The notes: generated by a model not told the origin, from the sequence alone. 46,188 nucleotides of DNA from Minisyncoccota bacterium (GCA_035524755.1 DATKOD010000006.1:1-46188); one strand, 5' to 3'; positions 1 through 46,188 are shown, numbered from the stretch's first letter. A program made the numbers and translations.

Positions 1-600
1 TTTCCCGATATCTTCAGCGGGTTCATCGGGGAATCTCTGATTTCCAAGGCGCAAAAGAAGCGCCTTATTTCCATCAAGACCCACTACCTGCGCACGTGGA
101 CGACCGACCGGCATCAGACCGTGGACGGCAAACCGTACGGCGGCGGGCCGGGCTTGGTGATGAAGGTTGAACCTATCGCCAAAGCGGTGAAGGCCATCAA
201 CAAGTCCAAGAAGTCGCGCGTGATTCTGTTCTCGCCGCGCGGAAAACAGTTCGACCAGGCGACCGCGAAGCGCTGGGCGAAGAAATATGACCAGCTCGTG
301 TTCATCTGTGGCCGCTATGAGGGCGTGGACGAGCGCGTGGCCGACTATATCGCCGACGAGGTCATTTCGGTCGGGCCGTACGTGCTCAACGGGGGTGAAA
401 TCGCCGCGATGGCGGTCATCGAGGCAGTCGCGCGTCTGGTTCCGGGCTTCATGCACGACGCTGACAGCCAGACCAAAGAGGACCATCCGCAGTACACGAA
501 GCCAGAGATCGTGACCATCGGCGGCCGCACACGCGCCGTTCCGAAGGTGCTGCTTTCGGGTGACCACGCCAAGATTTCGGCCTGGCGGAAGGCCCGATAG
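1..600 (+). CDS. trmD: tRNA (guanine37-N1)-methyltransferase TrmD, 5' end cut by the window edge
   Basis: Frame 1 is open from base 1 to the stop at 598-600. The translation FPDIFSGF...DGKPYGGGPGLVMKVEPI...ICGRYEGVDERV...SVGPYVLNGGE matches TrmD hallmark segments. Confidence 0.9.
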   Translation, partial: FPDIFSGFIGESLISKAQKKRLISIKTHYLRTWTTDRHQTVDGKPYGGGPGLVMKVEPIAKAVKAINKSKKSRVILFSPRGKQFDQATAKRWAKKYDQLVFICGRYEGVDERVADYIADEVISVGPYVLNGGEIAAMAVIEAVARLVPGFMHDADSQTKEDHPQYTKPEIVTIGGRTRAVPKVLLSGDHAKISAWRKAR

Positions 601-606
601 GCACTC

Positions 607-634
607 TTGACTGGCCCGGGACCTCGTGTATACT
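607..634 (+). promoter_or_regulatory. Candidate sigma70-type promoter for the 16S rRNA gene (TTGACT-N16-TATACT)
   Basis: TTGACT at 607-612 and TATACT at 629-634, about 175 nt upstream of the mature 16S 5' end and just after the trmD stop. Confidence 0.5.
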
Positions 635-767
635 GGTTCGGCACAGTCCCGAAGGTATCCCGATGAAGGACACTATCGACGGCTAACAATCCAATCGGTG
701 TAGTACAACCCCGCTTGCTTCCGCAACGGAGGCAAACGGGGTTGTGTTATGTGAGCACAACGGTCCC

Positions 768-792
768 TTTCCAATTCGACACAGTCAACGAA
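768..792 (+). other. 5' arm of the 16S rRNA processing stem
   Basis: tttccaattcgacacagtcaacgaa is complementary to 2474-2498: 16 contiguous bp, a 3-nt imperfect stretch, then 6 more bp. The two arms bracket the 16S gene as expected for an RNase III-type processing helix. Confidence 0.75.
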
Positions 793-809
793 AGCGAGAG
801 TCTATTAAG

Positions 810-2311
<1,502 letters not shown>

Positions 2312-2473
2312 ATTTCTCCTACTTCGCGTAGGAAAATGAGAAAGGCAAATGATGTCGATATAGGGTGTACGTCGCATGACCCGTCAAACGGTCCTACGGC
2401 GTACGAACTATGCGGGGTCCGACCGCAAAATCGGAGGTCTGACGGTACCGGGACCAAAAACGTACCACTCTTC

Positions 2474-2498
2474 TTCGTTGACTGTGTCGCACTGGAAA
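2474..2498 (+). other. 3' arm of the 16S rRNA processing stem
   Basis: ttcgttgactgtgtcgcactggaaa pairs with 768-792. Confidence 0.75.
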
Positions 2499-2500
2499 AT

Positions 2501-2526
2501 CAAAACGCGCCAAGAGGCGCGTTTTG
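2501..2526. terminator. Hairpin terminator directly after the 16S processing stem, possibly bidirectional
   Basis: caaaacgcgcc-aaga-ggcgcgttttg: an 11-bp stem with A-run and T-run flanks. It lies between the 16S unit (+) and the convergent ORF ending at 2538 (-). Confidence 0.7.
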
Positions 2527-2537
2527 ATTGCCGAGAT

Positions 2538-2894
2538 CTATCGGACGGTCACTGAGCAGCGGACCTGTGACCACGTAGTGCCGGTGAGGATGAACGCCCA
2601 CGCGTTCTTGATGCCGGTCGTGGAATAAATGACTGAAAGCCGGCCGTCGGGCTGGACCTTCATCGTACCCTCATCGGATGCCCAGTGATAGGCGGTGCCG
2701 GCGGCCATGCCGGCGAGCGCGAAGCGTACCGTCTGACCGACTGATGCCGTCTGAACGTCGGGTGAGCAGAGGACGTTCGCGGCGCTGGAGCGGGACGTGC
2801 CGAATGCATATTGCGTGGCGATGCCCGAGATGCCGATGTAGACACCGGCGACAAGGACGATGACGAGCAGTGCGGCGACAAGGACTCCGTTCAT
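2538..2894 (-). CDS. Hypothetical membrane-anchored or secreted small protein (118 aa)
   Basis: ATG at 2894 overlaps the upstream gene's stop (ATGA). N-terminal hydrophobic helix MNGVLVAALLVIVLVAGVYIGI, then a beta-rich domain. No family recognised. Confidence 0.55.
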   Translation of the reverse strand: MNGVLVAALLVIVLVAGVYIGISGIATQYAFGTSRSSAANVLCSPDVQTASVGQTVRFALAGMAAGTAYHWASDEGTMKVQPDGRLSVIYSTTGIKNAWAFILTGTTWSQVRCSVTVR

Positions 2895-3628
2895 CGGATT
2901 TGATAGGTAACCGTTACGTTGTCGGTGATCTCATTCTGGCCAGTGGCGATTTCCGGAGCCGGGACCGCGCCGCTCCCCAACCCGACGACGCTTTTGTCGT
3001 ACATGATGGGCGGGATGACGCTGTTGCTATTTTCGGTGAAGTCGACGATGCGCCCCAGCTTGATGCCGAGTTGGGATTTCAGCGTGTCGGCCTTTGACTG
3101 CGCATCCTTGATGGCCGCTTCGCGCGCCTGTGCCTGCAGTGCATCCGGGTTATCGATGGTCAGCTGGAGCTGGCCGATCTGATTCGCTCCTGCGGCCACG
3201 ACACCCGCAAGGACCGTGTCGGTCTTCGTCAGGTCACGGACCTTGACCTCGATGGTCTCATTGACCTGATATCCGGTGAGTTTGCTCTTCCCATCGGTAT
3301 AGTCATACTGCGGGTAGATATTGTACGCAGATGTCTGGATATCCTTATCGTCGATGTTCTGGCTTTTCAGGAAGCTCATCACGGCTGCTGATTTGGTGCT
3401 GTTGGAATCCTGCGCGGCTTTGCTGGTCGCGGCCTGGGTCACGATGGATAGGTCGATGATGGCGACGTCCGGCTTCGCGAGCACCTTGCCGGTTCCGGAG
3501 AAGGAGACGGTGTTCGTCGTCGCCGCCGTCTCGGATGCCTGCTTCGTCAGGACGCCGAGAAATGCGATGAGTACGACCGCAAGCGCCAGGCCGACCCAAC
3601 CCGCGAGCATCTTTTGCAGTTTCGTCAT
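2891..3628 (-). CDS. SIMPL/DUF541-family periplasmic or surface protein (245 aa from ATG 3628; the ORF track extends to 3709)
   Basis: Signal-anchor MTKLQKMLAGWVGLALAVVLIAFLG, then segments typical of SIMPL/26-kDa immunogenic proteins (YNIYPQYDY, GYQVNETIEVKVRDL, NVTVTYQI). The longer start at 3709 would lie upstream of a TATACT box on this strand (plus coordinates 3656-3661). Confidence 0.7.
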   Translation of the reverse strand: MTKLQKMLAGWVGLALAVVLIAFLGVLTKQASETAATTNTVSFSGTGKVLAKPDVAIIDLSIVTQAATSKAAQDSNSTKSAAVMSFLKSQNIDDKDIQTSAYNIYPQYDYTDGKSKLTGYQVNETIEVKVRDLTKTDTVLAGVVAAGANQIGQLQLTIDNPDALQAQAREAAIKDAQSKADTLKSQLGIKLGRIVDFTENSNSVIPPIMYDKSVVGLGSGAVPAPEIATGQNEITDNVTVTYQIR

Positions 3629-3674
3629 GAAAAGGGGATTACCTGCTACGCCCACAGTATAGCAAGCAGGCGAT

Positions 3675-3703
3675 TTGAAAAAAGAGGCGGAACGTCGCAT
3701 AAT
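3675..3703 (+). promoter_or_regulatory. Promoter TTGAAA-N17-CATAAT placed 8 nt before the rnhB ATG (leaderless configuration)
   Basis: TTGAAA at 3675-3680, CATAAT at 3698-3703, ATG at 3712. No SD sequence lies between them. Confidence 0.5.
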
Positions 3704-3711
3704 CTTCATCT

Positions 3712-4362
3712 ATGGTGAAGTTGCCCTCAAAATCACTGGAACGGAATCTGATCGCTGCTGGACACGCATGCATCATCGGCGTCGACGAGGTCGGCATGGG
3801 CTGTCTCGCCGGACCGGTCGTCGTGTGTGCGGTGCTTTTGAGGCCGAAGTTCTTCCAACACCGGAGGCGGCGACTGGAGTATTTGCGCGATTCAAAGACG
3901 TTGCAGGCGCATCAGCGCGAGCGGTATGCGAATGAACTCACGGCTGAGCGGTATGCACGGCATGCTATAGCGGTCATCCACCCCAAAGAAGTCGACCGGT
4001 TGAACGTCTACGGCGCGGCACGGGTCGGTATGTGCCGGGCTATCCGGCGACTGGGTCTGAAGAAAGCCGACCGGCCGTTCATACTCATCGACGGGCCCGG
4101 TCGTATCAAGGACGTCCCATGGGAGCAGTTGCCGGTCGTCAAAGGAGACCGCAAGGTGTTCGCCATCGCGGCTGCATCCGTCCTCGCCAAGGTCCATCGG
4201 GATTCGATGATGGTGAATTATGCGAAGCGTTACCCCGGATACGGCCTTGAGGCGCACAAAGGTTATGCGACGCGATTGCACCAGCGAAGGCTTGTGGAAT
4301 TGGGCCCCACTCCGCTCCACCGGAGATCCTTTCGCTTGACATACGATCAGAAGAGTACATAA
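3712..4362 (+). CDS. rnhB: Ribonuclease HII
   Basis: IGVDEVGMGCLAGPVV, DSKTL, ILIDG, KGD, AAASVLAKVHRD and YPGYG..HKGY match RNase HII conserved motifs. 216 aa. Confidence 0.9.
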   Translation: MVKLPSKSLERNLIAAGHACIIGVDEVGMGCLAGPVVVCAVLLRPKFFQHRRRRLEYLRDSKTLQAHQRERYANELTAERYARHAIAVIHPKEVDRLNVYGAARVGMCRAIRRLGLKKADRPFILIDGPGRIKDVPWEQLPVVKGDRKVFAIAAASVLAKVHRDSMMVNYAKRYPGYGLEAHKGYATRLHQRRLVELGPTPLHRRSFRLTYDQKST

Positions 4363-4390
4363 TCAAGCGGCTCTTTTCGAGGAGGAGTTC

Positions 4391-4942
4391 ATGCACAAGG
4401 CGATCCGCGTCCTGCGGTGGTTGCTGGACGAGTTCGTCGCGGCACTTCTGGTCGTCGCACTGTTGAGCGTCGGTTGGGCTTTTGTCCTGCGCCAGCATCT
4501 GCTCCCGGTCGCGCACGGGAATATCGGTGACTACGCTGAGGTCGCGATCCCCGAGATACTGACCCTGAACACCAGAGTCGACGGGTTCTCGGCGATGGCA
4601 ATTCCCGGTCACATCGTGCAGATCGGAGGCATCCCGGTCACTCCAATTCCGGACGCTCTCGAGGTTTGGGTCCGTTACAGCGATGAGCGGGGCGTCGAGC
4701 GCGACTGGCAAGGCACGTTCTTCATCGCCTGCGACGAAGATGGTGACTGTATACCCGTCTCGGCGCTCAGCGGCGTCGTTCTGGAGGGACAGGCGCGCAA
4801 GGGTTACGGTACCGAGACGCTACGATGGGCTCCGTTGAATCCTCGCGTGGTGGCACCGAGAAAGCCGCCCAAGGCCAAAGAGGTACCGTCGCCACAATCC
4901 AAGCCGCCCAAAGCAGCTCCATGGTCCCGCCAGCCCGCATAG
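4391..4942 (+). CDS. Hypothetical membrane-anchored protein with a Pro/Lys-rich tail (183 aa)
   Basis: SD GAGGAGGAG lies 4 nt before ATG 4391. One N-terminal TM helix (FVAALLVVALLSVGWAFVL). No family recognised. Confidence 0.55.
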   Translation: MHKAIRVLRWLLDEFVAALLVVALLSVGWAFVLRQHLLPVAHGNIGDYAEVAIPEILTLNTRVDGFSAMAIPGHIVQIGGIPVTPIPDALEVWVRYSDERGVERDWQGTFFIACDEDGDCIPVSALSGVVLEGQARKGYGTETLRWAPLNPRVVAPRKPPKAKEVPSPQSKPPKAAPWSRQPA

Positions 4943-4947
4943 AAAGA

Positions 4948-4980
4948 GTCCCCCCTGTTGATTACGGGGGGACGTTTTTA
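4948..4980 (+). terminator. Rho-independent terminator
   Basis: gtcccccc...ggggggac, an 8-bp GC stem followed by gttttta. Confidence 0.7.
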
Positions 4981-5004
4981 TCGGGGGTAGTGTAGAATGG
5001 ACCT

Positions 5005-6033
5005 ATGGCCCGCATCGCCATCAACGGTTTCGGCCGCATCGGACGCGCGTTCTTTAAGCTTGCGCTCACCAAGCCGGATCTGGAAATCGCCGCCATCAAC
5101 GACCTGGGCGATGCCGAGAACCTCGCATATCTCCTTCGATTCGATTCCGCCTACGGCCGGTACAACCAGGAGGTGAAGATCACTGACGAGGGCGGCAAGA
5201 GATGGCTGGTCGTCGGCGGACGGAAGACATTGTTCCTGCAGGAAAAAGACGCGACCAAGCTCCCCTGGGAAGTACTGGGCGTTGACGTTGTCGTGGAATC
5301 TACGGGCGTCTTTGAATCATATGAAAAAGCCCGGGTGCATATCACCGCAGGCGCCAAGCGCGTCGTTCTGACCGCTCCGGCGAAAGACGACGACAGCCCC
5401 GACGCCAAGACGGTGCTGATGGGTGTGAATCCGGACGAGTTGAAGGCGTGCGTGCTCACGTCCAACGGTTCATGCACGACCAACTCGGCTTCTCCCGTAC
5501 TCCAGATCCTCACCGAGAAGCTAGGCGTTAAGAAGGCGTTTCTGAACACGGTGCATGGATATACCGCGACCCAGAACCTTGTTGATGGTCCGGTCAAAGG
5601 GACCGACTACCGCCGCGGGCGTGCCGCGGCCGCCAACATCACGCCGTCCACCACAGGCGCTGCCATCGCGGTCGCGCGTGCGGTCACCGAGCTGAAGGGG
5701 AAATTCGACGGCGTTTCTATGCGCGTTCCGACTTTGACCGGTTCCCTCTCGGCCATCACCTTCGTGTCCAAGAAGAAGACCAGCGCCGAAGAAATCAACG
5801 CGATCCTCACCGAAGCGGCACGCGACGAACACTGGAAGGGAATTTTCACGGTCACCAATGAACAGCTTGTATCGTCTGACATCATCGGCGACCCGCACGC
5901 GGCGGTCGTTGACCTATCGCTCACCAAAGTCGTGGACGATGACCTGTGCTGCGTCTATTCCTGGTACGATAACGAATTCGGTTACACCAATGCCCTTGTC
6001 ATGCATGTTCTGGAGGTCACAAAGAATCTATAA
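5005..6033 (+). CDS. gap: Glyceraldehyde-3-phosphate dehydrogenase, type I
   Basis: MARIAINGFGRIGR, active-site SNGSCTTNS, WYDNEFGY. 342 aa. A TAGAAT box at 4993-4998 lies 6 nt before the ATG. Confidence 0.95.
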   Translation: MARIAINGFGRIGRAFFKLALTKPDLEIAAINDLGDAENLAYLLRFDSAYGRYNQEVKITDEGGKRWLVVGGRKTLFLQEKDATKLPWEVLGVDVVVESTGVFESYEKARVHITAGAKRVVLTAPAKDDDSPDAKTVLMGVNPDELKACVLTSNGSCTTNSASPVLQILTEKLGVKKAFLNTVHGYTATQNLVDGPVKGTDYRRGRAAAANITPSTTGAAIAVARAVTELKGKFDGVSMRVPTLTGSLSAITFVSKKKTSAEEINAILTEAARDEHWKGIFTVTNEQLVSSDIIGDPHAAVVDLSLTKVVDDDLCCVYSWYDNEFGYTNALVMHVLEVTKNL

Positions 6034-6897
6034 GTGTCCGAATACATCTCCGAAGCGAAGATCCATGAGCTCGAACTGAAGGCCAACGAAGTACGCCAGG
6101 CCATCATCGCGATGCTCGTCGAGGCAGGGTCCGGCCACACGGCCGGGCCGTTGGGCATGGCCGACATCTTCACGGCCATGTATTTTCATGTGCTCAATCA
6201 CGATCCGAAGAATCCCGATTGGCCGGAGCGTGACCGACTCGTCTTATCCAATGGTCACATCTGCCCTGTCCGCTATGCCGCCATGGCATACTCCGGCTAT
6301 TTCCCCGTCGATGAACTGAAGACCCTCCGCAAGTTCGGATCGCGCCTCCAGGGCCATCCGGAGCGACTGCGCCTACCGGGTCTGGAAACGACGTCCGGCC
6401 CGCTCGGTTCTGGTCTTGGTCAGGCAGTGGGCATGGCGATCGCTGCGCGAATGGACAAGGCGAAATGGCACACGTACGCATTCATGTCCGACGGCGAACA
6501 AGACGCGGGCGTGACCCACGAGTCAGCCATGCTTGCGGGCAAGCTGCGATTGTCGAATCTCACGGGCGTCATCGACCGAAATAACATCCAGATCGACGGT
6601 ATGACCGAAGACGTGATGCCCCTGGAGCCGCTGCGCGCGAAATGGGAAGCTGCCCGGTGGCACGTCCTCGAGGTGGATGGGCATAACATCGAGGCGTTCG
6701 TTGACGCGATCAACGAGGCCAAAGCTGTACAGGAGAAGCCGACCGTCATCATCGCGCATACGATACCGGGCAAGGGAATCCCCGAAATCGAATTCGACTA
6801 CAAATGGCACGGGATTCCTCCGACCGCTGAGCAGGCGAAGCATTTTTTGCACGAACTCCGTACCCTTCACGGCCGTATCCAATCAGAACACCAATAA
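6034..6897 (+). CDS. Transketolase, N-terminal (TPP-binding) subunit of a split enzyme
   Basis: GSGHTAGPLGMADI, LSNGH, GPLGSGLGQAVGMA and DGEQDAG match the transketolase PP domain. 287 aa. GTG start directly after the gap stop. Confidence 0.9.
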   Translation: MSEYISEAKIHELELKANEVRQAIIAMLVEAGSGHTAGPLGMADIFTAMYFHVLNHDPKNPDWPERDRLVLSNGHICPVRYAAMAYSGYFPVDELKTLRKFGSRLQGHPERLRLPGLETTSGPLGSGLGQAVGMAIAARMDKAKWHTYAFMSDGEQDAGVTHESAMLAGKLRLSNLTGVIDRNNIQIDGMTEDVMPLEPLRAKWEAARWHVLEVDGHNIEAFVDAINEAKAVQEKPTVIIAHTIPGKGIPEIEFDYKWHGIPPTAEQAKHFLHELRTLHGRIQSEHQ

Positions 6898-6898
6898 C

Positions 6899-7324
6899 AT
6901 GCTGCGCGACCTCACCCTCATTTTCTCCGTCCTGCTCGCGATTGTCTCGGTGGCATTCGGCGCATACAAGAACATCGAAGCGGGCAATGCCCAGGGATTC
7001 GCCTACGAACAGACATATCGGACGTTGAACGCGGTCCAACAGGCGAACATTTCAACCGCTGCGAAGGCGTCGATCACCGGCACCGTCCTTGGCGGTCTCG
7101 CGACTCCCCGCCCCGTCATCGACCTGTCGCGCTCCAATGCGGGTGTCCTGACGCCGGGGGCCTGCAGCGCTGCGAAACAGGCGACCTGTGATGCGCTGGC
7201 CGCGACGCTTGGAGCCGCAAACGCGACCTGCGTAAAAACGAACAGACCCGTCGATTGTACCGCCGCCCAGCAGGCCCGCATCGATGTCCTATCGTCATCG
7301 TGCATCGCATGTTTCAATCCTTGA
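6899..7324 (+). CDS. Small membrane-anchored Cys-containing protein (141 aa), paralog of the next gene
   Basis: ATG at 6899 lies 1 nt after the transketolase-N stop. TM helix LIFSVLLAIVSVAFGAY. The C-terminal half has 6 Cys. Confidence 0.5.
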   Translation: MLRDLTLIFSVLLAIVSVAFGAYKNIEAGNAQGFAYEQTYRTLNAVQQANISTAAKASITGTVLGGLATPRPVIDLSRSNAGVLTPGACSAAKQATCDALAATLGAANATCVKTNRPVDCTAAQQARIDVLSSSCIACFNP

Positions 7325-7326
7325 TC

Positions 7327-7701
7327 ATGGACCGACGCTATGTCTTCCCTGTGGTGATGTTCGTGCTCGCAGGGGTTTCGTTCACCTACGGAATCTACGA
7401 GCATTTCGCAGCGACAGGTGCGCAGACTTCAGCAGACGCACGCATGGCGTTCATTCTGTCGTCGATCGAGAATTCCCGTTCGAGCCGCCAGGAGAAGCAA
7501 GACCTATACACCACGATATTCAAAGGTCTGCCGGCCGCTCCAAGCATTCTGGGCGTCGGATTATCTGGCTCGTCGGCCGCGCCTGTCGGCGGGGACCAAT
7601 GCGTCAATGACGGACAGCGTGCGGTTTGTGGTGCATTGAAACGTTCCAACACCGATGCCGCGACGACGATGCGTATCTGCGGGTTATGTTCACCGAAATG
7701 A
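7327..7701 (+). CDS. Small membrane-anchored Cys-containing protein (124 aa), paralog of the previous gene
   Basis: ATG lies 2 nt after the previous stop. TM helix FPVVMFVLAGVSFTYGIY followed by ..ATGAQ, as in the neighbour (..EAGNAQ). The C-terminal part contains 4 Cys. Confidence 0.5.
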   Translation: MDRRYVFPVVMFVLAGVSFTYGIYEHFAATGAQTSADARMAFILSSIENSRSSRQEKQDLYTTIFKGLPAAPSILGVGLSGSSAAPVGGDQCVNDGQRAVCGALKRSNTDAATTMRICGLCSPK

Positions 7702-7735
7702 TGATCAGAACAAAGAACGAAAGGGGGTGTCCGAT

Positions 7736-8023
7736 ATGAACATGATGATGCACAAGGGTTGCGGTTGTTTCTGCCACAAGTTCCGCTGGTTCGTCGGCTG
7801 GCTTGCGGTGCTATCCGGCGTGTTGTTCTTCGTGGCCGCGTTCAAGGATACGGCGATGCTATGGGGATACGGGGCAGGATTCTACTTTGAGGCTGCGGTC
7901 GTGTTTGCAGTGATGGGTCACGGCAGCAAAGGGTGCCGGTGCTGTATGGGTCACGGTGCAGGCTACAAGTGCGAGGATTGCAAAGTCCAGGGCATGGACG
8001 GCCAGAAACCGATGATGCCGTAG
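7736..8023 (+). CDS. Small Cys/His/Met-rich two-TM protein (95 aa), possible metal binder
   Basis: Strong SD AAGGGGGTG lies 5-6 nt before ATG 7736. MNMMMHKGCGCFCH at the N-terminus, GHGSKGCRCCMGHGAGYKCEDC at the C-terminus, and two hydrophobic helices between them. Confidence 0.55.
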   Translation: MNMMMHKGCGCFCHKFRWFVGWLAVLSGVLFFVAAFKDTAMLWGYGAGFYFEAAVVFAVMGHGSKGCRCCMGHGAGYKCEDCKVQGMDGQKPMMP

Positions 8024-8066
8024 GTCAGGCGCTCCATGTATCCCGCTCAACGGTGGGCGGGATGCC

Positions 8067-9017
8067 ATGGATCACGTGACAATGGTTCCCACGCGGGACG
8101 GCTATGGAAAGGGATTGGTCGAAGCGGCTGAACACGACGAACGTATCGTCGTGTTGTGCGCGGACCTGACCGAAAGCACCCGCTCGCAGTGGTTCGCGGA
8201 GAAGTTCCCCGACCGATTCATCGAGATCGGGGTCGCGGAGCAGAACCTCGCGGTGGTCGCATCAGGGCTGGCGGCGGCAGGCAAGATACCGTTCATTTCC
8301 AGCTACGCGACGTTCAGTCCTGGCCGGAACAACGAACAGATACGCACGAACATCGCCCTCAATGACGTACCGGTAAAGATCGCCGGTGCGCATGCAGGTG
8401 TTTCCGTGGGGCCGGACGGAGCGACCCACCAAGCCTTGGAGGATATCGCGCTCATGCGTTCCATCCCCCGAATGGTCGTGGTCGTGCCCTGCGATGCGGA
8501 GGAGGCACGCAAGGCGACCGTCGCCATCGCGTTCAACGGGAAGCCGTCGTACATCCGTCTCGGTCGCGAGAAGTCACCGGTCATCACGACGCCGGAATCC
8601 CCGTTCGAGGTCGGGAAAGCGGTAACGCTGCGCGAGGGAGGCGATTGCGCGATCATCGTATGCGGGATTCTCGTCGCGGAAGCGCTTATGGCCGCGGATC
8701 TCTTAGCCAAGGACGGCGTTGCGGTCACGGTCATCAACAATCACACCATCAAACCGATGGATACGGATGCGATCGTTTCCGCAGCGAGGACATGCGGGGC
8801 GGTGGTCACCGTCGAGGAGCATCAGGTGCACGGTGGTATGGGTTCGGCCGTCGCCGAGGTGCTTGCGGCGCAGCAGCCGACCCCGATGGAGTTCATCGGT
8901 ATTCAAGATTCGTTCGGACAGTCGGGAACGCCCGTCGAACTGATGCAGGAATACCAACTGACTGCCCCGTTCATCGCTGACGCGGTCAGGCGCGCGGTTC
9001 GTCGGAAGGCAGCTTGA
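8067..9017 (+). CDS. Transketolase, C-terminal (pyrimidine-binding plus C-terminal domain) subunit
   Basis: TRDGYGKGL, FIEIGVAEQNLAVVASGLA, GPDGATHQALEDIALMRSIP. 316 aa. Confidence 0.9.
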   Translation: MDHVTMVPTRDGYGKGLVEAAEHDERIVVLCADLTESTRSQWFAEKFPDRFIEIGVAEQNLAVVASGLAAAGKIPFISSYATFSPGRNNEQIRTNIALNDVPVKIAGAHAGVSVGPDGATHQALEDIALMRSIPRMVVVVPCDAEEARKATVAIAFNGKPSYIRLGREKSPVITTPESPFEVGKAVTLREGGDCAIIVCGILVAEALMAADLLAKDGVAVTVINNHTIKPMDTDAIVSAARTCGAVVTVEEHQVHGGMGSAVAEVLAAQQPTPMEFIGIQDSFGQSGTPVELMQEYQLTAPFIADAVRRAVRRKAA

Positions 9018-9543
9018 AGAGATCTTTGAGCTTAGCGAAATCCTGCTCCAGGAGCGTCTTGGTCAGCGGGTCTTTGAGCGCGCTTGAAGGGTGGAACGTC
9101 GGCAATAAGCGGTAGGTGCCGAGCGGGAATGTGCGGCCATGGACGTTCTCCACGGGGATGCGGAGGCCGACACCGTTCAAAGCGAGGTTGCCGAGTGTGA
9201 CGACGATCTCGGGGTTCACCGTGCGGATCTCATCCTTCAAAAACGCCGCATGGCTCTTGATCTCCTTCGGGCTGGGCATATGTTCCGGATCCGGCCGGTA
9301 CTTCACCACGTTGGTGACGTAGACTTTCTGCGGACTGATGCCGGCGAGCTTCAGGAGCGAGTTCAGCATCTTAGCGTTCGGGCCGCCGACGGGCTTGGCT
9401 TCACGTTCTCCGTGCAAGTCGAGGACTTCAGAGACCACCACGACCTTGGCGCCGATATCGCCGCGCCCGAAGACGAGCTTGCGCCCCTTGAACTTCTCCT
9501 TCAAGGCTTTGTTGACCGAAGTGAGTGTCTTCGTGTCGGTCAT
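8986..9543 (-). CDS. Uracil-DNA glycosylase superfamily protein (family 4/5-like, non-canonical motif A), 185 aa
   Basis: Aligns to family-4 UDG topology: VVVVSEVLD..GE....PVGGPNAKMLNSLL, VYVTNVVKYRP, TFHPSSAL. The ORF-track extension to 9681 reads through the antisense of tRNA-Ile and is rejected. An alternative ATG is at 9564. The 3' end overlaps the transketolase-C 3' end by 32 nt (convergent). Confidence 0.6.
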   Translation of the reverse strand: MTDTKTLTSVNKALKEKFKGRKLVFGRGDIGAKVVVVSEVLDLHGEREAKPVGGPNAKMLNSLLKLAGISPQKVYVTNVVKYRPDPEHMPSPKEIKSHAAFLKDEIRTVNPEIVVTLGNLALNGVGLRIPVENVHGRTFPLGTYRLLPTFHPSSALKDPLTKTLLEQDFAKLKDLFKLPSDEPRA

Positions 9544-9566
9544 AACGATGCCCCAGAATAGCATAG

Positions 9567-9596
9567 TTGGCCTTTTTTGGCAATATCTGCTATGAT
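9567..9596 (+). promoter_or_regulatory. Promoter for the tRNA-Ile/tRNA-Ala pair (TTGGCC-N18-TATGAT with TGn)
   Basis: TTGGCC at 9567-9572, TGc then TATGAT at 9591-9596, 12 nt before the tRNA 5' end. Confidence 0.5.
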
Positions 9597-9608
9597 GTGG
9601 CTTGTTTT

Positions 9609-9683
9609 GGGCGGCTAGTTCAGTGGTAGAACGCTGTCCTGATAAGACAGAGGTCATAGGTTCGATTCCTATGCCGCCCACCA
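9609..9683 (+). tRNA. tRNA-Ile (anticodon GAU), CCA encoded
   Basis: Cloverleaf read by hand: acceptor gggcggc/gccgccc, anticodon arm ctgtc-ctGATaa-gacag, T-arm atagg-ttcgatt-cctat, discriminator A, CCA. Confidence 0.9.
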
Positions 9684-9691
9684 GTCAGTCC

Positions 9692-9763
9692 GGGCCGTTA
9701 GCTCAGTGGTAGAGCACCTCATTTGCAATGAGGGGGTCGCCGGTCCGAATCCGGCACGGTCCA
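9692..9763 (+). tRNA. tRNA-Ala (anticodon UGC), no encoded CCA
   Basis: Acceptor gggccgt/acggtcc gives the G3:U70 alanine identity pair. Anticodon arm cctca-ttTGCaa-tgagg. T-arm gccgg-tccgaat-ccggc. Confidence 0.9.
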
Positions 9764-11425
9764 CTAGAACTCAGTCGGGTTGAGCATCGCACCCGATGTC
9801 GGCGGTTCGGACGTGTGTGCAGGAGGGAGTGGGACCTTGGGCCCCCTGAACTTCATGATGAGGATCGTGGCTCCAATCGCCAAGATGATCACGCCGAGGA
9901 TATACGGTGCCATAACCAGAAGGCGTTCCGCCAGCGAGATCCCCCTGATCACCGATGCCGGCTGGGCGACTTTCTGGTATACGCCAGCGTTGTTCGCATA
10001 GACGATGACCCGCGCGCCCGCCGGCACGTCGCCGACGTTCGCGATCGTGCCCGTGGTGTGGACGGTCCGGATAAGCGTACCGCCGCTTCCGATGACATCC
10101 ACGCGGTACCCGTCCGGCGCCTGGCCTGATGCTACGGGACTCCATTGTACATCCGTGCCCCCAGGTGTCGCTGGACCGACACTGATGGTTGGCATAGGTG
10201 TCGGGGACGTCGTCGCCGGGACCGGTGTCTGTGATGACTGCGGTACCGGGCTTACCGGCAGGGGTGTCGGTCGGGTGGTTAGGACGTCGATGCTCTCACT
10301 CGCCGTATTCCCCGAAGCGTCGCTTGTAAGGACTTTTACACGATAGCTCGTGTCCTGCGTCAATCCGCTCAGCGTGATGGCATGCTCCAATTCCAATGTT
10401 GCATCGGAATTTCCGGCTCCGAACACGAGATAGGGAAGTTGTAACGCAACAACGATGGCATTCGCGGCTTCATTCGTGGTCCATGCGACCGTGAATCCTG
10501 TACCGGTAACGTTCACCGTGCGGAGATCCGTAATGACGGGTTTGGTCGTATCCGGCGGCAGCACGGTCGGGGTCGCAGGTGCGGAAGGAACCGGTGTAGG
10601 CGTCGGAGGGGGTGTCTGGCCGACACCCAACGCGACGAACGAGCCATCCAATGAAGATGCATTCCCCCAGATATCGCGCGCGGTCAGTGTGAACCCGTAA
10701 GAGGTGCCGGGCTCCACGGCCAGGGTGACCGAACACAAACTGAGTGACGGCAGACAGCTTGAATACCCTCCGGTATAGGGAACCGTGGTCCCGTTGTAGA
10801 TGACTCGTGCATCTACGGGCTCGTTCGCGGTCCATGTGACCGCCGCGGTACCGGAAACCGGCTGCACGACTGCGAGGTTCGAAAGGATCGGGGGTGCATA
10901 CTCACGATTTTCATAGAGTGCGTATTTGAACCCGAAGGTCTTGTCTTCCCCGTTGATGCGCGCCTGTCCGGTAGAGTACTGCAGCTGCGGTTGGGCGTTG
11001 TGGGCAAGGAGCGGGATCGTTCCTGCCTCGTACAATCGGAGGCCAACGAGTCCCGAGCTTACCCGTAGGATATACGGGGATCCGCCCGCCACAGAGAACT
11101 GGTTCGGAAAACCGATATGGAAGCGCGTGCCGCCGGGAGAATCCGCGACGGCCGGGAGCGACAGTGTGGATTCCGTGAGTTCGGTGCCGGAAGGATCGAA
11201 CAGACTGAATGTCGCGCTGCCGACGGTTCCGCCGGTGCTCAACCACAGGTCCATTCCGGAAAGGAATTCATTGAGCGGCAGGAACACTTCGTCGACGCTT
11301 CCACCGACGCTGTTCACGAGAATAGGCTCCGAATATCCCGGATCGAATTCGAAATACGGTGTTGCCGCGTGCGCAACGGTAGGGAACAGCGACAGTGCGA
11401 CGATTGACCCGATGAGCCATTTCAC
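9764..11425 (-). CDS. Large secreted, C-terminally anchored surface protein with Fn3-like repeats and Pro/Thr linkers (553 aa from GTG 11425; the ORF track starts at TTG 11446)
   Basis: From GTG 11425 the N-terminus is MKWLIGSIVALSLFPTVAHA|ATPY, a signal peptide. Repeated beta-sandwich-like blocks are present (AAVTWTANEPVDARVIY; FTVAWTTNEAANAIVV; YRVKVLTSDASGN). PT-rich linkers and a C-terminal TM helix (YILGVIILAIGATILIMKF). TGgTATACT lies 6 nt upstream of the GTG. Confidence 0.65.
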   Translation of the reverse strand: MKWLIGSIVALSLFPTVAHAATPYFEFDPGYSEPILVNSVGGSVDEVFLPLNEFLSGMDLWLSTGGTVGSATFSLFDPSGTELTESTLSLPAVADSPGGTRFHIGFPNQFSVAGGSPYILRVSSGLVGLRLYEAGTIPLLAHNAQPQLQYSTGQARINGEDKTFGFKYALYENREYAPPILSNLAVVQPVSGTAAVTWTANEPVDARVIYNGTTVPYTGGYSSCLPSLSLCSVTLAVEPGTSYGFTLTARDIWGNASSLDGSFVALGVGQTPPPTPTPVPSAPATPTVLPPDTTKPVITDLRTVNVTGTGFTVAWTTNEAANAIVVALQLPYLVFGAGNSDATLELEHAITLSGLTQDTSYRVKVLTSDASGNTASESIDVLTTRPTPLPVSPVPQSSQTPVPATTSPTPMPTISVGPATPGGTDVQWSPVASGQAPDGYRVDVIGSGGTLIRTVHTTGTIANVGDVPAGARVIVYANNAGVYQKVAQPASVIRGISLAERLLVMAPYILGVIILAIGATILIMKFRGPKVPLPPAHTSEPPTSGAMLNPTEF

Positions 11426-11441
11426 CAGCCAAGTATACCAT

Positions 11442-11472
11442 GACAAAACGCCCCGGGATGGGGCGTTTTGTC
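11442..11472 (-). terminator. 13-bp hairpin between the major pilin gene and the surface-protein gene (likely pilin terminator)
   Basis: gacaaaacgcccc-gggat-ggggcgttttgtc. It begins 14 nt downstream of the pilin stop on the minus strand. Confidence 0.55.
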
Positions 11473-11485
11473 ATGACAGGGACTA

Positions 11486-11935
11486 TTATCGGGTGACCGA
11501 GATGACTTCGCCGAGCTCCGCGTACGGCGCGTCGACCGTGATGCGGCCCGTCGTCGAGTCTCGCTGGATCGTGTAGCCGGTCGATGCCGTGGAGGCGCTC
11601 GGTGCGGACGGATCAACGACCATCACCGATACGTACGTCGGGACGACGCAGGATGCGAGGTCGAAGTTCGACGTACCGATGGTCGTAGCTGTGGTCGGAA
11701 GCGGTGTCGGGCAGCCTCCGGTGGAGACCCACACTCCACGGTTGTCGGCCATGCGCTGACCAACCGCGTTCAGAAGCGTGTTGACGTTGCTCCAGCGCTG
11801 GGTGTTGCGTGCCTGCGCGAACTGCCGTGCCGGGTTCAGTGCGACGATGACCACTGCCGCCAAGATGGCGATGATACCGATGACGACCAAGAGTTCGATA
11901 AGGGTGAAACCCTTCTGCTTCTTCAGTTGTTTCAT
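11486..11935 (-). CDS. Type IV major pilin candidate (149 aa)
   Basis: MKQLKKQKG|FTLIELLVVIGIIAILAAVV: class III signal peptide with G-1, F+1, E+5. Last and shortest prepilin gene of the operon, with its own TATAAT box (plus coordinates 12032-12037) and a roughly 95-nt leader. Confidence 0.85.
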   Translation of the reverse strand: MKQLKKQKGFTLIELLVVIGIIAILAAVVIVALNPARQFAQARNTQRWSNVNTLLNAVGQRMADNRGVWVSTGGCPTPLPTTATTIGTSNFDLASCVVPTYVSVMVVDPSAPSASTASTGYTIQRDSTTGRITVDAPYAELGEVISVTR

Positions 11936-12064
11936 GCGGATAAGGATATTGAGATTAGTGGATACGAACGAGATTTTTGCGCTGCGGCGCCATGCATGGA
12001 GCGCCTCAACGCTATCGACCTTACTCCCTTCATTATACTGCAATGTCCAAACCGATTATCCACA

Positions 12065-13486
12065 TTACTTTGCCTCGTTCCAGAAAATGGGCGTGTAGTA
12101 GTCGGCGGTCAAGGGGAAATCGGGCGGAGGTCCGTAGAGCATATTGGCGTCGTAGATGATGGTCCGGGTGTTATATCCCGTCCCATCGGTGTATGCCCAT
12201 CCGTAGCGCGCATATGAGCCGATCATGCCGTAGCTCGTGATGGAACTCCGTTTGTAGTAGGTCGTACACGATGAACCGTAATAATAGCGCCCGATACGGC
12301 CGTTCTGCGCCATGAGTGCCGCATCCATGCGCAGCGTGTCATCCGAAACGAACCCCACGTTGATATCCTGCTGAGCAATCAGTGATATGACATCTGAGCC
12401 GTCATATTTCGAATAGAGCAGATTGTGATTGACGGTGATGCTGGAACGCGTGGACGGCTTGTCGGGAAACCGGCCCGAAGCGACGGTCACCCGCGCACCA
12501 TTGATTTGGCCGCTCACCCAAACGTTATCCTCGACGAATATGACGCCATGGGGCGGTATTGGGGCGTTTTTGATCTTCGTTTCCGTCTGTACGCTCCACG
12601 TCCCCCACCCGGTCTGGCTCTGACTGTTGGTGCAATTCCTTGGAGCGGCGGTCAGTGCGGTGACCTTGTAGATGTCATAGGTGTTGTTCGTCTTGAAAAT
12701 GATGTCGTAGCCCTGTGCGCTCGATGACGCGTAATATGAGCCGTCCGCTTTTGCCTGTGTCTTCATGGTGCTCAGGTCCTGTGTGATGCCGACGAAATCC
12801 GCCGGTGCCACCGGGAATTGCCTCCCTGCCATGAAGACATCGGGGCGGTTCGGAACGGCGGCCGGCGGGAACGGATCCTGGGGGGCGACACGGGTATACA
12901 CGCCGAATACCGGGGGCTCGCTATAGTCAGGATCGGTATAGGTCGCGACCGCGCTCGACACGAGGTTATGTGCGACCCCATCCATATGGATGCCCCCATT
13001 CGACTGTACGGGTCCGTACAGCACGGTCCCTGCCCCGAAGCGCACGTCGCTGCCGATGATGGCAGCATACTTCGCGAACGAGGGGATCGCCATCTTCGCC
13101 TCGATGATCTTGGTGATGGGCGGATTGATGGTCGGGGATCCGGTGGAGTCCACGGTGACGACCGTCGAACCGGTGGGCGGCGGGGCGATGTTCAGTGAAA
13201 ATGTACCGACCGGGTTCCCGTCCTTATCGTAGAACGTATGCACGTACGGACCGGCATGATTGGTGCCGTCCTGGTAGTCCTGTTGCGCGTGTGCAAGGTG
13301 CCATCGATAGTATTCGATTCCTGATTCGGCCGACATGAATGCCTGCGACTGGTCAGCATCCCGGAACACGGCATTCAGGTTGTAGCTCGCCCATATGACG
13401 AATCCTGACAGGACGATCATAGACACCGCGCTGAAGACCAGCACGATGAGCGTCGTTTGACCGGCTTGTCGCAGGTTCGCGTTCAT
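12065..13486 (-). CDS. PilX-N-like pilus-associated protein (473 aa)
   Basis: N-terminus MNANLRQAGQTTLIVLVFSAVSMIVLSGF resembles the PilX N-terminal hydrophobic segment but has no E+5. Large beta-rich ectodomain. Its start overlaps the upstream gene's stop by 4 nt. Confidence 0.55.
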   Translation of the reverse strand: MNANLRQAGQTTLIVLVFSAVSMIVLSGFVIWASYNLNAVFRDADQSQAFMSAESGIEYYRWHLAHAQQDYQDGTNHAGPYVHTFYDKDGNPVGTFSLNIAPPPTGSTVVTVDSTGSPTINPPITKIIEAKMAIPSFAKYAAIIGSDVRFGAGTVLYGPVQSNGGIHMDGVAHNLVSSAVATYTDPDYSEPPVFGVYTRVAPQDPFPPAAVPNRPDVFMAGRQFPVAPADFVGITQDLSTMKTQAKADGSYYASSSAQGYDIIFKTNNTYDIYKVTALTAAPRNCTNSQSQTGWGTWSVQTETKIKNAPIPPHGVIFVEDNVWVSGQINGARVTVASGRFPDKPSTRSSITVNHNLLYSKYDGSDVISLIAQQDINVGFVSDDTLRMDAALMAQNGRIGRYYYGSSCTTYYKRSSITSYGMIGSYARYGWAYTDGTGYNTRTIIYDANMLYGPPPDFPLTADYYTPIFWNEAK

Positions 13487-14091
13487 ATCTCACCCCGTAA
13501 ATTACGGATCGTCACCATGGTGGACAGAGTCACGGGTCCCGGGGGCGAGCCCGGCACTTCGTCGACCGTTCCGGTGACTTGGATCATGCGGATAGCCGAA
13601 ACATCGACGGGTGACGCGAGCGGACCGATCTCCGGCGCGTAGCCCTCGGCGAAGTACTGGAACAGGGTAGCGTTGCGGACGTAATGAACGACATCGGTGA
13701 CTTTCTCGTCCGATGCGTTATAGACCACCGGATTGGCACCGCTGGATTTCGTGACACCTTTTTCGAGCGTCGTGCCGTTCAGGAAATACCGGACCTGTTC
13801 GAATTTTCCGTCGCCGTCGACGTCGGAATAAAACGTGAATGTCGTAGGGGTCGCGGTGACGATGTCATAGGAGCCGTTGTCTCCGGGTCCCATTGAGCGG
13901 ACTTCCGATAACATGACCCGGAGCGTCAGTTCGAGCTCACGTTCGGTGTCCAGCCGTTGGTTGATGACCGATCCGAAGTTCGAGATGTCCAGTGCGAAAT
14001 AGGCGACCAGCACGAGGGTCATCGTGCTGATGGTGAGCGCGATGAGCAGTTCGATGAGCGTGATACCGGCTTGTCGGGGCGCGGGCCTCAT
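13483..14091 (-). CDS. Prepilin-type minor pilin / pseudopilin (202 aa)
   Basis: MRPAPRQAG|ITLIELLIALTIS from ATG 14091. The ORF-track extension to 14559 is antisense or alternate-frame of the upstream gene and is rejected. Confidence 0.75.
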   Translation of the reverse strand: MRPAPRQAGITLIELLIALTISTMTLVLVAYFALDISNFGSVINQRLDTERELELTLRVMLSEVRSMGPGDNGSYDIVTATPTTFTFYSDVDGDGKFEQVRYFLNGTTLEKGVTKSSGANPVVYNASDEKVTDVVHYVRNATLFQYFAEGYAPEIGPLASPVDVSAIRMIQVTGTVDEVPGSPPGPVTLSTMVTIRNLRGEI

Positions 14092-15758
14092 GGTGAGAGC
14101 GTGATCGGGATCCGCTGCCAGGAGCTGTCGACCGTCACTGACCCGGAATACGGCTGATACCCGGGCAGCGATACGTTCAGTGTGGCCGTACCCGATGGTA
14201 TGGCGTTCAGGTAAGCGGCACCCGGCACAAGGCATCCGGACGAGAAACCGATGGACACGGTGTTGACCATGGGCGAAACTCGCGGGTCCGCGGTCTGCAG
14301 GAACGCCCGGTAGCGGAAATACCGTTTTCCTGACAGACCGGCGAGGCCGCTCGGGTCGATGAAGTTCCATGTCGCATCGTCGTTGTTCGCCGCGATTTGG
14401 AATTGCACGCTTCCGGTACCGGTCCGCGGATCCTGCGATGCGGGCGTCCAACCGAAGGTCGTGAACGACGTGCTGGAGTTTCCAAGGTCGAACGTAGGCG
14501 AATCGAATTCCTGTGCGGCACTCGCGTATGTCCCGTCCGGCAACGGTGTAAGCGCCCATGGGGTAGTCAGGTTGCCGAATGTTGACCGTCCCGAAACCGC
14601 GGTCTGGTCATACCCCGTGGCAGTGACGTGCACGGTCGCACCGTTGAGCGGATTCCCGTATGCATCCATGACGGATACCGAGAGCGCATTTCCCGATTTC
14701 CGCTCTGCTTCCCACGTATATCCGACTGCGCCTCCGGGATTCACCGAAAAAGACAGTGAAGAAGGAACCCCGCCGATGTCCCATGTCGGATCGGTCGGGC
14801 GGAGCGTATACGTGTCCCATTCGATCGCATTGTTGGACCAGGAGCCGTCGGCACCCGTCGCGAGGTTCTGACTGTATTTCGGTACGTCCGGTTGCGTGCC
14901 GATGAGTTTGGTGCCGGTGAGGGCGAACGCCATGTTCGGTACCGGTGCGCAGAATCGGTCATGGGCATTCACGACGACACTCGAGACCTTGTCGATGCTC
15001 AGTGTCGTGATGGTCAATTGCTGTGTCGCGACCGTCACATCCGGCTTCACCGGATTCGCGGGATTTCCGGGCGGATATGTCTGATCCGTGGTGTATCCGG
15101 GCTCACTGACCACGATATGATATGCAGCGGACCCCGTGGCAGCTCCCACGAGCTGGAGCTGACCGATGTTGTTCGTGATGTCGGTCAGGTCTATGGCGGG
15201 TTTGGCTGAGGGGTCGGTCACGTGTACCGTGACGCCCTGGAGCGGATTGCCGGAAGCGTCCAGCACGCGGATGAACAGATTACCGTTCTTCGAAGTGCTT
15301 TCCAGATTCTTCGGTGCGACCAGGGTCGCCAGTGAGATGACTTTGTAGCGTGCACAGGAATCACAGGTGACCTGGAATTCAACGAGTTTATAATCGGCAG
15401 GCGTCGTGTCATTCGGTGTGCCACCGGCAGTGCCGTCAAAAGGATCGTCGATATTCCGGACGTAGGCGTGGAGTTGGAACGGAGTGTTGTCCAGTGTCAC
15501 GGTCTGCACCTGCGGGATCTTGCCCGCCGGGATTCCGCCGACAGTGCCGACATCCTCATAGCGCATATTCCGGACTGATTCGACGTTGCTCTCGATGAGC
15601 GACACGGCGGCACTGTTGTACTGAGCCGATTGGATGATCTCGGCGACGTTACCGTAGGAGAAGAATATCGCCACCGAAACGGTCGCGAAGATGGCCAGTC
15701 CGATGAGCACTTCCAGGAGCGTGAAACCGGATTGTGTCCCTCCGATGCGCATCGTCAA
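14088..15758 (-). CDS. Giant prepilin-type protein (556 aa): minor pilin with large beta-sandwich ectodomains, candidate tip adhesin
   Basis: MTMRIGGTQSG|FTLLEVLIGLAIFATV cleavage/methylation motif. Repeated segments GNPLQGVTVHVTDPS and GNPLNGATVHVTATG resemble carboxypeptidase-regulatory/Ig-like folds. Start overlaps the pilC stop (ATGA). Confidence 0.75.
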   Translation of the reverse strand: MTMRIGGTQSGFTLLEVLIGLAIFATVSVAIFFSYGNVAEIIQSAQYNSAAVSLIESNVESVRNMRYEDVGTVGGIPAGKIPQVQTVTLDNTPFQLHAYVRNIDDPFDGTAGGTPNDTTPADYKLVEFQVTCDSCARYKVISLATLVAPKNLESTSKNGNLFIRVLDASGNPLQGVTVHVTDPSAKPAIDLTDITNNIGQLQLVGAATGSAAYHIVVSEPGYTTDQTYPPGNPANPVKPDVTVATQQLTITTLSIDKVSSVVVNAHDRFCAPVPNMAFALTGTKLIGTQPDVPKYSQNLATGADGSWSNNAIEWDTYTLRPTDPTWDIGGVPSSLSFSVNPGGAVGYTWEAERKSGNALSVSVMDAYGNPLNGATVHVTATGYDQTAVSGRSTFGNLTTPWALTPLPDGTYASAAQEFDSPTFDLGNSSTSFTTFGWTPASQDPRTGTGSVQFQIAANNDDATWNFIDPSGLAGLSGKRYFRYRAFLQTADPRVSPMVNTVSIGFSSGCLVPGAAYLNAIPSGTATLNVSLPGYQPYSGSVTVDSSWQRIPITLSP

Positions 15759-16822
15759 CGACCCAACGTTTGAGAAATCGCGTAGATGGGCGTGATGATG
15801 GAGAGTGCGACGAATAGGACGATGCCTCCCATGACCAGCAGCATCGCCGGTTCCAGGACGTTGGAGAGCGACTTCGTGGAGCTGTCCAGTTCTCCTTCGT
15901 AGAAATCGGCCAGGAAAACGAGTGTCTCGTCCAATTTGCCGGTGTTTTCGCCAACCGCGGTCATCTGCGAGAACGAGGGCGGGAATAGGTCGTGCCGTTC
16001 GATCATCAGTTTGGAGAGCGTTTCACCGCGCTGCACCGACTTCGAAATCTCGATCAACTCATCCCGATAGACCAGGTTCGTCAGCGTGCTCGATGTGATC
16101 TCCAGCGCCTGCACGATCTTCACGCCGCCTCGCAGCAATAGATTCAACGTACGTGCGATGTTGATGGCGTTCACTTCCATGGACAAGCGGCCGATGAGCG
16201 GTATTTTCAGCATGATCGCGTGCCACGACTTCCGAATGCTCCGGATGCGCAACAGGAGGAACGTCCCGATTGCGACGACGAGGATGAACAGCGCGATGTA
16301 CACGATGTATGACTCCAGGAATGACGTCAGGGCGATGAAGATGCGCGTCGTGATCGGCAGCGGGACGTTCAAGCTCAGCAGGACGGGGAGGATCTTCGGG
16401 AAAATGTAAAATGACATGACGCCAGTGATACCGAATGTCGCGAAGAAGATGATGATCGGGTACGCCATAGCGCCGCGGATCTTGCTCCTCAATTCCGCCT
16501 GTTTGCCGAGCTCCTCGGCTAGGTATTTGAAATTTTCCGACAGTGTTCCCGAAGTCTCACCCACGCGAACCAGGTTGATGAAGAAATCACCGAAGATGTC
16601 ATGATATCGTTCCATGCCCACGGACAAGAAATGGCCGTTCTTAACGTCATCGATGAGCGAGTCCAGGATCCGCAGGAACGGCTTTGACGTCGTCTGCTTG
16701 CGCAGCGAATCCAACGCGTCGATGATCTGCATGCCTGACCGCGTCATCATGTCCATGTGACGCGCGAACAGCATCTTGTCCTTGGTGCTGAGCCGGAAGA
16801 ACAGGTCGTTCAGGGATGCCAT
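15755..16822 (-). CDS. pilC: Type IV pilus platform protein PilC (GspF family)
   Basis: Two T2SS-F repeats (FARHMDMMTRSGMQIIDAL...; FSQMTAVGENTGKLDETL) and three or more TM segments. 355 aa. Confidence 0.9.
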   Translation of the reverse strand: MASLNDLFFRLSTKDKMLFARHMDMMTRSGMQIIDALDSLRKQTTSKPFLRILDSLIDDVKNGHFLSVGMERYHDIFGDFFINLVRVGETSGTLSENFKYLAEELGKQAELRSKIRGAMAYPIIIFFATFGITGVMSFYIFPKILPVLLSLNVPLPITTRIFIALTSFLESYIVYIALFILVVAIGTFLLLRIRSIRKSWHAIMLKIPLIGRLSMEVNAINIARTLNLLLRGGVKIVQALEITSSTLTNLVYRDELIEISKSVQRGETLSKLMIERHDLFPPSFSQMTAVGENTGKLDETLVFLADFYEGELDSSTKSLSNVLEPAMLLVMGGIVLFVALSIITPIYAISQTLGR

Positions 16823-16823
16823 G

Positions 16824-18545
16824 TCACTCGTGGATGACCCGCAGGATCTCCTCGATGGTCGTCAGGCCTGCGACGGCTTTCGTGAATCCGTCCTCCAACA
16901 ACGTCGTCATACCGTTCTTGACCGCGATCTTCTTGACTTCGCCGGCATCAGCGTGACGCATGACCGCTTCACGGATGAAATCATTGACTTCCAGCACCTC
17001 GTAGATGCCCATGCGTCCCAGGTAGCCGGTGTCGTGGCATACAGCGCATCCTTTGCCCTGGAAGAAATCGCGGTGGTCATCCAGGAGCTCTGCAGGGATA
17101 GTGTCTTTCAGCGCGCTGAACTCGCCTTCCGTGATGCGGCGCGGTTCCTTGCAGTGCGGACAGATCATGCGCACCAGACGCTGACCGAGCGCGACATTGA
17201 CGGTCGAGGCGACCAGGAACGGTTCGACGCTCATATCCAGAAGGCGGGGGAGTGTCGTGGCGGCATCGTTGGTATGCAGGGTTGCCAGCAATTTATGCCC
17301 GGTCAGTGCCGCATTGACCGCGATGGAGGCCGTCTCTTCATCACGGATCTCACCGACCATGATGATGTTCGGGTCCTGCCGCAGGATTGAACGCAACCCG
17401 ACTGCGAACGTGAGACCGGTTCGTTGGTTCACCTGGATCTGGTCGACGCCCTCCAGTGAATACTCGATCGGGTCTTCTAGGGTAATGATCTGCACTTCAC
17501 GGGTATTGAGCTCTTTGAGGATCGTATACAGTGTCGTAGTTTTTCCTGAACCGGTCGGTCCGGTCGCCAGGATCATGCCGTAGGGCGTCTGGACGGCTTT
17601 GCGGATCTTCTTACGGTCCGAGTCCGAGAATGCCAGATCATCGAGCGAGCTGATGGCCGTTTGCTCGGCCAACAGCCGCAGTACAGCATTCTCGCCGTAG
17701 TACGTAGGAACGACCGAAACTCGGACATCGAACTGCTTGTCGGGATCAGTGACGCGCATCCGGAACCTGCCATCCTGCGCCGCCTGGTGTTCGTCGGTGC
17801 GCATGCCGGCGAGTACTTTGATGCGGGTGATGATGCCTGAGTGCAGGGATTTCGGAAATCTGAAGACATCGTTGAGGATCCCATCGATACGCATCCGCGC
17901 GATGAACTCGTTTTCGACGGGTTCCATGTGCACATCTGAGGCGCGCACCAAGAACCCGTACGTCATCATGTCATCAACGAGTTTGATGATGGAGATCTGT
18001 GCCTCCGGCTGCTTGAGCGTTTCGGTCATTTCGGCGAGCAGTTTCGCCGCGCGTACGGACAGATCCTGTCCCCCGGCCTGCAGTCCCGATGCACGTTCCA
18101 GGAGCGTCGTCTTGCCGTCCTTCGGTGGTGTGTCCGGAACGGTCGCTCCGGAACCTTCCGGCGCTTTCCCGGTGACGAGCTGAACGGCGCGGGCGACGAT
18201 ATCGCCGGATGATGTGTCGCCCTTGATGAGGATATCGGTCGCGCCGAGTTTCCGGGCGCGCTCGTCATCTTCTTTCTGGTCCGAATTGAACAGCAGCAGA
18301 ATGGGAACTTCCGCGGACGCCTTCCGGATTCCTTCGAGTGTTTTCCAGCCGTCGAGTTTGCCCGCAAGTGGCAGATCCAGAAGCACGAGCGCTGGGGCCT
18401 CCTTCTGCAGTTCAGCAAGACCGGTCTCACCGTCCGACGCGATCGTCGCGGGCAGGTCCTGATGGCCCAAGCGCTCGGCGAGCAGCTGGGCCATGAAGAA
18501 GTTGTCTTCGATGATGAGAATCTGCGATGACTTACCCTTTGGCAT
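16824..18545 (-). CDS. pilB: PilB/GspE-family assembly ATPase with an N-terminal response-regulator receiver (REC) domain (573 aa)
   Basis: The C-terminal two-thirds carries VHMEP, Walker A GPTGSGKTTTLY, the GEIRD Asp box and the tetra-Cys CPHC...CAVC. The N-terminal ~125 aa reads ILIIEDN...LVLLDLPL..LDG...ILLLFNS...ILIKGD, which is REC topology with the acidic pair, phospho-Asp and Lys positions. ATG 18545 overlaps the upstream regulator's 3' end by 14 nt. Confidence 0.85.
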   Translation of the reverse strand: MPKGKSSQILIIEDNFFMAQLLAERLGHQDLPATIASDGETGLAELQKEAPALVLLDLPLAGKLDGWKTLEGIRKASAEVPILLLFNSDQKEDDERARKLGATDILIKGDTSSGDIVARAVQLVTGKAPEGSGATVPDTPPKDGKTTLLERASGLQAGGQDLSVRAAKLLAEMTETLKQPEAQISIIKLVDDMMTYGFLVRASDVHMEPVENEFIARMRIDGILNDVFRFPKSLHSGIITRIKVLAGMRTDEHQAAQDGRFRMRVTDPDKQFDVRVSVVPTYYGENAVLRLLAEQTAISSLDDLAFSDSDRKKIRKAVQTPYGMILATGPTGSGKTTTLYTILKELNTREVQIITLEDPIEYSLEGVDQIQVNQRTGLTFAVGLRSILRQDPNIIMVGEIRDEETASIAVNAALTGHKLLATLHTNDAATTLPRLLDMSVEPFLVASTVNVALGQRLVRMICPHCKEPRRITEGEFSALKDTIPAELLDDHRDFFQGKGCAVCHDTGYLGRMGIYEVLEVNDFIREAVMRHADAGEVKKIAVKNGMTTLLEDGFTKAVAGLTTIEEILRVIHE

Positions 18546-18936
18546 TGAGCAGTTGCTGAATCTTGCCGACGATCTTGCCGAGATCCTCGCTCTTCTTAAG
18601 ATAGTCCACGGCGCCCATTTCTCGGGCGTACTTCTGGTCGATCCAGGCGTTGATCTCTTCCTCTTCACCGAAGTTGGAGAGGAAGACGACCTTCGTGTCC
18701 TTCAATGCCGGGTCCTCCTTGATCTTGGTGATGGCCTCGGTCCCCGACATGACCGGCATACGGACATCCATGACGATGAGGTCCGGATGCTCTTTCTTGG
18801 CACTCTCGATCGCCTCTTTGCCGTTGGCCGCGCTCTGGACGCGCATACCGGCGGCTTCAAGTTTGGTACTCAGGATGCTGATGATATCCGGTTCGTCATC
18901 GACGACCAGTATCAGCGGTTGGTTTGAATCGCTCAT
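18532..18936 (-). CDS. Single-domain CheY-like response regulator (134 aa)
   Basis: LILVVDDEPDI...DLIVMDVRMPVMSG...KVVFLSN...YLKK. No output domain. Confidence 0.9.
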   Translation of the reverse strand: MSDSNQPLILVVDDEPDIISILSTKLEAAGMRVQSAANGKEAIESAKKEHPDLIVMDVRMPVMSGTEAITKIKEDPALKDTKVVFLSNFGEEEEINAWIDQKYAREMGAVDYLKKSEDLGKIVGKIQQLLNAKG

Positions 18937-18943
18937 AGTATGG

Positions 18944-19873
18944 TTATTGTACCACAGGAATCTCGACGATGAACGTGCTGCCCTTGCCCGGGCCGGCGGA
19001 CTCGGCCCAGACACGACCCTTGTGCGCCAGGATGATGGTCCGGGCGATGTAGAGCCCGAGTCCGGTGCCGGCGATCTCCTTGGCGACGGATTGGTCGCGC
19101 GAGAACTGCTCGAACAGCCTGGGCAGGAGCTCGGCAGAGATGCCACGACCGGTGTCAGTAACCGCTACCCGTGCTTTGCCGTCGCCAAAATCCTTGACGG
19201 TGATGGTCACTGACCCTTGGTCCGTGTATTTGATGGCATTGTCGATGAGGTTCTGCAGCACCTGACGGAACCGGGTCACATCGATGTTCACGTTCCAGTG
19301 CCGGGTCATCGGCGCCAGTGTCAGTGCCAGATTCTTGTGGCGGGCGAGCTCCTGCATCTCGTCGGCCACGGCCGCGACGAGCTGTCCGAGGTCGGTCGTC
19401 TCGAAATGGTAGTCGAGATGCCCTTCCTCGATGCGTCGGAGGTCCAGGAACATGTTCACCAGGTCGATCATCCGGTCCGCCGACAGTTTTATCTTTTCCG
19501 CCACATCGCGAGCGGCCGTCGGGACGGTGCCGTAACTGCCGTCCATGATGAGCGTGGCGTATCCCTTGACGATGGTCATCGGCGCTTTGATCTGATGGGA
19601 TGCGAACGAGAGAAATTCGCTCTTGAGTTTGTCCAGTTGCGTCAGTTTGATGTTCGCGGTCTCCAACTGCATGGTCAACTCTTGGGTGCGGCGTCGTGCG
19701 GTGTTCGCGCGGATGGATTGCCGGATCCACGCGATTGAGAACAGGACCGATGCGCCGAACAGGATCCAGGGCGCATACGCTCCGAATACGATGCCGGGGG
19801 GTCCGAACGCCGCAACGCCCGCAGTGAAAATCAAAGCCAGCGATAGAAGGATGATGCCGAGGATTTGCGCCAT
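18944..19873 (-). CDS. Sensor histidine kinase with two N-terminal TM helices and no obvious sensor domain (309 aa)
   Basis: H-box SFASHQIKAP, N-box NLIDNAIKYT, G-boxes DTGRGI and GTGLGL. Start assigned to ATG 19873 because TACAAT lies 7 nt upstream. An in-frame ATG at 19882 overlaps that box. Confidence 0.85.
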   Translation of the reverse strand: MAQILGIILLSLALIFTAGVAAFGPPGIVFGAYAPWILFGASVLFSIAWIRQSIRANTARRRTQELTMQLETANIKLTQLDKLKSEFLSFASHQIKAPMTIVKGYATLIMDGSYGTVPTAARDVAEKIKLSADRMIDLVNMFLDLRRIEEGHLDYHFETTDLGQLVAAVADEMQELARHKNLALTLAPMTRHWNVNIDVTRFRQVLQNLIDNAIKYTDQGSVTITVKDFGDGKARVAVTDTGRGISAELLPRLFEQFSRDQSVAKEIAGTGLGLYIARTIILAHKGRVWAESAGPGKGSTFIVEIPVVQ

Positions 19874-19880
19874 TACCACC

Positions 19881-19909
19881 ATTGTACCGCGTGGCGGCGA
19901 TGCTACAAT
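19881..19909. promoter_or_regulatory. Back-to-back divergent -10 boxes in a 42-bp intergenic gap
   Basis: Minus strand: TACAAT (19886-19881), 7 nt, ATG 19873. Plus strand: TGcTACAAT (19901-19909), 6 nt, ATG 19916. Confidence 0.5.
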
Positions 19910-19915
19910 GCGGCT

Positions 19916-20638
19916 ATGCCGACCGGTCCCAACCAACATATTCCCGAAACCCAGCCCATCAGCGAAGTCATCAGACGCCCCGAACAATTCCGGAACGTCG
20001 ATGAGTTCAACGAAGACTATATCCGACGCATGGCCGCAGGCGCACGGACGCGGAAACGGGCGAGCCGCGATGGGACCGAGACCGATGCGTTGCGCGCGAT
20101 CGATGCGCAGGAATTCAAATACAAGACGGATTTCCAGGCGTTCTGGCGCGCTCAGGGCATGACCATCGATGAGGCGGCATCGAATGCCGCATGGTCAAAA
20201 GTCCGTGCGAAGGCCATCGACCGATATACGAAGATCGATGCCGTTCCCATGCCGCCCGCCGCGACAATGGAGCAGCCTCGGAAACCGGAGCAGAATCCGC
20301 CGGCGGAAACGACCCTGGATATCCTGGACGCGTCACGCTGGATGGAATGGGACAAGCGCACGTACAGCGAGGATGTCTTCTATCGATTCACCGCAGCATT
20401 CTTGCCCGAACTGTCGCGCGCGCTCCGGAAGCTTTCGACCGACATGCAGCGGCAGGCATATCAATTGGAGGCCATCAAGAAGCTCTACGAGCAGAAATTG
20501 TTCAGGATGTATCTGAACCAATATCCGGACCTTCCGTCGGATGACATCGATGCGACCCGACTAAACATCCAGTCGTGGCTGGACCAGCGGTGGGATGAGG
20601 CGCTTGCCCGTGCCCGCACGCTCCCGCCGATTTCTTGA
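19916..20638 (+). CDS. Hypothetical protein (240 aa)
   Basis: Open frame with plausible composition. No family recognised. Stop overlaps the rmuC start region. Confidence 0.5.
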   Translation: MPTGPNQHIPETQPISEVIRRPEQFRNVDEFNEDYIRRMAAGARTRKRASRDGTETDALRAIDAQEFKYKTDFQAFWRAQGMTIDEAASNAAWSKVRAKAIDRYTKIDAVPMPPAATMEQPRKPEQNPPAETTLDILDASRWMEWDKRTYSEDVFYRFTAAFLPELSRALRKLSTDMQRQAYQLEAIKKLYEQKLFRMYLNQYPDLPSDDIDATRLNIQSWLDQRWDEALARARTLPPIS

Positions 20639-20640
20639 AC

Positions 20641-21594
20641 ATGGAAATCTTCCTGATCGTCATCGGTGTGCTTCTAGCCGTCATCATCTTCCTACAGCTT
20701 CGTCCGAAGAATGAAGTGCTGGGGGTCCGGCTCGAGATGCTCGAAAAACAGATCGAGAACTCCCGGCGTTCGTCTGAACATGGGACGACATCGTTCATAT
20801 CCCAAGTGCAGAGTTTCACGCGCGGAATGACCGAACTGCAGGAGGCGGTCAAGAACGTCCAAGAGAAGGTTCGCGACGTCGCGTCCTTCCAGGATATCTT
20901 CAAATCGCCGAAACTGCGCGGGAACTGGGGCGAGTATTCGTTGGAGAACGCGCTCACGCAGTACTTCCCACGGGCGGCATGGGAGCTGCAGCATCCGTTC
21001 TCGTCCGGTGAGGTCGTGGATGCGGTGCTGAAACTTCCCGACGGGAAATTGGTTCCCATCGATTCGAAATTCAACTGGGAGAACTTCCAGAAAATGGCGG
21101 AGTCCGACAACGAACTCGCCCGTGATCAGTACCGAAAAACGTTCCTGAGCGATGTGAAAAAGAAAGTGGACGAAATCGCGAAGAAGTACGTCCTGCCAGG
21201 CGAGGGGACGACTGATTTCGGTTTGATGTACGTTCCGGCGGAGAGCATCTACTATGAGATCATCAACCAGGTCAAAGACGTCGATGTCGCGGATTACGCA
21301 CGCCGCTCGAAAGTCATCCTGTGCTCGCCCAATACGTTCTATCTGACGGTGAGCGCGATCCAGCACTGGTTCCATGACACGCAGTTCTCACAGCAGACGC
21401 AGGCAATCATGAAGAAGCTCGGCACCGTCATCACCGATGCCGGCAAACTGTCGGACGACTTCCGGAAATTGGGCGACCACCTCTCTGATGCCTCGTCGGC
21501 ATATGAGCGTAGTGAAAAGAAACTCGGCCAGCTCGTCGAACGTACGCAAAAGGTGATGGAGCTAGGGGAGGGGATCCCGGAAAAACTCGAATAA
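20641..21594 (+). CDS. rmuC: DNA recombination protein RmuC
   Basis: N-terminal TM helix, coiled coil, then LRGNWGEYSLENAL...VDAVLKLPDGKLVPIDSKF...YVLPGEGTTDFGLMYVPAESIYY, as in the RmuC family. 317 aa. Confidence 0.85.
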   Translation: MEIFLIVIGVLLAVIIFLQLRPKNEVLGVRLEMLEKQIENSRRSSEHGTTSFISQVQSFTRGMTELQEAVKNVQEKVRDVASFQDIFKSPKLRGNWGEYSLENALTQYFPRAAWELQHPFSSGEVVDAVLKLPDGKLVPIDSKFNWENFQKMAESDNELARDQYRKTFLSDVKKKVDEIAKKYVLPGEGTTDFGLMYVPAESIYYEIINQVKDVDVADYARRSKVILCSPNTFYLTVSAIQHWFHDTQFSQQTQAIMKKLGTVITDAGKLSDDFRKLGDHLSDASSAYERSEKKLGQLVERTQKVMELGEGIPEKLE

Positions 21595-21598
21595 AAAA

Positions 21599-21627
21599 GC
21601 GCCCGTATCCACGAGGGACACAGGCGC
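21599..21627 (-). terminator. Imperfect hairpin followed (on the minus strand) by T6: terminator of the 21635-22278 cassette
   Basis: gcgcccgtatcc-acgag-ggacacaggcgc, with aaaaaa at 21593-21598 on the plus strand. No T-run on the plus-strand side. Confidence 0.5.
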
Positions 21628-21634
21628 TCACCGA

Positions 21635-21868
21635 TCACGACTCTCTGAAGCGAAGCGGCTCAGGAACTCCCAGGGGCCGGATGTTGAGCCGAATGCCCAG
21701 CACTCCGTTTTCGCCGCGCGGGAATCCGGTGACGGTGACGACGTGGCGCGCGATGCCGCCGCACAGGAGCGCCCCATGAAGGGCCCAGGCTTCCGGCGTC
21801 AGGACGACGCCTTCGGCGAGCTTCACGCCCGGATGCAAGCGGAATTCCGTTCCCGTAGGGTCTTTCAC
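21635..21868 (-). CDS. Hypothetical small protein (77 aa), second gene of an overlapping pair
   Basis: GTG start (plus coordinates 21866-21868) preceded by AGGAGG at 5-nt spacing. It overlaps the upstream stop as GTGA. No family recognised. Confidence 0.5.
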   Translation of the reverse strand: MKDPTGTEFRLHPGVKLAEGVVLTPEAWALHGALLCGGIARHVVTVTGFPRGENGVLGIRLNIRPLGVPEPLRFRES

Positions 21869-22278
21869 AGCTTCCTCCTGAGATACGAGACCCGCGGCGC
21901 GCCGCAGGTCCACACACCGACCGCTGCCGGCGGATGCGGGATGTCCAGCGACTTCAGGAAGCGGCGGGCGTATTCGAGCTGCTCGGTGGCCTCGCGCTCC
22001 GTGAGCGCTAGGAGACCGAAGCCCACACGGAACGGCTGCTCGCCGATGAGCTGCTCGATGTTCACGATCGTCGGCATGACTCCGTCCGCGGCGTACTGCT
22101 GGAACTGGAAGAACGCGGGTCCGCCGCGCGGCAGGATGACCGGATCGCCGAGCTTGCGGAGCTTCCCGCCGGCAAGCACGCGGGCGAGGCCGTCCTCCGC
22201 CTTCCACCACCAGGAAATCTCGAATGAGCCGGCCTGATCACGGTCGAACCCGAGTCCTGCCCAGAATATGTTGTCCAC
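21865..22278 (-). CDS. Hypothetical protein (137 aa), first gene of an overlapping pair
   Basis: GTG start (22276-22278) preceded by GGAGGAG. The ORF-track extension to 22701 is antisense to the CBS gene and is rejected. No family recognised. Confidence 0.5.
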   Translation of the reverse strand: MDNIFWAGLGFDRDQAGSFEISWWWKAEDGLARVLAGGKLRKLGDPVILPRGGPAFFQFQQYAADGVMPTIVNIEQLIGEQPFRVGFGLLALTEREATEQLEYARRFLKSLDIPHPPAAVGVWTCGAPRVSYLRRKL

Positions 22279-22311
22279 GAACTCCTCCCGGCGGGATGGT
22301 ATACTGAAGCC

Positions 22312-23022
22312 ATGGCAGAGTCCATGGTTCCGAACATCAAGGTGGGGGACGTCATGACCAAGGATGTCTTGGCCATCGACGTGGATGACACGCTCGATGT
22401 CATCGCGGGTCTGTTCGACAAGTACGACTACGACGGCCTGCCTGTCATCGATAAGGAGCATAAACTCCGTGGCGTCATCACGGCGTACGACATGGTCCTG
22501 CAGTCTTCGGACGTCCACATTCCGACGCTCATCAAGCTCATGGAGCAGATCGCCCGAGAGAAGGGTGACCGGCGCGTCATCGACGCGTACTTCGCCAAGC
22601 TCAAGGACATCAAGGCGACCAGCATCATGAACACGAAGGTCATTTCCATCGCGCCCGAGGCGACCCTGGAAGATGCGGCCAAACTGTTCGCCGACCATCA
22701 TCGCGTCAATCCGCTCTGCGTCGTGGACGCCGCCGGTGTGCTCGTGGGGGTCATCTCGCGGTACGACGTCATCAAATTCTTCAACGAGGCGTATCTGCAG
22801 CAGGTGGTTTCGACGGCGTCTCCGGGAGCAGATCCGTTCAAGGAATTCCCCACCCGTTCCGATAAGGAAGTGGAGACGGCCATCCAGCAGATGGAGAACG
22901 AATTCCTCCTGGTCCAGAAGCGCCGCCCGCTCGTATGGAAATACATCGCCATCGCCGCGTTCGCCGCAGGCTTGGTCGCCGCGACCGCGCTCATCATCCG
23001 CATCGTCCAGAACCAGGGCTAG
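22312..23022 (+). CDS. CBS-pair domain protein with a C-terminal TM helix (236 aa)
   Basis: Two CBS repeats (VGDVMTKDVLAIDVD...GLPVIDKEHKLRGVIT; IMNTKVISIAP...PLCVVDAAGVLVGVISRYDV). C-terminal helix YIAIAAFAAGLVAATALII. TGgTATACT at 22297-22305 lies 6 nt before the ATG. Confidence 0.8.
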   Translation: MAESMVPNIKVGDVMTKDVLAIDVDDTLDVIAGLFDKYDYDGLPVIDKEHKLRGVITAYDMVLQSSDVHIPTLIKLMEQIAREKGDRRVIDAYFAKLKDIKATSIMNTKVISIAPEATLEDAAKLFADHHRVNPLCVVDAAGVLVGVISRYDVIKFFNEAYLQQVVSTASPGADPFKEFPTRSDKEVETAIQQMENEFLLVQKRRPLVWKYIAIAAFAAGLVAATALIIRIVQNQG

Positions 23023-23027
23023 GGAAG

Positions 23028-23057
23028 TTGACTAATAGCCAGTTTTAATGCTATAAT
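23028..23057 (+). promoter_or_regulatory. Near-consensus sigma70 promoter TTGACT-N18(TGc)-TATAAT in an AT-rich patch
   Basis: TTGACT at 23028-23033 and TATAAT at 23052-23057 with an extended -10 TG. A 62-nt leader ends in SD GAGGTGA. Confidence 0.65.
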
Positions 23058-23119
23058 AATGAATAGCAGCCTGATCGTTCACAAGCAGAGCTCCTTTCTC
23101 GGGGCGAATGAGGTGAATC

Positions 23120-24532
23120 ATGAAGATGTCGACTGCCGGGCCCCTGCGCACGCAGGTGGTGGAGTGCATCGCGACGCACTACGAACCCCACCCCGACGAA
23201 GCGATGGCCATCTGGATGGCCGCGCGGTTCGGGCGTGAGACGTTCCTGGGCATCCAACGGGCACTGCGGGAGGGCCGCGTGCTCTTCTGTGACGCCGGCC
23301 GCGACATGCCCACGCACCTCCCGTGCAAGCGGGAGCGCATCCTGGAGGTCGGTGTCGGCGGACGTGAGTTCGACGAGCATCGCGACGGTCAGACGGGCAA
23401 CGAGTGCGCGGCAACGCTGATGGCCGACCGGCTCGGCCGCGGCGACACGGCGTTGGAGAGGATGGTCCAGTGGACCCTCGCCAACGACCAGGATGCCGAG
23501 GGCACCGCCTTCGACTGGTCGGACATCATGAAGGCCGGGTTCCACGCCGGTGCCAGCAACATGGTCATGCTGAAGCGGTCCTTCCGAGTGTTCGATGCCG
23601 TGTACAACACGCTGTCGGGTACCGCGAAATACCGCGACATCACCGGCATGCGCGGTTACTGGCAGTTGGCCGTGGATTGGGTTCTCGGCCTTACCAAGAA
23701 CGATCTCCTGAGCAATCCGAAGTACCTCTTCTCCGGTCCGATCCACGCCGCACAAGCCATCGGACTGGCCGGCGACGAGTCCATCAGCTGGATTCTCAAC
23801 TATGAGACGGACGTCTTCGGCCTGGACGGCAAGCCACCCCGCGTGCCTGGCTTCATGGAGATCCCGAACATCGTAGACGCTCTGTTCCATGACGGCGCCT
23901 CCATCGGCGAGGTCACGTACTTCGTCCGCGAGATGCTCAACGCACGCCTCGCCGAGCAGCGGCTGTTCCTGAAGGCCGTCGACCAGTGGGCGTCCATCAT
24001 GGCGGCGAAGCACGGGACGCATCCCGACGGCGGGACGTTCACCGTCGAGGAGTCGGGAGTCACGTACCGCGTGGCGGTCGTCGTCTCCGACAACCGTCGT
24101 ATCGTGTCCGCTGTCCGGGCACATGGTCCCCGCCGGCCCCATGTCATCGTGCGGGTCCTACCCAGGACCGGTCACATCTCGCTCTTCGCCAACGGACTGG
24201 ACGTCACCCCCATCGTCGCGCGTCTGCGCGCCGCCTGCTGGGAGGTGATGGGCAACACGAGCCCTCTGCCGCCGGAGAAGCTGGCGCACGAGTGGACCAT
24301 CACCGAAGTTCCGCAGCTGTGCCACCAGAAGAAGGCCGGCAACATCCTGAACGGCTCGCTCACCGCACCGCACGTGGACGCGGTCCGTCTCAGCTTGAAG
24401 ACGTACATCACCATCATGAAGGCCGGGCTCCGTGAGGTCGCCCGCGCGGCGGCGCAGCACCGCAGGGACGCCAAGCGTAGGTCGGAGAAACGTCGCGACG
24501 AGCGTCGGTCCCAAGAAGTGCAGTTGCAGTAG
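23120..24532 (+). CDS. Uncharacterised 470-aa protein with an N-terminal DHH-superfamily (MYG1/UPF0160-like) motif set and a basic C-terminal tail
   Basis: THYEPHPDEAMA (aa 19-30), VGVGGREFDEH (aa 77-87) and ANDQDAEG resemble the metal-ligand motifs of MYG1-type phosphoesterases/nucleases. The rest is unrecognised. Tail: RRDAKRRSEKRRDERR. Has SD plus ATG and its own terminator. Confidence 0.6.
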   Translation: MKMSTAGPLRTQVVECIATHYEPHPDEAMAIWMAARFGRETFLGIQRALREGRVLFCDAGRDMPTHLPCKRERILEVGVGGREFDEHRDGQTGNECAATLMADRLGRGDTALERMVQWTLANDQDAEGTAFDWSDIMKAGFHAGASNMVMLKRSFRVFDAVYNTLSGTAKYRDITGMRGYWQLAVDWVLGLTKNDLLSNPKYLFSGPIHAAQAIGLAGDESISWILNYETDVFGLDGKPPRVPGFMEIPNIVDALFHDGASIGEVTYFVREMLNARLAEQRLFLKAVDQWASIMAAKHGTHPDGGTFTVEESGVTYRVAVVVSDNRRIVSAVRAHGPRRPHVIVRVLPRTGHISLFANGLDVTPIVARLRAACWEVMGNTSPLPPEKLAHEWTITEVPQLCHQKKAGNILNGSLTAPHVDAVRLSLKTYITIMKAGLREVARAAAQHRRDAKRRSEKRRDERRSQEVQLQ

Positions 24533-24537
24533 TGCCG

Positions 24538-24567
24538 GGCCCCGAGGACATCCTCGGGGCCTTTTTT
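24538..24567 (+). terminator. Rho-independent terminator
   Basis: ggccccgagg-acat-cctcggggcc followed by tttttt. Confidence 0.85.
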
Positions 24568-24635
24568 CGTACGTCTTGCCAACTCGGCTCCGACGGTCCA
24601 CCATAGGCCATTGATCTTTGAGTCCAGAGGTGGGC

Positions 24636-25589
24636 ATGACATTCACGTCGCAGCAATTGCGCGAGTTCGTGGAGGAGCAGCGCGTTGTCGACATCCCGTG
24701 GCGGTGCGTGCGGCGCTTCAAGGGACAGCCGCGGACGTACTTCGACCCGAGGAAGCTCCGTGAACTCCAGGAGTCCATCGCGGAGAAGGGGCAGGAGACG
24801 GTCGGGAAGGTGCGTGTGCTCTGGAGCGGCACGGAGCAGCAGTTCGAGCTCATCGACGGCGAACGGCGCCTCAAGGTGTGCTCGCTGTTGGACCGCCCGT
24901 TCCGTGCGCTCGTGGAGGACGCCCAGGACCCTGAGGAGCAGTACGAGAAGTCCGTGCGGGCAAACCTGAACCGCGCCGACCACACGCCGCTGGAGATCGC
25001 GCGTGCGGTGGAGAACATCAGGATGTCCAAGCGCATCACATCGCTTCCGACCGGCGTGCAGATCGATGCGACGGCGCGCGTGTTCTCGAAGTCGGCGTCG
25101 TGGGTGCAGTCGTACCTCAGCCTGGCACGGCTCGTGCCGGACCTGCGGCGGCTGCTCGAGCCGACGGTGAAGAAGAAGAACCGCATCCCGCTGGTCCTGG
25201 CGTTCCGGCTGTCGACGCTCCCGCGCGACGAGCAGCTCATCCAGTGGAAGCGCATCACGAGCCGGAAGCTGGGCCTGATCCATGCGCAACGGCTCATCGA
25301 CGGCGTCATCCTGAAGAAGGGTCTGCACAAGCACCGCCGGGGCCGCAAACCCGCCGACGAGTTCGCGCTCATCCGGCGGTTCTCCGACAAGGTGCAACAG
25401 GATGCGGGCGCCGTGCTGGACATGTCCGACGCGCACCTGGTCCGCGTGTTCACCAGCAGGACGGAACGCGACCGGCAGGCGTTGCTCCAGGACCTGGCGA
25501 TGGCGGCGCAGGCCGTCGACCGTGTCAGGCAGCGCCTGAAGCAGGCGGTGAAGGAAGTACGTGCTGCGGTCGCGACCGCGGTCGCCTAG
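24636..25589 (+). CDS. ParB/Srx-fold protein (ParB N-terminal CTP-binding-type domain plus HTH), orphan, 317 aa
   Basis: GQPRTYFDPRKLRELQESI, FELIDGERRLKV (GERR arginine patch), HTPLEIARAVENI and SASWVQSYLSLARL (HTH-like). SD GAGGTGG lies 2-3 nt before ATG 24636. The ORF-track start at 24618 is TTG. Confidence 0.75.
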   Translation: MTFTSQQLREFVEEQRVVDIPWRCVRRFKGQPRTYFDPRKLRELQESIAEKGQETVGKVRVLWSGTEQQFELIDGERRLKVCSLLDRPFRALVEDAQDPEEQYEKSVRANLNRADHTPLEIARAVENIRMSKRITSLPTGVQIDATARVFSKSASWVQSYLSLARLVPDLRRLLEPTVKKKNRIPLVLAFRLSTLPRDEQLIQWKRITSRKLGLIHAQRLIDGVILKKGLHKHRRGRKPADEFALIRRFSDKVQQDAGAVLDMSDAHLVRVFTSRTERDRQALLQDLAMAAQAVDRVRQRLKQAVKEVRAAVATAVA

Positions 25590-25594
25590 CTGAC

Positions 25595-25620
25595 CGTCCC
25601 GGGGAAACCCGGGACGTTTT
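25595..25620. terminator. Hairpin terminator shared by the ParB-like gene (+) and convergent pth (-)
   Basis: cgtcccggg-gaaa-cccgggacg followed by tttt. Confidence 0.8.
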
Positions 25621-25621
25621 C

Positions 25622-26143
25622 TTATGACTTCAGTGCCTGCAGAACGCGGACCTCGCAGGCTTTGAACACGTCTTTGAGCCCTTCGCGCTGCGACGGCGTG
25701 AACGTGTGGAGCACGAAGTCGCGCACGAACTCGTCACGTTTCTTATCGGACTGCTCGCGGGCTTTGTCGAGCGCCCGCACACCCGTGCCGATGCGCACAC
25801 GCCAGAACTTCTTGGTCTTCAGCGCCTTCATGATGGACTCCACGCCCTTGTGGCCGGCGGAATCCTTCTCGAACGACAGTTTGCAGTTGCCGAACGGGAT
25901 ATCCAGGTCATCGTGTACGACGATGACATCGGCAGGCTTGGCCTTCGCTTTCTTCATCGCCGGCAGGACCGCGTCGCCGGACTTGTTCACGTAAGTGTCC
26001 GGTTTGAGGTACTGCACGCGGATGCCGTCGATGTCTTTGTCGCCGTGCTTCTTGATGAGCCAGTCCAGGAACTGCCAGCCCACATTGTGGCGGGTCTGTG
26101 CGTACTCCGGGTCCGGATTGCCGATACCGACGATGAGTTTCAT
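25622..26143 (-). CDS. pth: Peptidyl-tRNA hydrolase
   Basis: MKLIVGIGNPDPEYAQTRHNVGW, YVNKSG, VVHDDLD, GHKGVESI. 173 aa from ATG 26143. TACACT lies 7 nt upstream on the minus strand. Confidence 0.9.
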   Translation of the reverse strand: MKLIVGIGNPDPEYAQTRHNVGWQFLDWLIKKHGDKDIDGIRVQYLKPDTYVNKSGDAVLPAMKKAKAKPADVIVVHDDLDIPFGNCKLSFEKDSAGHKGVESIMKALKTKKFWRVRIGTGVRALDKAREQSDKKRDEFVRDFVLHTFTPSQREGLKDVFKACEVRVLQALKS

Positions 26144-26207
26144 GCCATGGAGTGTAACGGAATGGAGGGGAGTTGAAAAGGTCAGAAAAGTGTGATAATC
26201 TGCACAA

Positions 26208-26831
26208 ATGGAAGGAGAGGTGAAGCAAGGAGGATGGCTGCGCGAAGTCTCAGAGTTCATCTGGGAGACTCTCAAGGTGGTTCTCATCGCGCTCGTCATC
26301 ATCCTGCCCATTCGGTACTTCCTGATCCAGCCGTTCTTCGTCAAGGGGTCCAGTATGGTGCCCAACTTCCACGATCAGGAGTACATCCTCGTGGACAAGT
26401 GGACGTACCGTCTCGGTCCTCCGCAACGCGGCGACGTCGTCATCTTCAAGTACCCCGGCGACCCGAGCCAGTACTTCATCAAGCGTATCATCGCCCTGCC
26501 GGGTGAGACGATCCTGATCCCGGGTGATGACACCGTACACATCTTCAACGATCGATACCCGAACGGATTCGTCCTCAACGAGACCGTGTATCTGCCGACG
26601 GAGAACCATACCTACTGTACGGACCAGACGCCTTGGTGCGGGCACAAGATCACTCTGGCTCCCGGCGAGTATTTCATGATGGGCGACAACCGCGAGCACA
26701 GTTCGGACTCCCGCTTCTTCGGTCCCGTTGATCAAAGTCAGTTCTTCGCCGGCATGGCATGGCTCCGGCTCTGGCCGCTCAACAAAATCGGTTTCATTCC
26801 CCGCACAGACTATCCGCCCGTGGTGCAATAG
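26208..26831 (+). CDS. lepB: Signal peptidase I
   Basis: GSSMVPNF (catalytic Ser box), GDVVIFKYP, FIKRIIALPGE (Lys box), GDNREHSSDSRFFGPV. 207 aa. TGtGATAAT ends 8 nt before the ATG. Confidence 0.9.
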   Translation: MEGEVKQGGWLREVSEFIWETLKVVLIALVIILPIRYFLIQPFFVKGSSMVPNFHDQEYILVDKWTYRLGPPQRGDVVIFKYPGDPSQYFIKRIIALPGETILIPGDDTVHIFNDRYPNGFVLNETVYLPTENHTYCTDQTPWCGHKITLAPGEYFMMGDNREHSSDSRFFGPVDQSQFFAGMAWLRLWPLNKIGFIPRTDYPPVVQ

Positions 26832-26853
26832 GAGGTGGCACCCGGCGAACCCC

Positions 26854-28161
26854 ATGACCGCAAAAAAGAAAGCAGACGTTCCCGTACTCCCAGAAGGATA
26901 TTTCGACATCATCCCGGACGACCAGAAGTTCTGGCGTTTTGTGTGGAAGAAGGCGAACGGCCTATTGGCGGACTACAGTTTCGAGCGCGCCGATCTGGCA
27001 CCGGTGGAACTCGCCGAGACGTTCACGCGGCCGGTCGCGTCCAGCGAGCCTGATCGGATGAAGAAACTCGCGGTCGCCCGCAGTCACGGCGCGGCGCTCG
27101 CGTTGCGTGCCGACATGGCGCCGTCGCTGATGCGCGTCTATTTGCAATACGGCATGCAAGCGTTGCCGCACCCGGTGAAACTGTTCGCCAACGGTCCGGT
27201 CGTGGAACCGACCGAGCGCGGCACTGTGATGCACTACTCGCTGGGCGTGCAGACCATCGGGGATGAGACCGAAGCCGTGGATGCCGAACTTTTGTTCCTC
27301 GGTTGCCGCATCATGGAAGCGCTGTCGCTCGGTTCGTTCACCATCCGCATCAATACGATGGGTGATGCGCTGTCCAAGCCCGTATATGCCCGCGCGCTCC
27401 GTGATTTCTTCAAGCACAACGCACGCAAGCTGTCGGCGCGCACCGCTGCGGTCGCCAAAGACGATCCATGTGCGGCATTGACGATATTGGCGACCGAAGA
27501 TGCCGACCTGGCGAAGGAGGCTCCACAGTCGGTGGATCACCTGTCGGAACCCGCACGGTTGTTCTTCCGTCGCTTTCTGGAATTTTTGGACGAAGGCAAG
27601 GTTCCCTACATCATCGACCATACGTTGGTGACGTCGGATGACTTCGCGACGCACACGATATGGGAATTCGTGGTTGATCCTATCGCCGCCGAGGGCGAAA
27701 TTCCGGCGGTACCCGGATTGACGGTCATCCGTGGCGGTCGTATGGACCGGTTGGCGGAACTGTTGGGCGGAGCGAAGACCGCATCCGCCGGATGGACGAT
27801 GGACATCGATGCGGTCGTCGCACGGCTGAAGGGACGCAACGCCAACGTTCCGGATGTTCAGGCGCATGCCAAGGTCTTTCTGTCGCAGTTGGGCGAGGCG
27901 GCGAAGAAGCGCTCGCTGATGCTGTTCGAGGATATCCGCAAAGCCGGCATCGACGTACGGTATTCGCTGTCGCGCGATACCATCAAGGGGCAGCTCCGGA
28001 TGGCTGCGCGCTACAATGCCCGGTTCGCGCTCATCTTCGGCCAGAAAGAAGCGTTGGAAGGCACGGTCATCGTCCGCGAGATGGACACCGGCATCCAGGA
28101 GACCATTCCGCTGGAGAAGATCATCGATGAGCTCAAGAAACGGTTGAAAGCACGGCCATGA
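26854..28161 (+). CDS. hisS: Histidyl-tRNA synthetase-like protein with anticodon-binding domain; catalytic motif 2 and the HisB box look degenerate
   Basis: Class II HisRS topology: PEGYFDIIP, LALRADMAPSLMR, motif 3 RGGRMDRLAELLGG, and a C-terminal ABD (AKVFLSQLG...ALIFGQKEALEGTVIVREM). However, GPVVEPTERGTVMHYSLGVQ replaces GPMFRxERPQxGRxRQFxQxGxE, and LVTSDDFA replaces LVRGLDYY. Confidence 0.65.
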   Translation: MTAKKKADVPVLPEGYFDIIPDDQKFWRFVWKKANGLLADYSFERADLAPVELAETFTRPVASSEPDRMKKLAVARSHGAALALRADMAPSLMRVYLQYGMQALPHPVKLFANGPVVEPTERGTVMHYSLGVQTIGDETEAVDAELLFLGCRIMEALSLGSFTIRINTMGDALSKPVYARALRDFFKHNARKLSARTAAVAKDDPCAALTILATEDADLAKEAPQSVDHLSEPARLFFRRFLEFLDEGKVPYIIDHTLVTSDDFATHTIWEFVVDPIAAEGEIPAVPGLTVIRGGRMDRLAELLGGAKTASAGWTMDIDAVVARLKGRNANVPDVQAHAKVFLSQLGEAAKKRSLMLFEDIRKAGIDVRYSLSRDTIKGQLRMAARYNARFALIFGQKEALEGTVIVREMDTGIQETIPLEKIIDELKKRLKARP

Positions 28162-28493
28162 TCGACGACGTGTTCTGCAAGATCATCAAGGGGGAGTTGA
28201 AGACCGACGAGGTCTACCGTGACGATGACGTGCTGGTCATCCGTGACATCAAGCCGCAGGCGCCGGTGCATCTTTTGGTCATGCCCATCGAGCATGTTGA
28301 CGGCGTCAGTGACGCCAGTCCCGAACTGCTAGGCAAGCTCATCGCGACAGCGCACAAGGTCGCGCAACGGGAGGGATTGACGAGGGGATACCGTCTGATT
28401 TTGAACGAAGGGGAACACGGCGGGAAATTGGTGCCGCATTTGCATATACACCTGTTGGGCGGCAAACCGCTCGGAGCGAAAATCGTCGCATGA
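28158..28493 (+). CDS. HIT-family (HinT-like) nucleotide hydrolase
   Basis: FCKIIKGE, APVHLLVMP, HLHIHLLGG histidine triad. 111 aa. ATGA overlap with the upstream stop. Confidence 0.9.
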   Translation: MIDDVFCKIIKGELKTDEVYRDDDVLVIRDIKPQAPVHLLVMPIEHVDGVSDASPELLGKLIATAHKVAQREGLTRGYRLILNEGEHGGKLVPHLHIHLLGGKPLGAKIVA

Positions 28494-28524
28494 CGGGTGT
28501 CATATATAGAAGGGAGGCAATGCA

Positions 28525-28791
28525 ATGGTAGAAGTACAACGAAAGCAGAACGAATCGACCGGTTCATTGCTCCGGCGCTTTTCGCGTTTCGTCCAGCAGT
28601 CCGGCGTCGTCATTCGCAAGAAGACGCTCAAATACCGCCCGAAGCGTGTCACCGAACGCAAAGAAAAGAACCGTGCCATCATGGGCGTGCACTTGCGCAA
28701 GCTGCGCACCGACCTGCAGAAACAAGGAAAGTACACCGAAGAAAACTTCGAGGAAGCGAAGCGCCGGATGAAGCAGACGATCGACCTCTAA
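28525..28791 (+). CDS. rpsU: Ribosomal protein S21 (bS21), extended C-terminus
   Basis: VEVQRKQNES..LLRRFSRFVQQSGVV...YRPKRVTERKEKNRA resembles S21. 88 aa. Confidence 0.7.
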   Translation: MVEVQRKQNESTGSLLRRFSRFVQQSGVVIRKKTLKYRPKRVTERKEKNRAIMGVHLRKLRTDLQKQGKYTEENFEEAKRRMKQTIDL

Positions 28792-28801
28792 TCCCATACG
28801 A

Positions 28802-29266
28802 ATGTCACTCAAAGACACCATTAAGGACGACATGAAGGCGGCGTTCAAGGCAGGCGACACCACGACGCGTGGAACGCTGTCGTTCCTCTTGTCGGTCATC
28901 CAGAATCGAGAACTGGCCAAACGCGCCAAGACAGGCGAGGCATCGGAACTGACGGACGAAGAAGTCATCGAAGCCCTCTCGACCGAGATCAAGAAGCACA
29001 AGGAATCCATCGCGACCTACCAAGCCGGCGGCAGGCCGGAGCTGGTCGCGTCAGAATCCGCCGAGCTGGCGATCCTCCAGAGATACATGCCCGAACAGAT
29101 GAGCGAGGACGCCGTGAAGGCGCTCATCGCAGACGCCGTCACCGCGACCGGCGCTGCCGGTCCTAAAGACATGGGCAAAGTCATGGGGAAGATATCGGTT
29201 GCCATCAAGGGACGGTTCGATGGCGCCCGTGCCAGTGCTTTGGTGAAAGAAGCCCTGGGCGCATAA
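28802..29266 (+). CDS. yqeY: GatB/YqeY-domain protein
   Basis: LKDTIKDDMKAAFKAGD, LTDEEVIEALSTEIKKHKESI, KDMGKVMGK. 154 aa. Confidence 0.85.
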   Translation: MSLKDTIKDDMKAAFKAGDTTTRGTLSFLLSVIQNRELAKRAKTGEASELTDEEVIEALSTEIKKHKESIATYQAGGRPELVASESAELAILQRYMPEQMSEDAVKALIADAVTATGAAGPKDMGKVMGKISVAIKGRFDGARASALVKEALGA

Positions 29267-29272
29267 CGCAAC

Positions 29273-29698
29273 ATGGTCGATCTCGTCCTGAAGAACCGCA
29301 CCACCAGCCGCACCTGGGGCCCGGCGTTCTTTCGGCGCGTCGTCGTGGCAGCGGAACCCTCACTGAAGATTCCGAAGCGGCACACAGGTGAACTGGGTAT
29401 CGTGCTGGTTGGGCCCACACAGATACGAACCCTCAACCGTACCTGGCGTCACAAAGACAAGCCCACGGATGTCCTTAGTTTTGCACTCCCCATACGGCCG
29501 ATTGCAGGATATACTGCGGTATCGTTGGGTGATTTGTTCATCTGCCCTGCGGTCGTGCGTGAAAAAGCAAAGGCCGCGGGGAATACAGTGCGCGGTCAGA
29601 TGACCTGGACCATCGTGCATGGACTTCTGCACTTGGCGGGCTACAGTCACTCCCGAATGACATCCATCGAACAGCGCATCATCAAACGACTTCTCTGA
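29273..29698 (+). CDS. ybeY: rRNA maturation endoribonuclease YbeY
   Basis: HGLLHLAGYSH zinc motif, RTLNRTWRHKDKPTDVLSF. 141 aa. Confidence 0.9.
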   Translation: MVDLVLKNRTTSRTWGPAFFRRVVVAAEPSLKIPKRHTGELGIVLVGPTQIRTLNRTWRHKDKPTDVLSFALPIRPIAGYTAVSLGDLFICPAVVREKAKAAGNTVRGQMTWTIVHGLLHLAGYSHSRMTSIEQRIIKRLL

Positions 29699-30936
29699 TG
29701 CAATCCCATACCATCACCGGCATCGATATCGGCAACGCAACGGTAAAAGTGGCCGTCGCACGCGTGGATCCGCACGCTCAACAGCCCGAGATCATCGGTG
29801 TCGGTACGGCATCCAGCACGTCCGGTCTTGATGGTGGCGAGGTGGTGGACGTACAGGAATCGGTCAATAACGTCCGGGCCGCACTGGCGGACGCGTCAGC
29901 GATGGCCGGTGTTCCCATCCGACGCGCCTGGGTGGGTGCGTCCGGTGTCCATGTCGCGATGCAGTCCAGTCGCGGCGTCATCGCCGTTGGCCGCGCGGAC
30001 CAGGAAATCGGTGAGACCGACGTCAAGCGTGTCATTGACGCGGCGGCCGCGGTCTCCCTGCCGCCGAACCGCGAGCTCATCCATGTGATCCCGCGGGAGT
30101 TCGTCATCGACGATTCCGAACATGTGCACGACCCCATCGGTATGAAAGGTGTCCGCCTGGAAGCTGACGTGACCCTGGTACATGGGCCGTCGCGACACCT
30201 GCGTAACCTCGCCAAAGTGGTCAACGAGTGCGGCGTCGAAGTCGCCGGATTCGTATTCGCGCCATTGGCAGCGTCACTGTCATCCGTCGACAAGCATCAG
30301 AAGCAGTTCGGAGTGGCACACCTGGACGTAGGCGGGGGTACCTGCTCGCTGACGGTCTGGGACAAGGGCGATATGCTTCACGCGGCGATCCTGCCGCTGG
30401 GTTCCGTGCATATCACTCGGGATTTGGCCATTATGCTCCGTACATCGCTGGATGTCGCCGAGCGTATCAAGACCGAACTGGGTGCGGTCAACGAGCCCGT
30501 CGACAAGCGACGCAAGCCGGAAGTCGTCGACCTCACATCGTATATGGATGAAACGTACGCGGTCGACCGTCGCAAGCTGATGCAAGCTATCGATGCACGT
30601 GCCGATGAGGTCATGGACATGGTCGCTACGGAGCTGAAGAAATGCGGGCGCGCCGGCAAGCTTCCGGCGGGTGTCGTCGTGTCCGGCGGAGGTTCCAAGC
30701 TCAACGGCATCCTGCCGATGGTGCGCGACGGTCTGGGTCTTCCCGTGCGGGGTCACCGCCTGATGGGCGTGGATGCATTCGATGCCGCTACGGATCCGTC
30801 ATTCGCGGTCGCCATCGGGCTCATTTTGTGGGAATTCAATCATGAGGTCGGTGAGACCGGTCAATCGTCATCTTCGATGTCCGGTACCGGCTGGATACGC
30901 CGTGCCGGAGACTGGCTGAAGAATTTCCTGCCCTAG
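29698..30936 (+). CDS. ftsA: Cell division protein FtsA
   Basis: ITGIDIGNATVKVAVA, actin-fold phosphate motifs, DVGGGT, VVSGGGSKLNG. 412 aa. Directly upstream of ftsZ. Confidence 0.9.
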   Translation: MQSHTITGIDIGNATVKVAVARVDPHAQQPEIIGVGTASSTSGLDGGEVVDVQESVNNVRAALADASAMAGVPIRRAWVGASGVHVAMQSSRGVIAVGRADQEIGETDVKRVIDAAAAVSLPPNRELIHVIPREFVIDDSEHVHDPIGMKGVRLEADVTLVHGPSRHLRNLAKVVNECGVEVAGFVFAPLAASLSSVDKHQKQFGVAHLDVGGGTCSLTVWDKGDMLHAAILPLGSVHITRDLAIMLRTSLDVAERIKTELGAVNEPVDKRRKPEVVDLTSYMDETYAVDRRKLMQAIDARADEVMDMVATELKKCGRAGKLPAGVVVSGGGSKLNGILPMVRDGLGLPVRGHRLMGVDAFDAATDPSFAVAIGLILWEFNHEVGETGQSSSSMSGTGWIRRAGDWLKNFLP

Positions 30937-31017
30937 GGGAGTTATCCACAGGGATGTTCACACGAGGAGGGGGCCTATTTGCACCCCTTTTTCTATTATG
31001 ATAGACCCCAAGCACAT

Positions 31018-32205
31018 ATGCCGCAGGTACGACCCCAATTCGAGACGTTCGCACGCCTGAAAGTGGTCGGTATCGGAGGTTCGGGGTGCAATGCGCTCAC
31101 GCAGATGATCAACTCGCATATCCATGGGGTCGAGTTCATCGCGATCAACACGGATGCGCAGGCGCTCCACAATAATCCCGCAACCAGTAAGGTCCATATC
31201 GGCAAATCGCTGACCCGTGGCCTGGGCGCTGGCATGAACCCGGAGATCGGCCGTCAGGCGGCCATCGATACAAAAGAAGAAGTCCAGAACGCGCTCAAGG
31301 GTGCGGACATGGTGTTCATAGCGACCGGTCTGGGTGGCGGCACGGGGACCGGTGCCTCGCCGATCGTCGCCGACATCGCTCGTGAGATGGGCGCACTGAC
31401 CGTCGCTGTGGTGACCAAGCCATTCATGTTCGAGGGTGCGGCGCGCATGCGCATCGCCGAAGAGGGCCTGGCTCTGCTGAAGGAAAAAGTCGACTCCATC
31501 ATCGTCATCCCCAACGACCGCCTCCTGTCTATCATCGATCGCAAGACCCCCGTGGGCCAGGCATTCGCCGTCGTCGACGACATCCTGCGCCAGGGCGTGC
31601 AGGGAATATCAGACCTCATCACCAAGAACGACTACATCAACGCCGATTTCAATGACGTCAAAAAGGTCATGGCAAACTCCGGCTCCGCACTGATGGGCAT
31701 CGGCGTCGCCGAAGGTGACGATCGTGCCATCGAAGCCACGAAGATGGCAGTGAATTCGCCGTTGCTGGACGTGTCAATCGACGGTGCCAAGGGGGTGCTC
31801 ATCAATGTACGCGGCGGTGAGGACCTGGCGATGGCGGAAGTCGCCGAAGCGGCCAGTGTCGTCACCCAGCACGTCGACAAGGATGCCAACATCATCTTCG
31901 GCATGGGATTCGGCGGCGATGATCTGAAGAAAGGCGAGATCAAGGTCACGGTCATCGCGACCGGATTCGCCGGTGGGTACCAGCCGATGCGGCCGCAGGC
32001 CATCCCGAACATCGCCCGGCCGGCATTGGACATGTTTACCGGCGAACCGGTCCGTACGGCGCGCCCGGAACAGGAACGGCACTCCGAGCAGGGCTACCAT
32101 ATGCAGCCGACGCGATCCGAGGTGAAAGAAACCATCACCGACCCGAGCATTGATTCGGATTTCGACCTGGATATTCCCGCGTTCATCAGACGGAAGATGA
32201 AGTAG
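31018..32205 (+). CDS. ftsZ: Cell division GTPase FtsZ
   Basis: KVVGIGGSGCNA, GLGGGTGTGASPIVA (tubulin signature), NDRL, GVQGISDLI. 395 aa from ATG 31018. The ORF-track start at 30979 is TTG. Confidence 0.93.
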   Translation: MPQVRPQFETFARLKVVGIGGSGCNALTQMINSHIHGVEFIAINTDAQALHNNPATSKVHIGKSLTRGLGAGMNPEIGRQAAIDTKEEVQNALKGADMVFIATGLGGGTGTGASPIVADIAREMGALTVAVVTKPFMFEGAARMRIAEEGLALLKEKVDSIIVIPNDRLLSIIDRKTPVGQAFAVVDDILRQGVQGISDLITKNDYINADFNDVKKVMANSGSALMGIGVAEGDDRAIEATKMAVNSPLLDVSIDGAKGVLINVRGGEDLAMAEVAEAASVVTQHVDKDANIIFGMGFGGDDLKKGEIKVTVIATGFAGGYQPMRPQAIPNIARPALDMFTGEPVRTARPEQERHSEQGYHMQPTRSEVKETITDPSIDSDFDLDIPAFIRRKMK

Positions 32206-32255
32206 TCGGTCAAGGATTTTATCCACATTTGCGTTCAAGGCACCCGGCCCCTACA

Positions 32256-35096
32256 ATGGAGGTCCTAATAAACGCATCCATGGAGGACATCATTCGTCGG
32301 AGCCCGGCAAGCAACGGTCAGGAGACGGCACAGAAAGTGTCCGGTGAACGCACCGCGTTCACGTGGGAGCGACTGTTCGGCGATGCAGCCAAGCATCCGT
32401 ACGAAGAGATCGTATGGGAGACGCGTGATGCGCGCATCACGCGTGGCAATGGCACTGTGGTATTCGAACAGAAAGGCGTCGAGGTCCCCGTGTTCTGGAG
32501 TCAGACGGCGACCGATATCGTCGCGTCGAAATATTTCCGCGGGCAGCTGGACACGCCGGAGCGCGAACGGTCCGTGCGTCAGATGATCGACCGCATCGTG
32601 AACACGCTTGGATTCTGGGGCATGCGCGGCGGCTACTTCGCCACGCCCGATGACGCGCGCCGGTTCTCCGAAGACCTCGCGTGGCTAGTGGTCAACCAGT
32701 ACGCATCGTTCAACTCGCCCGTCTGGTTCAATATGGGCGTCTACGACAAGCCGCAATGCTCGGCGTGTTTCATCCTGTCGGTGGAAGACAACATGCAGTC
32801 CATCCTGGAGTGGTACCGGGACGAGGGCATCATCTTCAAGGGCGGATCCGGGTCCGGATTGGACATTTCAAAACTGCGCTCCAGCAAAGAGCCGTTGTCC
32901 AAGGGTGGTTACTCGTCAGGTCCGGTGTCGTTCATGAAGGGAGCCGACGGAGTCGCCAACACTATCCGTTCGGGCGGCACCACGCGCCGGGCCGCCAAGA
33001 TGGTCGTGATGAACGTGAACCACCCGGACATCAAAGATTTTATCTACTGCAAGAAGGTCATCGAAGACTACTCCAAGGCACTCGAAGCGTCCGGTATCGC
33101 GAACTCATTGGAGGGTGATCTGTTCTCGCCGTATACGCTCCTGCCGTACCAGAACGCCAACAACTCGGTGCGCGTCACCGACGAATTCATGAAAGCAGTG
33201 GAGGAGGACGCACCGTGGGACCTCAAAGCGGTCACGACCGGCAGGGCGCTGGAAACGGTGCCCGCACGCGAGGTGATGGACTGGATCGCCGATGCTGCAT
33301 GGTATTCGGCTGATCCGGGCATGCAGTATGATACGACCATCAACCGTTGGAACACAGCGTCCAACACTGGCCGTATCAACGCGTCCAATCCGTGCTCCGA
33401 ATACATGCACCTGGACAACTCCGCGTGCAACCTCGCGTCGTTGAACCTCCTCAAATTCCTGCGCCCGGGCGGGCTCATCGATGTGCCGATGTACCGCCAC
33501 GCGGTGGATACGATGATACTGGCGCAGGACATCATCGTCGGTTTCTCCAGCTACCCGACCGAGAAAATCACCCGCAACGCACACGATTTCCGTGAACTCG
33601 GATTGGGCTATGCGAATCTCGGGGCACTGTTGATGGCGATGGGTCTGCCGTACGACTCAGACACCGGACGTATGGTCGCCGGACATCTCACGTCGGTGCT
33701 CTGCGGTGAGGCGTATCGCATGTCGGCGCTCATCGCCGACGTCAAAGGACCGTACGCGGGGTTCGCCGTGAACCGCGAACCGCAGTTGCAGGTCATCGAC
33801 ATGCACCGCACGGAAGCGCAGGCGCTCGTTGCGAAAAGCGCCGGGCTCGCATGGGACGGTGCGCTGTCGGAGGCGGCACTCGGCACATGGAACGAAGCGC
33901 TGGAGGCCGCGAAGAAATACGGCGTACGCAACTCGCAGATGACCGTTCTGGCACCGACCGGGACCATCGCGTTCATGATGGACTGTGCGACGACCGGTAT
34001 CGAGCCGGAACTGGCACTCGTGAAGTACAAGAAGCTCGTGGGCGGCGGGGTGCTCAAACTGGTGAACCCGTTGGTGCCGGCGGCATTGTCGGCGCTGGGT
34101 TACACGCCGGAACAGTCGACGGTCATCACGGAGTACATTTCCGAGCACGAGACCATCGAGGGTGCGCCGGGTGTGAAGCCCGAGCACCAGGCGGTGTTCG
34201 ATTGTTCGTTCACGGCCGCCAAGGGGACGCGGAGCATCCACTATATGGGACACATCCGGATGATGGCAGCCGCACAACCGTTCATCTCCGGTGCCATCTC
34301 CAAGACGGTCAACATGCCGAATGACGCCACGCGTGCCGACATCCGCGACGCATTCATCCAGTCATGGAAGCTGGGCCTCAAAGCCATTGCCATCTACCGC
34401 GACGGTTCAAAAGGCGTACAGCCGATGAGCACGAAGAAAGAAGAGGCGAAGGTCGAAGAGACCAAATTCGTCGAGAAGGTGAACGGCTACACCCGCATCC
34501 ATCTGCCCGATGAACGTCCTGCGGTGACGCACAAATTCTCGGTCGGTGGCTACGAGGGATACATGACCGTCGGATTGTACCCTGACACCAACAAGCCGGG
34601 CGAACTGTTCCTCGTCGCCGCCAAAGAAGGAAGCACCGTGTCGGGATTGCTGGATACCATCGCTACCCTGGTGAGCGTTTCGTTGCAGGCGGGCGTGCCG
34701 CTCAAAACACTGGTACGCAAATTCAAAGACATGAGCTTCGCGCCGGCGGGGTTCACCAACACCGCCGACATCCCGACCGCGAAGAGCATCATGGATTACA
34801 TCTTCCGCTATCTTGGACTTCGGTTCCTGAACGTCGAGGATCGGGAGGAATTGTTCGGGCCGCTGCACGGAGAGCCTGTTCTGCCGCCGACACTGGCTGC
34901 GCGACCTGAGTCGCATGCCGAGGAGGTGGCATCCGAGTCTCAGCCGGAACTGCCGATGGTCCCTAATCTTGCTACGGCTGCTGCGTCCGGAGTCGATGCT
35001 CACGCGCCCGTCTGCCAATGCGGCACGCTGATGTTCCGCGCCGGCTCCTGCTGGACCTGTCCGAACTGTTTCGCCACCACCGGCGTGTGTAACTGA
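32256..35096 (+). CDS. nrdJ: Class II (adenosylcobalamin-dependent) ribonucleotide reductase NrdJ
   Basis: FWSQTATDIVASKYFRG, NSPVWFNMG, ACFILSVEDNM, SNPCSEY, ISKTVNMP, and a C-terminal CQCG...CPNC finger. About 946 aa. A second in-frame ATG is at 32280. Confidence 0.9.
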   Translation: MEVLINASMEDIIRRSPASNGQETAQKVSGERTAFTWERLFGDAAKHPYEEIVWETRDARITRGNGTVVFEQKGVEVPVFWSQTATDIVASKYFRGQLDTPERERSVRQMIDRIVNTLGFWGMRGGYFATPDDARRFSEDLAWLVVNQYASFNSPVWFNMGVYDKPQCSACFILSVEDNMQSILEWYRDEGIIFKGGSGSGLDISKLRSSKEPLSKGGYSSGPVSFMKGADGVANTIRSGGTTRRAAKMVVMNVNHPDIKDFIYCKKVIEDYSKALEASGIANSLEGDLFSPYTLLPYQNANNSVRVTDEFMKAVEEDAPWDLKAVTTGRALETVPAREVMDWIADAAWYSADPGMQYDTTINRWNTASNTGRINASNPCSEYMHLDNSACNLASLNLLKFLRPGGLIDVPMYRHAVDTMILAQDIIVGFSSYPTEKITRNAHDFRELGLGYANLGALLMAMGLPYDSDTGRMVAGHLTSVLCGEAYRMSALIADVKGPYAGFAVNREPQLQVIDMHRTEAQALVAKSAGLAWDGALSEAALGTWNEALEAAKKYGVRNSQMTVLAPTGTIAFMMDCATTGIEPELALVKYKKLVGGGVLKLVNPLVPAALSALGYTPEQSTVITEYISEHETIEGAPGVKPEHQAVFDCSFTAAKGTRSIHYMGHIRMMAAAQPFISGAISKTVNMPNDATRADIRDAFIQSWKLGLKAIAIYRDGSKGVQPMSTKKEEAKVEETKFVEKVNGYTRIHLPDERPAVTHKFSVGGYEGYMTVGLYPDTNKPGELFLVAAKEGSTVSGLLDTIATLVSVSLQAGVPLKTLVRKFKDMSFAPAGFTNTADIPTAKSIMDYIFRYLGLRFLNVEDREELFGPLHGEPVLPPTLAARPESHAEEVASESQPELPMVPNLATAAASGVDAHAPVCQCGTLMFRAGSCWTCPNCFATTGVCN

Positions 35097-35103
35097 TGCG
35101 TTT

Positions 35104-35143
35104 CAATACCAACGCCCACGCACTTGCGTGGGCGTTGGTATTG
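35104..35143 (+). repeat. Perfect 18-bp inverted repeat (hairpin) 8 nt after the nrdJ stop, abutting a TGgTATTAC -10-like box
   Basis: caataccaacgcccacgc-actt-gcgtgggcgttggtattg. No clean T-run follows. It is a terminator and/or an operator for the next small gene. Confidence 0.7.
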
Positions 35144-35177
35144 TGGTATTACAGCATTTTCGTTCCTGAGGAGGCGT

Positions 35178-35387
35178 ATGGACAGATTCGCAGCGCGTTC
35201 CTGCGTGGTCGGTGGCCTCTTTACCGTACTCTTCGCCGGCATCGCCTGGATGATTGCCCGGATGCCGTCGGACAACCGGTGGTTGGACTGGCCGTTCTTC
35301 ACAATCCTCACGTGCATCATGGCCGCGTTCACATGCAGGGGATTCATCGACCTGTACCGCGACCGTTCAGGCTCCCGGGATTCTTAG
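35178..35387 (+). CDS. Small two-TM membrane protein (69 aa)
   Basis: SD GAGGAGG lies 4 nt before ATG 35178. Hydrophobic segments VVGGLFTVLFAGIAWMI and WPFFTILTCIMAAF. A terminator follows. Confidence 0.55.
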   Translation: MDRFAARSCVVGGLFTVLFAGIAWMIARMPSDNRWLDWPFFTILTCIMAAFTCRGFIDLYRDRSGSRDS

Positions 35388-35392
35388 TACCA

Positions 35393-35424
35393 GCCCGCCA
35401 CACCGTGGCGGGCCTTTTCTTTTT
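35393..35424 (+). terminator. Rho-independent terminator
   Basis: gcccgccac-acc-gtggcgggc followed by cttttcttttt. Confidence 0.8.
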
Positions 35425-35449
35425 CATGCCGACTGGTAGGGTGCGGCGC

Positions 35450-36901
35450 ATGTTCATGCACCGGGCGTTGTTGTGGGCCCTGGGCGGATTCCTTGCCGGC
35501 GTCGCTTTATGCTCATTTCTCGTGATCGGTCCGGTCGTCCTATGGGCGCTTGCACTGGTGGGGTCTCTCTGTCTTTTGATCAGACGCGGGCGGTTGGTCA
35601 TCATCGGCATCATCCTGTTGGCGGTGTTTCTCGGGGCGTGGCGGACGACGGCTGCGTTCCGGCAGACATCGGTCCTGTCGACGATGGCCGGCACGAAGCA
35701 GACCGTCACGCTCGAGGGCGTCGCGGCGAGCGATTTCACGCTTTCTGCGAGCGGCGGACACTATACGTTCCGCGTGTTGCGCATCGGTGCGACAGCTGTC
35801 GACGACGATGTCGAGGTGTTCGGCGCCGATTGGATACGTCCGAGTTGGGGGCAGGAATTGACCATCACCGGCAAACTGCAGGCACCGAAGAACTCCGGAG
35901 ATTTCGATTACGCATCATACCTTGCCAAGGGTGGTATCCATGCGCTGATGTATTTCCCCACGTACGGTGTTCCGGAGTCCTTGCCGGTCCCGTGGTCGGT
36001 GCGCATCATCCGTCCCTTGTACGTGATGCGCGACGCATTGATATCGTCCGTATTGCGCGCCGTCCCCCAGCCGGAATCCGCGTACATCAACGGCATCATC
36101 TTCGGGACACGGGGGACCATCACGACCGATCTGGCCGACGCATTCGCGCGCACCGGCACCAGTCACATCCTCGCCATCTCGGGTTACAACATCACCATTG
36201 TCGCGGCCGCTCTGATGGCGCTGATGGCGCCCCTGGGCAAACGTCGTTCGTACTGGTTGGTCGTCGGAGGCGTCATCGCGTTCACATTGATGACCGGCGC
36301 CGGTGCGTCGGTAGTACGTGCAGCCATCATGGGAATCCTCGGACTCACCGCGGTGCAACTCGGACGGCGACAGGACGTGGGAACCGGCATCCTCCTGGCC
36401 GCCGCACTGATGTGTGCGTTCAATCCGCTCCTGTTGCGGTGGGATGTCGGGTTCCAGCTCTCGTTCCTGGCGCTCATCGGCATCGCGTACATCGAGCCGC
36501 TCATCCGCTCCGCTCGCGTTCCCGCATCGATGATGCCGCTCGTGGAAGCGGCATCGACCACGATCGCAGCGAACATCTTCGTGATGCCGCTCATCGTGTT
36601 CGACTTTGGGACCCTTGCGCTCTACACACTGCCGGCGAACCTCATCGTGCTACCGCTCGTACCGCTGGCGATGGCGTTGGGATTCGCGACCGGCATCGCA
36701 GGCATCATCATCCCGTTCCTTGGTTCACTGGTCGGCCAGGTTGCGTGGCTGGTCTCCGCGTTCCAGATCGCGGTCATCCGATTCTTCAGCTCGCTTCCGT
36801 ACGCGGCGCCCTCGGTCGCGCTGTCGGTATCGGTACTCATCGCCATCTACGCCGGACTTGTCGCATGGCTCGTCGCCGTGTATCGTACACGACATGTCTG
36901 A
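35450..36901 (+). CDS. comEC: ComEC/Rec2-family DNA uptake channel, short form (483 aa) without a C-terminal metallo-beta-lactamase domain
   Basis: N-terminal OB/DUF4131-like part (TVTLEGVAASD...YTFRVLRIG...ELTITGKLQAPKNSGDFDYASYL). Competence domain (FARTGTSHILAISGYNITIV..., GASVVRAAIMG, LSFLALIGI). TAGGGT at 35437-35442 lies 7 nt before the ATG. Confidence 0.8.
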   Translation: MFMHRALLWALGGFLAGVALCSFLVIGPVVLWALALVGSLCLLIRRGRLVIIGIILLAVFLGAWRTTAAFRQTSVLSTMAGTKQTVTLEGVAASDFTLSASGGHYTFRVLRIGATAVDDDVEVFGADWIRPSWGQELTITGKLQAPKNSGDFDYASYLAKGGIHALMYFPTYGVPESLPVPWSVRIIRPLYVMRDALISSVLRAVPQPESAYINGIIFGTRGTITTDLADAFARTGTSHILAISGYNITIVAAALMALMAPLGKRRSYWLVVGGVIAFTLMTGAGASVVRAAIMGILGLTAVQLGRRQDVGTGILLAAALMCAFNPLLLRWDVGFQLSFLALIGIAYIEPLIRSARVPASMMPLVEAASTTIAANIFVMPLIVFDFGTLALYTLPANLIVLPLVPLAMALGFATGIAGIIIPFLGSLVGQVAWLVSAFQIAVIRFFSSLPYAAPSVALSVSVLIAIYAGLVAWLVAVYRTRHV

Positions 36902-37490
36902 ACGCACATTCGTAATCCTGAAACCTGACACCATCCAGCGGTCGCTGGTCGGCGAGATCATCAACCGTATCGAGCGGACCGGCCTGAAGCTCGTTGCGGT
37001 GAAGATGCTCACCGCATCGGAGGAGAAGCTCCTCGCGCACTACGGCAAGGACGACGCGTGGTACCTGGAGAAGGGCACCAAGCGCGTGAAGCTGATGAAG
37101 GAAGCGGGCAAACCGGTGGACGAGAACCGCCCGCCCATCGAGTACGGCAAAGACATCATCCGCGGCGTGGTCCGGTACATGCAGGCGTCACCCGTGGTCA
37201 TCATGGTGTGGGAAGGCAACCAGGCGGTCGCGGTGGTGAAGAAACTCGTTGGTACGACCGACCCGACCGCATCCGACGTGGGGACCATCCGCGGCGACTA
37301 CCAGTTGGACTCGTACTCGCTGTCGGACGCAGAACAGCGCGGCATCCGCAACCTGGTGCACTGCTCCGACCAGGTCGCCGAAGCCCAACGCGAGATCGGC
37401 ATCTGGTTCTCGACCGACGAACTCCAGGACTACCGTCACATCAACGAGGCGATCCTGCAGGACGTGAACCTGGACGGCACCCGTGAGTAG
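36894..37490 (+). CDS. ndk: Nucleoside diphosphate kinase, long form with an internal insertion (198 aa)
   Basis: ERTFVILKPD, GLKLVAVKM, VIMVWEG, GTTDP..A..GTIRGD, NLVHCSD. About 35-45 extra residues lie between LAHYG and VRYMQASPVV relative to typical ~140-150-aa NDKs. The start overlaps the comEC stop by 8 nt. Confidence 0.85.
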   Translation: MSERTFVILKPDTIQRSLVGEIINRIERTGLKLVAVKMLTASEEKLLAHYGKDDAWYLEKGTKRVKLMKEAGKPVDENRPPIEYGKDIIRGVVRYMQASPVVIMVWEGNQAVAVVKKLVGTTDPTASDVGTIRGDYQLDSYSLSDAEQRGIRNLVHCSDQVAEAQREIGIWFSTDELQDYRHINEAILQDVNLDGTRE

Positions 37491-37508
37491 GGTGGACAAC
37501 GTGGACTT

Positions 37509-37528
37509 GCCCCGCCGACCGGCGGGGC
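37509..37528 (+). terminator. GC-rich hairpin 19 nt after the ndk stop (no T-run)
   Basis: gccccgcc-gacc-ggcggggc. Confidence 0.4.
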
Positions 37529-37679
37529 TATCCTTGAGTCAGCTCGGTTCCGTTCGTATCGAAAACTTAGGACAAACTTCTCTCTACGGGAGCCCCAATC
37601 AGTCCGTCTCCCTTGCTGGAGCCGGAGTGCGGGCACCCACCAGCAGAAATGCTGAGTATTTTTCGGGCGAGCGGCCGGG

Positions 37680-37715
37680 CCACCAGAAAACCGCCGGAGG
37701 GCGGTTTTCTGGTGG
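37680..37715. terminator. Perfect 16-bp hairpin, bidirectional terminator next to the cupin gene stop
   Basis: ccaccagaaaaccgcc-ggag-ggcggttttctggtgg. A-run and T-run lie inside the arms. Confidence 0.75.
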
Positions 37716-37717
37716 GA

Positions 37718-38104
37718 CTATTCGGTGGTGACGCCGTCGAAGTGCTCTTCCACTTCATCGGCTTTCGTGTGCTGGAGCGTGCCGTCCTTGTGGTTGGGCG
37801 GTGAGTAGACCGTGTAGAGTTTCAGCTCGTCGGAACCCGTGTTGATGACGTTGTGGTTCGTACCGGCAGGCACCACGACCGCCCAGCCGTCGGACACCTC
37901 GTGCTCCACGCCGTCCAGGATGACTTTGGCGGTACCGGCCTCGAACCGCAGGAACTGGTCCAGGTGATGGACTTCCATGCCGATCTCTTCACCCGGCTTG
38001 AGCGTCATCAGGACCAACTGGCTGTTCTTCGCCGTATACAGCACGCGGCGGTAGTCCCCATTGGTACGCGTCTCCTCCTCGATGTTGATGATGTAGCCTT
38101 TCAT
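37718..38104 (-). CDS. Cupin-domain protein (128 aa)
   Basis: GEEIGMEVHHLDQFLRFEAGTAKVILDG...VVVPAGTNHNVINTG, a cupin_2-type two-motif pattern. TGaTATCAT lies 6 nt before ATG 38104 on the minus strand. Confidence 0.8.
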   Translation of the reverse strand: MKGYIINIEEETRTNGDYRRVLYTAKNSQLVLMTLKPGEEIGMEVHHLDQFLRFEAGTAKVILDGVEHEVSDGWAVVVPAGTNHNVINTGSDELKLYTVYSPPNHKDGTLQHTKADEVEEHFDGVTTE

Positions 38105-38120
38105 ACCGCAATGATATCAC

Positions 38121-38147
38121 AAGAAACGACCCCCGCGTACGGGGGTC
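38121..38147 (-). terminator. Rho-independent terminator of the 277-aa ORF
   Basis: Minus strand: gacccccg-tacg-cgggggtc followed by gtttctt. Confidence 0.7.
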
Positions 38148-38152
38148 TCGGG

Positions 38153-38986
38153 TCAGAAAAGCGGAATCTTCATCTGCTGAGCGATATGCCGGATGAGGTG
38201 AATGTTCGGCGTCGTGTCGTTGATGCCCAGCTTCTTGAGTTCCTCCAGGCGGTAGCGGAGCAGGCGTTCCACCTCTTCCAGCCGGTCACGGTCGGTCCAC
38301 GACAGGAAGAACGCATCATCCGCGTCGAAGCGCGACTTCACCGACTTGATCCGACGCAGGAGCTCGATGCGTTCTGCCCATAGCGGCTCGATGGCATCGG
38401 CATGTGCGTTGCGTTCGCGCGTGATGCGCTCGGTCAGGGCGTCGAACGACACCTCGCGGCCGAGCGGATTTGCCATGTCCCGCAGAAGGATTTCGGTGCC
38501 GTTCTTCTTTGCCCACGCGAACACAGCTTCGTCGCCGGCGACAACCTCCAGCTTCTGCGTGTCCAGGTGGAGCCAGAACGAGCAGAGGACATCGTCTTTG
38601 ATCGCTCCGTCGACCACGGCGGTGCGCCACTTTCCCAGATCACGCCAGGCGATCGCGTACCGATCCGTGACCAGAGCGACGAGGTGAACCCCGTCGCCGG
38701 CGGTCATGGTGAGTCCGGGCTCCCGAAGAATGCCCAAGCGGTACGACTCTTCGGTGTAGGTCAAATCGGTCCGTATCACGCCGCAGCGGGCACTTCTGGT
38801 CTCCCGCTGGATGACCAGCACGAGCTGATCGATGGCAGCGCGGGCGGCGTCGTGGAGTTTCTGCAGGCGTGCGCCGACCGTGTCGTACATCGCGACGTAC
38901 TCCGGGTTCTTCTGGCTTTCACGGGAGCCCCATGCGGCATGCATGAACTCGTTGACGTTCGTGAACGTCCGCTTTGTATCCGGCAT
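38153..38986 (-). CDS. Hypothetical protein (277 aa)
   Basis: ATG 38986 preceded by GAGGAA at about 6-nt spacing. The ORF-track extension to 39133 reads through the antisense of tRNA-Pro and is rejected. No family recognised. Confidence 0.55.
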   Translation of the reverse strand: MPDTKRTFTNVNEFMHAAWGSRESQKNPEYVAMYDTVGARLQKLHDAARAAIDQLVLVIQRETRSARCGVIRTDLTYTEESYRLGILREPGLTMTAGDGVHLVALVTDRYAIAWRDLGKWRTAVVDGAIKDDVLCSFWLHLDTQKLEVVAGDEAVFAWAKKNGTEILLRDMANPLGREVSFDALTERITRERNAHADAIEPLWAERIELLRRIKSVKSRFDADDAFFLSWTDRDRLEEVERLLRYRLEELKKLGINDTTPNIHLIRHIAQQMKIPLF

Positions 38987-39051
38987 CTCATTCCTCAAAG
39001 AACGACCATGGACTGAATGTCGATGGTACGGTATAGTGTGTAGCACGTTTC

Positions 39052-39125
39052 CGGGCTGTAGTATACCGGTAGTACGCGTCCATGGGGTGGATGTAGACCG
39101 GGTTCGATTCCCGGCAGCCCGACCA
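39052..39125 (+). tRNA. tRNA-Pro (anticodon GGG), CCA encoded
   Basis: Acceptor cgggctg/cagcccg, D-arm gtat..gtac, anticodon arm cgtcc-atGGGgt-ggatg with G37, T-arm ccggg-ttcgatt-cccgg, discriminator A, CCA. A TATAGT box lies at 39031-39036. Confidence 0.85.
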
Positions 39126-39129
39126 CGAA

Positions 39130-39157
39130 GCAAAAACCGCCGTTAGGCGGTTTTTGC
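39130..39157. terminator. 12-bp hairpin, bidirectional terminator for tRNA-Pro (+) and rpmB (-)
   Basis: gcaaaaaccgcc-gtta-ggcggtttttgc. The rpmB stop codon sits in the loop. Confidence 0.75.
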
Positions 39158-39328
39158 GAGAGTCTTGATGCAGTCGGTGCAGATGCGGACCCGTTTGCCG
39201 GCGACCATCGCCCACTGCAGGTTTGGCTTCTTGCGGGTCTTGCCGGTGGGGTTGTAGTGACCGCGCAAAAGGACACGGCTGGTGACCATGCGCGATCCCT
39301 TGTGACATTTGGGACATTTGACTGCCAT
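39143..39328 (-). CDS. rpmB: Ribosomal protein L28 (bL28)
   Basis: MAVKCPKCHKGSRMVTSR...TRKKPNLQW...GKRVRICTDCIK. 61 aa from ATG 39328. Confidence 0.75.
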   Translation of the reverse strand: MAVKCPKCHKGSRMVTSRVLLRGHYNPTGKTRKKPNLQWAMVAGKRVRICTDCIKTLAKTA

Positions 39329-39371
39329 AGCTTGTGGAGGATACACGAAAACTGCTATTCTGGCAAGAGCT

Positions 39372-39992
39372 ATGACACCGCTACTGTTCGGCGCGTTCGA
39401 AATCGTCATCCTCGTCTATTCCGTGGTGCTCCACGAGCTGGCGCACGGCTATGCGGCGCGAGCCATGGGGGACGACACGGCCGAGCGCATGGGACGGCTC
39501 ACGTTGAACCCCTTTGCCCACCTGGACTGGTTCGGTTCGCTGGTATTGCCGCTCCTCACGTGGATCCTGGGCGGGTTCATGTTCGGCTACGCCAAGCCGG
39601 TGCCGTATGACCCGTCGAAGCTCAACGACCGGCGCTGGGGCCCTGCCAAAGTCGGCCTTGCCGGTCCGACCATGAATCTTGCCATCGCGCTGGTGTTCAC
39701 GGCGGTATTCCGGCTCAGCGGTACCGCGCTGAACACGACGGCCGCGATGTTGGTCGTCTACATCATCTCCATCAATGTGGTACTGGCGCTGTTCAACCTG
39801 TTGCCGATCCCGCCATTGGACGGTCACTGGCTTCTGTTCGCCCTGCTGCCCCGTGGGGCATACTACATGCGAGCCCAGCTCTACCGTTATCAGTGGTTCC
39901 TGGTGATTCTGGCGGTATTCGTCATCTTCCCGCTCCTGTTACCGCTCGTGTCGGCGATCCTGCGTCTGTTGACAGGGACCTCCATATTCTGA
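39372..39992 (+). CDS. Site-2 protease family (peptidase M50) membrane metalloprotease
   Basis: HELAHGYAA zinc motif, [20 protein letters not shown]. Multiple TM helices. 206 aa. Confidence 0.85.
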
Positions 39993-39998
39993 TACACT
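39969..39998 (+). promoter_or_regulatory. Promoter for the str operon (TTGACA-N18(TGa)-TACACT), overlapping the 3' end of the M50 gene
   Basis: TTGACA at 39969-39974 and TACACT at 39993-39998. rpsL ATG at 40024. Confidence 0.5.
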
Positions 39999-40023
39999 CT
40001 TTTGCGGCTTTTTATTCAGAGAC

Positions 40024-40437
40024 ATGCCGACATTCAACCAGATCATGCGTCAGCCCCGTCGGATCACCCGGGCGAAAACCAAGTCGCCCGCTTTGGCATT
40101 CGGCTTCAATATCAAGAAGAATCGCCCGGTCTACTACCCGGCACCGTTCAAGCGCGGCGTATGCACCAAAGTCACCACTACGACCCCGAAGAAGCCGAAC
40201 TCCGCGCTCCGGAAGATCGCCCGCGTGCGTCTGACCAACGGGATGGAAGTCACCGCCTACATTCCCGGCATCGGCCATAACCTGCAAGAGCACTCGGTCG
40301 TCATCATCCGCGGCGGCCGTGTCAAAGACCTTCCCGGAGTCCGGTACCACATCGTGCGCGGCATGCTCGACGCTTCCGGCGTGGAAGGACGCAAACAGGA
40401 GCGTTCCAAGTACGGCATGAAGAAGCCCAAGAAATAA
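40024..40437 (+). CDS. rpsL: Ribosomal protein S12 (uS12)
   Basis: [13 protein letters not shown]...[53 protein letters not shown]. Confidence 0.97.
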
Positions 40438-40439
40438 TC

Positions 40440-40916
40440 ATGCGCCGACCCATCACCCGACGCGCTCCACAGCATCCTGACCAGAAGTACTCCAGCGTAC
40501 TGGTCTCCAAGCTCATCAATTTCATCATGCATGACGGCAAGAAGGCCGTCGCCGCCAACATCGTCTACACCGCCCTGACCAAGGCCGAGGAGATCGCCAA
40601 GAAACCGGCGCTCGAAGTATTGGACGCCGCCATCGCGAACGCCGGTCCGACCATGGAGCTCAAGAGCCGCCGTGTCGGCGGGGCCAACTACCAGGTGCCC
40701 ATCGAGGTCAAACCCGAGCGCCGCGTGCAGCTCGCATTGCGCTGGATGATCGACTCCGCCCGCGCCGGCAAGGGCAAGGCGATGAGCGAGAAACTCGCCG
40801 AAGAATTCGTGAACGCGTTCAACAACGCAGGCAACGCCGTCAAGAAGAAAGCAGACACGCACCGTATGGCGGAAGCGAACCGCGCGTTCGCCCACCTCGC
40901 CTGGGGAAATAGATAA
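40440..40916 (+). CDS. rpsG: Ribosomal protein S7 (uS7)
   Basis: KLINFIMHDGKK, ELKSRRVGGANYQVPIEV, MAEANRAFAH. 158 aa. Confidence 0.95.
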   Translation: MRRPITRRAPQHPDQKYSSVLVSKLINFIMHDGKKAVAANIVYTALTKAEEIAKKPALEVLDAAIANAGPTMELKSRRVGGANYQVPIEVKPERRVQLALRWMIDSARAGKGKAMSEKLAEEFVNAFNNAGNAVKKKADTHRMAEANRAFAHLAWGNR

Positions 40917-40924
40917 TCCGGGGT

Positions 40925-43033
40925 ATGGCTGATTACCCCATCGAAAAGATCCGCAATATCGGCGTGATTGCCCACATCGACGCGGGGAAGACGACCACGT
41001 CTGAGCGTATCCTGTTCTACACCGGCATCAGCCACAAGATCGGCGAGGTGCACGAGGGGGACACGGTCATGGACTGGATGGAACAGGAGCGCGAGCGCGG
41101 CATCACCATCACCGCGGCCGCCACGACCGCTTACTGGGTCCCGACCGATGCCGCCGACAAGGAAGCCGAGAAGGTCAAGCTCAACATCATCGACACTCCG
41201 GGGCACATCGACTTCACCATCGAGGTGAAGCGTTCCCTGCGCGTCCTGGACGGCGCGGTCGTCGTGTTCGACGGCGTTGCCGGCGTGGAGCCACAGTCGC
41301 TGACCAACTGGCGGTACGCCGACGAATACAACGTTCCGCGCCTCTGCTTCATCAACAAGCTCGACCGTCTCGGTGCGAGCTTCGAGCGTTCCTACCAGTC
41401 CATTTTGGAGCAACTCTCGCCGAATGCGGTCCGCTTCCAGATCCCCGACGGTCACGAAGATAAGTTCAACGGCGTCGTTGACCTGTTGACCATGGAATAC
41501 GTCACGTTCGAGGGCGAACGCGGCGAGAAGGTCATCAAGACCAAGGACATCCCCGCCAACCTGGTCGCCGATGCCACGAAGTACCGCCACGAACTCATCG
41601 AGAAACTGGTGGAGTTCGACGATGCGGTCATGTCCGCATACCTGGAAGGGACGGAACCTGATCTGGCGACACTGCGCCGTCTGGCCCGCACGGCGACCTG
41701 CTCCGGCAAGATCTACCCCGTCATGGCCGGCTCGGCGTTGAAGAACAAAGGCGTACAGCTGGTGCTGGATGCCGTCGCATATTACCTGCCGGCGCCGACC
41801 GACGTTCCTGCCATCGCGGGTATCGATCAGAAAACAGGTGCGGAGATCGCCGTGAACCCCGACGAGAATGAACCGTTCCGTGCATTGGCGTTCAAAACGG
41901 CGACCGACCCGTACATGGGTTCGCTGACGTTCTTCCGCGTCTACTCCGGCAAGCTCGCCGCCGGTTCCTATATCCTGAACACGCGTTCCGGACAGACCGA
42001 GCGCATCGCCCGCATCGTGCGGCTGCACGCCAACGAGCGGCAGGAGATCAAGGAGATCTTCGCCGGCAACATCGCCGCGACCGCGGGCATGAAGGACACG
42101 AAGACGGGCGACACCCTGTGCGACCCCGAACACCCGTCCATCCTGGAAGGCATCGACGTGCCCGAGCCGGTCATCAACCTGCGCATCGAGCCAAAGACCA
42201 AGGCCGACCAGGAGAAGATGGGCGTGGCGCTGCGCAAACTGTCCGACGAGGACCCGACGTTCCGCATCGCGACCGACCCGGACACCGGCCAGACCATCAT
42301 CAAGGGAATGGGCGAGCTGCACCTGGAGATCATCGTCGACCGCATGAAGCGCGAGTTCGCCGTCGAGGCCACGACCGGCCGTCCGCAGGTCGCCTACAAG
42401 GAAGCCATCACGACCAACGCGCAGGCGGAAGGCAAGTACATCAAGCAGACCGGCGGCCGCGGTCAGTACGGCCACTGCTGGCTGCGCATCGAACCGCTGG
42501 AGCGCGGCAAAGGGTTCGAATTCGAAGATGAGATCAAGGGAGGCGCCATCCCGCAGGAGTTCGTGCCTGCCATCGAGAAGGGCGTCCGCGAGGCCATCGA
42601 CCGCGGTGTCGTGGCGGGGTTCCCCATCGTCGACGTGAAGGTCACGGTGTACGACGGTTCATACCATGACGTGGACTCCAATGAGATGGCGTTCAAGATC
42701 GCCGGCTCCATGGCGTTCCAGGAAGCGGTCAAACGCGCCAAGCCGGTCATTCTCGAACCCATCATGAAAGTGGAAGTCGTCGTGCCCGACAACTTCCTCG
42801 GCGCCGCGACCGGCGACCTGAACTCGCGCCGCGGACAGATCCTCAATGTGAGCGACCGCGGTTCATTGGGCCTGAAAGTCATCGACTCGCGCGTACCGCT
42901 GTCGGAGATGTTCGGCTACGCGACCGCGATGCGTTCGTTCTCACAGGGCCGTGCGAACTTCAACATGGAATTCTCGCACTACGAACCGGTACCGGCCAAC
43001 ATTGCCACGCAGATCCAGGAGGGTAAGAAATAA
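40925..43033 (+). CDS. fusA: Elongation factor G
   Basis: [42 protein letters not shown]. 702 aa. Confidence 0.97.
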
Positions 43034-43037
43034 TCAT

Positions 43038-43340
43038 ATGGACATCGAACATATCAGGAGTCTATTGACGGAGGGGACCGCGGTCGTCATCGCCGAGGAC
43101 GGCAAGACGCCGCTGGTCGTCCGCGAGCTGCATGTAGCGCAGGCCGCGGCAGTGCCCGAGGTGCCGGTCGAGGAGGTTCCCATCTCCAGCCGGTGGCCCA
43201 AGGGCAGGTCGATCAACGAGGAACCCCCTCGTGAGAAGCAGGACCAGATCCTGGAACGGCTCAATAAGGAGATATCGGCCCTCCGGGACCAGATATCCCG
43301 CGATGAGGACGGCGCAGTGGAAAGTATTGACTCCCAGTAG
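43038..43340 (+). CDS. Hypothetical acidic 100-aa protein inserted between fusA and tuf
   Basis: ATG lies 4 nt after the fusA stop. Translation [28 protein letters not shown]...[20 protein letters not shown]. No family recognised. Confidence 0.45.
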
Positions 43341-43452
43341 TAAACCGTATAGAATAACCTTCACATCGGAGTATGCCGCCAGACCAGTAGGGCGTCGGAT
43401 GAGCCCCACCGGTCTGGTGTATCAGCATCTCCCGTATAAACACAACCACACC

Positions 43453-44655
<1,203 letters not shown>

Positions 44656-44687
44656 TCCGCACCGACCCTCCATCATCGTTCATTGCC

Positions 44688-45044
44688 ATGCCAGCCAAGA
44701 AGACAACCAAGAAGAAAGAGCCAAAGAAGAAGGAAGTGAAGGAGCAGCGCATCCGCATCAAGCTTCGCGCCTACGACCATAAGATCCTGGACAAGGCGTC
44801 GCGGCAGATCGCGGACACCATCGAGCGCTACGGCGGCAAGCCCGTCGGCCCGGTGCCGTTGCCCACGGAGATCTCCAAGTTCACCGTGAACCGCGCATCC
44901 TTCATCGACAAATCGGCGCGCGAGCAGTTCGAGATGCGGGTGCACAAGCGCCTCATCGACATCCTCGCACCGACGCCGAAGATCATCGAGGCACTGACCA
45001 ACTTGGCGCTTCCGGCCGGCGTGGACATCGAAATCAAGATGTAG
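44688..45044 (+). CDS. rpsJ: Ribosomal protein S10 (uS10) with a Lys-rich N-terminal extension
   Basis: IRIKLRAYDHKILD, PVGPVPLPT, F.MRVHKRLIDI. Preceded by MPAKKTTKKKEPKKKEVKEQ. Confidence 0.93.
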   Translation: MPAKKTTKKKEPKKKEVKEQRIRIKLRAYDHKILDKASRQIADTIERYGGKPVGPVPLPTEISKFTVNRASFIDKSAREQFEMRVHKRLIDILAPTPKIIEALTNLALPAGVDIEIKM

Positions 45045-45060
45045 GGCAGGAAAGGACATC

Positions 45061-45092
45061 ATCAGAAAACCCCCTCGCGGGGGTTTTCTGAT
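45061..45092 (+). terminator. Strong rho-independent terminator immediately after rpsJ
   Basis: atcagaaaaccccc-tcgc-gggggttttctgat, a 14-bp stem with a T-run in the descending arm. Confidence 0.8.
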
Positions 45093-45093
45093 C

Positions 45094-45154
45094 CTTGAAC
45101 GGCTCCTGCCCGTAGCAGGCGGGCATTGCGTGAACCGTTCAAGTGTGGTATACC
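45094..45154 (+). promoter_or_regulatory. Nested inverted repeat overlapping a TTGCGT-N17(TGg)-TATACC promoter
   Basis: Outer arms: cttgaacgg (45094-45102) / ccgttcaag (45135-45143). Inner arms: tgcccg (45107-45112) / cgggca (45120-45125). -35 at 45126-45131 and -10 at 45149-45154. Confidence 0.5.
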
Positions 45155-45172
45155 ATGCCCCGGAGGTGACGG

Positions 45173-45451
45173 ATGCTCGAGAGACTCCTCACGCAGCTCG
45201 GCTACGTCCTGGGGGCGTGGGCGGCGTACTTCTGGTGGACCTTGCAGAACCTCCGGAACGGCAACCGGATGGCCCGGCCGGGCACCGTGTTCGTGTGCGG
45301 CGCCTGCGGGAAGCGTTCCCATGACCGGTACGGCACGAAGGCGATCGACCACGGCTGGGACACGTCCTGCATGACCTGGGCTCAGCTGGTCGACGATGAC
45401 TCGCTCATCTTCGACGAGAACGGCCGCGTCGCCCGGGCCGTCGCCGCGTAG
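45173..45451 (+). CDS. Hypothetical small protein (92 aa): N-terminal hydrophobic helix plus a CGACG Cys pair
   Basis: SD GGAGGTGA lies 3 nt before the ATG. LGYVLGAWAAYFWWTL helix. No family recognised. Confidence 0.5.
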   Translation: MLERLLTQLGYVLGAWAAYFWWTLQNLRNGNRMARPGTVFVCGACGKRSHDRYGTKAIDHGWDTSCMTWAQLVDDDSLIFDENGRVARAVAA

Positions 45452-45460
45452 AGGTGAACG

Positions 45461-45817
45461 ATGAAGGCGATCTTCGCTGACGAGATCAAGCCGCAAGACG
45501 TCATCTGCGCCGAGCGGGACGCTGAAATCCACGTGACGTCGGTGGAGACCGACAAACAAGGGTACATCCAGGTGATGGGCAAGCACCTCGGGATGACGAC
45601 CTACCGCACGTACGCCCCGAACCACGTCGTCGGTCTCGTCCACCGGTCGCTGGGCGAAGAAGAGCGCGAAGAAGCGCTCGCCAAGGCCACGCGGCTGTTG
45701 GGCCAGGCCAAGCGCGAGGTCGGCTCCTACGTGCCGTGCAGCGTCGACACCACGAAGTTCGCGGCGCTCATCGACACGCTCCTGGACTACGAGCTCTCCC
45801 GCGACCCGTCGCAGTAG
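45461..45817 (+). CDS. Hypothetical small protein (118 aa); N-terminal domain paralogous to the ORF at 45893
   Basis: SD GAGGTGA lies 3 nt before the ATG. MKAIFADEIKPQDVI...VVGLVHR aligns with MRAMFAREVQVRDVI...VLGLVRR. Confidence 0.5.
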   Translation: MKAIFADEIKPQDVICAERDAEIHVTSVETDKQGYIQVMGKHLGMTTYRTYAPNHVVGLVHRSLGEEEREEALAKATRLLGQAKREVGSYVPCSVDTTKFAALIDTLLDYELSRDPSQ

Positions 45818-45823
45818 TCTCCC

Positions 45824-45856
45824 GACCCCGCCTCTGTGCGGGGTCTTTCCTTTTTC
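45824..45856 (+). terminator. Rho-independent terminator
   Basis: gaccccgc-ctctgt-gcggggtc followed by tttcctttttc. Confidence 0.75.
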
Positions 45857-45860
45857 GAGA

Positions 45861-45895
45861 AAGTGTGGTATGCATAGTTCCGGAGGTGACGGATG
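45861..45895 (+). repeat. Second copy of a 35-nt promoter/RBS cassette (29/35 identical to 45141-45175)
   Basis: aagtgtggtatGcATAgTTccggaggtgacggatg versus aagtgtggtatAcCATgCCccggaggtgacggatg. It contains TGg plus a TAT-type -10, GGAGGTGA and the ATG. Confidence 0.7.
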
Positions 45896-46156
45896 AGGGC
45901 CATGTTCGCACGAGAGGTGCAGGTCAGAGACGTCATCGTCGTGAACGAAGGGCTCGAGGTCACGGTCGCGGGCGTGAACTCGGTGCCCGACATGGCCGCC
46001 TCGCGGAAGGTCACCATCCGCACGGCCAACAAGCTGGAGTTCACCCTCGACGGCAAGACGGTCCTCGGCCTCGTCCGCCGGCCGCAGTCGGAAGGGCAGA
46101 CCGCGGTCCATCCCGAAGTGGACGCCTCCGCGGGTTTCCTGGGCGGCGGATACTAG
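45893..46156 (+). CDS. Hypothetical small protein (87 aa), paralog of the 45461 ORF N-domain
   Basis: SD GGAGGTGA lies 3 nt before the ATG. A hairpin terminator follows. Confidence 0.5.
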   Translation: MRAMFAREVQVRDVIVVNEGLEVTVAGVNSVPDMAASRKVTIRTANKLEFTLDGKTVLGLVRRPQSEGQTAVHPEVDASAGFLGGGY

Positions 46157-46164
46157 CAGCCGGC

Positions 46165-46188
46165 AGGCGGGGATTCGTCCCCGCCTTT
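46165..46188 (+). terminator. Hairpin terminator, T-run cut by the window edge
   Basis: aggcgggga-ttcg-tccccgcct followed by tt at the end of the window. Confidence 0.55.

What the first reader, a model, noticed from the sequence alone, without database searches (positions are those of the whole stretch)
23028..25620. Self-contained two-gene module: 470-aa DHH/MYG1-like protein plus an orphan ParB-fold protein, wedged between housekeeping genes
Seen in sequence:
- An AT-rich patch of about 50 bp carries the best sigma70 promoter in the window: TTGACT 23028-23033, an 18-nt spacer ending in TGc, TATAAT 23052-23057.
- A 62-nt leader follows, with SD GAGGTGA 3 nt before ATG 23120.
- The 470-aa ORF ends at a GC hairpin plus T6 (24538-24567).
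- The second ORF (ATG 24636, SD GAGGTGG) ends at another hairpin terminator (25595-25620) that abuts the convergent pth stop.
- The segment is very GC-rich (spot count 43/60 for 24181-24240), so the antisense strand stays open for more than 1 kb.

Established knowledge:
- Protein 2 has the ParB/Srx N-domain signature (QPR..FD, LIDGERR arginine patch used for CTP binding in ParB clamps) followed by an HTH-like segment.
- No ParA/Soj partner, no rsmG/gidB context and no recognisable parS-type palindrome lies nearby.
- Protein 1 carries THyePHpDEamA (aa 19-30), VGVGGrEFDEH (aa 77-87) and DqDaEG. These resemble the HxxxxHxDE / DVGGxYD..DHH / DxxDxG metal-ligand motifs of the MYG1/UPF0160 branch of the DHH phosphoesterase-nuclease superfamily.
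- The other ~330 aa and the basic tail (RRDAKRRSEKRRDERR) match nothing I recognise.

Inference: a predicted nuclease/phosphoesterase paired with a DNA-binding, possibly CTP-switched, ParB-fold protein, each gene followed by its own terminator and the module led by a strong promoter, looks like an accessory module. It could be a candidate defence system or the maintenance locus of an integrated element, rather than the chromosomal partition system.
Basis: partly seen in the sequence, partly recalled or inferred. Interest (0 to 1): 0.7.

Follow-up and report, generated by a model that had tools for sequence, protein, structure and literature searches.

The report
DHH-like enzyme beside orphan ParB
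Two neighbouring genes in a Patescibacteria (CPR) chromosome encode a fast-evolving member of a large, uncurated family of DHH-type phosphoesterases and an orphan ParB DNA-binding protein related to phage ParBs; they look like two independent genes in a variable chromosomal slot, not a proven two-gene defence or partition module.

Summary
The sequence features are all as described: promoter, Shine-Dalgarno (SD) sites, two ORFs and two terminators.

**Protein 1 (470 aa).**
- It has no Pfam, NCBIfam or PADLOC hit.
- It belongs to a large family (1943 clusters at 50% identity), found in Patescibacteria and some MAGs labelled WOR-3.
- Confident AlphaFold models retrieve almost only DHH-superfamily enzymes from two structure libraries. 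The DHH guess therefore holds.
- Membership of MYG1/UPF0160 is not shown: no PF03690 hit, and hhalign gives 30% probability.
- Its extra ~100 residues are an internal duplication of a helical subdomain.

**Protein 2.** It is a ParB/Noc-type protein with GERR and an HTH. It lacks the ParA-binding motif, an adjacent parA and a parS site, so it is an orphan ParB. Relatives sit on phage contigs near terminase genes.

**The pairing is narrow.**
- CBS–P1–ParB–pth synteny holds in related genomes.
- ParB is missing in two close relatives.
- 0 of 80 loci with ParB-clade relatives carry P1.
- Most P1 loci lack a ParB.

**Both genes behave as accessory-like.** They evolve 3–6 times faster than their neighbours (dN/dS 0.2–0.4) and are GC3-rich.

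**Verdict.** These are two separate, accessory-like genes. A two-gene module or defence system is not supported, but it is not excluded.

The parts
22312..23022 (+). Upstream flank: CBS-domain membrane protein. It is the conserved left neighbour of P1 in all relatives.
   Evidence: Pfam CBS, E 1e-26. It is 86-92% identical in L001/L003/L096 and 74% in L013, always directly upstream of the P1 gene.
23028..23057 (+). Sigma70-type promoter of P1: TTGACT, 18 nt, extended -10 TGcTATAAT.
   Evidence: It is the only promoter-like hit in 20-29 kb (11 of 12 positions). TTGAC-N18-TGnTATAAT is conserved upstream of the orthologues in L001, L003, L096 and L013.
23064..23119 (+). 5' leader with a small hairpin (23090-23105, GCTCC-TTTCTC-GGGGC) a few nt before SD GAGGTGA (23110-23116).
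   Evidence: The hairpin is conserved as GCCCC..GGGGC in L001/L003/L096. A different hairpin (CCCGCG..CGCGGG) occupies the same place in L013. Folding z-scores are not significant and there is no Rfam hit.
23120..24532 (+). P1: 470-aa DHH-superfamily phosphoesterase-like protein, a long variant of a Patescibacteria-wide family. aa 13-163: DHH-like N-domain with H20, H24, D26, E27, D85-E86-H87, D123. aa ~164-260: duplicated helical subdomain. aa 262-295: linker helix. aa ~300-425: DHHA1-like domain with N411-G-S-L-T415. aa 426-470: basic helix.
   Evidence: Family search. Invariant residues. Internal duplication. AF2 model pLDDT 90.9. Fold matches to DHH enzymes.
24537..24568 (+). Intrinsic terminator after P1: GGGCCCCGAGG-ACAT-CCTCGGGGCC followed by T6.
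   Evidence: Similar CCCGGGG/CCCGAGG hairpins follow P1 in L001, L003 and L096.
24627..25589 (+). SD GAGGTGG (24627-24633) and the orphan ParB gene (ATG 24636, 317 aa). It has a ParB-CTPase N-domain with GERR (aa 75-78), an HTH DNA-binding domain to about aa 240, and a divergent helical C-terminus. No ParA-binding motif.
   Evidence: PF02195 scores 29.8 bits (cut-off 26.3). TIGR00180 scores 55.9 bits, below its 58.45 cut-off. The clade profile matches Noc/ParB/Spo0J structures at E 1e-30 to 1e-34 over residues 7-242. The ParA-binding motif is absent.
25595..25623 (.). Second terminator hairpin (CGTCCCGGGG-AAA-CCCGGGACG plus T-run), shared with the convergent pth gene.
   Evidence: Nearly the same hairpin sits directly after P1 in L003 and L001, where it precedes ParB or pth respectively.
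25622..26200 (-). Downstream flank: peptidyl-tRNA hydrolase (pth). It is the conserved right neighbour.
   Evidence: Pfam Pept_tRNA_hydro, E 3e-43. Synteny in L001, L003, L013, L014, L015 and L096.

Best explanation
The segment holds two separately terminated genes. They share a variable chromosomal slot between a CBS-domain gene and pth in one Paceibacterota-type lineage. They are most likely functionally independent.

**Gene 1 (P1).**
- It is a lineage-specific, fast-evolving long variant of a large family of two-domain DHH-superfamily proteins. The family has no curated model and was recovered from Patescibacteria and some MAGs labelled WOR-3.
- The N-terminal DHH-like domain carries an invariant His/Asp/Glu cluster: H-x3-H-x-D-E, G-x-G-G, D-E-H and D.
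- A linker helix leads to a DHHA1-like domain with an invariant N-G-S-L-T loop.
- Inferred mechanism: a metal-dependent phosphoesterase that cleaves phosphodiester or phosphomonoester bonds at the interdomain cleft.
- The likely substrate is a nucleic-acid end or a small nucleotide (nanoRNase, pAp-phosphatase or exonuclease type). Typical family members end in a basic Cys4 knuckle, and this clade ends in a long basic helix.
- It is transcribed from its own conserved strong promoter.

**Gene 2.**
- It is an orphan ParB: a ParB-CTPase N-domain with GERR plus an HTH, without a ParA-interaction motif, a ParA or a parS.
- Inferred mechanism: a nucleotide-switched DNA-binding clamp or regulator of the Noc/KorB kind, not part of a ParABS segregation machine.
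- It is dispensable (lost in close relatives), and its clade includes phage-encoded copies.

**Shown:** fold, family size, motif conservation, synteny, presence/absence pattern, evolutionary rates and composition.

**Inferred:** catalytic activity, substrate, nucleotide binding, and independence of the two functions.
For: **P1 family and fold**
- A profile of 20 homologues finds 1943 clusters at 50% identity (1048 at E<=1e-30). Typical members are about 350 aa.
- Titled genome records are Paceibacterota, Jorgensen-, Blackburn-, Staskawicz- and Saccharibacteria, plus several labelled WOR-3.
- H20, H24, E27, G78, D85, H87, D123, N411, S413 and T415 are invariant across the 20 aligned members.
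- AF2 models reach pLDDT 90.9 (window protein) and 88.7 (canonical member).
- Foldseek top hits are RecJ2, RecJ and PPX1 in PDB.
- About 20 DHH phosphohydrolases, exopolyphosphatases and NrnB come up in BFVD, with probability up to 1.0.
- For the canonical member the hits are PPX1, 6mtz, RecJ-Cdc45 and the DHHA1-fold C-Ala domain.
- hhalign against MYG1 places TH..PHxDE on THnGtFHCDE and GVGG..FDEH on DVGG..YDHH.

**Independence of the two genes**
- L001 and L096 have CBS-P1-pth with no ParB.
- 0 of 80 loci with ParB-clade relatives have P1.
- P1 loci in other lineages show no conserved neighbour.
- Each gene has its own terminator.

**ParB**
- It matches the ParB/Noc families and solved ParB, Noc and Spo0J structures.
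- It lacks the ParA-binding motif that canonical ParBs in the same data set carry.
- No ParA Walker A motif occurs within +-8 kb in 89 loci.
- Full-length relatives are found on 9 IMG/VR contigs. Terminase or portal genes were confirmed on three of them.
- Orphan ParBs linked to mobile elements are a described category (PMC12704722).

**Vertical inheritance in place**
- dS of P1 and ParB (0.6-1.2) is similar to that of CBS and pth (0.6-1.2).
Against: **Points that keep a functional pairing open**
- P1-ParB adjacency survives deep divergence. In L013, P1 is only 24% identical and ParB 56%, yet the order CBS-P1-ParB-pth is kept.
- A second lineage (L009, L097, L098, L100) has a canonical ParB 1-3 kb upstream of its P1 gene.
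- Both genes share elevated dN/dS and GC3. This could reflect a common selective regime.
- There is precedent for a phage ParB-like protein activating a partner enzyme (PMC13229309).

**Limits of the fold and family evidence**
- Global TM-scores are low (0.2-0.47), as expected for a two-domain protein with an insert.
- No DHH, DHHA1 or MYG1 Pfam model is matched.
- The only Pfam link is ChrB_C, a ligand-sensing domain, for one relative. A non-catalytic role for the N-domain is therefore not excluded.
Confidence: 0.6

Rival explanations
1. P1 and ParB form a functional pair. The orphan ParB loads on or marks DNA and recruits, activates or regulates the DHH-type nuclease/phosphoesterase. The pair would be an accessory system: defence, DNA/RNA processing, or maintenance of an element.
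For: - Adjacency in the same orientation is kept in the window, in L003-L006 and in the much more divergent L013.
- A second lineage has a ParB within 1-3 kb of P1.
- Both genes evolve fast and are GC3-rich.
- ParB relatives are phage-borne.
- There is precedent for a ParB-like activator of a phage DNA-modifying enzyme (PMC13229309).
- The slot is a hot spot where metal-resistance genes are inserted in relatives.
Against: - P1 persists without ParB in L001 and L096.
- 0 of 80 loci with ParB-clade relatives carry P1.
- 9 phage-borne full-length ParB relatives have no P1, and P1 is absent from viral contigs.
- A strong terminator separates the genes.
- There is no PADLOC match.
- The second lineage uses a different, canonical ParB with miaA in between.
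Confidence: 0.15
2. The ParB is the ordinary chromosomal ParB of this reduced genome (condensin loading, or segregation without an adjacent ParA). P1 is an unrelated housekeeping RNA/nucleotide-turnover enzyme. The locus would then be plain core genome.
For: - The chromosomal position among housekeeping genes is conserved.
- dS is similar to that of the flanks.
- The protein has the ParB N-domain plus HTH architecture with GERR.
- Other Patescibacteria loci in this data set carry a ParB with no parA in the stretch fetched.
Against: - ParB is absent from the slot in two close relatives.
- It lacks the ParA-binding motif that canonical Patescibacteria ParBs in L097/L098/L100 keep.
- It lacks a ParB_C hit and falls below the TIGR00180 cut-off.
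- No parS is found.
- dN/dS is 0.31 against 0.04-0.13 for neighbours.
- The clade has phage members.
Confidence: 0.15
3. The pair, or ParB alone, is the decayed remnant of an integrated phage or island that landed between the CBS gene and pth.
For: - GC3 is 2-3.5 SD above the window mean.
- ParB-clade relatives lie next to terminase or portal genes on phage contigs.
- Islands are inserted beside ParB in L003 and L015.
- ParB is polymorphic among close relatives.
Against: - There are no integrase, att repeats, tRNA or other phage genes at this site in any of the relatives.
- P1 is never found on viral or plasmid records.
- Synonymous divergence matches the flanks, so any acquisition predates the split of these genomes.
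Confidence: 0.1

Closest known systems
MYG1 / UPF0160 (Pfam PF03690), 3'-5' RNA exonuclease of the DHH superfamily (PMC6582341)
   Same: - Both are two-domain DHH-type proteins of about 330-350 aa.
- The profile-profile alignment puts T-H-x3-H-x-D-E on T-H-x-G-x-F-H-x-D-E.
- It also puts G-V-G-G...F-D-E-H on D-V-G-G...Y-D-H-H, the catalytic DHH of MYG1.
- A following acidic motif aligns as well.
   Different: - There is no PF03690 hit even at E<=10, for members or for the family consensus. Human MYG1 scores 458.7 bits as a control.
- hhalign gives only 30% probability, over the N-terminal 147 columns.
- DHH is replaced by DEH, and the Asp of DVGG by Gly.
- The C-terminal motif is NGSLT, not the MYG1 GGH-type region.
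- The family adds a Cys4 knuckle or a basic helix. The window clade also has a duplicated helical subdomain.
- MYG1 structures exist (24ah and others) but did not appear in the fold library searched.
RecJ / NrnA / PPX1 and other DHH-DHHA1 phosphoesterases
   Same: The overall two-domain fold with a linker helix matches. These are the best structural matches in PDB and BFVD. A predicted metal-binding His/Asp cluster sits in the N-domain.
   Different: There are no Pfam DHH or DHHA1 hits. The motif pattern differs, sequence identity is about 10% and global TM-scores are low. No GGGH motif is recognisable.
ChrB C-terminal domain (Pfam PF09828), chromate-sensing regulator domain (PMC3817168)
   Same: One family member (P0017) matches over its N-domain above the gathering score: 30.8 against 25 bits, residues 17-122. 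Four others match below it.
   Different: The window protein itself gives no hit. ChrB is a two-domain transcription regulator, with no DHHA1-like domain and no known catalytic role.
Orphan ParB-CTPase-fold proteins: Noc, KorB and mobile-element ParB-like proteins (PMC12704722)
   Same: - It has the ParB N-domain with GERR plus an HTH.
- It lacks the ParA-binding motif and lies outside a parAB operon.
- Its relatives occur on phages.
- The clade profile hits Noc, ParB, Spo0J and KorB structures.
   Different: - It is a distinct clade with a conserved N-x-x-R-x-x-H-T-P-L-E Box III, in which the Glu of ENLQR is not conserved.
- It has a divergent helical C-terminus instead of ParB_C.
- No membrane-targeting helix was looked for, and no cognate DNA site is known.
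Phage 5mYOX-associated ParB activators (PMC13229309)
   Same: This is a precedent for a ParB-like protein encoded next to, and needed by, an enzyme that acts on DNA.
   Different: Those ParBs lack an obvious DNA-binding domain, and their partner is a dioxygenase. Here the partner would be a DHH-type protein, and no dependence has been shown.

Membership tests
DHH phosphoesterase superfamily | Two-domain DHH + DHHA1-type fold joined by a linker | tested here: met
   AF2 models reach pLDDT 90.9 and 88.7. Top Foldseek hits are DHH enzymes in PDB (RecJ2, RecJ, PPX1) and in BFVD (about 20 DHH phosphohydrolases, probability up to 1.0). For the canonical member the hits are PPX1, RecJ-Cdc45 and the DHHA1-fold C-Ala domain. 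Global TM-scores are low (0.2-0.47).
DHH phosphoesterase superfamily | Conserved metal-ligand motifs I-IV (DXD, D, DHH, D) | tested here: inconclusive
   The family has invariant H20, H24, E27, D85, H87 and D123, and nearly invariant D26 and E86. The pattern is H-x3-H-x-D-E / G-x-G-G / D-E-H / D, which is not canonical. The geometry of the site could not be inspected.
DHH phosphoesterase superfamily | Match to Pfam DHH (PF01368) / DHHA1 (PF02272) models | tested here: not met
   No hit at E<=10 for the window protein, for 20 members or for the family consensus.
DHH phosphoesterase superfamily | Metal-dependent phosphoesterase activity | not testable with these tools
   This needs biochemistry.
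MYG1 / UPF0160 (PF03690) | Match to PF03690 above the gathering score | tested here: not met
   No hit at E<=10. The positive control, human MYG1, scores 458.7 bits.
MYG1 / UPF0160 (PF03690) | Profile-profile homology over the whole protein | tested here: inconclusive
   hhalign of the family (78 sequences) against MYG1 (14 vertebrate and amphioxus sequences): probability 30%, E 5.5e-4, N-terminal 147 columns only, with the motifs in register. The MYG1 alignment lacked bacterial members.
MYG1 / UPF0160 (PF03690) | Catalytic D-H-H triad (human 106-108; PMC6582341) | tested here: not met
   The aligned triad is D85-E86-H87. The first His is replaced by Glu in nearly all family members.
MYG1 / UPF0160 (PF03690) | Structural superposition on solved MYG1 | not testable with these tools
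   MYG1 entries (24ah and others) are in the sequence copy of the PDB. None appeared among the fold-library matches listed.
ChrB_C (PF09828) | Match above the gathering score (25 bits) | tested here: not met
   The window protein gives no hit. Relative P0017 scores 30.8 bits, and four others score 12-17 bits.
ParB/Noc-type ParB-CTPase proteins | ParB N-terminal domain with Box II GERR | tested here: met
   PF02195 scores 29.8 bits against a 26.3 cut-off. G75-E-R-R78 is invariant or nearly invariant across the clade.
ParB/Noc-type ParB-CTPase proteins | Central HTH DNA-binding domain homologous to ParB/Noc | tested here: met
   The clade profile aligns to Noc, ParB and Spo0J structures over residues 7-242, at E 1e-30 to 3e-34.
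Canonical ParABS partition ParB | N-terminal ParA-binding motif (L/F/I)G(K/R)G(L/F/I) (PMC12704722) | tested here: not met
   Absent from the window ParB and from all 18 clade members. Present in the canonical ParBs P0040 and P0041 and in those of L097/L098/L100.
Canonical ParABS partition ParB | Adjacent parA, and parS sites | tested here: not met
   No KGGxGK[ST] in the 46-kb window or within +-8 kb in 89 related loci. One parS-like match with 3 mismatches, against 0.9 expected by chance.
Canonical ParABS partition ParB | TIGR00180 parB_part cut-off; ParB_C dimerisation domain | tested here: not met
   TIGR00180 scores 55.9 bits, below the 58.45 cut-off. There is no PF23552 or PF17762 hit for the window protein.
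Orphan ParB (sensu PMC12704722) | ParB-CTPase fold, outside a parAB operon, no ParA-binding motif | tested here: met
ParB/Noc-type ParB-CTPase proteins | CTP (or other NTP) binding and clamp closure | not testable with these tools
   GERR is present. The Box III Glu of ENLQR is Ala in the window protein. Specificity cannot be predicted from sequence (PMC12704722).
Known anti-phage defence systems (PADLOC-DB 2.0) | Match of either protein to a defence-system model | tested here: not met
   P1 has no hit. ParB has only PD-Lambda-5_A at E 0.0036 and 14 bits, over the generic ParB_N region.

The most novel reading that the evidence does not exclude
In this lineage the orphan ParB and the DHH-type protein work together. 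A nucleotide-switched DNA clamp would recruit or activate a nuclease/phosphoesterase, by analogy with phage ParB-dependent DNA-modifying enzymes. That would give a new kind of ParB-coupled effector system.

A wider version concerns the whole P1 family. It could be a Patescibacteria-specific nuclease whose genes are kept GC-rich relative to their genomes, because of the enzyme's own specificity or because of frequent exchange between genomes.
Probability: 0.12. Interest if true: 0.65.

Novelty: new variant of a known kind. Interest (0 to 1): 0.4.

Why it matters
**The P1 family.**
- With about 1900 clusters at 50% identity, it is one of the larger protein families of Patescibacteria that has no Pfam or NCBIfam model and no name.
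- Placing it in the DHH superfamily gives a testable activity: a metal-dependent exonuclease or nanoRNase/pAp-phosphatase type.
- The organisms concerned have a poorly mapped RNA- and nucleotide-turnover machinery.

**The ParB.** It adds a chromosomal, phage-related clade to the recently described world of orphan ParB-CTPase proteins.

**What the finding is not.** It is not evidence for a new defence system, and the pairing is confined to one lineage.

**Open puzzle.** Both gene families are GC3-rich relative to their host genomes in many independent lineages. This is a small unexplained observation worth a systematic look.

Tried and rejected
**Family and structure searches for P1**
- Pfam, NCBIfam, PHROGs and PADLOC gave nothing usable. 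The weak macrolide-phosphotransferase hits (E 0.003-0.01) cover 70 residues and are not supported by the fold, so I rejected them.
- A sequence-profile search of the PDB returned only chance hits.
- PDB entry 6mtz (H. pylori, uncharacterised) was the second-best fold match of the canonical member. The MYG1 profile does not hit it, so it gives no functional lead.

**Signs of a mobile element or partition system around the pair**
- ParA by Walker A motif: none in the window or in 89 loci.
- parS consensus: at chance level.
- Palindromes and att-like direct repeats around the module: nothing convincing.
- Phage and plasmid collections and IMG/VR for P1: no relatives.
- Association of the ParB clade with heavy-metal transporter genes: seen in L003, L015 and L028 only. 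It is too thin to build on.

**Other readings tested**
- An antisense overlapping gene inside P1: antisense open stretches are no longer than in GC-matched control genes, so I rejected it.
- A riboswitch or known RNA in the leader: no Rfam hit, and the folding z-scores are not significant.
- Conserved gene neighbours of the P1 family across lineages: none apart from spurious antisense ORFs and the ParB of one lineage.
- The equal contig lengths (12623 for P0020 and P0024; 3732 for P0025 and L116) looked like co-location of P1 and ParB. For the 12623 pair the two proteins lie on different contigs. For the 3732 pair, L116 carries no ParB-clade hit. I treat both as coincidences.

Full report
**1. 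The observation**

- The sigma70-type promoter TTGACT-18-TGcTATAAT (23028-23057) is the only such hit between 20 and 29 kb. It matches 11 of 12 positions.
- SD GAGGTGA (23110-23116) precedes ATG 23120. The 470-aa ORF ends at 24532, and a hairpin at 24537-24562 plus a T-run follows.
- ATG 24636 opens a 317-aa ORF ending at 25589. It is followed by a hairpin (25595-25616) that touches the convergent pth stop.
- The two genes have GC3 of 0.87 and 0.91. Twenty other genes of the window have 0.76 +/- 0.04.
- The long antisense ORFs are real, but they are no longer than in GC-matched control genes.
- No ParA-type Walker A motif occurs anywhere in the 46 kb, and there is no parS beyond chance.

**2. 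Protein 1**

*Family.*
- The curated libraries give nothing for it.
- It is not an orphan, however. A word-indexed search found 21 relatives.
- An exhaustive profile search found 1943 clusters at 50% identity, 1048 of them at E<=1e-30. Most are about 350 aa.
- Where a genome record has a title, it is Paceibacterota, Jorgensen-, Blackburn-, Staskawicz- or Saccharibacteria, or several MAGs labelled WOR-3.
- The window itself carries a 16S gene and typical small-genome housekeeping genes.

*Conserved residues and architecture.*
- Across 20 diverse members, H20, H24, E27, G78, D85, H87, D123, N411, S413 and T415 are invariant (window numbering).
- Typical members end in a basic Cys-rich tail (C..C..CPWY..GL.RC). 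The window clade replaces this tail with a long basic helix.
- The 'extra' sequence of the window protein, and of other long variants, is a tandem duplication of a helical segment. Residues 13-163 match profile positions 4-158, and residues 210-456 match positions 94-330.

*Fold.*
- AlphaFold2 gives confident models: pLDDT 90.9 for the window protein and 88.7 for a canonical 358-aa member.
- The nine best PDB matches of the window model are all DHH-superfamily enzymes: archaeal RecJ2, RecJ and yeast PPX1. NrnA comes further down.
- In the viral structure library, about twenty of the first 22 matches are annotated DHH phosphohydrolases, exopolyphosphatases or NrnB, with probability up to 1.0.
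- The canonical member hits PPX1, an uncharacterised H. pylori protein, RecJ-Cdc45 and the DHHA1-fold C-Ala domain of AlaRS.
- Global TM-scores are low (0.2-0.47). This is expected for a hinged two-domain protein with an insert.
- The agreement of two libraries and two models makes the superfamily assignment solid.

*The narrower MYG1 claim is not established.*
- PF03690 is not matched even at E<=10 by any member or by the family consensus.
- As a control, a human MYG1 sequence scores 458.7 bits and matches PDB chains named MYG1 exonuclease.
- A profile-profile comparison with 14 database MYG1 proteins gives 30% probability and E 5.5e-4 over the N-terminal 147 columns.
- That alignment does put TH..PHxDE on THnGtFHCDE, and GVGG..FDEH on DVGG..YDHH, the catalytic DHH of MYG1 (PMC6582341).
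- The only Pfam link is ChrB_C. It is above threshold for one relative and below it for four others. That domain is described as the ligand-sensing half of the chromate regulator ChrB (PMC3817168).

**3. Protein 2**

- It passes PF02195. It also scores against parB_part, Noc and RepB models and against phage 'ParB-like partition protein' PHROGs.
- A profile of its clade aligns to Noc, ParB and Spo0J structures over residues 7-242, at E 1e-30 to 3e-34. This covers the N-domain and the HTH domain.
- GERR is conserved. In Box III the Glu of ENLQR is not conserved, and is Ala in the window protein.
- The ParA-binding motif (L/F/I)G(K/R)G(L/F/I), as defined in PMC12704722, is absent from the window protein and from all 18 clade members. 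It is present in the canonical ParBs of the same data set.
- No ParA-type Walker A motif lies within +-8 kb in 89 related loci.
- It is therefore an orphan ParB in the sense of that survey, which found such proteins widespread and linked to mobile elements.
- Consistent with this, 22 relatives lie on IMG/VR viral contigs, and nine of them are full-length clade members. On three contigs I confirmed terminase large subunit or portal genes a few kb away.
- Other relatives sit alone among ribosomal-protein and tRNA-synthetase genes of low-GC genomes.

**4. Are the two genes a module?**

*Comparative loci.* Identities are amino-acid identities to the window proteins.

| Locus | Flank identity | Gene order | P1 | ParB |
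|---|---|---|---|---|
| L003-L006 | about 88-92% | CBS-P1-ParB-[P-type ATPase, HMA/DsbD_2, small gene]-pth | 68% | 76% |
| L001/L002 | about 84-95% | CBS-P1-pth | 67% | absent |
| L096 | about 85-92% | CBS-P1-pth | 69% | absent |
| L013/L014 | about 65-74% | CBS-P1-ParB-pth-LepB-HisS | 24% (a 633-aa family member, E 1e-69 against the family profile) | 56% |
| L015 | pth partial, 69% | >9 kb of accessory genes, including metal transporters, then ParB-pth | not seen | 58% |

*What the table shows.*
- P1 is fixed at this slot.
- ParB is ancestral to the clade but has been lost at least twice.
- The slot accepts insertions.

*Evolutionary rates.* Synonymous divergence of P1 and ParB (0.6-1.2) is like that of CBS and pth. 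Their dN/dS is 0.21-0.39 and 0.31, against 0.04-0.13 for the flanks. Both genes are therefore inherited in place, but under much weaker or diversifying constraint.

*Outside this lineage the association disappears.*
- None of 80 metagenomic loci with ParB-clade relatives (24-44% identity) carries a P1 gene.
- None of the viral loci does either.
- P1 genes of other lineages sit next to unrelated housekeeping genes, with no conserved neighbour.
- There is one exception. A lineage represented by L009, L097, L098 and L100 has a canonical ParB (with LGRGL) 1-3 kb upstream and divergent, with miaA in between.

*Other points.*
- P1 is absent from the phage, plasmid and IMG/VR collections.
- There is no integrase, tRNA or att-like repeat at the borders.
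- PADLOC gives no meaningful hit.
- The promoter upstream of P1 is conserved in all five orthologous loci, as is a small hairpin just before the SD.
- A strong terminator separates P1 from ParB.

**5. Interpretation**

The best-supported reading is two independent genes.

P1 is a member of a large, uncurated DHH-superfamily family.
- From the fold, the invariant His/Asp/Glu cluster and the basic or zinc-knuckle tail, I infer a metal-dependent phosphoesterase.
- Its substrate would be nucleic-acid ends or small nucleotides.
- The activity and the substrate are inference only.

ParB is an orphan, dispensable, phage-related ParB-CTPase protein.
- I infer a nucleotide-switched DNA-binding regulator or clamp rather than a partition protein.

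The 'accessory' flavour is real for ParB and partly real for P1. The 'self-contained module, defence system or integrated element' reading is not supported.

It is not excluded either.
- Adjacency persists in L013 despite extreme divergence of P1.
- A second lineage has a ParB near P1.
- Both genes show the same rate and composition anomalies.
- A ParB-like activator of a phage enzyme has been described (PMC13229309).
- I give a functional pairing about 0.12-0.15.

**6. An unexplained side result**

Genes of the P1 family are GC3-richer than their neighbours in many unrelated genomes.

| Locus | P1 GC3 | Neighbour GC3 |
|---|---|---|
| L008 | 0.66 | 0.40 |
| L105 | 0.49 | 0.22 |
| L011 | 0.58 | 0.40 |
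| L109 | 0.65 | 0.34 |

- In L008 and L105 the GC-rich stretch is an island the size of the gene.
- In a stricter, de-replicated set, 8 of 9 P1 genes deviate upwards and 4 of 9 have z>2. Only 4.7% of control genes reach z>2 (p = 0.003).
- In the same set, 26 of 31 ParB-clade genes deviate upwards (p = 4e-7).
- I have no explanation. Candidates are repeated transfer, biased gene conversion at a recombination-prone gene, or selection on the mRNA.

**7. Verdict**

- ParB belongs to an already described category.
- P1 belongs to a known superfamily but to a family variant that no library describes.
- Interest is moderate.

Noticed in passing
window 23120-25589; L008 4699-5778; L105 269-1315; L011 165-1574; L109 4121-5515; ParB genes of L020, L023, L092: Genes of the P1 family and of the orphan ParB clade are GC3-richer than their neighbours in many independent genomes. 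In L008 and L105 the P1 gene forms a GC island the size of the gene inside low-GC DNA. In the de-replicated set, 8 of 9 P1 genes and 26 of 31 ParB-clade genes deviate upwards. No cause was identified.
   Followed up: partly
window 23064-23119; L001 7951-8006; L003 6318-6385; L096 1238-1296; L013 965-1068: The 5' leader of P1 keeps a 5-6 bp hairpin a few nt upstream of the SD. It is GCCCC..GGGGC in four genomes and a different hairpin, CCCGCG..CGCGGG, at the same place in L013. In some genomes an upstream UUCAC can pair with the SD. Folding z-scores are not significant and there is no Rfam family.
   Followed up: partly
L003 8817-12789; L015 1-9897; L028 1505-4799: Heavy-metal genes (P-type ATPase with an HMA domain, an HMA/DsbD_2 membrane protein, a cupredoxin) are inserted right beside the ParB gene in relatives. 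They lie downstream of it in L003 and upstream in L015, and a similar pair lies 3 kb from a ParB relative in L028. The CBS-pth slot looks like an insertion hot spot.
   Followed up: partly
L118 4875-9420; L121 5013-10822; L126 1441-5882: Full-length relatives of the orphan ParB sit in phage contigs a few kb from terminase large subunit or portal genes. They match the same PHROGs (4715, 3264) as the window protein.
   Followed up: partly
L009 3419-6957; L097 357-5516; L098 1373-4690; L100 138-3460: In another Patescibacteria lineage, a canonical ParB (with the LGRGL ParA-binding motif, no parA in the stretch fetched) lies 1-3 kb upstream of the P1-family gene and is transcribed divergently. In L009 miaA lies between them.
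   Followed up: partly
window 24537-24568 and 25595-25623; L001 9388-9418; L003 7750-7778 and 8790-8818; L096 2733-2765: The ParB gene is bracketed by two similar GC-rich terminator hairpins (CCCGAGG / CCCGGGG type). In genomes without ParB a single hairpin of the same kind sits between P1 and pth. Loss of the ParB cassette by recombination between the hairpins is conceivable.
   Followed up: no
window 24954-24974 (ParB aa 107-113): Box III of this ParB reads V-R-A-N-L-N-R where canonical ParB and Noc have ENLQR. The Glu position is variable across the clade, while a following H-T-P-L-E is invariant. From my own knowledge, mutating this Glu impairs CTP hydrolysis in canonical ParB. I did not check this in the literature held here.
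   Followed up: no
window 803-2309 and 9609-9764: A complete 16S rRNA gene lies 7.3 kb from a tRNA-Ile/tRNA-Ala pair, with protein-size ORFs in between, and there is no 23S in the window. The rRNA genes appear unlinked.
   Followed up: no
L116 713-1951: In this Paceibacterota contig the P1-family gene is split into two adjacent ORFs (713-1390 and 1394-1951). It may be a pseudogene, a sequencing error or an in-frame stop.
   Followed up: no
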